From positions 1-58,018 of the forward strand of contig JAZDNG010000006.1 in assembly GCA_043800065.1 (NCBI GenBank): DNA of 58,018 bases, written 5' to 3'. The translations under genes were made by a program, and so were the position numbers. The stretch is from Candidatus Omnitrophota bacterium. GTDB lineage: Bacteria; Omnitrophota; Gorgyraeia; JAHIPI01. Positions 1-58,018 of the stretch are shown piece after piece; position 1 is the stretch's first letter, and each line of letters starts with the position of its first letter. The notes below the pieces were generated by a model. The model searched no databases. It worked only from the letters and a program-made list of their open reading frames with translations, and was not told the DNA's origin.

Positions 1-1
1 C

Positions 2-1525
2 ATCTCTTTCTCGGTCAGCGATAAATTGAGGATCGCCCAGAAACTGGACGAGGTGGGCATCCATTATATTGAAGGCGGATGGCCGGGGGCCAACCCCAAA
101 GACGTCGAGTTTTTTAAAAAAGTAAAGAACATGCGTTTTAAGAATGCAAAGATCGTCGCGTTCGGATCTACAAGAAGGCCTGAAGTAAAAGCTGAAGACG
201 ATGCGGTACTGAAGGGACTTATCAAGGCGGACACAAAGGTTGTGACTATTTTTGGCAAGAGCTGGGACCTGCAAGTTACGGATGTTTTGGGGACGACTCT
301 CGACGAAAACCTAAATATGATCCGCGACAGTGTCGCCTTCCTGAAATCAAAAGGGAAGGAAGCGATATTTGACGCGGAGCACTTTTTCGACGGCTATAAG
401 GCAAATCCCGCTTACGCACTTAAATGCCTGAAGGCAGCAGAAGAAGGCGGAGCGGACTGTCTTGTCCTTTGCGATACAAACGGGGGGTTGCTTGCCTTTG
501 AAGCCCAAGAGATCATCAATGAAGTAAAAGCTCATTTTAAAACACCGCTTGGTATTCACGCGCATAATGACACGGAATGCGCGGTTTCAGTTTCCGGCAT
601 GGCTATTCATTGTGGCTGCACTCACGTCCAGGGCACCATTAACGGTTACGGGGAAAGATGTGGCAACGCCAATCTTGTATCGATTATCGCGATTCTGAAA
701 TCGAAGTTAGGCATAGATTGCGTTTCCGATTCGCAGCTTAAAGAGCTGACAGAGGTCTCAAGGTTTATTTCCGAAGTCAGCAATATGAAACAGATGCCTA
801 ACCAGCCCTTTGTGGGAATGAGCGCCTTTGCGCACAAAGCAGGGGTTCACATAAATGCCATCATGAAGAATCCCAAGACGTATGAACACCTAGACCCGGC
901 GCTTGTGGGCAATAGGCGGCGCCTTTTAATTTCCGAATTATCCGGAAAGTCGACGATTTTAAGCAAGGCGAAGGAGATGGATATTAAGCTTGAAAAAGAT
1001 AGCCCGAAGACAAAGAAGATCCTGAAACTGATCCAGTCGCTGGAGCACGAAGGCTATCAATTTGAATCGGCAGAGGCGTCTTTTGACCTTTTGATGAAAC
1101 GGGCGACGAAGGCATTTAAATCCTTTTTCCGGCTTGAGGACTTCAGGGTTATAATCGAGAAGAAGAGAAGCGGCAGGATGACTTCTGAGGCGACGATGAA
1201 GATTAAGGTCGGCGGGAAGATGGAGCATACTGCCGCCATCGGAGACGGCCCCGTAAACGCGCTGGATAACGCGCTCAGGAAGGCGCTGACCTCTTTCTAT
1301 CCTTCCTTAAAAGAAATGCACCTTTCCGATTTTAAGGTCCGCGTTCTCGACGAAAAAGCAGGTACCGCGGCAAAGGTCCGCGTGCTTATTCAGTCCGAGG
1401 ATACGAAAGGTTCCTGGTGGACCATAGGAGTTTCGGAAAATATCATAGAGGCGAGCTGGGTAGCGCTTGTAGATAGTATTGAGTATAAATTGATGAAAGA
1501 CAACAAAAACAGCCATTGCAGATGA
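2..1525 (+). CDS. cimA: citramalate synthase (LeuA/CimA family), 5'-truncated by window edge
   Basis: Frame open from position 2 ([12 protein letters not shown]); motifs [43 protein letters not shown]; C-terminal regulatory domain GPVNALD. Confidence 0.88.
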
Positions 1526-1630
1526 ACCGATAACGTGAAGAATAGGTTGTAAAGCCACACGGCGGGACACCCCGCGTCTAATTATGTAAGTATATTTAAA
1601 GCAGAGTGTCCTGCGACACGGTCAATAAAA

Positions 1631-4423
1631 ATGAAAGAACTCTCCAAAACATATAATCCAAAAGAAGTAGAAGAGAAGATATATAAGCTCTGGGAAGAGA
1701 AGGGGCTTTTTACGGCACGTGTCGATCCCAAGAAGAAGCCCTATTGCATAGTTATTCCCCCGCCAAACATTACCGGCATACTTCACATGGGCCATGCCCT
1801 CAATAACACGATACAGGATATATTGATCAGGTTTAAGAGGATGCAGGGGCATGAGGCGCTTTGGATGCCTGGGACCGACCACGCCGGCATAGCGACGCAG
1901 AATGTCGTGGAAAAGAGCCTGGCAAAAGAAAACCTTAAGCGCCAGGATCTGGGCCGCGAAAAGTTCATAGAAAAGGTATGGCAATGGAAGGAAGAATACG
2001 GCTCTACCATAATAAAACAGCTTAAAAAGCTGGGCTCGTCCTGCGATTGGTCGCGTACGCGTTTTACGATGGACGATGCATATTCAAAGGCGGTAACAGA
2101 AGTCTTTGTCATGCTGTACGAAAAGGGCCTCATATATCAGGGGAACTATATTATTAACTGGTGCCCCCGCTGCCACACCGCCTTATCGGATGAGGAAGCG
2201 CCACATAGAGAACTGCAGGGCCATTTGTATTACCTTCGCTATCCCTTAAAAGATGATCCGCGCGAGTTTATAGTAGTGGCGACTACGCGGCCGGAGACGA
2301 TGCTCGGCGATACGGCCGTAGCGGTAAATCCGAAAGACAAGCGCTACAAGAAACTGATAGGAAAGGCGCTTATCCTGCCCTTAATGGAACGTGAGATAAA
2401 ACTGATATCCGATCCTATGGTCGACGCCAAATTCGGAACAGGCGCCGTTAAAGTCACTCCCGCCCACGACCCCAATGACTACGCGCTCGGCAAAAAACAT
2501 AAGCTTCAGTTCATAAACGTTATGCATCCGGACGGCCGGATGAATGATAATGCCGGCGACTATAAAGATATGGATAGGTTTGAGGCGCGGGAAGTCATAT
2601 TAGAGGATCTGAAAGAGAAAGGGCTTCTCGAGAAGGTGGAGCCGCATAATCTTTCTGCCGGCCATTGCTACCGCTGCCATACTATTATTGAGCCGTATCT
2701 TTCGAAGCAGTGGTTTGTAAAAATGAAACCCCTGGCAAAACCGGCCATAGAAGTGGTAAAAAAAGGTAAGGTCAAATTCCATCCGGTGCGCTGGACAAAG
2801 GTATATTTAAATTGGATGAATAATATACAGGACTGGTGTATCTCGCGCCAGATATGGTGGGGGCATCGCTTGCCCGTTTATTATTGCAAAAAATGCGCAG
2901 AGCGGGCAAGCGAGTCGATAGTCGATGGTCGACAGTCGACAGAAGAAACAAAAACTGTGGACTGTGGACTGTGGACTGTGGACCACAAGGGAATAATTGT
3001 ATCTCGTACTAAGCCCGATAAGTGTCCCACATGCGGCTCAAGCGCGATTGAACAGGACCCTGATGTACTTGATACGTGGTTCTCGTCGTGGCTATGGCCA
3101 TTCGCGACTTTTTACTGGCCGTTTGACAGTCACAAGTCACAGGTTGCAAGTCACAAGTCGGGCAATATAGACATGAAACATGAGACCTGTGACCTGCGAC
3201 AACAGGAATTAAATTATTTTTATCCAACGGCTGTCCTTGTAACCGCGCAAGAGATAATCTTCTTCTGGGTGGCGCGCATGATAATGGCAGGCCTCGAATT
3301 CAAAAAAGAGATACCGTTTAAAGATGTTTATATACACGGCACTGTGAGAGATGATACCGGCACAAAGATGTCCAAATCTTTGGGGAATATAATAGATCCG
3401 CTTGAGGTAATAGAAAATTTCGGGGCCGACGCCCTCAGGTTCAGCATCATATCTATCACGGCTACGGGCCAGGATGTCTTTTTGTCGCCGAAGAAGTTTG
3501 AAATAGGGAGGAACTTCGCAAACAAGATCTGGAACGCCTCGCGCTATATATTAACCGTCTTGAAGAGTGATGTAGGAGTCGACCTATGCGTTTACGCCGG
3601 TGACAAAAAACTGAGCATAGCGGACAGATGGATTTTGAGCCGTTATTATTCGGCACTTAGAGATGTGCAAAAGAACATCGACCAATACCGCTTAAATGAC
3701 GCCGCAAGCCGTATCTATGAATTCTTCTGGCATGATTTCTGCGATTGGTATATAGAATTTTCCAAGCTTACGCAGCAGGATGAAGCGACACAGGTCATCC
3801 TGTATAAGGTCCTTGAGAAGTCGCTTAGGATGCTGCATCCTTTTATGCCGTTTATCACCGAGGAAATCTGGCAGAACCTGCCCCACAACGAAGGGCCGGT
3901 CATGGCAAGCTCATGGCCGCATGCGCAGAAACAATTTATATCGAAGGAGCTGGAAGAAAGCGTGGCCGATATAATAGAAGTCATAACTGCCATAAGAAAT
4001 ATACGCGCGGAATGGAATATAGACGCGAAAGCGGAGATAAGCGCCGTCCTCTCTCACAAAAACACGGAAACAGGCGCCGTATTAAAAGAATTTGACGGCT
4101 ACATAAAGAGATTGTGCCGTTTGAAGTCACTTGAATACGGAAAAGGCCTCAAAAAACCCGCGCATTCGGCATACGCGCCTTCAAAAGTCGCGGAGGTATA
4201 TATTCCGCTCGAAGGTGTAATAGATTTTGAGAAAGAGTCGGTACGGCTGAAAAAGAAGTGCGATGAGGTAAAGAAGAACATGGGGTCGCTGGAGGCGAGG
4301 CTGAAAGATAAGAATTTTATTGCCAGGGCTCCGGCCGAAATAATAGAGAGAAATAAGCTCTCCAAGTCGGAACTCAAAAGTACCCTGCAGCGCCTGGAAG
4401 AGAACCTAATGGATATCGAATAA
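1631..4423 (+). CDS. valS: valine--tRNA ligase with two repeat-derived in-frame insertions
   Basis: PPPNITGILHMGH (HIGH), DWCISRQIWWGH, KMSKS, C-terminal coiled coil. Confidence 0.97.
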   Translation: MKELSKTYNPKEVEEKIYKLWEEKGLFTARVDPKKKPYCIVIPPPNITGILHMGHALNNTIQDILIRFKRMQGHEALWMPGTDHAGIATQNVVEKSLAKENLKRQDLGREKFIEKVWQWKEEYGSTIIKQLKKLGSSCDWSRTRFTMDDAYSKAVTEVFVMLYEKGLIYQGNYIINWCPRCHTALSDEEAPHRELQGHLYYLRYPLKDDPREFIVVATTRPETMLGDTAVAVNPKDKRYKKLIGKALILPLMEREIKLISDPMVDAKFGTGAVKVTPAHDPNDYALGKKHKLQFINVMHPDGRMNDNAGDYKDMDRFEAREVILEDLKEKGLLEKVEPHNLSAGHCYRCHTIIEPYLSKQWFVKMKPLAKPAIEVVKKGKVKFHPVRWTKVYLNWMNNIQDWCISRQIWWGHRLPVYYCKKCAERASESIVDGRQSTEETKTVDCGLWTVDHKGIIVSRTKPDKCPTCGSSAIEQDPDVLDTWFSSWLWPFATFYWPFDSHKSQVASHKSGNIDMKHETCDLRQQELNYFYPTAVLVTAQEIIFFWVARMIMAGLEFKKEIPFKDVYIHGTVRDDTGTKMSKSLGNIIDPLEVIENFGADALRFSIISITATGQDVFLSPKKFEIGRNFANKIWNASRYILTVLKSDVGVDLCVYAGDKKLSIADRWILSRYYSALRDVQKNIDQYRLNDAASRIYEFFWHDFCDWYIEFSKLTQQDEATQVILYKVLEKSLRMLHPFMPFITEEIWQNLPHNEGPVMASSWPHAQKQFISKELEESVADIIEVITAIRNIRAEWNIDAKAEISAVLSHKNTETGAVLKEFDGYIKRLCRLKSLEYGKGLKKPAHSAYAPSKVAEVYIPLEGVIDFEKESVRLKKKCDEVKKNMGSLEARLKDKNFIARAPAEIIERNKLSKSELKSTLQRLEENLMDIE
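2914..2983. repeat. inverted heptamer-array hairpin inside valS
   Basis: GTCGATA GTCGATG GTCGACA GTCGACA, 14-nt spacer, (TGTGGAC)x4. Confidence 0.9.
3129..3200. repeat. second inverted heptamer-array hairpin inside valS (72 bp)
   Basis: GTCACAA GTCACAG GTTGCAA GTCACAA GTC ... GAC ATGAAAC ATGAGAC CTGTGAC CTGCGAC. Confidence 0.85.
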
Positions 4424-4570
4424 AAGGGGACGTTTCACTTTGATGCAACATCCTGATAATAAATAAGTTACAACCTGTCGATTTCCACTTTATGCTAGCC
4501 AAAAGCGGAAAATGACCATTTATAACCTGTTGAAAAACAAGGAGTTGTGACAAAGTGAAACGTCCCCTTT
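4423..4570. mobile_element. 148-bp MITE-like element with perfect 20-bp terminal inverted repeats
   Basis: AAAGGGGACGTTTCACTTTG (4423-4442) / CAAAGTGAAACGTCCCCTTT (4551-4570); left half recurs at ~28840-28904. Confidence 0.75.
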
Positions 4571-4585
4571 ATGGAGTGATGTGAT

Positions 4586-5293
4586 ATGAGATTACAAGTT
4601 GCGATTTCGCGCCAGGGCGTTGCTTCCCGCAGAAAAGCGGCTTCTATAATAGAAGAGGGTATAGTCACTGTTAACGGTAAGATTATCCGGGAGAGGGGTT
4701 ATGCTGTCAACCCGGATACCGACGATATCGCGGTAGGCGGTAAAGAATTAAAGAGCAAAACAAAAAAGATCTATATATTGCTCAATAAGCCGAAGGGAGT
4801 GATTACATCAAAATCGGACCCCGAAGAGCGGGAGACCGTTTTTGACTTACTGCCTAGGGCGTTAAGCAGGCTCCATTCCGTCGGGCGCCTCGATAAAGAT
4901 ACAACCGGCCTATTACTTTTGACTAATGACGGCGAACTTACATACAGGTTGACTCATCCCAGATTTGAGGTGCGGAAGCGTTACAAGCTGACCTGCGCGA
5001 GAAAGGTAGTCGAAAAAAAGGTACATATACTTGAAAAGGGCATGTATGTTGACGGCCGCAAAACTGCGCCGGCTAAAATAGAGATCATACGAAGTGACGA
5101 AAATAGGACGGAGCTCTTTATAGAGATACACGAGGGCAGAAAACGGCAGATAAGGAACATGTTTCTTTTTCTCGGCCATCCCATAAAGAATCTGGAAAGG
5201 GTATCGTACGAATTTTTACAGCTGGGCAATACGAGGCGCGGCGATTTTCGCCATTTAACCAGCGAGGAAGTAAGACGCCTGAAAGACCTGTAA
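4586..5293 (+). CDS. rluB: rRNA pseudouridine synthase (RsuA/RluB family)
   Basis: S4 domain ASRRKA, NKPKG, catalytic GRLDKDTTGLLLLTNDG, EGRKRQIR. Confidence 0.85.
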   Translation: MRLQVAISRQGVASRRKAASIIEEGIVTVNGKIIRERGYAVNPDTDDIAVGGKELKSKTKKIYILLNKPKGVITSKSDPEERETVFDLLPRALSRLHSVGRLDKDTTGLLLLTNDGELTYRLTHPRFEVRKRYKLTCARKVVEKKVHILEKGMYVDGRKTAPAKIEIIRSDENRTELFIEIHEGRKRQIRNMFLFLGHPIKNLERVSYEFLQLGNTRRGDFRHLTSEEVRRLKDL

Positions 5294-5298
5294 CCGCC

Positions 5299-5336
5299 TA
5301 CACCTACGCGGTGTAATTTTACACCGCGTAGGTGTA
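5299..5336. repeat. perfect 18-bp-arm palindrome
   Basis: TACACCTACGCGGTGTAA-tt-TTACACCGCGTAGGTGTA. Confidence 0.9.
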
Positions 5337-5348
5337 AAAAAGAAAAAT

Positions 5349-6230
5349 ATGCTAGAAAAAGATAAAGTAATAGATATTATAAAGAATGCGCTAAAAGAAG
5401 ACATAGGCAGGATGGATGTTACGACGACATTTCTCATCCCTTCCAACCTTAAGGTCAAAGCCGATATCGTATCAAAGTCAAGCGGCGTCCTCGCGGGCCT
5501 GCCTCTTATAGAGATGGCCTACGGCTTTCTTGATGCGGCACTCAGGATCAGATTTAATGCCAAAGACGGTGATCTTATCGAACCCGGGAAAGCGGTTTGC
5601 TATTTAGAGGGACAGGCGGCCTCTATACTTAAGGGCGAGAGGGTTGCGCTTAATCTGCTTGGCCGTTCGAGCGGAGTGGCGACTATCACAAAGAAATTCG
5701 TAGATAAAGTAAAGAAGTATAATGTGGATATCATGGACACAAGAAAGACCACGCCAAATATGCGCCATATAGACAGATATGCGGTGGTAGTCGGCGGCGG
5801 AAAGAATCACAGGTTTGGCCTGTTTGATCAGGTCCTGATAAAAGATAATCATCTGGCGGCGTTAAAAGAATTGAGGCCCAATGCCAAGGCCACTTTTATT
5901 ATAAAAGATGCGATCGAGACGGTAAAAAAGAGGGTACAGAAGAACGTGAAGGTCGAAATAGAGGTCCGCAATATGGCGGAGTTTGAAGAAGCGCTTTTCG
6001 CGGGCGCCGATATTGTAATGCTGGATAATATGCCGCCGGACGGCATAAAAGAGGCAGTCAAGATACGAAACGCCGGCGGCGTACGGGCGAGGCAGGTTAA
6101 AATAGAGGCCTCAGGCGGCATTACCCTGGATAATGTCGAGGAATACGCCAAAACCGGCGTGGACAGGATCTCGATCGGAGCGCTTACGCATTCGGCTCTC
6201 TCGCTTGACTTTTCGTTGAACGTAATTTAG
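5349..6230 (+). CDS. nadC: nicotinate-nucleotide diphosphorylase (carboxylating)
   Basis: ALKED, DTRKTTP, NHRFGL, LIKDNH, MLDN, EASGGI. Confidence 0.96.
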   Translation: MLEKDKVIDIIKNALKEDIGRMDVTTTFLIPSNLKVKADIVSKSSGVLAGLPLIEMAYGFLDAALRIRFNAKDGDLIEPGKAVCYLEGQAASILKGERVALNLLGRSSGVATITKKFVDKVKKYNVDIMDTRKTTPNMRHIDRYAVVVGGGKNHRFGLFDQVLIKDNHLAALKELRPNAKATFIIKDAIETVKKRVQKNVKVEIEVRNMAEFEEALFAGADIVMLDNMPPDGIKEAVKIRNAGGVRARQVKIEASGGITLDNVEEYAKTGVDRISIGALTHSALSLDFSLNVI

Positions 6231-6255
6231 TAGCGGAGGTTTAAACCTCCGCTAC
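6223..6255. repeat. GTAG-type REP-like palindrome, copy 1
   Basis: TAATTTA + perfect 26-bp palindrome GTAGCGGAGGTTTAAACCTCCGCTAC (6230-6255). Confidence 0.85.
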
Positions 6256-6271
6256 CAGTTAATAGGAAGGC

Positions 6272-8254
6272 ATGGCCAACTTTAAGCTGACAAGCAGCTT
6301 CATACCGCAAGGTGACCAGCCGCAGGCCATAAAAAAACTTACGGATGGCATCCAAAAAGGCAACCGTTACCAGGCGCTTCTCGGGGTGACGGGTTCCGGC
6401 AAGACATTTACGTTGGCGCATGTTATAAACAATGTCGGAAAGCCGGCACTCGTTATATCGCATAATAAGACACTTGCGGCCCAGCTTTACAGTGAATTTA
6501 AAGAGCTCTTTCCCGAAAATGCAGTAGAATATTTTGTAAGCTATTATGACTATTATCAGCCGGAGGCCTATGTTCCGCAGACCGATACTTATATAGAGAA
6601 GGACGCCTCTATCAACGATGAGATAGATAAATTGCGTCTTTCGGCTACAAGCGCCCTAATGTCGCGAAGCGACGTAATAATAGTGGCAAGCGTCTCCTGC
6701 ATATATGGCCTCGGTTCCCCGGAGGATTATGCCGCGCTTATGGTATTTTTGAAAAAAGGGGAAAAGGTCGGGAGAGATGATATCTTAAAGAAGCTCGTTG
6801 ATATTCATTATTCCCGAAACGACGTAGATTTCCAAAGAGGCAGGTTCCGCGTAAGGGGCGAAACAATAGAAATATTTCCAGCCTATGAAAATCAGGCGAT
6901 AAGACTGGAGCTTTCCGGCGACGAGATAGAGCGGCTTAGAGAGATAGATCCTCTTACCGGAAAGACGGTATCCGAAATAGAAAAAATAGCTATTTACCCG
7001 GCCAAACATTTTGTTACCACCGAAGACAAGGTGGAGAAGGCAATAGTTTCCATAAAAGCGGAACTGAAAGAGCGGCTTTCGGAGCTTTTTAAACAGAATA
7101 AGCTGCTCGAGGCCCAGCGGCTTGAATCCAGGACAAATTATGACATGGAGATGCTGAAGGAGCTGGGCTATTGTAACGGCATAGAGAATTACTCGAGGCA
7201 TCTTTCGGCGAGGCCCGCCGGGTCGCGGCCGTCCTGCCTCATAAACTATTTTCCGGAAGATTTTTTGGTCATAATAGATGAATCGCACGTTACCGTCCCG
7301 CAGATACGCGGAATGTACGAAGGCGACCGTTCGCGGAAAAATACGCTTGTTGAATACGGGTTCAGATTGCCTTCGGCGCTCGACAATAGGCCGTTAAAAT
7401 TTGATGAATTTGAGATGCTTGCGAAGCAGGTAGTATTTGCATCCGCCACTCCGGCTGATTTCGAACTTTCAAGATCGAGCGTAATGGCGGAGCAGATCAT
7501 AAGGCCGACAGGGCTTGTGGATCCTGAGATAACGGTCAGGCCGAGCATTGGTGAGATAGAAGACCTTATACAAGAGATAGAAAAGAGGGCCGAGCGCGGT
7601 GAACGCGTACTAGTTACGACGCTTACCAAGCGCATGTCCGAGGATCTGGCGTCTTACCTTAAAGACGCCGGTATAAGAGTGAAGTATATCCATTCGGAAT
7701 TGGACGCCATAGAAAGAGTGGAGATATTGAGAGACCTCCGGCTTAATAAATTTGACTGCCTCGTGGGGATAAATTTGCTGCGAGAAGGAATAGATCTGCC
7801 GGAAGTATCGCTCGTGGCCGTGCTTGATGCCGACAAAGAAGGATTTTTAAGGAGCCAGACATCCCTTATACAGGTGGCGGGAAGGGCAGCGCGTAATATT
7901 AACGGAAAAGTGATTTTATACGCCGATAATATCACAGATTCTATGTCTCGTGCGATTTCTGAAAGCCGGCGAAGGCGGGTAAAGCAGCTTGCCTACAACA
8001 AAGAGCATAAGATAACACCTCAAACAGTAAAGAAGGCGATAAGAGAGGGCATTGAATCGTATGCCAGGGCAAAGGAGACGGCCCTTGAGGCGACCGGCGC
8101 CGACGAAAATACGAACGATATCATGGAAGTCATATCGGAACTCGAGCATGACATGGAACTTGCGGCGCGCAATCTTAATTTTGAAAGAGCGACGGTGCTG
8201 CGAGACCAGATCGTTAAGCTGAAAAAGAAGTATAATTTAGTAGCGGAGGTTTAA
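6272..8254 (+). CDS. uvrB: excinuclease ABC subunit B
   Basis: [36 protein letters not shown]-terminal UVR domain. Confidence 0.98.
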
Positions 8255-8265
8255 ACTTCCGCTAC
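8233..8265. repeat. GTAG-type REP-like palindrome, copy 2 (supplies uvrB stop)
   Basis: 32/33 identical to 6223-6255. Confidence 0.85.
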
Positions 8266-8269
8266 ACAG

Positions 8270-9238
8270 ATGAATATGAATATCGACGACAAAATACTCC
8301 ATATCTTTAAAAAATACGGCGCCGCGTACGTATCCGGCGAGGATATAAGCAGGGATATAGGCGTTTCGAGAACGAGTATATGGAAGCATATAGAAAGTCT
8401 AAGGTCACTCGGTTATGATATTGAGGCCTCTCCGCACCTGGGATACAGATTAACAGGCCGGCCCGACCGGCTCATACCGGAAGAGCTGAAAAATAATCTG
8501 AAGACCAAGTTTTTGGGCAGGAACATATTGAGTTACGCTTTGCTGGATTCAACGAATGATACTGCATACAAATTGGCCGAAAATGGCGCAAAAGAAGGCA
8601 CGGTAATCGTTGCCGAAAGACAAAAAAAAGGCAAGGGCAGGCAGGGCAGGCACTGGGTATCCCCTAAAGGCGGAATATATTTTTCCTGTATCATAAGGCC
8701 TGACATAGAGCCGAAAGAGGTTGCGAAGATAACGCTGGCTTCAGCGCTTGCCGTATGTACTTCAATAAGAGAGATAGCCCGCATACCCGCTTTGATCAAA
8801 TGGCCTAATGACATCATAATAGGAGGCAAAAAGGTATGCGGCATATTGACGGAGATGAAAGCGGAGCAGGATAAGGTGGACTTTCTCGTAGTAGGCATAG
8901 GCATAAATGCAGATAATCCTCTATCTCTTTTGCCTAAGGGCTCTACAACGCTTTCCGAGGAATCTGATGCGGATGTGTCGAAAGTAGAGTTGGCCAAAAA
9001 AGTCCTTGAGAAACTAGAGCACTATATTTTGCTTTTTAAAAAGGAAGGATTTAAACCGATAAGGGATGAATGGCGCGATCTTTCAGAAACGCTCGGCCGG
9101 CATGTCAGGGTGCATAGCCACGAAGGTAAAATAGAGGGGCAGGCTATAAATGTGGATAATGACGGCGCTCTGGTAGTGCGGCTCGATAGCGGTTTTCATA
9201 AACGGATCCTGTCGGGCGATGTGGTTATCGCGCATTAG
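8270..9238 (+). CDS. birA: bifunctional biotin--protein ligase/repressor
   Basis: N-terminal HTH (VSGEDIS...SRTSIWKHI), STND, GKGRQGR, KWPND, KVCGIL. Confidence 0.95.
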   Translation: MNMNIDDKILHIFKKYGAAYVSGEDISRDIGVSRTSIWKHIESLRSLGYDIEASPHLGYRLTGRPDRLIPEELKNNLKTKFLGRNILSYALLDSTNDTAYKLAENGAKEGTVIVAERQKKGKGRQGRHWVSPKGGIYFSCIIRPDIEPKEVAKITLASALAVCTSIREIARIPALIKWPNDIIIGGKKVCGILTEMKAEQDKVDFLVVGIGINADNPLSLLPKGSTTLSEESDADVSKVELAKKVLEKLEHYILLFKKEGFKPIRDEWRDLSETLGRHVRVHSHEGKIEGQAINVDNDGALVVRLDSGFHKRILSGDVVIAH

Positions 9239-9240
9239 AT

Positions 9241-9275
9241 TTAGCGTATAGCGTTTAGCGGATAGTGCATAGAGA
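9241..9275. repeat. degenerate heptamer tandem array
   Basis: TTAGCGT ATAGCGT TTAGCGG ATAGTGC ATAGAGA. Confidence 0.7.
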
Positions 9276-9281
9276 GAAAAA

Positions 9282-10052
9282 ATGATACTAGCGATAGATA
9301 TGGGTAACACCAATATAACGTTCGGGCTATTTAGAGGAAGCAGGCTCGTAAAGAGTACGCGGCTTTCTACCGCTGCCGTGAAAAGCTATAATAGTTTTGT
9401 CCAAAAAGCGTCAAAGGGCATTGATGTAAGAGCAGTGGCCATATGCAGCGTTGTCCCTAAAGTGACAAGAGCGCTCATGCCGCTACTCAAGAGGCATTTC
9501 AATTCCAACGTATTTATACTGGGCAAAGATATTAAAGTCCCGATAAAAAATTTATATAAGAACCCGCGTCAAGTTGGGCAGGACAGGCTTGTCGCCGCTT
9601 ATGCCGCGCACGCGCTGTATGCGCATAGTTCGCCTGTTGTAGTAATAGATTTCGGGACAGCGGTAACATTTGATGTCGTTTCGAAAAAAGGGGCGTATCT
9701 CGGCGGCCTAATAGTTCCCGGTATGGAGATGTCACTTGAAGCCCTCTCGAAGAAAGCGGCGCTTCTACCTAAGGTCAGACTTGAAAAACCATCTTTCATC
9801 TTGGGAAAGACCACAAAAGACAGCATGATAAGCGGCGTCTTCTACGGCTATGCCGCGATGTGCGACGGGTTGGTCGCGCGGCTTAAAAAGAGATTTGGAC
9901 GAAAGTTCTATGTTGTGGCCACGGGCGGCAATGCCCGCCGCATCTCGCCGTTAAGCTCATCCATAGATAAGGTCGACGAGGATTTGGTCCTTAAGGGTGT
10001 AAATTTGGCTTTTCTAAGAGGGGACAGGCGCCAATTTTCAAGAAATCAGTAA
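9282..10052 (+). CDS. coaX: type III pantothenate kinase
   Basis: IDMGNT, GQDR, DFGTAVT, GGLIVPG, ATGG. Confidence 0.95.
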   Translation: MILAIDMGNTNITFGLFRGSRLVKSTRLSTAAVKSYNSFVQKASKGIDVRAVAICSVVPKVTRALMPLLKRHFNSNVFILGKDIKVPIKNLYKNPRQVGQDRLVAAYAAHALYAHSSPVVVIDFGTAVTFDVVSKKGAYLGGLIVPGMEMSLEALSKKAALLPKVRLEKPSFILGKTTKDSMISGVFYGYAAMCDGLVARLKKRFGRKFYVVATGGNARRISPLSSSIDKVDEDLVLKGVNLAFLRGDRRQFSRNQ

Positions 10053-10087
10053 CAAAGAAAATTGTTGTGTGTCCCCGTTTTTTTCAC

Positions 10088-10115
10088 TTGACAAAATCGC
10101 CGGATTTTGTATAAT
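10088..10115 (+). promoter_or_regulatory. sigma70 promoter of groESL
   Basis: TTGACA (10088-10093), 16 bp, TATAAT (10110-10115). Confidence 0.85.
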
Positions 10116-10140
10116 AGCACTCTCAGGTTGAGAGTGCTAA
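10114..10140. promoter_or_regulatory. CIRCE element (HrcA operator)
   Basis: ATAGCACTC-N9-GAGTGCTAA, one mismatch to TTAGCACTC-N9-GAGTGCTAA, upstream of groES. Confidence 0.93.
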
Positions 10141-10187
10141 ATTTTTAAATAGGATAATCTGTAAAAATAGGAGGAGGTGTAGAAGTT

Positions 10188-10475
10188 ATGAAGATACAGC
10201 CTTTGGGAGACCGCATAGTCATTGAAGTTTTAGAAGCAAAAGAGAAGACAAAGGGCGGGATAGTTTTACCCGACAGCGCTAAGGAAAAGCCGCAGGAGGG
10301 TAAAGTGGTAGCCGTGGGAAAAGGCAAGGTTTCCGATGACGGGAAAGTAATTCCTTTAGAAGTAAAAGTCGGCGACAAGATTCTTTACGGTAAATATACC
10401 GGTACAGAAGTGACGTTGGATGAAAAGGAATACCTTATAATAAAAGAAGAAGATGTTTTAGCGGTTGTAAAATAA
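10188..10475 (+). CDS. groES: co-chaperonin GroES
   Basis: [29 protein letters not shown]. Confidence 0.98.
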
Positions 10476-10476
10476 G

Positions 10477-10657
10477 TGAGACCCAGACTTACGGAGCGAA
10501 GCGCTCGTAAGTCTGACGGTCGAACTTACCCTTGACATTTTGCCAATGTTTGTTCATATGTAAAATGGCAAGGGTTAAATTCGCCCTAACAGGCAAAAAG
10601 AAAGGCTACAACTTACGTTACCCGCAGCAAAATGCGTTTCCGTAAGTTGTGGGCTCA
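10477..10657. repeat. multi-branched hairpin element between groES and groEL
   Basis: Outer TGAGACCCA/TGGGCTCA; three inner stems, two of them ACTTACG...CGTAAGT. Confidence 0.7.
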
Positions 10658-10662
10658 TTTAA

Positions 10663-12309
<1,647 letters not shown>

Positions 12310-12327
12310 AAGATAGGTAATAGGTTG

Positions 12328-12376
12328 GCCTCGCCCGGATGGGCTCGGCACTCCCTCGGACGTTTCGTCCTCGGTC
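12328..12376. repeat. 49-bp dispersed structured repeat (inverted copy at 36895-36943)
   Basis: 43/49 identical to the reverse complement of 36895-36943. Confidence 0.85.
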
Positions 12377-12388
12377 GTAGGTTTTAGG

Positions 12389-12426
12389 TAATAAATAGGG
12401 ACAGCTACCGCTGTCCCTATTTATTA
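12389..12426. terminator. 17-bp-arm hairpin after groEL (probable terminator, GGGAC/GTCCC type)
   Basis: TAATAAATAGGGACAGC-tacc-GCTGTCCCTATTTATTA. Confidence 0.65.
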
Positions 12427-12566
12427 TATTTGACAATGATAATAGTTTATGTTAGACTTATACCCACAATTGAAAAAGGTAGTCCTTCGACGCGTTCCGC
12501 TTTCGCGGGACTTGCTCAGGACGAATTTTCAGCAATCAAATTGAGGGAAAATTCGGAGGTCATAAG

Positions 12567-13727
12567 ATGGGTATGTGGGTGGGCAGGGGAAGGAAGGCCC
12601 GGCGATGTTACGGTTTTGACGAGATAGCGCTTGTTCCGGGTAATGTCACTATAAATCCTAACGAGGTAGATGCATCCATACAACTCTGCGGCAAAAAGTT
12701 CAAGGTGCCTATCTTCGCAGCTGCCATGGACGGTGTTGTTGATGTCAAATTCGCGATCGCCATGGGAAAACTGGGCGGCCTGGCCGTTCTGAACCTGGAA
12801 GGCGTGCAAACCCGCTACGAACATCCCGATGAAGTACTCGATAAGATAGCCAGTGCTACTCCCGCGGAGGCCACAGAACTTGTCCAATCCATATATCTGA
12901 AGCCCATAAAAGAAAAACTTATCACAAAAAGAGTTTCCGAGATCAAGAAGGCAGGCGTCATGGCCGCTGTCAGCGCTATCCCGCAAAGAGCGGAAAGATT
13001 CGGCAAGATAGCGGAAGAGGCCGGTTGCGATATATTTACCGTCCAGTCAACATTCAGCACCATAAAGCATATATCAACCGAGTATAAGACCCTTGACTTC
13101 AAGAAATTCTGTAAATCGATGAAGATCCCGGTCATAATCGGGAACTGCGGTACTTATAGCACCGCTTTGGAACTAATGGAGGCGAGCCCCGCCGCACTTC
13201 TTATAGGCGTAGGGCCAGGCGCCGCATGCACGACGCGTGGCGTTCTCGGCATAGGCGTTCCGCAGGTCACAGCTACTTGCGATTGCGCGGCGGCAAGAGA
13301 TTTTTATTATAAAAAACACGGAAAGTTCATCCCTATAATAACTGACGGCGGAATGGTCTCAGGCGGAGATGTCTGCAAGGCCTTTGCTTGCGGCGCGGAT
13401 GCCGTAATGATAGGGTCCGCTTTCGCGCGAGCGAAAGAGGCGCCCGGCCGCGGATTTCACTGGGGGATGGCGACGCCTCATCCGAACCTGCCCCGCGGTA
13501 CGCGCATCAGAGTCGGGACGACAGGCACTCTTAAAGAGATACTTTTCGGGCCGGCAAGGCTTGACGACGGCTCACAAAATCTTATGGGCGCTCTCAAGAC
13601 TTCAATGGGCAACGTAGGCGCAAAAAATATAAACGAGATGCAGCTTACAGAGATAATCATCGCACCCTCAGTCCAGACCGAAGGTAAGGTCTTTCAGGTC
13701 GCTCAGCGCGTAGGGATGGGGAAGTAA
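12567..13727 (+). CDS. guaB3: GuaB3-family IMP dehydrogenase-related protein
   Basis: [37 protein letters not shown]. Confidence 0.85.
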
Positions 13728-13748
13728 GCAGCGCACACTCAAGCCGAA

Positions 13749-16700
13749 ATGAAACATTCAGAATTCGTCCACCTTCATGTCCACACTCAATACAGCCTTC
13801 TTGACGGCGCATGCCTTATACCGAAACTTTTAGAGGCCGCCAAGACAGAAAGAATGCCCGCACTCGCCATAACCGACCATGGCAATATGTTCGGCGCCAT
13901 AGAATTCTATGTCCAGGCGTTAGGCCACGGAATAAAACCACTCATAGGCTCTGAAGTCTACATAGCGCCTGACAGCCGGTTCGAAAAATCGGCGCACGGC
14001 ATCCATGACGCTTCTTTCCATCTGCTCCTTCTCGCCAAGGATATGGAAGGTTATAAAAATCTGATGAAGCTGATAACCGCCGGTTATCTGGAGGGCTTCT
14101 ATTACCGGCCGAGGATCGACAAAGAATTGTTGAGCCAGCATTCAAAAGGCCTCGTTTGTTTATCGGCATGCCTTAAGGGCGAGATCCCCCACCTGATAAA
14201 AAGCCAGCAGATCGAACAGGCAAGAAATACCGCAATATTTTTTAAGGAAATATTCGGAAAAGATTTTTACCTGGAGCTGCAGGACAACCTCATAAAAGAA
14301 CAGTACGCCGTTAATACCGCGCTCCTTGAATTTTCGCGCCAGCTCGATATTCCTGTCGTCGCCACAAACGATGTCCATTATGTTAAAAAAGAACATGCCC
14401 GCGCGCACGAAGCGCTCTTAGCTTTACAGACGCAAACGACGCTTGATGATCCCGGCAGGATGCGAATGCAGACAGATGAGTTTTACTTAAAAAGCCCCCA
14501 GGAGATGGCGCGTAAATTCCAAACCGAGTGCCCCGAGGCCCTTAAGAATACTCTAGAAGTTGCGGAAAAATGCAACCTTGAGCTGGATTTCAAAAAGACA
14601 CACCTGCCTCATTATAAAGTGCCTGCCGGCAAGAAAAGAGAAGAATACCTTCGCGAACTTGTATGGGAAGGTATTACGAAAAGATATCTCACCATTACCG
14701 ATGAGATCAAAACGAGAATTGAACATGAGCTCAATATAATAGAAAAGGCCGGGTATACCAGTTATTTTCTGATCGCCTGGGATTTTGTCCATTACGCGAA
14801 AGAGAAAAGTATCCCCGTAGGGCCGGGCAGGGGAAGCGCGGCGGGCAGTATCGTGAGTTATTCGCTCGGCATAACCGACATAGACCCGCTTAAATACGAC
14901 CTGCTTTTTGAAAGGTTCCTTAATCCGGAGAGGGTAAGCCTGCCCGACATAGATATCGACTTTTGCTACGAGCAGCGGAATGAAGTAATAAAGTATGTCG
15001 TGGAAAAATACTCAAAGGACAATGTCGCCCAAATAATAACGTTTGGGACGATGATGGCCAAAGGCGTTATACGCGATGTTGGCAGGGTCATGGGCCTGGC
15101 TTACAGTGAAGTCGACAAAATCGCGAAGATGGTACCCAACGACCTGAATATTACACTTACGCAGGCGCTTAAGTCTTCGCCGGAACTGAATAGCCTTTAC
15201 AAGACGGATCCGCGCGTAACGCAGCTTATAGACATATCCCTCGCGCTGGAAGGGCTTACGCGCCATGCCTCTACACATGCCGCCGGTGTCGTAATTTGCG
15301 AAAAACCGCTTACCGAATTTATACCGTTATTTAAGATAGGCGAAGGCCAGATAACTACGGGCTATCCGATGACCTCGCTTGAGAAGATAGGCCTTCTTAA
15401 GATGGATTTTCTGGGGCTAAGGACTTTAACCGTCATTGACGAGGCGCTGAAAATAATAAAGAAGATAAGGAATATCGATATAGACATAGCCGCCATACCT
15501 CTCGATGATGAAGCAACGTACCGCCTCCTCGCGGATGCCAATTCCGCGGGCGTTTTTCAGTTAGAAAGCTCCGGCATGAGAGATCTTTTAAGGAAATTTA
15601 ATCCGGAAAAGTTTGAGGACCTCATCTCTATACTCGCGCTTTTTAGGCCGGGTCCGATGGGGAGCGGCATGCTAGATGACTTCATAGAAAGGAAGCATGG
15701 GAAAATAGAGATAAAATATGACCATCCGAGCCTTGAACCTATTTTAAAGGATACCTACGGCATAATAGTCTTTCAGGAGCAGGTCATGAGGATCGCATCT
15801 ACACTGGCGGGTTTTACGCTTGCACAAGCCGATTCATTGAGGCGCGCCATGAGCAAAAAAACGCCCGAGATAATGACGGAGACGCGCAAGCACTTCCTGG
15901 ACGGATGCGTAAAGAAGGGCATAAACGCCAGGACAGCGGATAAGATATTCAATCTGATAGAATATTTCGCGGGTTACGGATTCAATAAATGTGTGGCCGG
16001 CTCCACTAAATTAACGGATGCTGTGACGGGCAGCATTATAACAGCCGAAGAACTATATCGCACCAAGCGGCTCCTAAAAACTTTCAGTTGCGACGAAAAG
16101 CATTTTAAAATTATACCTCAAAAAGTAAGAGATGTGGTCTGTAATGGGCCCAAAAAGGTATACCGTTTAAAAACATATTCTGGAAAAGAAATTATTGCAA
16201 CGAATAATCACCCTTTTCTTACGGCGGAAGGATGGCGAAAATTGGAATGCCTGAAACCGGGCGATATGATCGGTGCACCCAGAAAAATTCCTGCCCCTTC
16301 TTCTCCTCAGCGAATGGAAGAATATAAAATCATATCTTTAGCCAATTTGCTTTCCGAAGGCAACCTGTGCCATACGAGCGGTCTTTATTTTTATAGCAAT
16401 AGCAGAAAGGCAGTAGAAGAATTCGCGAAAAATATAGAGCGCTTTGACAGGACAAGGGCCAGAATATACGAAAGAAGCGGTAAATACGAAGTATATGTAG
16501 GGACAGGTTTAGATGCAAGATTCCCTAAAAGTCATATCCCGTGGAATAAAAAGGAAGCCGTCGGAGCATGCGTAGATGATCATAAAATCTTAAGGTCGGA
16601 AGCGCGAATGTGGATAGAAGAATTGGCCTTGAGCGGCAAAAAGGCCTATGAGAAGTTTATTCCACCGCAGATTTATATTCTGCCCGTGGATCAACTGGCC

Positions 16701-18590
16701 CTGTTCATAGGAATTTTATGGTCGGGAGACGGTTTCGTTTTTGGCAGAAATAACACCATTCCGTTTTATGCAACATCTTCAGAAAAAATGGCAAAAGATA
16801 TCCAGGACTTATTGTTGAAATTAGAGATAATGTCGGTGATCAAAAAGAAGAAGTTCAGGTATGAGTACAAAGGAAGAAAAAAAGATAAATATGGTTACGC
16901 AATTTATTTGTTCAGCCGAAAGAGCATCGATAACTTTTTAGAAAAGGTATGCCCGCATATTATTGAAAAAGACGATCAGATAATCCGGTTGAGAGGTTAT
17001 TACGAAAATACAGCCAAAAATATGGAGTCGAAAGACATCGTCCCTTCGGCTATAAAGGCTGTCATAAAAAAGGAAAAAGAAAACGCCGGCAAGACATGGC
17101 GCGATATTGAGAAAGAAAGTGGTGTTTGTGTAAGAGAATTATGCGGAAGCGTTAAGTCCTATAAGAAAGGCTTCCGAAGGGATACCATAAAAAAGCTTGC
17201 CGCATATTTTGACTCTGCCGAATTGCTCAAATATGCAGAATCTGACATTTTTTGGGACCGCATAGTGTCTATTGAGAATGCAGGTATCGAAAATACTTAC
17301 GACATTGAAATGGAAGGGGTGCATAATTTTATTGCCGATGGAATCATAGTTCACAATTCCCATTCGGCCGCGTACGCGATGATATCCTACAGAACCGCGT
17401 ATCTCAAGGCCAATTATCCTGTGGAATTTATGACAGCGCTCCTTACTTCGGAAAAAGACAATACCGATAAAATCGCCGTCTATATTGACGAAGCTGAAAG
17501 GCTGGGCATAAATGTTTTGCCTCCCGATGTTAACGAGAGTTTTTCAAAATTTACGGTTGTGAACGATAAGAGCCCCGACCAAAAATATGACAAGGCGATA
17601 TGTTTCGGACTCTCGGCCGTAAAGAACGCCGGCCACCACGCGATAGATTCCATTATTACGATGAGAGAGAAGGAAGGTGGGTTTAAATCGCTCTACCACT
17701 TCTGCGAGCATATAGATTCTCGCGCGGTTAATAGAAAAGTGATAGAAAGCCTTATAAAATGCGGCGCCTTCGATTCGTTTAAACTCCACCGGTCCCAGCT
17801 CGTCGCTATACTCGATAAGGCCATGGAAGTGGCCGGAGGCATACAAAAAGACAGACAGAACGGCCAATTTTCATTTTTTGACACATTTGAAAATGAGGAT
17901 AATTTCAAAAAGAGTTTTCAGGACATACCCGACATAAAGGAATGGCCGGAGAGCCAGCTCTTGGCCTTTGAAAAGGAGATGCTCGGTTTTTATATTACGA
18001 AACACCCTCTCGCCCGGTTCGAAAAGATACTGAGGATATACGGCAATGCCAATGTTATGAGCCTGGGCACTAAGCGCGACGGAGAAAATATCTTTATAGG
18101 CGGAATATTAAATACGGTAAGGCTGACCACCACCAAAAAGACGGGCGAGCGGATGGCGATAGCAAGGCTCGAAGACCTTACCGGAATAGTGGAGGTCCTC
18201 GTCTTTCCGAAATCTTATACCAAAATAGGAAAGCATATAAAAGCGGACAGCATGCTGTTTATAAACGGCCGTCTCAGCTTACGCGAAGAAGAGCCGAAGA
18301 TCATCGCGGAAGAGGCAACGCCTATCGAAGAAGTGCAGGAGAAGAAGACAAAAGCGCTATCCATAAAATTGATCACATCCGGCCTGAACAAAAAGGCCCT
18401 GGAGTCGCTTAAGCTGATACTTTCAAATCACAAAGGCGAAATACCGGCATATATACATTTTCAGACACCCGCCAATAAAAGAGTGGCGCTTGCGATAGGC
18501 GCAGACTTCAGAGTAAGGCCCTCGGCAGAACTCATCAATGAAATAGAAGAGCTTCTGGGTGCGGGCAGCGTCAGCGCCCAAAGCGCTTAA
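13749..18590 (+). CDS. dnaE: DNA polymerase III alpha subunit, intein-containing
   Basis: PHP HLHVHTQYSLLDG, GRGSAAGS, PDIDID, KMDFLGL; 1157 aa after removing the intein. Confidence 0.97.
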   Translation: MKHSEFVHLHVHTQYSLLDGACLIPKLLEAAKTERMPALAITDHGNMFGAIEFYVQALGHGIKPLIGSEVYIAPDSRFEKSAHGIHDASFHLLLLAKDMEGYKNLMKLITAGYLEGFYYRPRIDKELLSQHSKGLVCLSACLKGEIPHLIKSQQIEQARNTAIFFKEIFGKDFYLELQDNLIKEQYAVNTALLEFSRQLDIPVVATNDVHYVKKEHARAHEALLALQTQTTLDDPGRMRMQTDEFYLKSPQEMARKFQTECPEALKNTLEVAEKCNLELDFKKTHLPHYKVPAGKKREEYLRELVWEGITKRYLTITDEIKTRIEHELNIIEKAGYTSYFLIAWDFVHYAKEKSIPVGPGRGSAAGSIVSYSLGITDIDPLKYDLLFERFLNPERVSLPDIDIDFCYEQRNEVIKYVVEKYSKDNVAQIITFGTMMAKGVIRDVGRVMGLAYSEVDKIAKMVPNDLNITLTQALKSSPELNSLYKTDPRVTQLIDISLALEGLTRHASTHAAGVVICEKPLTEFIPLFKIGEGQITTGYPMTSLEKIGLLKMDFLGLRTLTVIDEALKIIKKIRNIDIDIAAIPLDDEATYRLLADANSAGVFQLESSGMRDLLRKFNPEKFEDLISILALFRPGPMGSGMLDDFIERKHGKIEIKYDHPSLEPILKDTYGIIVFQEQVMRIASTLAGFTLAQADSLRRAMSKKTPEIMTETRKHFLDGCVKKGINARTADKIFNLIEYFAGYGFNKCVAGSTKLTDAVTGSIITAEELYRTKRLLKTFSCDEKHFKIIPQKVRDVVCNGPKKVYRLKTYSGKEIIATNNHPFLTAEGWRKLECLKPGDMIGAPRKIPAPSSPQRMEEYKIISLANLLSEGNLCHTSGLYFYSNSRKAVEEFAKNIERFDRTRARIYERSGKYEVYVGTGLDARFPKSHIPWNKKEAVGACVDDHKILRSEARMWIEELALSGKKAYEKFIPPQIYILPVDQLALFIGILWSGDGFVFGRNNTIPFYATSSEKMAKDIQDLLLKLEIMSVIKKKKFRYEYKGRKKDKYGYAIYLFSRKSIDNFLEKVCPHIIEKDDQIIRLRGYYENTAKNMESKDIVPSAIKAVIKKEKENAGKTWRDIEKESGVCVRELCGSVKSYKKGFRRDTIKKLAAYFDSAELLKYAESDIFWDRIVSIENAGIENTYDIEMEGVHNFIADGIIVHNSHSAAYAMISYRTAYLKANYPVEFMTALLTSEKDNTDKIAVYIDEAERLGINVLPPDVNESFSKFTVVNDKSPDQKYDKAICFGLSAVKNAGHHAIDSIITMREKEGGFKSLYHFCEHIDSRAVNRKVIESLIKCGAFDSFKLHRSQLVAILDKAMEVAGGIQKDRQNGQFSFFDTFENEDNFKKSFQDIPDIKEWPESQLLAFEKEMLGFYITKHPLARFEKILRIYGNANVMSLGTKRDGENIFIGGILNTVRLTTTKKTGERMAIARLEDLTGIVEVLVFPKSYTKIGKHIKADSMLFINGRLSLREEEPKIIAEEATPIEEVQEKKTKALSIKLITSGLNKKALESLKLILSNHKGEIPAYIHFQTPANKRVALAIGADFRVRPSAELINEIEELLGAGSVSAQSA
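15990..17357 (+). mobile_element. intein with LAGLIDADG homing endonuclease (456 aa)
   Basis: GYGFNK|CVAG...HNFIADGIIVHN|SHSAAY; block B ATNNHPF; LANLLSEG and FIGILWSGDG motifs. Confidence 0.95.
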
Positions 18591-18619
18591 TGTAATGGGC
18601 TAGCAAAGTGCATTGAAAG

Positions 18620-18701
18620 ATTGACCCGTTCGACACTTCGACGGTGCTCAGTGTGGTTCGAAGTGTGGTGAGCCTGTCGAACCACTTCGCTCAGGGTCAA
18701 T
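18620..18701. repeat. nested hairpin of CTTCG...CTCAG family
   Basis: ATTGACCC-GTTCGAC...GTCGAAC...CTCAGGGTCAAT. Confidence 0.7.
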
Positions 18702-18728
18702 CCTTAGCGAATAAAGTGCGCTGAAGGA

Positions 18729-18757
18729 TTGACAAGCGCCTTTTTCTGTGGTATTAT
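18729..18757 (+). promoter_or_regulatory. sigma70 promoter, probably producing a leaderless mRNA
   Basis: TTGACA (18729), 17 bp, TGn-TATTAT (18752-18757); ATG at 18764, no SD. Confidence 0.65.
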
Positions 18758-18763
18758 AACAAT

Positions 18764-19309
18764 ATGAGAGACAGGAACTTAGAGTCAAAAATAAAACGCC
18801 TCAAAGAATTTATGCAGTTGTGGATAAAGTTCCACGATATGTATAAAAGCGCTATCAATCGCGATACGATAACCCCCGAAGAAGAGGCCGCTTTCCTTGA
18901 AACAAAATCGCTCATAGCAAGAAAATACCAGGCGCTTAAAGAATACCTTGAGATAAGCTCCTCCTATGATGACAGGACCTTTGACGTGATTTCCCAGCTT
19001 CTTTCGCTGAAAGGTGTAGCAGCTATATCCGATCTAAGCCTGCATAAAATAGAGAACGATTGGCATGGCTCGTATATTGTACTGAATAAACTTTTAGGAG
19101 AGCTTGATGCGAAAGAGGAGTCCCTGAAAAAGGTTAGTAAGTTCAGGCTTCTTTTGCGGGATCTGGCCGGCAGCCCGCTTATCAACCTGGCGCTTTTGAT
19201 AATAGTGATCCTGGCTATCTATATGGTCCTCGTATATATGGGAAGGATCCCGGGTGCTGTCGAGTCTAAGGGCAAAATAGAATTCAAAACCTCAGTCGAA
19301 AATAAATAG
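18764..19309 (+). CDS. hypothetical protein, helical domain plus C-terminal TM segment
   Basis: 181-aa ORF with promoter; hydrophobic LALLIIVILAIYMVLVYM. Confidence 0.75.
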   Translation: MRDRNLESKIKRLKEFMQLWIKFHDMYKSAINRDTITPEEEAAFLETKSLIARKYQALKEYLEISSSYDDRTFDVISQLLSLKGVAAISDLSLHKIENDWHGSYIVLNKLLGELDAKEESLKKVSKFRLLLRDLAGSPLINLALLIIVILAIYMVLVYMGRIPGAVESKGKIEFKTSVENK

Positions 19310-19389
19310 TCCCTCGACGTGCTTCGCTTGTGGTTCGACGGTGCTCACCATGCCTCGAACCATGCCGAGCTCAGTCGAGGCACTCGGGA
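19309..19389. repeat. nested hairpin repeat
   Basis: TCCCTCGACGTGC...GGTTCGA...TCGAACC...GCACTCGGGA; shares TTCGACGGTGCTCA with the element at 18620. Confidence 0.65.
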
Positions 19390-19434
19390 GAAATTTTCAG
19401 ATTGGAAATAGCGGGAAAATTTGGAGGGTGTGAA

Positions 19435-19707
19435 ATGACTAAAAAAGACATTGTAGTAAGAATTTCGGACGAGGCCGGCGTTAAGCAGACAGACGTTAAG
19501 AAGGTAGTCCAGAAATATCTAGACTATGTCATAGACAGCTTGGCAAAAGGCGAAACGGTCGAACTTAGAAATTTCGGAGTCTTCAAGGTAAAGACACGAA
19601 AAGGAAGGATGGGCCGGAATCCGCGTACGGGCGAAGCTGTGCCTATACCGTCCAAAAAGGCAGTTACATTCAAGCCCGGCCTTGTAATGAAACAGCGGGT
19701 GAAATAA
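19435..19707 (+). CDS. HU/IHF-family DNA-binding protein
   Basis: MTKKDIV, VELRNFGVF, GRNPRTGE, FKPG; SD GGAGG; the ORF-track start at 19330 lies in repeat DNA. Confidence 0.93.
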   Translation: MTKKDIVVRISDEAGVKQTDVKKVVQKYLDYVIDSLAKGETVELRNFGVFKVKTRKGRMGRNPRTGEAVPIPSKKAVTFKPGLVMKQRVK

Positions 19708-19733
19708 TCGAAACCATAAGTTAAAAATTATCC

Positions 19734-19759
19734 GTAGGGGACGTTTAAACGTCCCCTAC
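19734..19759. repeat. GTAG-type 26-bp palindrome followed by T-tract (possible terminator)
   Basis: GTAGGGGACGTTTAAACGTCCCCTAC then TGTTTTTTT. Confidence 0.85.
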
Positions 19760-19826
19760 TGTTTTTTTATGTATTGACTTTCGCTCCTCAAGGATAATAT
19801 AATATGTTATATACAAAAAGGGAGAT

Positions 19827-21143
19827 ATGGAAAAAATTCAGTCTTTAAAGGGCATGAGCGATATCCTGCCGCCGGATGTTTATTTATGGCAGCACGTGGA
19901 AGAGGTGGTGAGAAGATTTCTTGCCCGTTACGGTTATGAAGAGATCAGGACGCCCATGCTTGAAGAGAGCGTTCTTTTCAACCGGAGTATAGGCGAGGAG
20001 ACAGACATAGTAAACAAGGAGATGTATAGCTTTATTGACAAGGGAGGCAGAAACATTGCGCTTCGTCCGGAAGGTACGGCGCCGATAGTCCGTTCATTCA
20101 TACAGCACAATATAGATCTGCAGGACCTGGTGAAATTGTATTATGTGGGGCCTATGTTCCGAAGCGAGCGGCCGCAAAAAGGAAGAAGCAGGCAGTTTCA
20201 TCAGATAGGGGTAGAGGCAATAGGTTCTTCCAATCCCTATGTGGACGCCGGCATGGTCGTTTTAATGAAAGAGCTTCTTTTAAATATAGGTATAAGCGGC
20301 TTTGAAGTAAAACTCAATAGCTTAGGGTGCTCTACCGACAAGAAAAAATTTGCCGAAGCGCTGCATAAACATTTTTCGCGTGAAAAGAGCAGGTTATGCG
20401 ATGATTGCAAAGTGCGCCTGGACAAGAATGTGCTGCGAATACTGGACTGTAAAGTCGAGTCCTGCAGAGCCCTTGTCAGAAACTCGCCCAAAGCAAAGGA
20501 TTTTCTTTGCGAGAGCTGCGTGACGCACTATACAAAAGTAAAAGAACTTCTTACCAAGCATACGCCCGTTGAATACAAAGAAGACGGAAATATTGTAAGA
20601 GGCCTGGATTATTACACAGGCACTGTTTTTGAGGTCAGCCATACCGCATTGGGCGCGCAGGACGCCATAGCGGCGGGCGGTAGGTATGACAATCTGATAG
20701 AAGATTTTGGCGGTAAAAAGACAGGCGCGATAGGATTTGCTATCGGCATGGAGCGACTTTTAATGGCATTGCCTGCTCTTAAGCGAGAAGAGATATTGGC
20801 GGAAAGAAGCAAGCAATTGGACCTATTCGCTGTAACGACAAGCTCTGCGGCATATGACAAGGCATATGAGGTTATAGAAGGCTTGAGGGATAAAGAGGAC
20901 ATATTCTGCGAGATAAATTATGACGTAGGTCGGTCCCTAAAGTCGCAGATGAATCTGGCAAATAAAAAAAATGCCGGATTTGTGGTGATCTTCGGAGATG
21001 ATGAACTGAAGAAAGGCGAAGTAGTGCTGCGCAATATGAAGACGGCGAAGCAGGTAACCGTGCGGCTGGATCGTATCTATGAAGATTTGAAGCGAGAGTT
21101 GCTAGGATGTACCACTAGCGGTCGCAATGGCCCAAAAGACTAA
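19827..21143 (+). CDS. hisS: histidine--tRNA ligase
   Basis: KEMY, LRPEGTAP, ERPQKGR, RGLDYYT, GGRYD. Confidence 0.97.
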   Translation: MEKIQSLKGMSDILPPDVYLWQHVEEVVRRFLARYGYEEIRTPMLEESVLFNRSIGEETDIVNKEMYSFIDKGGRNIALRPEGTAPIVRSFIQHNIDLQDLVKLYYVGPMFRSERPQKGRSRQFHQIGVEAIGSSNPYVDAGMVVLMKELLLNIGISGFEVKLNSLGCSTDKKKFAEALHKHFSREKSRLCDDCKVRLDKNVLRILDCKVESCRALVRNSPKAKDFLCESCVTHYTKVKELLTKHTPVEYKEDGNIVRGLDYYTGTVFEVSHTALGAQDAIAAGGRYDNLIEDFGGKKTGAIGFAIGMERLLMALPALKREEILAERSKQLDLFAVTTSSAAYDKAYEVIEGLRDKEDIFCEINYDVGRSLKSQMNLANKKNAGFVVIFGDDELKKGEVVLRNMKTAKQVTVRLDRIYEDLKRELLGCTTSGRNGPKD

Positions 21144-21164
21144 AGATGGCGGCAAAGACGAGAG

Positions 21165-21214
21165 GGGGACATTTTCCGTTCTATAGCAAGGCTATTTCAA
21201 AGGAAAGTGTCCCC
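21165..21214. repeat. GGGGAC...GTCCCC inverted repeat
   Basis: GGGGACATTTTCC / GGAAAGTGTCCCC. Confidence 0.7.
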
Positions 21215-21230
21215 GACACGAGGGAGCTAA

Positions 21231-22991
21231 ATGTTTGAACGGACGCATAGTTGCGGGGAATTGACTGAAAAGGATTTCGGGAAAAAGGCTGCGCTTTGCG
21301 GCTGGGTTCATACCTGGCGCGACCATGGCGGGCTTGTTTTTATAGATTTAAGGGATAGGGACGGGATGACGCAGATAGTGTTTAATCCCGAAAAGAACAA
21401 GGAAATGCATACGGAATCCAGGAAGCTGCGCTCGGAATATGTCGTAGCCGTCAAGGGCATTGTTGAGCCGCGGCCTAAAGGTACCGAAAATAATAAATTA
21501 AAGACCGGAAAGGTGGAAGTCGCGGTAGAGGAATTGAAAGTCCTGAATACCGCCGAACCGCCTCCTTTTGAGATATCCGACGACGCTAAGATTTCAGAGG
21601 AGGTAAGGCTCAACTACCGCTATCTTGACCTTAGGCGGCCTTGTATGCAGAGAAATCTCCGCATACGCCACAACACCGCTAAAGCAATGAGGGACTTTCT
21701 TGACGAAAATGGTTTCCTTGAAGTAGAGACGCCCATACTGACCAAGAGCACGCCCGAAGGCGCGCGCGACTATCTTGTGCCCTCAAGGCTTAATCCCGGC
21801 AAATTCTATGCCCTTCCGCAATCGCCGCAATTATTCAAACAGATCCTGATGGTCGCCGGATATGAAAAGTATTTTCAGATCGCGAAGTGTTTCAGAGATG
21901 AAGACCTGAGAGCCGACCGTCAGCCCGAATTTACCCAGCTGGATATAGAGATGTCTTTTGTGGATGTGGACGATATTTTGGCCCTTACGGAAGGCCTTTT
22001 TAAATACGTCATAAAAAAAGTGGCGGGCGTGAATATTAAAACGCCGTTTCCAAGATTGACATACGATGAGGCCATGTCAAGATTCGGCACTGATAAGCCG
22101 GATACGCGTTTCGGCATGGAGATCTCGGAACTGAGGGACATATTTGAGGGAACTGAATTCAATATTTTTAAGACAGCCCTTCGGCCGGGCGGCAGCATAT
22201 TCGGCATAAATGTAAGCGGCTTTGCCTCGGCATCGCGCAAAGACATAGACGACCTGACGGCTTTCGCCAAAGATAACGGCGCGAAGGGGCTCGCGTATAT
22301 AAAATTTACGGAAACGGGCGCCGAATCGCCCATCCTGAAATTTGTAGGCCAGGAAAAGGCCGAGGTGGTGCAGAAAAAGATCGGCGCCCAAACAGGCGAC
22401 CTGGTCCTTATGGTCGCCGACGCCGATAAAAAGACGGCGCTTGAGGTACTAGGCTCTCTCAGGCTCTACCTTGCCAAGATCAGGAATATCAAAAAAGAAG
22501 AGGGTTTCAATATATTATGGGTCCTGGATTTTCCGCTTCTCAAATATAACAAAGACGAAAAGAAGTGGGATAGCGAGCATCATCCGTTTACCTCATGCAG
22601 GGATGAGGATATTCAGTATCTCGATAAAGAGCCCGGCAGGCCGAGGGCAAAGGCATATGACATTATCATAAACGGCATGGAGCTTGGCAGTGGATCCATA
22701 AGGATCCATAGAAAAGATATGCAGGAGAAGATGTTTAATCTAATAGGCCTATCAAAAGAAGAAGCGGAGGGGCGTTTTGGCTTTCTTCTGAAGGCCTTCG
22801 AATACGGCGCGCCGCCGCATGGCGGTATAGCATTCGGCCTCGACAGGCTGATAACCATCTTTACCGGCACCGATACCATAAGAGATGTTATCGCGTTTCC
22901 TAAGACCCAGAAGGCCGTATGCCTCATGACGGACGCTCCGTCAGATGTGGACGAGAGGCAGCTTAAGGAATTGGGAATTCGGTTAAGGTGA
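21231..22991 (+). CDS. aspS: aspartate--tRNA ligase
   Basis: RDHGG, STPEGARDY, LPQSPQ, RQPEFTQ, PPHGG. Confidence 0.98.
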   Translation: MFERTHSCGELTEKDFGKKAALCGWVHTWRDHGGLVFIDLRDRDGMTQIVFNPEKNKEMHTESRKLRSEYVVAVKGIVEPRPKGTENNKLKTGKVEVAVEELKVLNTAEPPPFEISDDAKISEEVRLNYRYLDLRRPCMQRNLRIRHNTAKAMRDFLDENGFLEVETPILTKSTPEGARDYLVPSRLNPGKFYALPQSPQLFKQILMVAGYEKYFQIAKCFRDEDLRADRQPEFTQLDIEMSFVDVDDILALTEGLFKYVIKKVAGVNIKTPFPRLTYDEAMSRFGTDKPDTRFGMEISELRDIFEGTEFNIFKTALRPGGSIFGINVSGFASASRKDIDDLTAFAKDNGAKGLAYIKFTETGAESPILKFVGQEKAEVVQKKIGAQTGDLVLMVADADKKTALEVLGSLRLYLAKIRNIKKEEGFNILWVLDFPLLKYNKDEKKWDSEHHPFTSCRDEDIQYLDKEPGRPRAKAYDIIINGMELGSGSIRIHRKDMQEKMFNLIGLSKEEAEGRFGFLLKAFEYGAPPHGGIAFGLDRLITIFTGTDTIRDVIAFPKTQKAVCLMTDAPSDVDERQLKELGIRLR

Positions 22992-23000
22992 GGATACCAG

Positions 23001-23087
23001 TTTCGTCATTGGGCTAGGGTTACGTTTTAGACGTAAGACGTAACCGAATAACGATACGGGCTTCGTAACCGTAACCTAAAAACGATA
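23001..23087. repeat. degenerate short-period (6-7 nt) inverted repeat tract
   Basis: GGTTACG ... GACGTAA GACGTAACC ... CGTAAC CGTAACC. Confidence 0.55.
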
Positions 23088-24047
23088 ATGTTGAAGCACG
23101 AAATAACATTAAAAAATGATAATGAGGCTAAGTTACTCTTCGGGCCTCACGACCAGAACCTTAAGCTTATAGAAAAAGGGATAGGCGTTACTTTGTACGC
23201 AAGGGGCCTCGGTATCGCAATTGAAGGGCCAAAAAATGAGGTAGATAGCGCCACGCGGCTTCTCAGTGAACTTTTGATAACGATACGCGAAGGCGTCCAG
23301 ATAAAAAAGCACGAAGTCCTTTACGCTATCCACGCGATAAAAGAGAATAAAGAAGAAGACGTCCATAGCATATATCTTGACAAGATAGAAGTCTCGGCGA
23401 AGCGCCAGTTTGTCTTTCCCCGGAGCAAGGGGCAGAAGGAGTATGTAGAGGCGATAAAGCGCAATGATATCGTCTTTGGCGTAGGGCCGGCGGGCACAGG
23501 CAAGACATACCTGGCCATGGTGATGGCGGTGAACGCGCTTAAAAAGCAGCTCGTTTCAAGAATTATTCTGGCGCGGCCCGCGGTAGAGGCGGGAGAGAGC
23601 CTTGGGTTTCTACCCGGCGATCTATACGAGAAAGTGACGCCTTATCTCAGGCCGCTATATGACGCCCTTTACGATATGGTCGAGGCGGACAAGATACGCG
23701 ATTATACAGAAAGGGGCATAATAGAGGTTGTGCCTCTCGCGTACATGAGGGGCAGGACGCTGAATAATTCTTTTATAATACTTGACGAAGCGCAAAATTC
23801 CACGTCCGAACAGATGAAGATGTTTTTGACAAGGCTCGGCTTTGATTCCAAGACAGTCATAACGGGCGACATAACGCAGAGCGACCTGCCAAGCCACAAG
23901 GAATCCGGCCTGAAACAGGTTATAAATATACTTAAGGACATAGATGGCATAAAATTTGTGTTTCTGTCCGGAGAAGATGTAGTCAGGCACGAACTTGTGC
24001 AAGAGATCATAAAGGCGTACGAGCGAGCGGATAGCGGAAAGGGTTAA
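23088..24047 (+). CDS. phoH: PhoH-family ATPase
   Basis: GPAGTGKT, RPAVEAGE, LGFLPGD, YMRGRT, DEAQN. Confidence 0.95.
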   Translation: MLKHEITLKNDNEAKLLFGPHDQNLKLIEKGIGVTLYARGLGIAIEGPKNEVDSATRLLSELLITIREGVQIKKHEVLYAIHAIKENKEEDVHSIYLDKIEVSAKRQFVFPRSKGQKEYVEAIKRNDIVFGVGPAGTGKTYLAMVMAVNALKKQLVSRIILARPAVEAGESLGFLPGDLYEKVTPYLRPLYDALYDMVEADKIRDYTERGIIEVVPLAYMRGRTLNNSFIILDEAQNSTSEQMKMFLTRLGFDSKTVITGDITQSDLPSHKESGLKQVINILKDIDGIKFVFLSGEDVVRHELVQEIIKAYERADSGKG

Positions 24048-24048
24048 T

Positions 24049-26259
24049 ATGAAAAGAATATCTGATAGCGGGAAGGCGTTATACAAAAATATGCGTATGG
24101 CAAGCCCCGCGAATATCCTGATCTTTCTGATTTTATTAGCGCTCATAACTGCCATCTTTTTTATCGGCGAGCCGTCCTATAAGATAAAGCTGGCGGAAGG
24201 CGATATATCTGTCAATGATGTTTACGCGCCCTATAACTTTACTTATCCCGGAAACATTGACGAAGCCAAGACGAACGAATTAAAAGAGAAGGCGCTGACT
24301 AATTTTCTGCCTGTCTACGCCAGGAAGCCGGAATATTGGGCCGAAAAAGAAAAGGCCCTCAGGGCGTTTTTTAAGGATCTGGATTCGGCTAAAAAACTTG
24401 CCGGTGACGATGAAAATGTCCGGGTAGAAAAGCTGAAGAAGCTCTCAAATACGGCGCTCGAAAATAACCTCCTTTTGGCCCTCCTCAAAGGAGACCCCGC
24501 GAGCTTGGAGGAGACCGGCATAAAAGCGTTCAAGGGGATATCTTCTAAAGTCATCGCGGATGACAACATTATAGAAGAGCTCATATCAAACAAGAAATCC
24601 GAGATAACGGTCCTCAGTCCAAAGACGGGCGCGGAGGCAAAAGTGCCGCGCGCCGAGTTATACACAAAAGTCCTGATAAAGCCCATAATAGAAAAAGAGC
24701 TTGTAAATAGCGGCATTGATGATGAGGAATTGCGGCAGGCGATCGCGAGCGTAACAGCAAGCCCGCTTGACTCAAACATCGCCTATGACAAAGCCGAGAC
24801 CGAGACGCGCCGCAAGGCAATACTTGAAAAGATCTCTCCCGTATATACACAGGTACTGGTAAAGAAAAATGAGCTCATAATCGGAAAAGGCGAGAGAGTT
24901 CATGCCGCGCATTTAGTACAGCTCGGCCAGCTGGCCGAGAAGGAGAAAGCGCGGTTTAAGACGGCGTATTCCGGCGGCGTAGCGATAATTTTAGGACTGC
25001 TTGTTATTATTTTGATTGTTTATCTCGATTCCTACCGCAGCAAGGCATTTCTTAAAAGCAAAAAAATTTACCTGATATTTACGGTGATCCTCTTAAATAT
25101 ATTTTTGGCCAAGGTCATAGTAATATCTCCGCTGGTTTTGTATATAATGCCCGTAGCAACCGCCGCCATGCTGCTTACGATGCTATTGGATACGGGCTGC
25201 GCCTTTATGGTCGCTATTTTGCTCAGCGTTATTACGGGTGTCATAGCCGGCAATAAATTTGATATAACGGTCGCATCGATGATAGGCAGTATAACGGGCA
25301 TATATTTCGTGAAGGGTATCCGCAGGCGTTCGGAACTCCTAAAGGCAGGAGTTGTCGTAGGCCTTGGGCAATTTCTGGTCATATGCGGGCTTGGGCTTTT
25401 AACTCTGCTTGAAGTGGGCGTATTTTTACGCGAGGGCATGTGGGGCTTTGCGAGCGGCATCATCTCAGCGGCTATCGTAATGCTGCTTCTTCCGATCTTT
25501 GAATGGCTTTTTGGGCTTACTACCGATATAACGCTTTTGGAATTGTCCGACTTAAACCACCCGCTTCTAAGGCGCATGGTGCTGGAGGCGCCGGGCACAT
25601 ATCACCACAGCCTTGTAGTCGGGAACCTCGCCGAAGCCGCCAGCGAGTCGATAGGCGCGAATTCTTTATTGGCAAGGGTGGGCGCGTATTACCACGACAT
25701 AGGGAAGATAGAGAAGGCCGAGTACTTCAGTGAAAATGAGATGGAGAATAAGAGCCATCACGAAAAACTGGCGCCTTCCATGAGCGCCCTCATTATAACA
25801 AGCCATGTCAAAGACGGTGTAGAGATCGCGAAAAAATACAAACTGGACAAGGCCCTGATAGATTTTATATCCCAGCATCACGGCACCGGGCTCATTTACT
25901 ATTTTTACCAGCGCGCGCTAGAAAAGCTGGAAAACGAAGAGACGCTGCGGGAAGAGGGCTTCCGGTATGGCGGCCCCAAGCCGCAGACCAAGGAGGCCGC
26001 AATCGTTCTTTTGGCCGATTCCGTTGAGGCGGCAAGCCGGGCGCTCGATGACCCCACGCCCGCAAGAATAAAGAGCCTTGTCCAGAAGGTGATAAATAAT
26101 AAATTTATAGACAGCCAGCTTGACGAATGCGACCTGACTCTTAAGGATATGCATAATATAGCCGAGTCATTTGTGCGGATACTTACCGGCATATTCCACA
26201 CGCGCGTGGAATATCCGGAAAACGGCAAAGCCAAATCCAAGAGCAAGAATACAAAATAG
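24049..26259 (+). CDS. pgpH: 7TM-HD (HDIG) phosphohydrolase, PgpH-like
   Basis: Extracellular domain, multiple TM helices, APGTYHHS, YYHDIGK, HHG, ADSVEAA. Confidence 0.85.
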   Translation: MKRISDSGKALYKNMRMASPANILIFLILLALITAIFFIGEPSYKIKLAEGDISVNDVYAPYNFTYPGNIDEAKTNELKEKALTNFLPVYARKPEYWAEKEKALRAFFKDLDSAKKLAGDDENVRVEKLKKLSNTALENNLLLALLKGDPASLEETGIKAFKGISSKVIADDNIIEELISNKKSEITVLSPKTGAEAKVPRAELYTKVLIKPIIEKELVNSGIDDEELRQAIASVTASPLDSNIAYDKAETETRRKAILEKISPVYTQVLVKKNELIIGKGERVHAAHLVQLGQLAEKEKARFKTAYSGGVAIILGLLVIILIVYLDSYRSKAFLKSKKIYLIFTVILLNIFLAKVIVISPLVLYIMPVATAAMLLTMLLDTGCAFMVAILLSVITGVIAGNKFDITVASMIGSITGIYFVKGIRRRSELLKAGVVVGLGQFLVICGLGLLTLLEVGVFLREGMWGFASGIISAAIVMLLLPIFEWLFGLTTDITLLELSDLNHPLLRRMVLEAPGTYHHSLVVGNLAEAASESIGANSLLARVGAYYHDIGKIEKAEYFSENEMENKSHHEKLAPSMSALIITSHVKDGVEIAKKYKLDKALIDFISQHHGTGLIYYFYQRALEKLENEETLREEGFRYGGPKPQTKEAAIVLLADSVEAASRALDDPTPARIKSLVQKVINNKFIDSQLDECDLTLKDMHNIAESFVRILTGIFHTRVEYPENGKAKSKSKNTK

Positions 26260-26681
26260 TGATACGCCTTAACGTTTCAAATATATCCAGATGCCGTTTT
26301 TTAAACGCGAAAAAACTGAAAAAGGTAGTCGTTTCTATTTTGCGGAAATCCGGCGTGCGTACGGGAGAATTATCAATCATCTTCGCCACCGATTCCGAAA
26401 TAAGGCCGCTCAATAAAAAATACAGGCAAGAGGACAGGCCGACCGACGTATTATCTTTCTCACTCGGCGAAGAAGGCATATTAGGCGATATTGTCATCTC
26501 CGTTGAAAGAGCCCGGGCGCAGGCAAAGGCCTTTGGGACGTCATTTAAATATGAGATGGAACTTTATATTATTCACGGCGTGCTTCATATTTTGGGCTAT
26601 GGTGACGAGGTGCCGCCCGAGCGAAAGGTGATGCGCAAAAAAGAGAAGGAATATTTGACCTTATGGCGAGCGCGAAGATAG
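26259..26681 (+). CDS. ybeY: rRNA maturation RNase YbeY
   Basis: LNKKYR, PTDVLSF, LGDIVIS, HGVLHILGY. Confidence 0.9.
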   Translation: MIRLNVSNISRCRFLNAKKLKKVVVSILRKSGVRTGELSIIFATDSEIRPLNKKYRQEDRPTDVLSFSLGEEGILGDIVISVERARAQAKAFGTSFKYEMELYIIHGVLHILGYGDEVPPERKVMRKKEKEYLTLWRARR

Positions 26682-27361
26682 TAGATTCCTTTAACCACGC
26701 GATAGAAGGCCTCATATATGTATTGAAGACTCAGCGCAACATGCGCATCCATTTCCTTTTTTCGGTCCTCATAACACTGGTTGCGATATATCTTAATGTT
26801 TCTAAAGTGGAACTCCTGATCGTGCTTTTGGCCATCGCCTTTGTCCTCGTGGCGGAGATCGTCAATACCGCCGTAGAGCACGCCGTGGACCTGGCGACAA
26901 ATATGATAAATCCTGTGGCCCGCGTCATAAAAGACATAAGCGCGGCGGCGGTTTTGATATCGGCGATAGCGGCGTTTGTAGTCTTTTATATAGTATTTTC
27001 GTATTACCTCAACATACCTTTCGCAAGCGCCATATTCAAGATAAAACAGTCGCCCTGGCATATATCTTTTATAGCATTTATTATCGTCTTAAGCCTCGTT
27101 CTGGCAGGAAAGGTTTTTTTTCATAGGGGCACACCCCTTCGCGGCGGCATGCCGAGCGGCCACGCCGCTTTGGCATTCGCGATGTGGACTGCCATAGCGT
27201 TTTCAAGCACCAATAATCTGGTGATCGTAATGGCTTTTATACTGGCGTTTTTTGTGGCGAGAAGCCGCATAATAGAATCTATACATACTGTGTGGGAAGT
27301 CGTCGCGGGGGCGCTTGTAGGCATATTAGCGACGACGTTCGTTTTTCAACTTCTCAAATGA
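26663..27361 (+). CDS. dgkA: diacylglycerol/undecaprenol kinase fused to PAP2 domain
   Basis: EIVNTAVE, KDISAAAVL; PAP2 motifs MPSGH, SR..H..WEV. Confidence 0.85.
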   Translation: MASAKIVDSFNHAIEGLIYVLKTQRNMRIHFLFSVLITLVAIYLNVSKVELLIVLLAIAFVLVAEIVNTAVEHAVDLATNMINPVARVIKDISAAAVLISAIAAFVVFYIVFSYYLNIPFASAIFKIKQSPWHISFIAFIIVLSLVLAGKVFFHRGTPLRGGMPSGHAALAFAMWTAIAFSSTNNLVIVMAFILAFFVARSRIIESIHTVWEVVAGALVGILATTFVFQLLK

Positions 27362-27383
27362 CAATCAAACGCGGAGAGAAAAG

Positions 27384-28016
27384 ATGTGGAAGAAACTGAG
27401 AGACAATTTTATTACCGGCATAGCCGTAATATTGCCGATCTTTATTACGCTCTGGGTCTTTGATGTCCTTTACAAGTGGATAAACAGGGGGCTTCTGATG
27501 CCGCTTACAAAACTGTTTACTCCATACCTCGTAAACCCCTATCTTGAGTACGGCGTGTCTATCACCATCTTTGTGCTTTTGATATTGATAGTAATCGCGA
27601 TCGGCATGGCGACAAGGATAATATTCCTGCGAAAGCTATTTTCCAGCGGCGAAAGAATGTTCTTCAAGATACCGATGATCGGAAGGATCTATGTCACACT
27701 GAAACAGATAAGCAGGGCGTTTCTGGGCGATAAGACGAAGGCGTTCCGAGGGGTTGTTTTGGTGGAATTCCCGCGAAAAGGGATGTACTCGATAGGCTTC
27801 CTGACATCCGGAAGTATAGCCGAGATAGAAGAAAAAACCGGCAAAAAGCTTGTAAACGTATATATACCGAGCGTACCCAATCCGGCCACGGGATTCTTCT
27901 ATATTTTCCCCGAAGAGGAAGTGGTACTCCTCAAGATGAGTCTCGAAGATGCCATGAAACTTGCGATATCGGGCGGCGCCGTCACGCCTGATACGGTAGG
28001 ATTATCTGACGATTGA
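27384..28016 (+). CDS. DUF502 membrane protein
   Basis: VLVEFPRKG, VYIPSVPNPATGF, ISGG. Confidence 0.85.
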   Translation: MWKKLRDNFITGIAVILPIFITLWVFDVLYKWINRGLLMPLTKLFTPYLVNPYLEYGVSITIFVLLILIVIAIGMATRIIFLRKLFSSGERMFFKIPMIGRIYVTLKQISRAFLGDKTKAFRGVVLVEFPRKGMYSIGFLTSGSIAEIEEKTGKKLVNVYIPSVPNPATGFFYIFPEEEVVLLKMSLEDAMKLAISGGAVTPDTVGLSDD

Positions 28017-28028
28017 GATGAACCTGAC

Positions 28029-28784
28029 ATGTCAATACACACCACCGATGCCATAATATTGAGGAAGCGGGATATCCGCGAAACAAGCCTTTTGGTTACG
28101 TTTTTTACGCGCGATTTTGGCAAGATAAAGGGGCTCTTAAAGGGGGTAAGGGGGCCAAGGGGTCCCTTAGGTTATCAGGTCCAGCCGTTCACGCAAAGCC
28201 GCATAGTATTCTACGAATCCAAGAAATCCGATATCCACATCGTCTCCCAATGCGACCTCACGGACTTCTTCGAAGACGTCCGCAAAGACATAGTAAAGAC
28301 CGGCTACGCGTATTATTTTATAGAACTTGTCGATGCCCTCACCGAAAATAGCGGCCAGGGTGCTGAGATATTTGACCTTCTATTAAACAGCTTAAACCTC
28401 CTTAAGACCGACGCATCGCCAAAGCGCATCGCGCGCATACTTGAGATAAAATTGCTTTTACTTTCCGGAGTCATGCCGCGGCTCGATGCCTGCGTGGCCT
28501 GCGGCGGAGCGGTAGATTCGAAGAACGGCGCACTGCGCTTCAGCTATAAATTCGGCGGCCTCTTATGCAAGAACTGCACGGCCAAGGACTCAACGTGCCG
28601 CCAAATCCTTGCCGGCACTGTGAATTTTATCGACCACATCGAGCGCACCACATACGAAAAGGCCGAGAATATCAAGGTATCCAAGGATGTAGGTGAGGAG
28701 CTCGAAGGCCTCATGAAGCGCTTCCTTGCGTATCAATTAGATACGCAGTTGAAGTCGCTGGAGTTTTTGAAGGCGATTACGTAG
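28029..28784 (+). CDS. recO: DNA repair protein RecO
   Basis: N-terminal OB fold (FTRDFGKI), Zn finger CVACG...CKNC. Confidence 0.92.
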   Translation: MSIHTTDAIILRKRDIRETSLLVTFFTRDFGKIKGLLKGVRGPRGPLGYQVQPFTQSRIVFYESKKSDIHIVSQCDLTDFFEDVRKDIVKTGYAYYFIELVDALTENSGQGAEIFDLLLNSLNLLKTDASPKRIARILEIKLLLLSGVMPRLDACVACGGAVDSKNGALRFSYKFGGLLCKNCTAKDSTCRQILAGTVNFIDHIERTTYEKAENIKVSKDVGEELEGLMKRFLAYQLDTQLKSLEFLKAIT

Positions 28785-28788
28785 CACC

Positions 28789-28814
28789 GTCATTGCGAGC
28801 GAAGCGAAGCAGTC
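28789..28814. repeat. GTCATTGCGAG-type REP-like hairpin
   Basis: GTCATTGCGAGCGAAGCGAAGCAGTC; related inverted copy at 43218-43257. Confidence 0.75.
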
Positions 28815-28820
28815 CCATTT

Positions 28821-28921
28821 GATAAAAGGGGACGTGATAAAAGGGGACGTTTCACTTTGATGCAACGTCTTTATAGGTAGTGAGTTACAATCGGTCGATT
28901 TCCATTTGAAAAAAAGGGGAC
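28821..28921. mobile_element. partial second copy of the 4423 MITE with 15-bp tandem duplication
   Basis: (GATAAAAGGGGACGT)x2 then TTCACTTTGATGCAAC...AGTTACAA...GTCGATTTCCA as at 4423-4487; another AAAAGGGGAC at 28912. Confidence 0.75.
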
Positions 28922-28979
28922 GGGGCGCTTTGGGACATTCACCAAAACCAAATATCGTGCAGCTGGAGGAGCGTTTTAA

Positions 28980-29285
28980 GTGAAGAAATGCCCGTATTGT
29001 GCCGAAGAAATACAGGATGACGCGGTTAAATGCAGATATTGTAATGAATTTCTGAATAAAACTCCGCCGCGGCAATGGTATTTCAGGACATCCGTGTTTA
29101 TAATTGCGTTTTTGTGCATTGGGCCACTCGCGCTACCGCTTGTCTGGTTTAACCCCTGTTATAACCGGGCAAAAAAGATAATTATAAGCATTGTCGTTTT
29201 AATACTTAGTTATTACCTGTGGATTTTTTTCATGAAGTCTCTCGAATCTGTTAAGGAGTATTATAAATTATTCCAGCAGTTTTAA
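28980..29285 (+). CDS. zinc-ribbon membrane protein
   Basis: [20 protein letters not shown] plus two TM segments. Confidence 0.8.
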
Positions 29286-29291
29286 TCTTTT

Positions 29292-29350
29292 AGTAATTGG
29301 TGACGTCCTGAAAAGAGTAATTGGTGACGTCCTGAAAAGGGACACCCTGG
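29292..29350. repeat. 24-bp tandem duplication plus 25-bp inter-gene repeat
   Basis: (AGTAATTGGTGACGTCCTGAAAAG)x2; GACGTCCTGAAAAGGGACACCCTGG (29326-29350) is 23/25 identical to 30159-30183. Confidence 0.85.
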
Positions 29351-29396
29351 AACGGGAGCTGAGGCGGAAAGCGTACCTATATTTAGGAGATGCAGC

Positions 29397-29720
29397 ATGG
29401 ATATGAAGAAGTCGGCAACTCATAGAAAATGCAAGTATCCGGACTGTAACCACGTTCTTAGCATTTATAACCATTCGGCCTATTGCAACGTCCATATCGG
29501 CGTGATGTCTCATGACGATAATATAAAAGCGGCAGAAAGGGTACGGGTTAAAGAGGGACGCCTTAAAAAGGTAAAAGATAAGAAGATAGTAAGGAAATGT
29601 AAAAAGTGCGGGGTACCGCTGGAAGGGGTCCTGTATAATTTGATTACCGCAAAGATATTCAGGGTTAAGCCTTCGGACAAGGATCCGGGGATTTGTAATA
29701 AGTGCATCGACAAGCCATAA
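29397..29720 (+). CDS. small basic protein with two putative Zn-binding modules
   Basis: C-x4-C...C-x2-H and CKKC...CNKC; SD AGGAG. Confidence 0.7.
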   Translation: MDMKKSATHRKCKYPDCNHVLSIYNHSAYCNVHIGVMSHDDNIKAAERVRVKEGRLKKVKDKKIVRKCKKCGVPLEGVLYNLITAKIFRVKPSDKDPGICNKCIDKP

Positions 29721-29790
29721 CTAGTGCCGTTCTAACCTGGTCAGAATTGGCAGATTAGAATAAGGGAGCGGCCTGCGGAAATAAGGGAAT

Positions 29791-30153
29791 ATGTACAATA
29801 TAAAATTAGGCGATAACGGTAATAGATTGGACGTTAGCTATAAAGATCATTTTGATCTCCGGCAGGGGGAGCAATTCTATAAAGAACTTCAGGAAACAGC
29901 GCCTAAACTAAAAAAGGGCTTCATGGTATTGGCGGACATGTCTTCATTGGAGCGAATGGACTTAAGCGCGAAGTTATACGTTGAGAAGGCAATGGATTTA
30001 TTAAATAAAAAGGGTGTTTCCAAAGTAGTAAGAATTATTCCGGATGATACCAAGGATATCGGGTTCAAGATCCTCAGCATATTTCATTATTCCTCAAAAG
30101 TAGTTATACATACTTACAAATCTTATCAGGAGGCGGAAGAACATTTAAAGTAA
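29791..30153 (+). CDS. hypothetical protein, STAS/SEC14 (SpoIIAA-like) resemblance
   Basis: 120 aa, VLADMS, C-terminal SYQEAEEHL pattern. Confidence 0.6.
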   Translation: MYNIKLGDNGNRLDVSYKDHFDLRQGEQFYKELQETAPKLKKGFMVLADMSSLERMDLSAKLYVEKAMDLLNKKGVSKVVRIIPDDTKDIGFKILSIFHYSSKVVIHTYKSYQEAEEHLK

Positions 30154-30183
30154 AAGGGGACGTCCTGTAAGGGGACACCCTGG
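30151..30183. repeat. GGGGAC-family inter-gene repeat
   Basis: TAAAAGGGGACGTCCTGTAAGGGGACACCCTGG, overlapping the stop codon. Confidence 0.85.
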
Positions 30184-30201
30184 TGAAGGAGAAAGAGGAT
30201 T

Positions 30202-30648
30202 ATGGACAATAAAAAATCGGTGGGTTTGATTATAATCGGTGTGTTTGAGATTCTGATCGGTTTGTTCGGCATCTGGAACCTATATTTACTTCTTACTTTT
30301 GAAAAGAGGACCGGCAGCACCGCCGGGCTAGGATGGTTATTTTTACCTTTATTATTGGCAGCTGCCCTCTTATTCCTTTTAGGTATCGGTATAGTATTAC
30401 GCGCTAAATTGGCATGGTATTTTCATGTTATCGGTATTCCTCTTACAATCGGTGCTTTGGTTTTATTATTTATATACTGGGGGATGGGTTTTACGGATCT
30501 CGATTTTTGGATGCTAATTGCATTTCCTGCGATTGTCGCGATATTGTTAGTGTGGTATCTCATCCTTCCCGGAATAAGGGAACAGTTTTGGGTAAAAGGG
30601 GACGTGGCTGGAAGGGAACGTCCCAATACAGGAGAAATAGAAAGATGA
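30202..30648 (+). CDS. 4-TM membrane protein, C-terminus read through a GGGGAC repeat
   Basis: Hydrophobic helices; TAAAAGGGGACGT at 30593 lies inside the 3' end. Confidence 0.7.
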   Translation: MDNKKSVGLIIIGVFEILIGLFGIWNLYLLLTFEKRTGSTAGLGWLFLPLLLAAALLFLLGIGIVLRAKLAWYFHVIGIPLTIGALVLLFIYWGMGFTDLDFWMLIAFPAIVAILLVWYLILPGIREQFWVKGDVAGRERPNTGEIER

Positions 30649-30854
30649 TAGTAATCGATTATGATAAATGTTGCTGGAAGGACGGTAAATGCGTAAGCTG
30701 TGGGTGCGGCAGCGCCTGTGACGGATGCGTGGAAGCCTGTCCGGTCGGCGCGCTAGAGAGGCAGAAAAACGTAGTTTTTCATCCCGATAAATGTATTGAT
30801 TGCGGCGTATGCATAACAGCATGCAAATATGGTGCGGTAGCTATGAAGGAATAG
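30645..30854 (+). CDS. 2x[4Fe-4S] ferredoxin-like protein with extra Cys
   Basis: CDGCVEACP and CIDCGVCITAC; ATG 30645 overlaps the upstream stop. Confidence 0.85.
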   Translation: MIVIDYDKCCWKDGKCVSCGCGSACDGCVEACPVGALERQKNVVFHPDKCIDCGVCITACKYGAVAMKE

Positions 30855-30866
30855 AGAGGAAATAGC

Positions 30867-31049
30867 ATGCGTGAGGTGATTGAGATTTTGGGTATACTGG
30901 CGTTTTTATCGCTTGTCTTGGCCGTTACGACAGGGCTCATGATATTTAGGTTCCATGTCAAGGGGGTCAAGATGGAATGGCACGTCTGGTCTGCGGTCGC
31001 GACTTTAGTCTTTGCCGTTCTGCATGTAACTTTGATTGTTCTATATTAA
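30867..31049 (+). CDS. small 2-TM membrane protein with His pair
   Basis: WHVWSAVATLVFAVLH; SD GAGGA. Confidence 0.65.
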   Translation: MREVIEILGILAFLSLVLAVTTGLMIFRFHVKGVKMEWHVWSAVATLVFAVLHVTLIVLY

Positions 31050-31122
31050 AAGTCGTTCCAAAAAGACTTGATTTTGCAGTTCGCCTGTGTTAACATAGCC
31101 AAAGTTTCCCAAGGAAGGCAAG

Positions 31123-32484
31123 ATGGCCCAACAGCAAACCGATCTAATGGATAAAATAGTATCATTATGCAAGCGGCGCGGATTCGTGTTTCAATCCAGC
31201 GAAATATACGGAGGCCTGGCGAGCACGTGGGATTACGGGCCGCTTGGTGCCGAGCTTAAGCGTAACCTCAAAGACGCGTGGTGGCGCTCCAACGTTTATG
31301 AGCGCGATGACATAGAAGGACTGGATGCTTCTATTCTTATGCATCCCATGACCTGGATGGCTTCCGGCCACGTTTCCAGCTTTGAAGATACGCTCACCGA
31401 TTGCAAAGGCTGTAAAAAACGTTTTAAGGTCGAAAACCTCGTAAAGAATAAGTGCCCCGAATGCGGCGGGGACGTCACGGAGCCGCGGCAATTTAACCTC
31501 ATGCTCAAAACTCATCTCGGCGCTGTTCTTGATGAAGCAAGTCTCATATACATGAGGCCCGAGACGGCGCAGGGCATCTTTGTAAATTTTCAGAATGTCG
31601 TAAACACCTCCCGAAAAAAGATTCCATTCGGCATAGCGCAGATAGGCAAATCTTTCCGCAACGAAGTCACTACCGGAAATTTCACATTCCGCTCGCGTGA
31701 ATTCGAACAGATGGAGATAGAGTTTTTTGTTAAACCCGGCACAGATGATACGTGGTACGAAAAATGGGTCAACGAGCGGTTCAGCTGGTATACCTCACTC
31801 GGCATAAATAAAGACAGTCTTCGAAAGCGCCAGCATGAAAAAAGCGAGCTCGCGCATTACGCCAAGGCATGCACCGATATAGAATATAAATTCCCGTTCG
31901 GATGGTCAGAGCTCGAGGGTATAGCTAACAGGACGGATTTTGATTTAAAGCAGCATATGAATTTAAGCGGTAAAGACCTGCAGTATTTCGACGAAGAGAC
32001 GAAGGAGAGATATATTCCCTACGTCATAGAGCCGTCAGGAGGCATAGACAGGTCCATCCTGGCATTTCTTGCCGATGCCTACCGCGAGGAAAAAGTGAAC
32101 CCCGCCCCTCGCAAAGACCCTTTTCTTAGCACGAGGGGCGGGGTGAAAGACGAAAAGCGCGTCGTACTCGGCCTTCATAAAAAACTAGCGCCGATAAAAG
32201 CGGCGATCCTCCCGCTTTTAAAGAATAGAGGAGAGGTCGTCAGCATGGCAAAGTCCCTTGCGGCCGATTTAAGGAAATCCTTAAGAGTGATGTATGACGA
32301 TACTGCCTCCATCGGCAGATTGTACCGCCGACAGGACGAAGTGGGTACGCCTTATTGCATTACGATAGACGTAGAGAGTCTTACGGATAAAAAAGTAACG
32401 GTGCGCGACCGCGATACCATGAAACAGGATCGCGTCGCGCTGGATAAGGTCAAAGAATATCTGGAAGAGCAGTTTAACATGTAG
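31123..32484 (+). CDS. glyQS: glycine--tRNA ligase (alpha2 type)
   Basis: KRRGF, DYGPLG, RPETAQGIF, FRNE, YRRQDEVGTPY. Confidence 0.96.
   Translation: MAQQQTDLMDKIVSLCKRRGFVFQSSEIYGGLASTWDYGPLGAELKRNLKDAWWRSNVYERDDIEGLDASILMHPMTWMASGHVSSFEDTLTDCKGCKKRFKVENLVKNKCPECGGDVTEPRQFNLMLKTHLGAVLDEASLIYMRPETAQGIFVNFQNVVNTSRKKIPFGIAQIGKSFRNEVTTGNFTFRSREFEQMEIEFFVKPGTDDTWYEKWVNERFSWYTSLGINKDSLRKRQHEKSELAHYAKACTDIEYKFPFGWSELEGIANRTDFDLKQHMNLSGKDLQYFDEETKERYIPYVIEPSGGIDRSILAFLADAYREEKVNPAPRKDPFLSTRGGVKDEKRVVLGLHKKLAPIKAAILPLLKNRGEVVSMAKSLAADLRKSLRVMYDDTASIGRLYRRQDEVGTPYCITIDVESLTDKKVTVRDRDTMKQDRVALDKVKEYLEEQFNM
32095..32147. repeat. 48-bp in-frame palindromic insertion in glyQS
   Basis: 13-bp arms ACCCCGCCCCTCG (32099-32111) / CGAGGGGCGGGGT (32132-32144); GTGAA at 32095 and 32143. 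Confidence 0.85.
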
Positions 32485-32492
32485 AAAACAGA

Positions 32493-32551
32493 GATACTTC
32501 GGCAGCTACAATCCTCCTATTCGTCGGATTGCTTAAAGCTGCCGCAGTATC
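32493..32551. repeat. CTTCGG...CCGCAG hairpin with TCCTATTCGTC loop
   Basis: GATAC TTCGGCAGCT..CAATCC loop GGATTG..AGCTGCCGCA GTATC. Confidence 0.7.
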
Positions 32552-32589
32552 AAATTTTCTTCGAAAATTTGAAAGTGAGGTCAGTTGAA

Positions 32590-35322
32590 ATGGGCAGTAA
32601 AAGCACAAAATATGTATATTCCTTCGGCGGCGGAAAGGCCGACGGAAATGAATCGATGAAAAATCTCCTGGGCGGCAAAGGCGCAAACCTTGCCGAGATG
32701 GCAGGCCACCTAAAGTTACGGCTTCCTGTGCCCCCCGGGTTCACAATAACGACGGACGTATGCATTCATTATTACAAAAATAAGAAGACATACCCGAAGG
32801 AGTTAAAAGCCCAGGTCACTAAAGCTCTTTCGAAGGTCGAGCATCTCATGGATAAGAAGTTCGGCGATCGGGCAAATCCGCTTTTGGTATCCGTGCGTTC
32901 CGGTGCGCGCAAATCTATGCCCGGAATGATGGAGACGGTTTTGAACGTCGGGTTAACAGAAAAAACGATACCCGGTATCGTAAAACTTTCGGGCGATGAA
33001 AGATTTGTCTACGACGCGTATAGAAGGCTCATCATGATGTACTCCGACGTTGTCATGGAAAAGGCGGCAGGTATTGAGCCGGAAGAGGGTAAAGGCATAA
33101 GAAAGCAGCTCGAAAGCATTATGAACGAGATGAAGAAGTCCAAGAATTACAAAACCGATACTGATTTAAAAGTTGGAGATCTAAAGAAGCTTACGACGCT
33201 CTTTAAAGAAAGAATCAAGAGCGTTTTAAATAAACCATTTCCCGACGATCCCCACGAACAGCTGTGGGGCGCCGTAAGCGCGGTATTCGCGTCATGGAAC
33301 GGAAAGCGCGCTATCGCTTACCGTAAGATCGAGGGCATACCCGATGAATGGGGCACTGCCGTAAACGTGCAGTCGATGGTCTTCGGAAACCTGGGCAACG
33401 AGTCCGCGACAGGTGTCGCGTTTACAAGGGATCCGGGAAACGGCGAAAACAAATTCTACGGCGAATATCTTATAAATGCGCAGGGCGAAGATGTAGTCGC
33501 CGGCACAAGGACACCGTCGCCCATAAATAACGAATCGAGAAGCGACCACAATAAAAAGCTTCCCACGCTGGAAGAGCTGATGCCCAAGGCCTACAAGGAA
33601 CTCTTCGCAATACAGAAAAAACTGGAAAATCACTACAAAGATATGCAGGACATAGAATTCACCATTGAAAAGGGCAGGCTCTTTATGCTGCAATGCCGTA
33701 TCGGCAAACGAAACGGCCCCGCCGCGGTAAGAATTGCGGTTGATATGGTGAAAGAGAAGCTTATAACAAACGAGATGGCAGTAATGCGCGTAACGCCGGC
33801 GCAGATCGATGAGCTTTTACATCCCATGATAGACCCGAAGGCCGAAAAAGACGGTGATCTTATTGCCAAAGGTTTACCCGCCGGCCCCGGCGGCGGCGTC
33901 GGAATGGCAGTATTTACGTCAGAGGATGCCGAGCGATGGGCAAAAGACGGCAAGAAAGTCATTTTAGTCCGTGAAGAGACATCACCCGAAGATGTGCACG
34001 GTATGCACTCAAGCCAGGGCATACTTACGTCGAAAGGCGGCATGACATCGCACGCCGCTCTTGTGGCGCGCGGATGGGGCAAATGTTGCATAGTCGGATG
34101 CGGCTCCATACATATTGAAGAAGGCTCAAGGCGTTTTGTTACCGGCAACACCACTGTAAAAGAAGGCGACTGGATCACATTAAACGGCACTAAGGGCAAT
34201 GTGTATACCGGCGAACTTCCTTTAGTAGAGCCCCATATTGAACGGGATGTATATTTTAATAGTTTCATGAAGATATGCGACGAAGTAAGAAAGATGGATG
34301 TCAGGACCAATGCCGACAGGCCCGAAGACGCCGCGATAGCAAGAAAATTTGGCGCCGAAGGCATAGGACTCTGCCGTACCGAGCATATGTTCTTCGATCC
34401 TGCTCGAATAAAATCTATAAGGAAAATGATCCTGGCTGAAACGACAGCAGCGAGAGAGAGCGCGCTCGCGGAACTCCTGCCTTATCAGAAGGAAGACTTC
34501 AGAGGCATCTTAAAGGCTATGGAAGGCCGCCCTGTCATAATAAGGCTCCTAGATCCGCCTTTACACGAATTCCTGCCGCAGGAAGACGATAAGAAAAAAG
34601 ATCTGGCAAAAGACCTCGGTATTTCGCTGGAAAAACTGGAAGCAAGGATCGCAAAACTGCACGAGCTCAACCCGATGCTTGGCCATCGCGGATGCCGTTT
34701 GGGCGTAACGTATCCGGAGATCACCCGCATGCAGGCCCATGCCGTATTTGAAGCGGCGGCAGAACTTACATTAAAGAGGGTAAAGGTATTTCCGGAAATA
34801 ATGGTTCCGCTCGTCGGATCCGAGACAGAAATAAAAGACCAGTACGATATCATAAAAGCCAAAGCCGAAGAGATCCAGAAGAAGCACAAAGTAAAACTTC
34901 ATTACATGATCGGGACGATGATAGAGATACCGCGCGCCGCGCTTACCGCGGACAAGATCGCTGAAGTCGCGGAGTTTTTTTCGTTCGGAACAAATGACCT
35001 CACGCAGATGACGTTCGGTTTCAGCCGCGACGATATAGGCGGATTCCTGCCGGCTTATCTTGAGAAGAAGATCCTCCCGAAGGATCCGTTCCAGTCTATC
35101 GACCGCGACGGCGTGGGCCAGTTGATAAAGATGGGCATAGAAAAAGGCCGCTTGACAAAGAAGGGTTTGGAAATCGGCATATGCGGGGAGCACGGCGGAG
35201 ACCCGGACAGTATCGAATTCTGTCACATAGTAGGAATGGATTATGTCAGCTGCTCGCCTTACCGCGTCCCGATTGCGCGGCTTTCGGCAGCGCAGGCAGT
35301 GGTGAAGAATAAGAAAAAATAA
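32590..35322 (+). CDS. ppdK: pyruvate, phosphate dikinase
   Basis: LLGGKGANLAEM, GGMTSHAA (phospho-His), GIGLCRTEHMF, SFGTNDLTQ, ICGEHGG. Confidence 0.97.
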   Translation: MGSKSTKYVYSFGGGKADGNESMKNLLGGKGANLAEMAGHLKLRLPVPPGFTITTDVCIHYYKNKKTYPKELKAQVTKALSKVEHLMDKKFGDRANPLLVSVRSGARKSMPGMMETVLNVGLTEKTIPGIVKLSGDERFVYDAYRRLIMMYSDVVMEKAAGIEPEEGKGIRKQLESIMNEMKKSKNYKTDTDLKVGDLKKLTTLFKERIKSVLNKPFPDDPHEQLWGAVSAVFASWNGKRAIAYRKIEGIPDEWGTAVNVQSMVFGNLGNESATGVAFTRDPGNGENKFYGEYLINAQGEDVVAGTRTPSPINNESRSDHNKKLPTLEELMPKAYKELFAIQKKLENHYKDMQDIEFTIEKGRLFMLQCRIGKRNGPAAVRIAVDMVKEKLITNEMAVMRVTPAQIDELLHPMIDPKAEKDGDLIAKGLPAGPGGGVGMAVFTSEDAERWAKDGKKVILVREETSPEDVHGMHSSQGILTSKGGMTSHAALVARGWGKCCIVGCGSIHIEEGSRRFVTGNTTVKEGDWITLNGTKGNVYTGELPLVEPHIERDVYFNSFMKICDEVRKMDVRTNADRPEDAAIARKFGAEGIGLCRTEHMFFDPARIKSIRKMILAETTAARESALAELLPYQKEDFRGILKAMEGRPVIIRLLDPPLHEFLPQEDDKKKDLAKDLGISLEKLEARIAKLHELNPMLGHRGCRLGVTYPEITRMQAHAVFEAAAELTLKRVKVFPEIMVPLVGSETEIKDQYDIIKAKAEEIQKKHKVKLHYMIGTMIEIPRAALTADKIAEVAEFFSFGTNDLTQMTFGFSRDDIGGFLPAYLEKKILPKDPFQSIDRDGVGQLIKMGIEKGRLTKKGLEIGICGEHGGDPDSIEFCHIVGMDYVSCSPYRVPIARLSAAQAVVKNKKK

Positions 35323-35324
35323 CC

Positions 35325-36176
35325 ATGGATGCTATTAAACTGTATCTGAAAGACATAAAAAATATCCCCCTTCTCACGGCGGAAGAAGAGCTGGACCTTG
35401 CCTATAAGATAAAGAAAGGCAGTAAGCCGGCGCGCGCCAAAATGATAAGGTCCAATCTGCGCCTTGTGATAAACATCGCAAAGCGCTACAGCTATCTTGG
35501 CGTGCCTATGATGGACCTTATCGAAGAGGGTAACCTCGGCCTTATGAAGGGCGTCGAGAAATATAACCCCAAGCGGGGTTACAGGTTTTCAACCTATGCC
35601 GCGTGGTGGATAAGGCAGTACATAACCCGCGCCATCGCAAACCAGGGCAAGACCATACGCGTTCCCGTATATATGGTAGAATCCGCGATGCGCTTTAAAA
35701 AAATATCAGAGCAGCTGCAGTTGGAACTCAAGCGCAGGCCCAGATTGGGAGAGATAGCCAGACGAATGAAGCTTTCTCTAAAAAGGGTGCGGCAGCTCGA
35801 CAAGATGGCAGCGAAGATATCGTCACTTAACGCGCCCATAGGCGAAGAGGGCACGGCGGAATTCATGGATCTTATAGAGGATGAAAACACATCTACAGCC
35901 GCCGATGAGCTTGTGGATTTTCTCAAAAAAGAGAAGGTGGGCGAACTTCTAAAACAGATGTCTCCCAGGGAAAGAAAGATCCTTACGCTGCGTTTCGGCT
36001 TAAAAGAGGGCATAACTCGTACGCTAGGGTATACGGCAAAAAGGTTTAATATAACCAGAGAGCGAGTGAGGCAGATAGAGTTCGCGGCAATGAAAAAATT
36101 GCGCGCCTATCTTAAGCAGCAGGAACTTTCCTCACTCCAAAGCGCGCTTATCCCATCCTTAAAAGAAAAGGTGTAA
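35325..36176 (+). CDS. RpoD/SigA-family sigma70 factor lacking region 1.1
   Basis: LYLKDI, NLRLV, DLIEEGNLGL, FSTYAAWWIRQ, TRERVRQIE. Confidence 0.92.
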   Translation: MDAIKLYLKDIKNIPLLTAEEELDLAYKIKKGSKPARAKMIRSNLRLVINIAKRYSYLGVPMMDLIEEGNLGLMKGVEKYNPKRGYRFSTYAAWWIRQYITRAIANQGKTIRVPVYMVESAMRFKKISEQLQLELKRRPRLGEIARRMKLSLKRVRQLDKMAAKISSLNAPIGEEGTAEFMDLIEDENTSTAADELVDFLKKEKVGELLKQMSPRERKILTLRFGLKEGITRTLGYTAKRFNITRERVRQIEFAAMKKLRAYLKQQELSSLQSALIPSLKEKV

Positions 36177-36178
36177 TC

Positions 36179-36706
36179 ATGAATCCCGTGGCGGATGAAT
36201 TGAAAGCGGCGATAAGAGACGTCCCGGACTTTCCTAAAAAAGGCATAATATTTAAAGATATAACACCACTTCTAAAAGATGCCGCGCTTTTTAAAAAAGC
36301 AGTCGACGCGCTTGTCGACCAGTTCAAAGATAAAAAGATCGATAGAGTGGTAAGCGTAGAGTCGAGGGGTTTCATACTTGGGTCCGCGATTGCCTATAAA
36401 CTAGGAGCGAGCTTCATACCCGTTCGCAAAAAAGGAAAGCTGCCCCACCTTACCTATTACGCCGAATATGCGCTCGAGTACGGCACTGATATTCTGGAGA
36501 TGCATCAGGACGCTATACGAAAAGGCGATAAGGTCCTTATAATCGATGACCTTTTGGCTACGGGTGGGACTCTTGGCGCCGCAATAAATCTGGTAGAGAA
36601 GATGGGCGGCGAGATCGCCGGCATAGGATTTCTGATAGAGCTCGCGTTTTTAAAAGGCCGCGAGAAAAACAAGGGCCACGAGATCTTTTCACTTATAAAA
36701 TACTAG
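36179..36706 (+). CDS. apt: adenine phosphoribosyltransferase
   Basis: PDFPKKGIIFKDI, ESRGF, YALEYG, IDDLLATGGT. Confidence 0.97.
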   Translation: MNPVADELKAAIRDVPDFPKKGIIFKDITPLLKDAALFKKAVDALVDQFKDKKIDRVVSVESRGFILGSAIAYKLGASFIPVRKKGKLPHLTYYAEYALEYGTDILEMHQDAIRKGDKVLIIDDLLATGGTLGAAINLVEKMGGEIAGIGFLIELAFLKGREKNKGHEIFSLIKY

Positions 36707-36789
36707 CGAGCGCCTGTCCTCCTTCGCCGAATACTTATTGTGTTCGGCTTCGGAGGACTAGGCTTCTCGTAGGAGAAGTTCGCAGATGT

Positions 36790-36866
36790 GCGCCTGTAGC
36801 TCAGCTGGATAGAGCACAGGTTTCCTAAACCTGGTGTCGCCCGTTCGACTCGGGCCAGGCGCGCCA
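36790..36866 (+). tRNA. tRNA-Arg(CCT)
   Basis: Cloverleaf GCGCCTG/CAGGCGC, anticodon loop TTCCTAA, TTCGA T-loop, encoded CCA. Confidence 0.95.
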
Positions 36867-36894
36867 AATTTTGCGAAGCAAAATTTGATCCCGT

Positions 36895-36943
36895 GACCGA
36901 GGACGAAATGTCCGAGGGAATGCCGAGGCTATCCAGCCGAGGC
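36895..36943. repeat. inverted copy of the 12328-12376 repeat, inside a larger hairpin cluster
   Basis: 43/49 identity; neighbours TTTTGCGAAGCAAAA and ATCCGCCAAAGGCGGAT. Confidence 0.85.
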
Positions 36944-37021
36944 GAGCGCCGTAAAATCCGCCAAAGGCGGATAGGCGCGGAGGGACCATGGAATGTTCCT
37001 CTTTCAAAAAGACAGGATAAT

Positions 37022-37669
37022 ATGATCGACCTGCACACTCACACATTATTAAGCGACGGAGAACTTTTACCGAGCGAGCTGGTGCGGCGAGCGGAGGTAA
37101 GGGGCTATAAGGCCATCGGCATCACAGACCATTGCGACCGGTCAAATATAGATTTTATAGTGCCGCGAATAGTTAAAGTCGCAAAGGCTCTGAACCTCTA
37201 TTGGAAAAATATAAAGGTCATGCCGGGCGTGGAGTTGACGCATGTCCCCCTTGAAGAGATAGCCCCCCTTATAAAATATGCGCGGGGAGAAGGCGCAAAG
37301 GTTATTGTGGTGCATGGCGAAACATTGAGCGAACCCGTTCTTCCCGGTACCAATAGAATGGCCATAGAGAGCGGGGCTGACATACTTGCGCACCCGGGTA
37401 ATATAAGCGAAGAGGATGCCATGCGAGCCGCCAAAAATGGCGTACACCTTGAAATAACCACCCGCAAGAACCATTCGGCTTCCAATAGGCATGTCGCGGA
37501 AATGGCGCGAAAAACAGGCGCCAAACTTATCCTTAATACTGATACCCATAAGCCGGAAGATATTACGACGAAGGCCGATGCCGAGCGTGTTCTCAGTGAG
37601 GCAGGGCTCTCACAACCCGAAATAGAGGAAGTATTTAGGAATTCGGAAATTTTTGCCCAAAGACCTTGA
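37022..37669 (+). CDS. PHP-domain (histidinol-phosphatase-like) protein
   Basis: DLHTH, ITDH, VHGET, LAHPG, NTDTH; real start 37022. Confidence 0.88.
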   Translation: MIDLHTHTLLSDGELLPSELVRRAEVRGYKAIGITDHCDRSNIDFIVPRIVKVAKALNLYWKNIKVMPGVELTHVPLEEIAPLIKYARGEGAKVIVVHGETLSEPVLPGTNRMAIESGADILAHPGNISEEDAMRAAKNGVHLEITTRKNHSASNRHVAEMARKTGAKLILNTDTHKPEDITTKADAERVLSEAGLSQPEIEEVFRNSEIFAQRP

Positions 37670-37693
37670 CAAAAGCCGGTTTTGTGGTATACT
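37666..37693 (+). promoter_or_regulatory. sigma70 promoter for the porin gene
   Basis: TTGACA, 16 bp, TGn-TATACT. Confidence 0.7.
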
Positions 37694-37932
37694 TCTCACA
37701 AAAGGTGGCTTTTTGTATAGTTTTACGTAGTGTTACATCCTAACGCCTATACCGCAATAGGCTCTTTAATCTTGAGACGAAAGGTGGTGAAACCAAAAAC
37801 TCGAAGATGCCTATAAGTTGTGATATAGATATATAAGAGTGTCATCGGGCAAATATATTCTAACGCCCGTTTTAACATAGAGTAATTTTCTTAACAAAAA
37901 TAAAGAAAGCAAAATTTTTAAGGAGGTAAGGC

Positions 37933-39441
37933 ATGAAGTTTTTAAGAGCGTTGTGTTTAGTAGCTCTTTTGGTTGCTATTACTCTCCCTGTATATGCTGA
38001 AACCCAAAGCATAAAACTGAGCGGCGACATCATAACCAGATGGATCGACCGCAAGAATTATGACTTTAACCAGTGGAATGCAAATGGCGTGACATTGCCC
38101 ACAAGAGATTTTAACGCGGCCGATGCCAACTATTTCATGACCACTGCGGAAGTTCAGCTCGATGCGGATCTGACGGATAACGTCTCCGCGACGATCAGGG
38201 TGGTAAACCAGAGAGATTGGAATGTGAGAATATGGAACGCAGCCGATAACACCTATGTTGCTCCGAGCGCAGGCGGTACCGGTATCGCGAATGACGACCA
38301 CTACGGCTCAAACAATGAGTTCAAGCTAGACGTCGACCTTGCTTATGTTACATTGAAAGAATTCTTCTTTGCGCCATTGACAGTAAAGATCGGACGTCAG
38401 GACCTTTGGTACGGTAAGGGATTCATCATAGGGGCCAATGGTTGGCAGGATCCTCAGCATCAATTGTCAGGCGACGAATGGTCAGTTCTTAATGCATTTG
38501 ACGCCGTAAGGGCTACGTGGGATGCTGCTCCTTGGACATTGGATCTTATTTACGCCATGATACTTGAAAACGACATTGGCGCAAATGATGATGAACAGCT
38601 GTATGGAGCAAATCTTGGATGCGACCTGAGCCAGTATAACAATGCCGAAGCCGAACTCTATTATTTTGTAAAAGATGATAGAGCTCTTAGAATGGTAGCC
38701 GGCGGAGGGCCAAGTTCAGCGGTAAAAGAAGGCAATACGGTCCATACTCTAGGTATCAGGGGCAGCTTTGATCCGCACGAAGCCATCACTCTTTGGGCTG
38801 AAGGCGCGATTCAGGTTGGCAATTATTATCGAGGGGTAAATCAGATAGACGAAAGGCCGAGAGCGGCCGGAGCCGTTGATGTCGGAGGCGAGATGAGGCT
38901 TTGGCAGGATCAGTATGCGTGGAAGCCGAAAATCGGCGCAGAGTATATTTACTATTCGGGCGACGATATAGCCGAGGATCGTAATGATACCGACCATCAT
39001 TATAACGGTTGGGACAGGATGTATCGCGGTAAGGTAGACAGCGCAATCCACGAATGGTACAATGTGCTCTACACCAACAGCATAAACAATGCTACAGTCG
39101 CAGATGCCGGAGACACAAACCTCCATCAGTTTATCTTAATGGGTTCATTACAGCCTATGGATAATCTGAAAGTGAACGGCAGATGGATAGATTACTGGCT
39201 GGCTACAAACGCCACGGCAGTGTGGGGCGGCGGAAACAGGCACGTTGGTAATGAGTTGGATGTCGAATTGAACTATGACTATACAGAAGACGTATCATTC
39301 GGCCTTCTGGGCGCATGGTTCTGGTCCGGCGATCATTACATCATACCTGAGCACGAACAGAGGCTCGTTCCGGGCGGTTCGAATAACAAAGCAAAGAACG
39401 TCGCGACGGAACTTGTCGGTACTTGCAAAGTTACGTTCTAA
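37933..39441 (+). CDS. outer-membrane beta-barrel protein (alginate-export-like porin)
   Basis: Signal peptide, LAYVTL, KIGRQDL, GNELD, terminal Phe; strong SD AGGAGG. Confidence 0.8.
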   Translation: MKFLRALCLVALLVAITLPVYAETQSIKLSGDIITRWIDRKNYDFNQWNANGVTLPTRDFNAADANYFMTTAEVQLDADLTDNVSATIRVVNQRDWNVRIWNAADNTYVAPSAGGTGIANDDHYGSNNEFKLDVDLAYVTLKEFFFAPLTVKIGRQDLWYGKGFIIGANGWQDPQHQLSGDEWSVLNAFDAVRATWDAAPWTLDLIYAMILENDIGANDDEQLYGANLGCDLSQYNNAEAELYYFVKDDRALRMVAGGGPSSAVKEGNTVHTLGIRGSFDPHEAITLWAEGAIQVGNYYRGVNQIDERPRAAGAVDVGGEMRLWQDQYAWKPKIGAEYIYYSGDDIAEDRNDTDHHYNGWDRMYRGKVDSAIHEWYNVLYTNSINNATVADAGDTNLHQFILMGSLQPMDNLKVNGRWIDYWLATNATAVWGGGNRHVGNELDVELNYDYTEDVSFGLLGAWFWSGDHYIIPEHEQRLVPGGSNNKAKNVATELVGTCKVTF

Positions 39442-39480
39442 GGCAGTCAGTTAGTTTGTTAGTTGGTTAGTTATTTAGTG

Positions 39481-39519
39481 ATAGAAAGCCCAGCATCAAA
39501 AGTGCTGGGCTTTCTATTT
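39481..39519 (+). terminator. intrinsic terminator
   Basis: ATAGAAAGCCCAGCA-tcaaaag-TGCTGGGCTTTCTAT-TT. Confidence 0.8.
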
Positions 39520-39579
39520 GACAAATAAGGTATAGGCGTTATATACTGATTACAAACCGGCAAAAAATCGGAGGCTGAA

Positions 39580-39897
39580 ATGGCGGAAGATAAAGAAGTC
39601 AAGGACGGTAAGGTATTCGCATTGATGGCGTATCTCGGTATTTTGTGTCTTATACCGCTTGTGGTAAAAAAGGATAATAAGTTTGTCCTCTTTCACGGTA
39701 AGCAAGGATTGGTCCTGCTTATCGGAGAGTTGGCCGCCGGCATAATCGGCATAATCCCGTTCGTCGGCTGGATCGTAGGTTTTATCAGTATTATATTATT
39801 CGGCACGCTTTCGCTCTTGGGAATAGTCCAGGTGCTCATGGGCAATTACTGGAAGATTCCCGTAGTGGCGGACCTCGCCGATAAATTCAATATTTAA
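39580..39897 (+). CDS. DUF4870/Tic20-like membrane protein
   Basis: AYLGILCLIPL, FHGKQGLVL, IPFVGW. Confidence 0.8.
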   Translation: MAEDKEVKDGKVFALMAYLGILCLIPLVVKKDNKFVLFHGKQGLVLLIGELAAGIIGIIPFVGWIVGFISIILFGTLSLLGIVQVLMGNYWKIPVVADLADKFNI

Positions 39898-39898
39898 T

Positions 39899-40810
39899 TT
39901 GGATTACGAGCGATTATTAAAAAATTGCGCCATATGTCCGCGGAAGTGCGGAGTAAACAGGCTAAAGGATGAGCTTGGTTTTTGTAAGGCAGGTAAAGTG
40001 GCCGAGGTCTATTCCGCGCACCTTCATTTGGGCGAAGAGCCCCCAATCTCAGGCCAAAACGGTTCCGGCACCATATTCTTTGCGCATTGTAATCTTCGCT
40101 GCGCATACTGCCAGAATTATCAATTAAGCCAAATTGAAAGCGGAAAGCCATTTGAAACGGAAAATCTGGCTGGCCTAATGCTTTCGCTCCAAAAAGAGAA
40201 AGCGCATAATATCAACCTTGTAACACCCACCCAATATGCGCCGCAAATAATGGCTGCTATTCTACTCGCGCGCAAAGGAGGGCTAAATATACCGATAGTC
40301 TACAATACAAGCGGCTATGAGGGAATATCGACTCTGCAGCTTTTAGAAGGCATTGTCGATGTATACCTTGCCGATATGCGTTACGGCGACAATAAATGCG
40401 CGTCACAGTATTCTGCGGCACCGGATTATGTAGAAGTCAATCAGGCTGCTGTCAAAGAGATGCATAAGCAGATCGGGAATCTAAAGCTGGCGGATAACGG
40501 CATCGCAGTCAGAGGCCTTATCATACGCCACCTTATACTTCCTCATAATATAAGCGGCACAGAGGAGATCCTTAAATTCATATCTTGCTCACTCGGCAAA
40601 AAGACATATATCTCTTTCATGAGCCAGTATTACCCCGCCTACAACGCTTTTAAACACAGCGGGCTTTCCAGACGGATAAACAAAAAAGAGTATGATGAGG
40701 CGATTAAACTTCTGGATAAATACGGCCTTCATAACGGCTGGGTCCAGGAGTACATGGGCGGCTCAGTCGACGAAGGCTTTGCGGGCACGAATATTGTACT
40801 CGATGTGTAA
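39899..40810 (+). CDS. radical SAM protein, PflX-like
   Basis: CAICPRKCGVNR, GEEPPISG, CNLRCAYCQN, NINLVTPT. Confidence 0.88.
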   Translation: MDYERLLKNCAICPRKCGVNRLKDELGFCKAGKVAEVYSAHLHLGEEPPISGQNGSGTIFFAHCNLRCAYCQNYQLSQIESGKPFETENLAGLMLSLQKEKAHNINLVTPTQYAPQIMAAILLARKGGLNIPIVYNTSGYEGISTLQLLEGIVDVYLADMRYGDNKCASQYSAAPDYVEVNQAAVKEMHKQIGNLKLADNGIAVRGLIIRHLILPHNISGTEEILKFISCSLGKKTYISFMSQYYPAYNAFKHSGLSRRINKKEYDEAIKLLDKYGLHNGWVQEYMGGSVDEGFAGTNIVLDV

Positions 40811-40890
40811 CAGTGAACTTGAATTCCGTTCGCTCAGGTAAAATTTTATTCGCTCGTTTGGAATATCAAGTTCAATGTATTACGTGCGGC

Positions 40891-41230
40891 TACACACAAT
40901 ATTGATACTTCTCCGAGCGACTGCGAAATTTAGCTTCGAACGAGTCAAAAAGCGGTTTTTCCCGCATGCGCAGTTGCGCATGCTGCGGGACCCCGACTTG
41001 GCGGGGTAAAAGGGCGAAATCTGTCCGCGGAGCGGTCCCCCCTGCTTCGTTTTGCGAAGCAAAACGGCGGGGATGAGGGTGGCATGGCAATGCCCCCGAG
41101 TTATTTCGCCCCCGCCCCTCACATCTATAGTTTGAGAGGGGTGCCCGAGCAATAGCGAGGGCACTTTTTGACGAAGTGAGAAGCGTTAAGAATTTCGCCG
41201 GAGCGAGGAAAGTATCAATATTGTTGTGTA
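40891..41230. other. ~340-nt highly structured non-coding element with terminal inverted repeats
   Basis: ACAATATTGATACTT (40896-40910) / AAGTATCAATATTGT (41210-41224) enclosing many nested stems. Confidence 0.7.
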
Positions 41231-41341
41231 AAGACAACCACAAAGTTGAGCAGCACTTTACCGGAGCGAGGAGAGTATCAATATTATTGACTTATACGCA
41301 AAATAGTTGTATATTTATACCCATATAAATAGGAGACAGAA

Positions 41342-41494
41342 ATGAAATTAATTTGTAAATTTTTACTTGTTGGAATCGTATTGTTGCTGATGGCGCAGCT
41401 TGTCGGATGCGGGGAGACGTTCACCGGCATAGGCAAGGATATTAAAAGAGTCGGGCAGGGTGTCAAGACGATATTCCTCAGAGACGGCAGCTAA
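41342..41494 (+). CDS. entericidin EcnA/B-like small lipoprotein (50 aa; not in ORF track)
   Basis: Signal peptide with LVGC lipobox, then GETFTGIGKDI; SD AGGAG; TAATG coupling to lpxA. Confidence 0.8.
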   Translation: MKLICKFLLVGIVLLLMAQLVGCGETFTGIGKDIKRVGQGVKTIFLRDGS

Positions 41495-42312
41495 TGGCGA
41501 TACATACCACAGCGGTCATAAATCCCGGAGCAAAGATAGCGCCTGAGGTCGAAATAGGCCCTTACGTTGTGATCGAGAATAACGTAACTATAGGCCCCGG
41601 CGTTAAGATATGGGCGAATGCTTATATATCGGAAGGAACCGAGATAGGAGAGTCTTCCGAAGTCCACATGGGCGCTGTTATAGGCCATTTTCCGCAGGAT
41701 CTATCCTTTCGGAAGAAAAGAAGCTATCTAAAAATAGGCAAGCGCAACATCATCCGGGAATACGCCACTATCCACCGCGGCACCCAGGAGGAGTCTTCCA
41801 CCATAATAGGCGATGACAATTTTATAATGGGTTTTGTCCACATAGCCCATAACTGCAAAATAGGCAATAACGTTATACTTGCCAATGCCGCTACTCTAGG
41901 CGGTCATGTAGAAGTTGAAGACAGGGCCTTTGTTTCGGTATACTGCGCAATACACCAATTTGTCAGAATAGGAGCAGTCTCCATGATATCCGCCCGTACG
42001 CGTTTGGGCAAGGACCTGCCGCCGTATATGCTTCTTTCTCCGGCTAGAGGGGAGGCAAGTATTTTTGGCCTAAATGCGCTTGGTTTACGAAGGGCAGGAT
42101 TTTCTCCGGAAGTTCGCAGCAATATTAAAAAGGCCTATAAGGTGATTTATCATTCCGGACTTAAATTGCCGGAGGCCGTAATTCGGCTTGAAGAATCGAA
42201 TCCCGGCCCGGAAGTGCAGCACTTGATAGATTTCATGAAGAAAAAAACGAAACGAGGATTGTCCCCCCACATCAGAAAGACCTTAGCCGCTCCTGTCGAA
42301 TTCGCCGAATAA
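41494..42312 (+). CDS. lpxA: UDP-N-acetylglucosamine acyltransferase
   Basis: IHTTAVI, hexapeptide repeats, PQD, IREYATIHRGT, HIAHNC, GLNALGLRR. Confidence 0.9.
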   Translation: MAIHTTAVINPGAKIAPEVEIGPYVVIENNVTIGPGVKIWANAYISEGTEIGESSEVHMGAVIGHFPQDLSFRKKRSYLKIGKRNIIREYATIHRGTQEESSTIIGDDNFIMGFVHIAHNCKIGNNVILANAATLGGHVEVEDRAFVSVYCAIHQFVRIGAVSMISARTRLGKDLPPYMLLSPARGEASIFGLNALGLRRAGFSPEVRSNIKKAYKVIYHSGLKLPEAVIRLEESNPGPEVQHLIDFMKKKTKRGLSPHIRKTLAAPVEFAE

Positions 42313-42335
42313 TCCCACCGATAGGTGAGGCAGAT

Positions 42336-42917
42336 CTAATCGCTTATATTAAGACTTGGCTCGTCGAAAAGCACCTTTCCGGTCGATTTATTACCGCCTG
42401 TCATTACGAAACTGAATATGGCTTTCTTAGCGTTCCGCGGAACGAGCCCTCGCACAGCCAGTTTAGTCCAATTTGTCGGCTGCGTTATGCTGTTTGACTT
42501 GGCGATCTTTACCTCGTTTTCGGAAGCGTCGAGAAATTTTACCTCTATATATGCTTTGGCATCGTGCTTAAGCGGCACATCATTGCTCTTATTGAGCACC
42601 CATCCGCTTGCCTCAAAGGCCTTGGCCGGAGTTACATCTACAGTTTGGCTTATACCGCCCCACCTTTCGCCTTCGCCGTAAAATATCTTTCCTGCGCATT
42701 TTGATCCGGCATAGACCATCTCTTTCGGCGCCGGAAATCCGGCCACGCCGTCTTTAGGCTCGCCGGAAGCGCTTCCGCTCCAGTCTGCCCAGTCGGCGGG
42801 TGGAAAATCGCCTGCTTCGAAACCGGCGTTTAGAAGTATATTTGCCGCATAGGATTCCGGTGTTACACAAGATAATAATAGCGCTGTGATAAATGCGCAC
42901 AAAATGTTTCTGGCCAT
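42336..42917 (-). CDS. secreted carbohydrate-binding (CBM4/9-like) domain protein
   Basis: Signal peptide, NILLNAGFE, W-rich, C-terminal VLFDE; only - strand gene. Confidence 0.65.
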   Translation of the reverse strand: MARNILCAFITALLLSCVTPESYAANILLNAGFEAGDFPPADWADWSGSASGEPKDGVAGFPAPKEMVYAGSKCAGKIFYGEGERWGGISQTVDVTPAKAFEASGWVLNKSNDVPLKHDAKAYIEVKFLDASENEVKIAKSNSITQPTNWTKLAVRGLVPRNAKKAIFSFVMTGGNKSTGKVLFDEPSLNISD

Positions 42918-43170
42918 TGCTCACCTCCGTTTGGTTTGGGTAAATACATCATCCCCCTACGCCGTTGTACGTGTGTATCGTCAACAATAGCTTCGGGGGA
43001 TTCCGCCTGCATGGCAAAAGAATGCCTGAGGCTACAGTAGTATACCATATTTTCGTTTATTTTTGTTGAAAAGCGCCAGTATAGCGTATATACTTAGACT
43101 AAAATAAATGAGACCATAACTTACGAGCCGTTGCTTTAGATATGTGAACGTAAGTTATAAGGTCGAATTT

Positions 43171-43257
43171 ATCCTGAGAACGCGACAAGCAGGAGCGGTC
43201 GAAGGATCCCAAAAATAGATTGCTTCGCCCCGACGATACGTCGGGGCTCGCAATGAC
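43171..43257. repeat. two adjacent REP-like hairpins
   Basis: ATCCTGAG...CGAAGGAT (43171-43207) and GATTGCTTCG-hairpin-CTCGCAATGAC (43218-43257). Confidence 0.75.
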
Positions 43258-43270
43258 ATAGGAGAAATGG

Positions 43271-43939
43271 ATGAAAAAATATATGCCTGAAGAGGACTTT
43301 ACTGCAGAAGACCCATGGCGCGTTTTTCGCATTATGGGCGAATTTGTTGACGGGTTTGAGACGCTTTCAAAGGTCGGGCCTGCGGTTTCCATATTCGGGT
43401 CTGCCAGGACGAAAAAAGGCAGCAAACATTATGTATTAGCCGAACGAATCGGCGCTCTCCTTGCCAAGGAGGGCTATACCGTAATCACCGGTGCCGGGTC
43501 GGGAATAATGGAAGCCGGAAATAAAGGGGCAAAGACAGCGGGGGGAGCATCCATAGGATTGAACATCGAAGTTCCTGTTGTGCAAAAGCCAAACAGGTAC
43601 ATTACTACTTTGCTCGAATTCAGGTACTTTTTCTGCCGAAAAGTCATGTTTGTTAAGTATAGCAAGGCCTTTGTGGTACTGCCGGGCGGCTTCGGAACTC
43701 TGGATGAATTATTTGAGGCGCTTACCTTGGTGCAGACAGGAAGAATCGTGCCTTTTCCGATAATAATAGCCGGCAAAGAATACTGGAGCGGGCTTTTAGA
43801 TTGGGTCAAAAAAAGTATGTGCAGGAATGGCTGTATATCCGAGGCGGATTTAAAACTCTTTCACCTTGTCGATACGCCTGAGGAAGTCATAGCAATCTTA
43901 AGAAAATTTTACGGTTCAAAGAAAAATACCCGCAAATAA
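43271..43939 (+). CDS. LOG-family (TIGR00730) protein
   Basis: FGSAR, RKVMF, PGGFGTLDE. Confidence 0.92.
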   Translation: MKKYMPEEDFTAEDPWRVFRIMGEFVDGFETLSKVGPAVSIFGSARTKKGSKHYVLAERIGALLAKEGYTVITGAGSGIMEAGNKGAKTAGGASIGLNIEVPVVQKPNRYITTLLEFRYFFCRKVMFVKYSKAFVVLPGGFGTLDELFEALTLVQTGRIVPFPIIIAGKEYWSGLLDWVKKSMCRNGCISEADLKLFHLVDTPEEVIAILRKFYGSKKNTRK

Positions 43940-43966
43940 CAACACATCGTAAAGACATGTATTGAT

Positions 43967-45199
43967 ATGGCCAAGAGGATACTTAAGGTTCTAATTCTTT
44001 GTTTTATCTCTGCTTCGCTATTCGTTTTTATAGCCCTTGTACTTCTAAATAATTTTTTGGCGCCGGCAATAGAAAAGAAGATACGGCAGTTTGCGGCCGA
44101 AAATTTCGACAAGCGCGTGCAGCTTGCCGAAGTAAGCGTAAAACTTCCGGAAGCCGTTGTGCATATAGAAGGTTTCGAACTGGCCGCTTGCAGCCTAGGA
44201 AAATCCTGCGTTTCGATAACTGCGGGTGAAACAGTCCTGCATTTAAGCCTGATAAGCACGATTTTACAAAAGAAACTCATATTTGATGAAGCGTACCTCA
44301 ATGACTGGGTATTTATTATAGAAAAGATTACCCCTCCGTCGTCAAAAGTTCCCGCATCGGCCGGCACATCCCAAGGGGGCGGTACGCCCGATTCAACCAA
44401 AAACTTATTTTCTTCCATCCATGCGAGGCTAATAAAGGTGGAGAACTTAAAATGCATTTTTAAGGATAGTGTTAACATACAGCCGCCCGCGCCTATTGAG
44501 CTGTCAGGCATAAATGGAGTAGTAAGCAATTTTTCCGCATCACTGGAAAAGGTGGGGGATTTCAAGGGAAGAGTAAATTTTAAGGGCCACTTCGATTCTG
44601 ACGATAAAGGAGTACTCAAGGTCGCCGCAAGCGTTTCCAGGGAAGGAAAAAGAGTAGATTTTACGGTGACGTCGGAGCTTTTGGATGCCGACCTCACATA
44701 TTTTTCGCGATATTACGCAAATACATCCTTTACCATTATCAAGGAAGCGCGGATAGACATTATGTCGGATGCCAAATGCAGTAATAATGAATTAATGACT
44801 TCGCATGAGGCGCATATTTATAATATTGGGCTCAACGATGTAACCCCCCGCCCGGACGACACATTGTTTACTTTACCGGCCGTCACGGTGATAAATTTTT
44901 TCAAAGATTATGGAGGAGAAGTGAAGTTTGGTTTTAACATAAATGGCCCGCTTAACGACCCCAAGTTTGAACCTAGTCCGCTCATACAAAAAGTTCTTTC
45001 AAAGGCGCTTGGCGATAGAATTGCGGCAAAGCTTAAAGAATTGCCGCGTGATGTTGCGAAAATGAGCGAAAAGGCGATCAAGGGCGGCCTGGACATAGGT
45101 AAAGAATCGCAGATCTGGTTTAAAGAGATAGAAAAGAGGTTCGGAGATTTCAGGAAAGAATTGAAGGAAAAGTACGATGCCAGCAAAAAAGTTGACTGA
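43967..45199 (+). CDS. DUF748/AsmA-like membrane-anchored protein
   Basis: N-terminal TM anchor, beta-rich body, INGPLNDPKF. Confidence 0.6.
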   Translation: MAKRILKVLILCFISASLFVFIALVLLNNFLAPAIEKKIRQFAAENFDKRVQLAEVSVKLPEAVVHIEGFELAACSLGKSCVSITAGETVLHLSLISTILQKKLIFDEAYLNDWVFIIEKITPPSSKVPASAGTSQGGGTPDSTKNLFSSIHARLIKVENLKCIFKDSVNIQPPAPIELSGINGVVSNFSASLEKVGDFKGRVNFKGHFDSDDKGVLKVAASVSREGKRVDFTVTSELLDADLTYFSRYYANTSFTIIKEARIDIMSDAKCSNNELMTSHEAHIYNIGLNDVTPRPDDTLFTLPAVTVINFFKDYGGEVKFGFNINGPLNDPKFEPSPLIQKVLSKALGDRIAAKLKELPRDVAKMSEKAIKGGLDIGKESQIWFKEIEKRFGDFRKELKEKYDASKKVD

Positions 45200-45202
45200 G
45201 AA

Positions 45203-46927
45203 ATGCACAATAAACAAATAGCGGATATATTCAAAGACACTGCCGATATTCTCGAGATACGGGGAGATAACCCTTTTCGCATAAGGGCGTATCGTAAAGC
45301 GGCAGATATCGTGGGAAATCTCACCGAAGACATATCGGTAATTGCCGCCAAAGACAAGCTGACTGAGCTTTCCGGCATAGGAGATGACCTTGCATCCAAG
45401 ATAAAAGAATTTCTTGAAACAGGTAAGATATCTTTCTACGAAAAGCTTCTACGCAAGATAAGCCCGGTGGTATTGGAGATGCTCAATATTCCGGGCATCG
45501 GCCCCAAAACAGCAAAGGTCTTGTATGATAACCTCAAGATAAAGTCCCTTAAAGACCTTGAGCGAAAGGCAAGGGCAAACCTTATAAGCGGATTACCGGG
45601 TATAAAGGATAAGACCGAAGAGAATATACTTAAAGGGCTGGAATTTTTAAAAAAAGACAGAGGCAGGATGCTAATCGATACGGCGTTTACGACAGCCGAA
45701 CATATGATCTCCGGGCTTAGGGGGCTTGCCGAAGTAATGAAGATATCTCCCGCAGGAAGTTTGCGGCGCATGAAAGAGACAATCAGGGATATCGATATAC
45801 TTGTTACATCCAAAAAGCCCCAGCGCATTATGGAAGCCTTTATGGGGCTTCCCAATGTGGCTAATGTCGCAGCCCACGGCCCTACAAAATCCAGCGTAAT
45901 GACAAAAGATAATGTGCAGGTAGACCTGCGGGTGGTGCCGCCAGAGAGTTATGGCGCCGCTATTATGTATTTTACGGGTTCAAAAGAGCACAATGTAGAA
46001 TTGCGGAAGATAGCGATAAAAAGAGGATTGAAAATCAATGAATACGGTGTTTTCAATGTAAAAAATAATAAGAGAATCGCAGGATCCGCGGAGCGGGAAA
46101 TATACGCTATTTTCAAGATGGGCTATATAGAGCCGGAGCTGAGAGAAAGTACAGGCGAAATCCAAAGTGCCCTGAAAGGCAGCCTGCCAAAACTTGTGAC
46201 CACGGATGATATTAAGGGAGATTTCCATATACATACCGAGGCCTCCGACGGTGTATTGACAATTGCCGAGATCGCGAAAACCGCCAGCCAAAAAAGGTAC
46301 AACTACGTGGTCATTACCGACCATTCGGCATCGCTCAAGATAGCCGGCGGGCTTAGCGAAAAGGAATTGTTGCGGCAGAGAAAAAAGTTGGACGCTTTTA
46401 ATAAAAAAACGAAAGGCATGAAGCTACTGCTTGGTTCCGAAGTAGATATTTTGGACGATGGAAGTATGGATTATAGAGATGATGTGCTGAAAGAACTCGA
46501 CTTTGTAATCGCGGCCATACATACGGGATTTCAGCAATCCAAGGAAAAGCTTACAAGGCGTATTGTAGGGGCCATGCATAACCGTTATGTGAATATGGTA
46601 GCCCATCCGAGCGGCAGGCTGATAGGAGAGCGCGCGGCGTACGAGCTGGACTACGATAATATATTTGTCGCTGCCAGAGATACAGGTACGGCGATAGAGA
46701 TAAATTCCTGCCCCCAAAGACTGGACCTTACTGACGTAAATTGTAAACGCGCGAAAGAAGCGGGGGTTAAGATGGCTATCGCTACCGATTCCCATGTCCA
46801 AGGCCAGATGGATAATATGATATACGGCGTCAGCGTCGCCAGGCGCGGCTGGCTCGAAAAAAGAGATGTCGTAAACTCATTGTCGCTGAAAGAGCTTTTA
46901 AACTTCGTTAAAAAGAAGCGTCGATGA
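45203..46927 (+). CDS. polX: DNA polymerase X with PHP domain
   Basis: NPFRIRAY, GSLRR, DIDIL, YFTGSKEHN, HIHT, TDSH. Confidence 0.95.
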   Translation: MHNKQIADIFKDTADILEIRGDNPFRIRAYRKAADIVGNLTEDISVIAAKDKLTELSGIGDDLASKIKEFLETGKISFYEKLLRKISPVVLEMLNIPGIGPKTAKVLYDNLKIKSLKDLERKARANLISGLPGIKDKTEENILKGLEFLKKDRGRMLIDTAFTTAEHMISGLRGLAEVMKISPAGSLRRMKETIRDIDILVTSKKPQRIMEAFMGLPNVANVAAHGPTKSSVMTKDNVQVDLRVVPPESYGAAIMYFTGSKEHNVELRKIAIKRGLKINEYGVFNVKNNKRIAGSAEREIYAIFKMGYIEPELRESTGEIQSALKGSLPKLVTTDDIKGDFHIHTEASDGVLTIAEIAKTASQKRYNYVVITDHSASLKIAGGLSEKELLRQRKKLDAFNKKTKGMKLLLGSEVDILDDGSMDYRDDVLKELDFVIAAIHTGFQQSKEKLTRRIVGAMHNRYVNMVAHPSGRLIGERAAYELDYDNIFVAARDTGTAIEINSCPQRLDLTDVNCKRAKEAGVKMAIATDSHVQGQMDNMIYGVSVARRGWLEKRDVVNSLSLKELLNFVKKKRR

Positions 46928-47562
46928 GAAGAAAATTATATAAATTATACAATGCGCTATACCGCCATTACGGGCCTCAGAAGTGGTGGCCCGCAAGGAC
47001 GAAATTCGAGGTCATAGTAGGCGCGATATTAACACAAAATACTTCCTGGAAAAACGTGGAGAAGGCCATAAGGTCACTTGCCGGCGCGAAACTGTTGAAT
47101 CCTCGTTCAATGGAAAAATCCGGCAAGAAAAGAATAGCATCTTTGATACGGCCGTCCGGTTATTATAACATAAAAGCAGAACGGCTAAAAAATTTTATAG
47201 ATTTTCTTTTTAGTAAATATGACGGCAGCCTCAGGAAGATGTTTTCGCGAGATATGCAAACTCTGCGCGCTGAACTTTTAGAAGTAAAAGGATTGGGTCC
47301 GGAAACAGCGGATTCCATACTTCTTTATGCCGGGGAAAAACCTGTTTTTGTAGTAGATGCCTACACTAAAAGAATATTATCGCGCCATAAAGTTATCTCT
47401 ATCATGGATACATACGAAAAGGTGCAGCGATTATTTATGGAAAACATCCGGCCGGACGCGCGTATTTTTAATGAATATCACGCCCTTTTAGTCCGGCTTG
47501 CCAAAGACGCCTGCAATAAAAAACCTAAGTGTTCGAAATGCCCGGCCAGAAGCGCGCTATAA
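46924..47562 (+). CDS. HhH-GPD endonuclease III-like glycosylase
   Basis: GAILTQNT, GLGPETADSILLY, VDAYT, C-terminal Cys cluster. Confidence 0.9.
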   Translation: MRRKLYKLYNALYRHYGPQKWWPARTKFEVIVGAILTQNTSWKNVEKAIRSLAGAKLLNPRSMEKSGKKRIASLIRPSGYYNIKAERLKNFIDFLFSKYDGSLRKMFSRDMQTLRAELLEVKGLGPETADSILLYAGEKPVFVVDAYTKRILSRHKVISIMDTYEKVQRLFMENIRPDARIFNEYHALLVRLAKDACNKKPKCSKCPARSAL

Positions 47563-47680
47563 ATACCTTCATTCTTAGCAAAATCTCTTGATAATAGAAT
47601 GATTGCAATGTATACTATATGCAGTATCATAACTCCAATATTAGAACTTATTTAGACGCTTGAAAAGGGGAGGATAATGA

Positions 47681-48550
47681 ATGTCAAACCATGCGGAAAC
47701 AAAAGAATCTGCTAAAAAAACGATAGTGCTTGCTCTTCCACACTTTTTGGATATGTTCGGCTCTTATTATGCCATGGAAATAATGAAGGGCGTAGGAAAA
47801 GCGATAGAAAATTATCCTTACGACTTGCAGCTTCATATATTTGACGCTGTGATGGAAGAAGAGGCTATAAAAGAACACCTGACCGCGGTTACCCGCTTGG
47901 GCGGGGTTCTCTTTGCGGATATAGACGGCAACCGCAAAATCATCAACATGGTTCGCAAGAATAAGATACCCTACATCATAATGAATAATATATTTGACGA
48001 TAATGAAACAAATTATGCGGGCATAGACAATAAAGTATCGGCCAAAGAAGCTGTTCAATATCTTATAGACCTTGGTCATAAAAAAATAGCCACCATAACC
48101 GGCAATCCGAAGACACAATCGGCGATAATGCGCCTTGAAGGGTATAAGGATGCCCTTCGCGATAACAAAATACAGGAAAATCCGGAATATATAGTAAACG
48201 GCGCTTATAACAGGGAAAAGGCCCAGGAAGCAATGGTGAAGCTTATAAATGAAAAACCGCGGCCGACGGCTATTTTTGCCGCAAGTGATCTTATGGCTTT
48301 TGGGGCTATTATGATGGCGCTAAAAGAGGATGTAAAAGTACCCGAAGAAATCTCGATAATGGGTTTTGATAATAGCCCGCTTGCCGCGCTGGGCCACGTT
48401 ACCATTACTACCGTGAGCCAACCGCTGGCAGAAATTGGCATGGTATCCGCTAAGGCATTGATCGATATTATAGAGGGGAATATAAAACAACCTTTCCAAC
48501 AAATTCTGAAGACGACCCTGATCATGGGCAGTTCTTGCAGGAAGGTGTAA
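47681..48550 (+). CDS. LacI-type sensor domain without DNA-binding HTH
   Basis: YLIDLGHKKIA, RLEGY, PTAIFAASD, SIMGFD; N-terminus starts at the core domain. Confidence 0.85.
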   Translation: MSNHAETKESAKKTIVLALPHFLDMFGSYYAMEIMKGVGKAIENYPYDLQLHIFDAVMEEEAIKEHLTAVTRLGGVLFADIDGNRKIINMVRKNKIPYIIMNNIFDDNETNYAGIDNKVSAKEAVQYLIDLGHKKIATITGNPKTQSAIMRLEGYKDALRDNKIQENPEYIVNGAYNREKAQEAMVKLINEKPRPTAIFAASDLMAFGAIMMALKEDVKVPEEISIMGFDNSPLAALGHVTITTVSQPLAEIGMVSAKALIDIIEGNIKQPFQQILKTTLIMGSSCRKV

Positions 48551-48555
48551 ATATT

Positions 48556-48615
48556 TGCACGTAAATCGCCCTTCGGATGCTCCTCTTCGTCGCATCCGCA
48601 GGACGAATTCGTGCA
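48556..48615. repeat. CTTCGG...CCGCAG hairpin with TCCTCTTCGTC loop
   Basis: Same bulge and loop as 32493-32551 with a different stem. Confidence 0.7.
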
Positions 48616-48637
48616 CGCACGAATTCGGAGGCTTAAA

Positions 48638-49030
48638 ATGGTGAAGAAGAAAAAGAAGAAAGCCAAAAAAGCCGTAACTAAGAAAAAAATAAAAGCCAGA
48701 GCAAGAAAATCTAAACCACCCGCAAAGGAAAAAAAGCGGAAGGTCAAAAAGGCAATAAAAAAAGTAAGCATACCGGTTGAAGAAGGAACTCTAATAGGAA
48801 AGGTTACGCATTATTTCCCGCATGTTAAAGCAGGTGCCATATTGATAGGAAAAGGCCAGCTTGTTTTAGGCGATACAATACGAGTAAAAGGCCACACATC
48901 CGACTTTAAACAGAAGATAATGTCTATGCAAATAGACAGAGTTTCGGTAGAAAAGGCATCTAAGGGCCAAGAAATAGGCATACTTGTCAAGGCAAGGGTG
49001 AGAATACACGACAAGGTTTATAAAATATAA
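48638..49030 (+). CDS. EF-Tu domain-2-like beta-barrel with Lys/Arg-rich N-terminal tail
   Basis: GKVTHYF, GDTIRVKGHTSDFKQ, SMQI, GQEIGI; SD GGAGG. Confidence 0.75.
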   Translation: MVKKKKKKAKKAVTKKKIKARARKSKPPAKEKKRKVKKAIKKVSIPVEEGTLIGKVTHYFPHVKAGAILIGKGQLVLGDTIRVKGHTSDFKQKIMSMQIDRVSVEKASKGQEIGILVKARVRIHDKVYKI

Positions 49031-49035
49031 AGCAT

Positions 49036-49878
49036 ATGAAACAGCGCGCCAAATCGGAGATATCCCTTAGCGTTACCAGTGATTTTAAAATGGGAATGGT
49101 GGTGCTGATATTCCTTATTACATGTTTCCATCTCTTCGAAGTGGTCTACTTTCCGAATGTCACGATTGTTTCCAATGAGATCCTGTTAGGTGTTGTGCTT
49201 TTGGCAATAGCCTACCTTTGGATACGGGAGGTAAAGGACAGAAAAGGTATACAGGTTGTAAACGAAGAGCTCTTAACAACACAGGAGGAGCTTAAAGAAT
49301 CTAACATTGCCGCAATGAAAGCGCTTATAATGAGCGAAGAGGCGCGGGATACGTATACGAGCGGCCATAGTAAGCGGGTAACGGAATATGCTGTCGCAAT
49401 AGCAAAAAGAGCGGGCTTGGACCGTGAAGAGAGAAGGCATATAGAATACGCGGGCTATCTCCACGACATAGGTAAAATAGGTATTAGCGATGCGATCCTT
49501 AATAAGGCCGGAAGCCTGAACGCTGATGAATGGCAAATTGTAAAAAAACATCCGAACACGGCGTTGGAGATACTGGACCCTCTTAAATTCCTGCCTGAGG
49601 AAAAAATCATAATAAAACATCATCACGAACGGTATGACGGTAAAGGTTATCCCGACGGTTTAAAAGAAGAGGAGATTCCTTTAGGCGCAAGAATAATGGC
49701 AGTGGCGGATTCATTCGACGCTATGAATTCAAAGAGGCCATACCGTGGCGCCCTTCCTAAAGATAAGATAATATCCGAATTAAAGGCATCAAAAGGCACT
49801 CAGCTGGACCCGAAAATAGTAGATATATTTTTGGCCATGCTAGATAAAGACAGCTGGATTTTTGAAAGGAAAGACTAA
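49036..49878 (+). CDS. membrane-anchored HD-GYP c-di-GMP phosphodiesterase
   Basis: Two TM, YTSGHSKRV, LHDIGKIG, HHERYDGKGYP, VADSFDAM. Confidence 0.92.
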   Translation: MKQRAKSEISLSVTSDFKMGMVVLIFLITCFHLFEVVYFPNVTIVSNEILLGVVLLAIAYLWIREVKDRKGIQVVNEELLTTQEELKESNIAAMKALIMSEEARDTYTSGHSKRVTEYAVAIAKRAGLDREERRHIEYAGYLHDIGKIGISDAILNKAGSLNADEWQIVKKHPNTALEILDPLKFLPEEKIIIKHHHERYDGKGYPDGLKEEEIPLGARIMAVADSFDAMNSKRPYRGALPKDKIISELKASKGTQLDPKIVDIFLAMLDKDSWIFERKD

Positions 49879-49886
49879 AAGCAACC

Positions 49887-50147
49887 ATGGAGAATAGGCT
49901 GCATAAAAAGATATTATTGGGATTGGGGCTTGATACCAAAGACGGCCACGTAAGGGTCACTAAGGGTAAGAATTTCAGGCTTTACGGAGGGTCGGAAGAG
50001 ACGCACGAATTTATGCAGGATAAGGCCGTTAAATTTAATGAGATTTTGGATAAAAAGGGCAAAACTTTAGATAACATCAATAAGGAAGAATTTTATGATA
50101 TTGCGTCCAAAATCGGCCTGAAAATAAATGAGAATGAAGATGGGTGA
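49887..50147 (+). CDS. small hypothetical protein
   Basis: 86 aa, LLGLGLD..DGHVRVTKG..GGSEETHE, tightly packed in the operon. Confidence 0.75.
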   Translation: MENRLHKKILLGLGLDTKDGHVRVTKGKNFRLYGGSEETHEFMQDKAVKFNEILDKKGKTLDNINKEEFYDIASKIGLKINENEDG

Positions 50148-51363
50148 ATGTATGCCGCCAAAAAATCAGAAGAATAACAACGAAAAAAGAAAGTACATAA
50201 GGCTGGACAGCGTTTTTCCCATAGAGTTCCAAGTCGTCGGCGGAGATCGCAGGGAACTTCTTTCGGAAATGAAAGAAGGCTTTACGCGCAACATCGGCAA
50301 AGGCGGCATGGGCATATTTGCCAAGACGCTGAAAGAGCATGACAAAGAGGTATTCAGTTTTGTTCCTCATGAAACGAAATTGCGTCTTATAATCAATATT
50401 CCTTTAGACTCAGAACCTATTGAATGTTTTGCTACGGTTGAATGGGTGGAGAAAGAGCCGGGCCACATAGTAGATACATATGCTTTCGGCGTTTCATACG
50501 ATTTTATAAATGAGATAGAATACGAAAGAATAGTAGATTATATACGATGGCTGCATTTAAAACCGCGTCTTAGTATGCTGGCAGTGGTGATTCTTGGCGT
50601 ATTTTTGACTCTTACCATTGCTGGTTTATTGCAAATAAATGTCAGAAGGATGGAGAAGGAAAAGGAGTTATTAGTTTACTCGGCAGAAAACAAGCGGGCG
50701 GAGGCGGCAACGGCCGAAGCGGAAAAAAATCGTATTCGAGCGGAATCGGAACTTATGGATGTCCAAAATAAGCAATCGGAAATAGAAGAGAGGATTAAAA
50801 AGACAGAGGAAGAGAAAACAGCGCTTGAGAGAAAAGCTCGATTAAGCGAGGAAGATAGGGCTACCCTGCAAGCAGCGTTTGAGGAAGTAACAGAGGACAA
50901 AGCTGCGCTAGAAAAGAGCGCGGAAGAGAATGAAGAGAGCGCAATAGTTCCGGTAGAGGTTGAGAGTGAACCTCCGGATGCCGGTGGTATTTCTGCCCAG
51001 AGGATCAAATTGGAAGAGGGGGTATATAAGAGGTTTAATGAATTAATTTTGGATGGCAAAATACATCCGCTCAGCGCCTATGTATCTGCTCACAGGGGCA
51101 GCATATATCACGCAGCAGCACTCTTTGCCCTCGCAGAGCTGAGATATAAGGCCGGCGATGCATCTTTAGCGGAAGCGAATTATGCTCAGATAGTTGAGCT
51201 TTACCCGAGAAGCAAATATGCCCGGTATGCCAGCCACAGGCTGGATCAAATACGCCAGAAGCATAATTATGTAAGATACAGCCTTAAAGATTTGTGCGAG
51301 AAGTATAATTTGCCTGAATTGTTCGACTACCGCAGCATCGAACCGTATCATGCCTCCCAGTAA
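50128..51363 (+). CDS. PilZ-like domain - TM - coiled coil - TPR-like protein
   Basis: EKRKYIRL (RxxxR), NIGKGG, TM, E/K coiled coil, AALFALAE...YPRSKYA; exact start uncertain. Confidence 0.75.
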   Translation: MRMKMGECMPPKNQKNNNEKRKYIRLDSVFPIEFQVVGGDRRELLSEMKEGFTRNIGKGGMGIFAKTLKEHDKEVFSFVPHETKLRLIINIPLDSEPIECFATVEWVEKEPGHIVDTYAFGVSYDFINEIEYERIVDYIRWLHLKPRLSMLAVVILGVFLTLTIAGLLQINVRRMEKEKELLVYSAENKRAEAATAEAEKNRIRAESELMDVQNKQSEIEERIKKTEEEKTALERKARLSEEDRATLQAAFEEVTEDKAALEKSAEENEESAIVPVEVESEPPDAGGISAQRIKLEEGVYKRFNELILDGKIHPLSAYVSAHRGSIYHAAALFALAELRYKAGDASLAEANYAQIVELYPRSKYARYASHRLDQIRQKHNYVRYSLKDLCEKYNLPELFDYRSIEPYHASQ

Positions 51364-51561
51364 ATTGTTAGGATAATACAAGCTTTGATATTTCAGGCTT
51401 GACTGCTATGGTTTTTTGCTATATTAATATTTAGTAGGCAGGATTAACAAAATAAAAAAGGTAGCCCCTCGACTTTCCGCCAGAGGCGGACCCGCCGATG
51501 CGTTGTGGCGGGCGCTCGGGAGTAATTGCAGCCTGACAAGCGAGGGCAAATCGGAGGAACA

Positions 51562-51792
51562 ATGGCAATAAGAGCGTATGTATTAATGAATCTTGTAACA
51601 TCTGATTTATCAAGCACTATGTTACAGCTTAGAGAAATAAGGGAAGTAAAGAATGCCGATGCGGTGATAGGGCCTTATGATTGCATAGCGGAAATAGAAG
51701 CCGACAGCATGGATATGCTCGGCAATATCGTTGTGAGTAGAATTTTAAAAATAGAAGGAGTGGCAAAGACGCTTACGTGCGTAAAGCTTTAA
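51562..51792 (+). CDS. Lrp/AsnC ligand-binding (RAM) domain-only protein
   Basis: AYVLMN, GPYDCIA, IEGVAKTLT; SD GGAGG. Confidence 0.85.
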   Translation: MAIRAYVLMNLVTSDLSSTMLQLREIREVKNADAVIGPYDCIAEIEADSMDMLGNIVVSRILKIEGVAKTLTCVKL

Positions 51793-51834
51793 GCGCAGCA
51801 AGCGGTAATTTAAAATACTCGGTTCGGAGGGAAA

Positions 51835-52500
51835 GTGGATATACGCGCAGCATTTATGAGGAAAAGCAAGGATATAAAGAGCAAATCTTCCAAACGTTTT
51901 GACGACTGGTCAAAAAAGTATGATAGAAGCCTGCTCCAGTTTCTTATATTTCGCAGGTCTCACAATATGTTTATAAGCAATATAATGCACGATTCGCGCC
52001 ATATAAATATTTTGGATGTAGGCTGCGGTACCGGTGAGTTTGCAATGAAGCTTAAAAGTTATAAAAAGGACGCCAGTGTATACGGCCTTGATATTTCGTC
52101 AGATATGATACGCGCGGCCAAAGCTAAGTTTAGCGGTGAAATAGATTTTAGAGTAGCCGATGTGGAGCATATGCCATACGAAGACAACCAATTTGATTAT
52201 CTGACATGCTCGCACTCTTTTCACCATTACCCCCACAAGAAGAAGGCCGTGAGGGAAATGTACCGTATTCTCAAAAATAAAGGCAAAATTATGATAATAG
52301 ACGGCTGCAAGGACAATCTTTTAGGAAGAGTCATTTTTGATATCATAGTAAAGGCCCATGAAGGAGATGTCCACCACCTTCACAGCAGTCAATTTGCCCG
52401 CATTTTAGAAGAATCCGGTTTTAAAAATGTAACACAGGAAATTTTCAACCCCTGCATACCGTTGCTTTTCACTATGGGGGTAGCCAAAAAGCCCGCCTGA
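51835..52500 (+). CDS. class I SAM-dependent methyltransferase
   Basis: ILDVGCGTG, GLDIS, SFHHYP. Confidence 0.9.
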   Translation: MDIRAAFMRKSKDIKSKSSKRFDDWSKKYDRSLLQFLIFRRSHNMFISNIMHDSRHINILDVGCGTGEFAMKLKSYKKDASVYGLDISSDMIRAAKAKFSGEIDFRVADVEHMPYEDNQFDYLTCSHSFHHYPHKKKAVREMYRILKNKGKIMIIDGCKDNLLGRVIFDIIVKAHEGDVHHLHSSQFARILEESGFKNVTQEIFNPCIPLLFTMGVAKKPA

Positions 52501-52538
52501 GGCGGGCAAGCTCACCTGAGCGCAGATAGGGAGGAAGT

Positions 52539-53507
52539 ATGTTGATTTTTATTACAGGTGCTACGGGGTTCATAGGAAGCCATCTTGCCGAAAGATTGGC
52601 GTCAAAAGGCCATAAGTTGCGATGTCTCGCGCGAGAAACAAGCGACACAGGGGCCCTCTTAAAACTTAATGCCGAAATAGTAACGACGGATATGAACGAT
52701 CCGGCTGGATTAAAGAAGGCGCTTGAGGGCGTTGATATCGTATATCATTGCGCGGCCATGGTAGGCGAATGGCTGTCTAAGGAAGAAGCCGGTAAGTTCA
52801 ATATAAACGGCACAAAAAACCTTTTGGATGCAAGTATGGCCGCGGGCGTTAAACGGTTTGTTCATGTAAGCAGCCTTGCCGTATTGGGCATGAAGCACCA
52901 TTATAGCACTCCACCCGAAGCCCCGTACAACATGACGGGCGATATATATTCCGATACTAAGATAGAATCGGAAAAGATAGTGATGGATTACCATCGCCGA
53001 AAAGGGCTTCCCATCGTCATAGTAAGGCCCGGCTTTGTATTCGGCTTAAGGGACAGACGGTTTCTGCCAAGGATGTTAAAGCTTCTCGATGATAACAAGT
53101 TTGCCTTTTTGGGAAGCGGCAACAATATTATGAACCTGGTTTATATCGATAATCTTATTGACGTTTTGATAGAAGCAGGCACCAATGAAAAGGCCATAGG
53201 CCAGAAGTATAATGTTACCAATAAAGATAAAGTTACGATGCGCGATTTTGTTTATATGATTTCCGATATACGCGGCATGAAGAGGCCGAACAAATCTATA
53301 CCCATACCCCTGGCCAGGCTTATTGCCGATTCATTAGAATTTTACGGAAGATTGACAAAAAGTCAATCGCCGCCTTTTCTGACCAAAGCCCGCATAAAGG
53401 TCGCAAGTCTTAATCTTGACTTTGATATCTCCAAAACGATGCGAGACCTGGGTTACGACTCCAAGATAACCATCCGAGAAGGGCTTGAAAAGACCCTCAA
53501 GTCGTAA
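52539..53507 (+). CDS. extended SDR (NAD-dependent epimerase/3-beta-HSD-like)
   Basis: TGATGFIG, HCAA, VHVSS, YSDTK. Confidence 0.9.
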   Translation: MLIFITGATGFIGSHLAERLASKGHKLRCLARETSDTGALLKLNAEIVTTDMNDPAGLKKALEGVDIVYHCAAMVGEWLSKEEAGKFNINGTKNLLDASMAAGVKRFVHVSSLAVLGMKHHYSTPPEAPYNMTGDIYSDTKIESEKIVMDYHRRKGLPIVIVRPGFVFGLRDRRFLPRMLKLLDDNKFAFLGSGNNIMNLVYIDNLIDVLIEAGTNEKAIGQKYNVTNKDKVTMRDFVYMISDIRGMKRPNKSIPIPLARLIADSLEFYGRLTKSQSPPFLTKARIKVASLNLDFDISKTMRDLGYDSKITIREGLEKTLKS

Positions 53508-53518
53508 CAAGGAACACC

Positions 53519-54133
53519 ATGAACGAGATAATGGCGAACATCAAGAGTCGTCGGTCAAGAAGGGCTTTTGTCGATAAGCCCATTCCGGAAGAGATAATAG
53601 AGGATATGCTGGAAGCGGCGAGATATGCTCCCAGCGCCCTTAATAAGCAACCGGCGAGATTTATAGTTGTATCAAATAAAGAGATGATCCTGCGTTTATC
53701 CGGCATTATCCGCAGCATAACCGAAAAAATTGCCCGCCTTCTACCGTTACTCAGCATTATCCAGCTCGAATTGCGCGATCCGCGCGTAGTCGCAGCTATC
53801 CAAAAGACGCTTTCAGGAGACGGTGACACCGTCTTTTACGGCGCTCCGCTTCTAATTTTAATAGCAGCCGAGAAGAAAGCGGGCCGATATGCGGTAAAAG
53901 ATTGTTCACTGGCGGCCGAAAATATGATGCTGTATGCAAATTCCGTGGGCATAGGCAGCTGCTTTATAGGAAGGGCAGATATGCTTGCGATGAGTAGGCA
54001 TGGGAGAGAGTTGCTCGGACTGCCCCCGCAGTATAAAATACATGCTGCCTTAGTTTTTGGCTATACACCGGTAGCCTGCGATGCAGCCGCGCCGCAAAGA
54101 ATGCGAGACAACGTATTAAAGTGGGTGCGCTGA
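53519..54133 (+). CDS. nitroreductase-family flavoprotein
   Basis: SRRSRRAF, APSALNKQP, AENMML, GIGSC. Confidence 0.9.
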   Translation: MNEIMANIKSRRSRRAFVDKPIPEEIIEDMLEAARYAPSALNKQPARFIVVSNKEMILRLSGIIRSITEKIARLLPLLSIIQLELRDPRVVAAIQKTLSGDGDTVFYGAPLLILIAAEKKAGRYAVKDCSLAAENMMLYANSVGIGSCFIGRADMLAMSRHGRELLGLPPQYKIHAALVFGYTPVACDAAAPQRMRDNVLKWVR

Positions 54134-54987
54134 TGAAAGAGTCGTTAGGCCAATACGCCGCCAGAGACGGAAATATGCTCAATTTCAGGAAGTGGCATGG
54201 GCCGGATGACGTCATCGTCTATCTTCACGGCATAGAGTCCAATTCCGGATGGTTTTCCTCATTTGCTTCCCAGCTTGCCGAAAGCGGCTTCACGTTATAC
54301 GGAATAGACAGGAGGGGCTCCGGGCTTAATTACGAAAATAGAGGTGATATAAAGGATTATAATATATTTTTGAACGACATAGAAGCTGCTGTCAGTTTTG
54401 TAAAAAAAGAAAACCCGGCAAAAAGGGTTTATTTAATGGGTATATGTTGGGGTGCTTTTTTAGCGGTAAATTATTCCATAAATAGGCACTCTAATCCCGA
54501 CGGCCTTATTTTGCTGTCGCCGGCGATCTATAGAAAGGTGGATTTTAAGGCCGGGCCTAAAATTGCGGCAAGAGCATGTTCGCTTGTTTACCCGAAGGCA
54601 TATTTCAAGATACCCATAAAAGATCACATGTTCACCGATAACGAGAGGTATCTGGATTTCATAAGAAGCGATAAGATGCGGCTCGGCTCATTGACATGCC
54701 GGTTCTTCAAGGAGATCCTTCGGATGGAAAACGACTTTGCGTTCAAATCAAACGAACTTTTTTTACCCGTACTTGTGCTTCTTGCCGGCCATGACGAAAT
54801 AGTGGATAACAGAAAAATTCATAACTGGTTTGATTCGCTGCCGGCGGAAGATAAGACCATAAAGACATTTACGAATTTCCATCATGTAATGCCCTTTGAA
54901 GAGGACACGTCACCCATTTTAGATGCGATAAGCGGCTGGATAAAGAAAAGGAAAGTGCCACTTGCAGTTCAAGGTATCAAAAATTGA
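54133..54987 (+). CDS. alpha/beta hydrolase (lysophospholipase-like) with GICWG elbow
   Basis: LHGIES, DRRGSG, GICWG, DEIVD, HH; TGATG coupling. Confidence 0.85.
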   Translation: MKESLGQYAARDGNMLNFRKWHGPDDVIVYLHGIESNSGWFSSFASQLAESGFTLYGIDRRGSGLNYENRGDIKDYNIFLNDIEAAVSFVKKENPAKRVYLMGICWGAFLAVNYSINRHSNPDGLILLSPAIYRKVDFKAGPKIAARACSLVYPKAYFKIPIKDHMFTDNERYLDFIRSDKMRLGSLTCRFFKEILRMENDFAFKSNELFLPVLVLLAGHDEIVDNRKIHNWFDSLPAEDKTIKTFTNFHHVMPFEEDTSPILDAISGWIKKRKVPLAVQGIKN

Positions 54988-56086
54988 TATATATGCGGTA
55001 GACATACCCTTCAGGATGAAATTTGGGCATGCCTCAAAGAGCCGGAAAAGTTCCGAAAGTATTTTTGTGAAAGCTGAAAGCGAAAACGGCGTTAGCGGTT
55101 TCGGGGAATCCCTGCCGCGCCGATACGTAACCGGCGAAGACCAGTCCTCCGTAATAGACTCATTAAAGGCTTTACTGCCCGGCGCTATTTTAGGCAGGAC
55201 TTTTGATTCTTTTGGGGATGTCGTAGATTTTTGCGGCAGCTCTTTTGGCGATTTGAAAGGCGCCAGCTGCGCTGCTATTGAACTTGCTTTGCTGGATTTG
55301 GCCGGCCGCGTCTTTAAATGCTCCGTAAGTAAGGCATTGGGAGCGGTACTCGTAAATGATCTCAGGTATAGCGCGGCAATCGGAAGCGTCCCACCCCTCA
55401 AATCCGGTATTTCGGCATTAAAATTCAAGTTATATGGATTTAAAGATATAAAGATAAAAGTCGGGGACGATCGTGATATAGGCAGGCTAAAGGTTGTTCG
55501 GGCGATGTGCGGAGGAAATATGAATTTGAGGCTCGACGCGAATTGCACCTGGGGCGCGGATGAAGCTATAGAGCGGCTTTCGGCCATGAGAAGGTATAAT
55601 TTCAGCCTGATAGAGCAACCCGTTAAAAAAGGAGATATAGCTTCTCTTAAGAAAGTCAGTAACGCCATACGCGAGCCCGTCATGGCGGATGAGTCGCTTT
55701 GCACGCTGGATGACGCAAAGAAACTTATAGAAGAGAAGGCCTGCAAAATGTTTAATATACGCATATCAAAATGCGGCGGGTTGATCAATTCGCTGAAAAT
55801 AGCAAAACTTGCCCAAGAGTCGGGCATCTCTTATCAGTTAGGTTGCCAGGTAGGGGAATCGGGTGTTTTGTCAGCTGCGGGCAGGCACTTTGCCTCGTGC
55901 GTGAAAGGAATAAAATACCTAGAAGGCTCGTACGCCAAATTTTTATTGCTGGAAGATGTTATCAAGGAGGACGTCGGGTTTGGTTACGGCGGCCGCGCAG
56001 GCCTTTTATGCGGCAACGGGCTTGGCATTACGGTTGATGAGCCGCGCCTAAAGAAGTATGTCACGAATGAAGCCATAATCAAGTAG
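54962..56086 (+). CDS. enolase-superfamily enzyme (MLE/dipeptide epimerase subgroup)
   Basis: GFGE, KIKVG, DAN, EQP, DES, NIRISKCGG, GCQVGE. Confidence 0.88.
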   Translation: MQFKVSKIDIYAVDIPFRMKFGHASKSRKSSESIFVKAESENGVSGFGESLPRRYVTGEDQSSVIDSLKALLPGAILGRTFDSFGDVVDFCGSSFGDLKGASCAAIELALLDLAGRVFKCSVSKALGAVLVNDLRYSAAIGSVPPLKSGISALKFKLYGFKDIKIKVGDDRDIGRLKVVRAMCGGNMNLRLDANCTWGADEAIERLSAMRRYNFSLIEQPVKKGDIASLKKVSNAIREPVMADESLCTLDDAKKLIEEKACKMFNIRISKCGGLINSLKIAKLAQESGISYQLGCQVGESGVLSAAGRHFASCVKGIKYLEGSYAKFLLLEDVIKEDVGFGYGGRAGLLCGNGLGITVDEPRLKKYVTNEAIIK

Positions 56087-56116
56087 TAGAAGAATTATAT
56101 CCGGAGAGTGAGATAA

Positions 56117-57778
56117 ATGAATATAGCCTCATTAGCAGTTAAGGCGCATGGTTTAAAGGCGCATATGTTCGAGCGGGCTTTGAAAGATCCTTTCACGAGC
56201 CAAAAGAAGGTATTGGCTGGATTTCTAAGCCGTAATAAGAACACCAGGTATGGCAGGGAGTATGGTTTTCGAGATATACGCTCGATAGATGATTATCGTT
56301 CACGTGTACCGCTAAACGACTACGAAACGCTGCGCCCTTACGTAGACTGCCTAATGCGGGGCGAGGAAAATGTGTTGACCGCCGATAAGGTCACACTTTT
56401 TGGCGTAACAAGCGGCACCATGGGGAAGCCTAAGCATATACCTGTTACGGAATATTCACGAAGGAATAAAAAAGATGTAATGGATCTTTGGGCTTATTAT
56501 GCCTTACGTGATCATCCGGGGCTCTTGGACGGCAAAATACTTGCTATAGTAAGCCCCGAAAAAGAAGGTTTTACTATCAGTAAAATACCCTTCGGCGCGG
56601 AATCAGGCCATGCATACAGAAATCTGCCGCAAGCCGTGAGAAATCTTTACGCCATACCTTACGAAGTCTTTGAAATACCCGATTACGAGTCAAAATATTA
56701 TTGCATATTAAGAATAGCCGCAGAAGAAAATATTTCCACGATCGCGACATTAAACCCGAGCACTATACTTTTATTATGCCAAAGGATGGAAAAAGTAGGC
56801 GCCCAGATAATAGAGGACATAAGGCTAGGGGCCCTTAACAAGAAGTTGAATGTCTGCTGCGAAATAAGGGAAAAGATAGAGGCCCGCCTAACGCCTAACC
56901 CCAAAAGAGCCGACGAACTTTCAGAGTTGGCAAAGAAGCGGAATGGTGAACTTCTACCCATGGACATATGGCCGAATTTAAAGCTTATAGAATGCTGGAA
57001 AGGCGGTAGCGTAGGCGTTTATATTTCGTACTTTTCAAAATATTTCGGTCCCAATACCGCGATAAGGGATTTCGGGTACCTTTCGAGCGAAGCGCGCGTC
57101 TCTATTCCTATGTGCGATTCCGGCTGCGGCGGAGTACTGGCCATAAACAGCAATTTTTACGAATTCGTCCCGCGCAACGAAATGGACAAAGATGATAAGA
57201 GGTTTTTGCTTTCGCATGAGCTTGGTATCGGTAAGGAATATTACATAATACTGACGACGCCCGGCGGGCTGTATCGCTATAATATAGATGACATCATACG
57301 GGTGTCGGGTTTCTATAAGAATACCCCCGTAATAGAATTCGTACAGAAAGGCTCCATCGTATCGTCGGTAACAGGAGAGAAGATCTATGAAATGCAGATA
57401 GACGAAGCGGTAAACAAGGCCGCGGGGCTCATCGGAGCGAATCTCCAGTTTTTCTCTGCCTGCGTAGAATGGCAGGCAATCCCGAGGTACGCTTTTATAG
57501 TAGAATTTATGAATGACCTGTCCCGCGAAGGCAAGGTATCACTGCTTAAAAGTATAGAAAATCAGCTTATAAGGCTTAATGTCGAGTATGATACAAAGCG
57601 GCGCTCGCAGCGTCTCGGCAGTCCGGTCTTGAAAGTGGTGGCGCAGGGCACCTTTGAGGAATATAGATCAAGGAGGGTGCAGCAGGGCTCGCACGACGGC
57701 CAGATTAAGATACCAAAACTCGTTACAGATGTATGTTTTCAGAATAATTTTAAGATTCTGGAAGAAATAGCAGTATGA
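56117..57778 (+). CDS. GH3-family acyl-adenylate/amido synthetase
   Basis: TSGTMGKPKHIP, GYLSSE, FYEFVP, GLYRYNIDD, TGEKI, QIKIP. Confidence 0.88.
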   Translation: MNIASLAVKAHGLKAHMFERALKDPFTSQKKVLAGFLSRNKNTRYGREYGFRDIRSIDDYRSRVPLNDYETLRPYVDCLMRGEENVLTADKVTLFGVTSGTMGKPKHIPVTEYSRRNKKDVMDLWAYYALRDHPGLLDGKILAIVSPEKEGFTISKIPFGAESGHAYRNLPQAVRNLYAIPYEVFEIPDYESKYYCILRIAAEENISTIATLNPSTILLLCQRMEKVGAQIIEDIRLGALNKKLNVCCEIREKIEARLTPNPKRADELSELAKKRNGELLPMDIWPNLKLIECWKGGSVGVYISYFSKYFGPNTAIRDFGYLSSEARVSIPMCDSGCGGVLAINSNFYEFVPRNEMDKDDKRFLLSHELGIGKEYYIILTTPGGLYRYNIDDIIRVSGFYKNTPVIEFVQKGSIVSSVTGEKIYEMQIDEAVNKAAGLIGANLQFFSACVEWQAIPRYAFIVEFMNDLSREGKVSLLKSIENQLIRLNVEYDTKRRSQRLGSPVLKVVAQGTFEEYRSRRVQQGSHDGQIKIPKLVTDVCFQNNFKILEEIAV

Positions 57779-57836
57779 TCATTGTTGATTTTTTATTGAG
57801 TTTGTGTGTAATAGTTTAAAATCCAGGGAGGTAAAG

Positions 57837-58018
57837 GTGGCTAAGATAACAATAGATGCGTCATTGTGTACGGGGTGCGGCTTATGCGCAGCCGGTTGTC
57901 CGGAAGTCTTCGAGATGGGAAGCGACAATCTAGCGGTTGTAAAAAGCGACAAATCCTGCGATTGCGACCTGAAGCAAGTTGCGAGCGAATGCCCGGTAGA
58001 GGCGATAAAAGTAGAATA
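57837..58018 (+). CDS. single-cluster [4Fe-4S] ferredoxin (stop codon cut by window end; not in ORF track)
   Basis: GTG start after GGAGG; CTGCGLCAAGCPEVF...CPVEAI. Confidence 0.88.
   Translation, partial: MAKITIDASLCTGCGLCAAGCPEVFEMGSDNLAVVKSDKSCDCDLKQVASECPVEAIKVE

Follow-up and report, generated by a model that had tools for sequence, protein, structure and literature searches.

The interval between recO and glyQS is a variable hot spot of small accessory genes, which is probably best explained by a repeat and transposase system of known kind that has colonized a hypervariable islet. The window analyzed is the whole 58,018-nucleotide stretch of genome G000, a probable Omnitrophota bacterium. 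Six co-oriented small ORFs (g1-g6) lie between recO and glyQS, as an earlier note on this DNA had reported when it proposed an integron-like gene-capture locus with units added at GGGGAC sites, possibly an undescribed cassette system. The observation behind that proposal is real and is confirmed here, and the interpretation is partly supported: the islet is an insertion of variable content in a conserved junction, but no evidence was found of units being added at GGGGAC sites. The motif is not a cassette site: two dispersed repeat families, REP-1 and REP-2, end in it, and these are also found beside housekeeping genes. In place of a new cassette system, this small genome probably has a documented type of TIR/REP system with RAYT-like transposases.

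A variable islet between recO and glyQS

recO and glyQS are adjacent, with a gap of 8-177 bp, in 7/7 other family or class relatives examined. The interval measures 2.3 kb in G000, 5.6 kb in the congener G001, and at least 3 kb in the metagenome contig L009. The gene sets differ, that of G001 being mostly unlike that of G000 and including a toxin-antitoxin-like pair (HTH_17 and Fic/Doc), and that of L009 being a third one in which a ferredoxin gene lies ahead of a g2-like gene, so that one junction holds three different gene sets across three close lineages. Besides an intein-like insert in dnaE, the islet is the sole difference in gene content between G000 and G001 in 58 kb of collinear sequence. 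recO and glyQS are also 5-10 kb apart at six loci, all in distant lineages; the four examined are not small-gene arrays but contain larger genes, named from their N-termini by eye, that are found at more than one of the loci. Several origins of the islet content were considered and rejected. An island at a tRNA gene does not fit the nearest tRNA, at 36790; the g2-like genes of G005 are not beside ferredoxin or recO, which does not fit L009 being of the G005 lineage; and translocation of the G001-specific genes from elsewhere does not fit G000 (66.5% complete), where no orthologues and weak paralogues only were found.

Conservation is uneven among the genes (Table 1). recO is 96% identical to its G001 counterpart. 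g4 is 91% identical to that of G001 with a dN/dS of 0.15, and has a paralogue at G000:C38 (38% identical); g5 shares 94% identity with its G001 counterpart and 80% with that of L009, with a dN/dS of 0.05 against the congener, compared with 0.08 for recO. Judging from this purifying selection against the congener, g4 and g5 appear to be real genes. Of 41 genomes, 29 have homologues of g1, located elsewhere in the genome, with none found in G001, and two (G000 and G028) have g3. Residues 1-45 and 60-106 of g2 match separate ORFs of 49-72 aa in other genomes, and G001 retains the N-terminal module only. g6 is missing at the orthologous place in G001 and in the contigs of runs X1 and X2, and there is no repeat at its borders.

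Table 1. Coordinates of genes and repeats of the islet, with one reference repeat copy outside it
Feature	Position	Strand	Basis or remark
Full REP-1 doublet, reference copy, outside islet	4420-4581		fold -33 kcal/mol, z -9.5
recO, left islet border	28029-28784	+	Pfam RecO_N + RecO_C
Dispersed short repeat copy, unrelated, GTCATTGCGAGC...GAAGCA	28787-28818		sequence matches elsewhere
15-nt tandem duplicate, flank + first 7-8 nt of REP-1	28820-28834	+	unit TGATAAAAGGGGACG x2
REP-1 doublet left half, REPIN-like, truncated	28835-28908	+	aligns to left half of 19 full doublets
REP-like unit GGGGACGGGGCGCTTTGGGACA, type common in G001	28911-28943	+	three G001 islet spacers
g1, zinc-ribbon + membrane protein, 101 aa	28980-29285	+	weak Pfam Zn_ribbon matches
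24-nt tandem duplicate, flank + REP-2 left arm	29292-29315	+	second unit 29316-29339
REP-2 copy A	29316-29350, core 29323-29347	+	regex match
Half of another REP-like doublet, GCGGAAAG[CT]GTACC type, in g2 leader	29351-29377	-	common to G001
g2, Cys-rich protein, 107 aa	29397-29720	+	fuses two small-protein modules
Hairpin TTCTAAC...TTAGAA, further dispersed repeat	29730-29760	+	fold z -1.85
g3, STAS-like protein, 120 aa	29791-30153	+	weak STAS match
REP-2 copy B	30151-30183, core 30156-30180	+	its TAA = g3 stop
g4, multi-pass membrane protein, 148 aa	30202-30648	+	last 17 codons cross REP-like hairpin
REP-2-like hairpin GGGACGT...ACGTCCC in g4 end	30593-30625	+	-6.8 kcal/mol, z -3.2
g5, 4Fe-4S ferredoxin, 69 aa	30645-30854	+	Pfam Fer4, 36.9 bits
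g6, two-helix membrane protein, 60 aa	30867-31049	+	weak DUF4405 match
glyQS, right islet border	31123-32484	+	Pfam tRNA-synt_2b + HGTP_anticodon

Two repeat families and their predicted transposases

The motif AAAAGGGGACGT occurs exactly at 4422, 28824, 28839, 30152, and 30594, each time preceded by T, and with one mismatch additionally at 28912 (+) and 4560 (-). These seven matches compare with a mean of 0.25 and a largest count of 2 in 100 shuffles, and the five exact sites agree with those listed earlier. REP-1, GGGGACGTTTCNCTTTG, consists mostly of inverted hairpin doublets of 140-170 bp, with 51 ends in the genome pairing into at least 19 doublets; its exact pattern was found 48 times in G000, 36 in G004, 5 in G002, 3 in G015, and not once in the remaining 37 genomes (control, 1 match over all genomes counted). 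REP-2, GG[GT]GACGTCCT-N-GGGACACCC, is the 25-mer that had been noticed after two different genes, and that pair was reproduced at 29326-29350 and 30159-30183 (23/25 identical, 92%). The REP-2 regex found 8 copies in the genome versus 0 in the reversed control, clustered at each of its three sites, and 2/8 fall in the islet, which makes up 0.24% of the genome (Poisson P ~2e-4). The reference REP-1 doublet at 4420-4581 lies beside housekeeping genes, its TAA being the stop codon of the upstream gene, and is missing from the same site in G001. No clean target-site duplication was seen at this one filled/empty pair compared, where the flanks differ between genomes, which does not favor a DDE-type MITE.

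Each repeat family is tied to its own predicted Y1 (HUH) transposase of the RAYT/TIRYT-like kind, encoded on other contigs. REP-1 ends lie around a 193-aa Y1_Tnp ORF (G000:C20:5223-5998; Pfam 53.2 bits, cut-off 23), and a second Y1 transposase ORF, on G000:C38, is bracketed by REP-2 in inverted orientation. The suggestion that the motif and the MITE share their machinery is supported, the motif being the end of RAYT-linked REP repeats. The best NCBIfam model for the C20 and C38 ORFs is REP_Tyr_transpos, at 63.8 and 71.1 bits, below the 80-bit equivalog cut-off; the IS200 model gave 16.7 bits for the C38 ORF and was not among the matches for the C20 ORF. Genome contigs were searched for transposases with a single protein query. 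RAYT-like genes number 2 in G000 and 4 in G001, and the HUH and Y...NP motifs are invariant in 7/7 aligned proteins. Inverted repeats are found on both sides of 6/7 RAYT-like genes examined (G000, G001, G004), and for the seventh, G001:C60, a downstream hairpin was the only one observed. A GGGGWSAS-type motif is found as GGGGTGAC upstream of RAYT-2 and as GGGGACAG and GGGGTCAG at two G001 genes, and REP-1 GGGGACGT fits it at 6/8 positions. A search of RAYT-1 for a C-terminal HTH/DnaA-like domain (Pfam, E <= 0.01) gave Y1_Tnp alone.

Inside the islet, further repeats share these connections. The left half of REP-1 at 28835-28908 is also at the orthologous place in G001 (81%). The unit at 28911-28943 is 86-91% identical to repeats in three G001 islet spacers and is similar to the repeat that flanks a RAYT-like gene on contig G001:C48. 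The REP-like half at 29351-29377 recurs twice in the G001 islet and twice in L009, and is similar to the flanks of the G004 RAYT-like gene. Copies of the TTCTAAC...TTAGAA hairpin occur in the G001 islet, G001:C36, and G001:C28, with a like sequence downstream of the RAYT-like gene of G001:C60. The short unrelated repeat at 28787-28818 matches G000:C36:1160-1187 (93%) and G001:C54 (94%). Metagenome contig depth spikes at 28670-28937.

The repeats habitually abut or supply stop codons. The stop of g3 is the TAA of TAAAAGGGG (30151-30153), and the motif copy at 30593 is read through by g4 for 17 further codons, as had been noticed, with its GGGACGT...ACGTCCC hairpin kept in G001. The islet offers a clean example of repeats that supply stop codons, extend reading frames (the g4 tail), and, in the case of g2, occupy the site at which a pair of small genes fused.

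The 15- and 24-bp tandem duplications seen at the supposed cassette boundaries were located at 28820 (units 28820-28834 and 28835-28849) and 29292, respectively, and the second form, flank plus REP-2 left arm, recurs at G000:C40:3455 and upstream of RAYT-2. Since duplications of flank plus arm are present at 13/51 REP-1 ends genome-wide, versus 1/2000 random positions, they are a genome-wide trait of these repeats and not marks of cassette boundaries. They are iterated at a RAYT-like gene of another Omnitrophota MAG. Two end points are preferred, after GGGGACG/T or CCCT/T, which may mark transposase cut sites.

Repeats and gene turnover

The preferred reading builds on what was observed: repeat families spread over the whole genome, placed in inverted orientation around the transposase genes, and present in one congener but missing from the other, and an islet of variable content. 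On that reading, the recO-glyQS interval is an islet of small accessory genes that is specific to its lineage and changes fast, with spacers that have been colonized by REP/TIR-type hairpins. The transposases would copy the repeats into the spacers that directly follow genes, and the partial tandem duplications of flank and left arm would be by-products of transposase activity or of replication slippage at hairpins. Genes of the islet may be gained and lost via ordinary insertion, deletion, and illegitimate recombination, breaks being tolerated in the repeat-rich spacers alone and perhaps favored there. Gene insertions and deletions must break in spacers, and most spacers here are filled with repeats.

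The expectation that variable content breaks at the motif holds in part: among the G000/G001 breakpoints, 4/7 are within 11 nt of a REP-type repeat, but 2/7 are without any and 1/7 is at unrelated small repeats. The breakpoint at 29348/29349 lies at the exact end of REP-2 copy A, and near 29319-29355 an X1 contig has a third, different left neighbor. Only two runs, X1 and X2, contained any of this DNA, at low shares (0.08 and 0.05), and their contigs are from a G001-like relative with the G001 forms: 301 nt are inserted after recO, and g6 is skipped. On G000:C40, REP-2 copies stand on either side of a gene absent from G001, and a G001-type repeat precedes a gene specific to G001. The REP-2 density in the islet, the four breakpoints, the X1 neighbor, and the C40 cases weigh against the preferred reading, since they would suit repeats that may take an active part in gene turnover.

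The repeats could instead be kept mainly for expression, as hairpins at 3' ends that stabilize or terminate segments of polycistronic RNA, which would make the punctuation regulatory. Their position at or on stop codons, in gene orientation, agrees with this, as does the description, in the available part of PMC3733652, of REPs as mostly downstream of coding regions and possibly acting as RNA elements. We nevertheless consider such a role unlikely, given that the REP-2 hairpins A and B fold weakly (z -0.5 and -0.8), that terminator-like sites number 5 versus 3.9 +/- 2.3 expected, the single REP-located one being on the opposite strand, and that the repeats vary between congeners whose shared genes are conserved. 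A promoter or terminator excess was rejected, and a search for known RNA elements in Rfam gave no match.

Gene capture driven by the repeats themselves would require that same-strand REP-bounded segments are cut and pasted as single strands by the RAYT-like transposases, comparable to the way in which IS200/IS605 elements transport passenger genes. Same-strand repeats would then define excisable modules of one to few genes, the recO-glyQS islet and the G000:C40 run would be HUH-transposase cassette arrays, and strand transfer would have left the partial tandem duplications, with their ends after GGGGACG/T or CCCT/T, as scars. Both the general mechanism and its application to these two arrays seem to us quite improbable. 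Copies A and B of REP-2 enclose g2-g3 as direct repeats, the end of copy A seems to have been used as a breakpoint in a third genome, the strain-specific C40 gene is enclosed by REP-2, and the gene order of L009 differs, all of which would suit such capture. Against it, no empty site with a single remaining repeat was found, and a clean footprint was seen at none; no repeat accompanies the indel of g6 or an insert of two genes on C52 that is specific to G001; and the G001 change within g2 falls at no unit boundary in G000. The same flanks were absent at 14 loci of other genomes with homologues of g1, g2, and g3, and G004, despite its 36 REP-1 ends, has recO next to glyQS. The X1/X2 contigs, in the parts covered, contained no joint between two REP copies, a weak point because contigs drop rare forms.

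A classical integron cassette array without integrase (CALIN) is extremely improbable: short co-oriented genes and the toxin-antitoxin-like pair of the G001 islet recall the chromosomal integrons in which such pairs are common, but IntI and attC, which the earlier note had not seen either, were not found. An integrase passing TIGR02249 is present in 0/2 genomes (G000, 66.5% complete, and G001, 95% complete; best 89.6 bits versus a cut-off of 265), the recombinase of G000:C9 passes the XerC and XerD cut-offs, and in a simple box test over both strands of the window, RYYYAAC and GTTRRRY never paired at a distance of 47-137 nt.

Comparison with known systems

Hairpins in single-stranded DNA are the substrates of the Y1 HUH enzymes of IS200/IS605 elements, IS608 among them, and passenger genes can travel between the two hairpin ends of such an element. 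The system described here has predicted Y1 HUH enzymes and hairpin repeats as well, but its islet encodes no transposase and shows no defined left and right unit ends. With integrons and CALINs it shares arrays of short co-oriented accessory genes of variable content with repeats between them; it differs in having no IntI or attC boxes and in repeats that are transposase-linked and genome-wide.

Closer parallels are found in the REP/REPIN-RAYT systems of Proteobacteria, as described in the available parts of the literature (Bertels and Rainey 2011, PMC3116915, PMC3337134; Nunvar 2010). As there, extragenic inverted doublets form long hairpins, each transposase gene is flanked by its own repeat with one transposase per family, and repeats are gained or lost between close relatives. 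Unlike there, the GTAG tag is absent (none in the alignment of 19 doublets, whose repeat ends read (A)AAGGGGACG), the proteins are below the NCBIfam RAYT equivalog cut-off, and several RAYT-like genes are present per genome. Omnitrophota together with RAYT, REP, or TIRYT was not found among the literature matches listed.

The system was also compared with TIRtrons and TIRYT genes (Di Nocera, De Gregorio and Rocco 2013, PMC3733652), which are probably the equivalent of subclass 2.1 of TnpA-Y1 (Quentin et al. 2018, PMC6006769). As far as the available parts of these papers describe them, it differs in that REP-1 GGGGACGT departs at two of eight positions from GGGGWSAS, the consensus of TIRtron terminal inverted repeats (PMC3733652, PMC6006769), that Pfam detects no C-terminal HTH/DnaA-like domain in RAYT-1, that the doublet copy number is high for such a small genome, and that the host is a probable Omnitrophota bacterium. 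By the same descriptions, it resembles them in a RAYT-like Y1 gene between terminal inverted repeats, in the fit of GGGGTGAC (RAYT-2) and of GGGGACAG and GGGGTCAG (G001) to that consensus, and in moderately abundant families that occur as singles, dimers, and clusters.

Gene content between recO and glyQS

The order DUF502-recO-glyQS-ppdK is contiguous in all seven relatives fetched, which belong to other genera and families, and the gap between recO and glyQS is 8-177 bp. In the source genome, the same interval spans 2.3 kb and is filled by six ORFs, all co-oriented (g1-g6). In the congener G001, whose RecO is 96% identical, 5.6 kb lie between the two genes, encoding a histidine phosphatase, two small secreted or membrane ORFs, an HTH_17 and Fic/Doc pair, a 47-aa ORF, a nitroreductase, two DUF2007 proteins, the N-terminal module alone of g2, and then g4 and g5; g1, g3 and g6 are absent from this islet. 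A third gene set was observed on the metagenome contig L009 (RecO 79% identical), comprising a response-regulator-like ORF (GGDEF-type by eye; paralogues found), a membrane protein, a 59-aa Cys protein, the ferredoxin (80% identical), an ORF read as CBS-type by eye and, last, a g2-like gene. These differing sets agree with the variable gene content predicted by the earlier note. The most likely reading, which we hold to be probable, is a hypervariable islet of small accessory genes whose spacers have been colonised by repeats spread by RAYT/TIRYT-like enzymes.

Features between recO and glyQS in the source genome
Feature	Position	Location or character
Unrelated small repeat	28787-28818	after recO
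Left half of REP-1 doublet with its 15-nt duplication	28820-28908	after recO
G001-type unit	28911-28943	after recO
g1	28980-29285	zinc ribbon and membrane helices
REP-2 copy A with its 24-nt duplication		between g1 and g2
Half of a further repeat	29351-29377	between g1 and g2
g2	29397-29720	Cys-rich
Hairpin, a dispersed repeat in G001	29730-29760	between g2 and g3
g3	29791-30153	STAS-like, weakly
REP-2 copy B		overlaps g3 stop
g4	30202-30648	multi-pass membrane protein
REP-2-like hairpin, z -3.2		forms final codons of g4
g5	30645-30854	4Fe-4S ferredoxin
g6	30867-31049	two helices; DUF4405-like, weakly

Among 41 genomes (the source genome included), those with homologues number 29 for g1, 17 for g2, 2 for g3, 3 for g4 and 2 for g6, and the g1 neighbourhood is different in each of four genomes examined. 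The congener retains g4 and g5, whose dN/dS values (0.15 and 0.05) indicate purifying selection. The g2 gene joins two small-protein families found elsewhere in the class as separate ORFs of 49-72 aa; its linker lies within REP-like DNA, and the first module stands alone in G001 and L009.

Ten of 80 metagenome loci hold both recO and glyQS, adjacent in three, 1.1 kb apart with two ORFs in one, and 5-10 kb apart in six from distant lineages; the four of these six examined contain larger genes that recur among loci. Two ORFs of 125 and 193 aa separate recO from glyQS in a more distant lineage (L011, 2808-3937; RecO 49% identical), thus the junction took up genes more than once. The islet itself would have been inserted in the ancestor of the G000/G001 genus and the L009 lineage, and RAYT/TIRYT-like enzymes would then have spread repeats into its spacers. 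The repeats may also favour rearrangement.

Across the whole window, G001 is collinear, and the larger differences, beyond about ten repeat insertions of 75-190 bp, are only the islet and a 1.37-kb in-frame insertion in dnaE. The latter (15989-17360 in the ORF at 13749-18590; junctions ...GFNK|CVAG... and ...VHN|SHSAAY...) is lacking in G001 and resembles an intein whose middle part is of homing-endonuclease size. The short insertions lie in spacers (e.g., 1504-1629, 10476-10662, 21101-21220, 43075-43259), and several match many G001 contigs, representing additional small repeat families. In the G001 islet (L001, 4843-5537), the HTH_17 and Fic/Doc genes have overlapping stop and start codons and are likely a toxin-antitoxin module; TTAACAATTGTTAACC is directly repeated ahead of them. 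In G001, recO is directly followed by a palindromic element (L001, 7440-7730) that measures about 260-300 bp and ends in long inverted repeats; its counterpart in the source genome is a 32-nt unrelated repeat, and the 301-nt insert is present in contigs of metagenome run X1 as well.

Repeat families in the spacers

The AAAAGGGGACGT motif reported in the earlier note was recovered, exact and preceded by T, at 4422, 28824, 28839, 30152 and 30594, with additional one-mismatch sites at 28912 and 4560 (-); the window thus has seven matches, and 100 shuffled versions average 0.25. Likewise, 23 of 25 positions agree between the 25-mers at 29326 and 30159, and tandem duplication was confirmed for units of 15 nt (28820/28835) and 24 nt (29292/29316).

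Throughout the source assembly (965 kb, 41 contigs, 66.5% complete), GGGGAC forms the outer end of REP-1, a dispersed repeat. Its 51 ends matching GGGACGTTTCN[CT]TT include inverted pairs 140-170 bp apart, which form at least 19 doublets. The 25-mer represents a second family, REP-2 (GG[GT]GACGTCCT-N-GGGACACCC), with eight copies versus none in reversed controls. Housekeeping genes, too, have repeats of REP type as neighbours. One is the doublet at 4420-4581; its TAA ends the upstream gene, and G001 has no doublet at the same site. This doublet folds at -33 kcal/mol (4424-4569; z -9.5). A purely regulatory role for the hairpins is unlikely.

An interpretation of the duplications as cassette-boundary marks does not survive genome-wide comparison: 13 of 51 REP-1 ends carry one, versus 1 of 2000 random positions. 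Each REP-1 duplication joins 4-12 nt of upstream flank to the initial 7-8 or 14-15 nt of the repeat, in tandem, and stops behind either GGGGACG(T) or GGGGACGTTTCCCT(T). These two preferred end points may be cleavage sites. REP-2 has similar duplications on contigs C40 and C38, as do the repeats that flank a RAYT-like gene in L122, from another Omnitrophota MAG.

Breakpoints and gene turnover

Seven ends of blocks shared with G001 were located (28782/28816, 28908, 29349, 29585, 30194, 30853 and 31048). Four of them (28908, 29349, 29585 and 30194) are no more than 11 nt from a REP-type repeat in G001, the source genome or both. The first is at unrelated small repeats, and no repeat was found at the two breakpoints around g6, nor in the spacers around that gene. 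The change at 29585 falls where the two g2 modules join, and an X1 contig carries yet another sequence to the left of ~29319-29355. That breakpoints coincide with the motif is expected, because gene indels can break only in spacers, which are nearly all repeat DNA here.

A second co-oriented gene run (C40, 1-4300, versus C52 of G001) has four REP-2 copies, one split by another small inverted-repeat element, and whole-gene presence/absence differences. One C40 gene missing in G001 has REP-2 on both sides, and no repeat is left at the empty site; a G001-type repeat precedes one G001-specific gene, and one insert specific to G001 lacks any repeat. That the transposases actively shuffle gene modules bounded by REP copies would be new if true; we consider it unlikely.

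In 14 loci with g1, g2 or g3 homologues, the frequency of GGGGAC does not exceed chance. The sole gene-near site read, by the G005 g1 homologue, is inside the next ORF; another is near the G007 g2 homologue. G004 has 36 REP-1 ends, and its recO-glyQS junction is nonetheless intact. A classical integron is highly implausible; no integron integrase scores above cut-off in G000 (the source genome) or G001, and the window has no attC-like box pair. Neither a tRNA at the islet borders nor an Rfam family was found.

Transposase genes associated with the repeats

On contig C20, a 0.78-kb element bracketed by REP-1 ends holds a 193-aa ORF that scores 53.2 bits against Pfam Y1_Tnp (cut-off 23); both the HUH and the Y...NP motif are present in it. 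Three of the eight REP-2 copies surround another Y1 ORF, located on C38: one copy precedes it, and two follow it in the opposite orientation. The best NCBIfam model for both proteins is REP-associated tyrosine transposase, at 63.8 (C20) and 71.1 bits (C38), both below the cut-off of 80; the IS200 model gives 16.7 bits for the C38 protein and is not among the hits of the C20 protein. Within the species collection, the C38 protein is closest to one from a Candidatus Omnitrophota record (59% identity), which has iterated GGGGACGTGTGA units on both sides.

Further RAYT-like genes were found in G001 (four) and G004 (one). Inverted repeats of their own kind flank six of the seven genes examined, and at the remaining one (C60 of G001) a downstream hairpin alone was seen. 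Among the flanking repeats is GGGACGTGTCAC..GGGACA, which punctuates the G001 islet. Six of eight leaders are alike (L104, L105, L107, L109, L110, L122), reading TTGAAAGAAAA..CTCCT..CGTATATATA..GGAGG..ATG, in which CTCCT could pair with the ribosome-binding site and confer translational control as in IS200. The consensus for the inverted repeats of "TIRtrons" is GGGGWSAS according to Di Nocera et al. (PMC3733652; likewise in PMC6006769), and several repeat ends at the RAYT-like genes described here fit this consensus.
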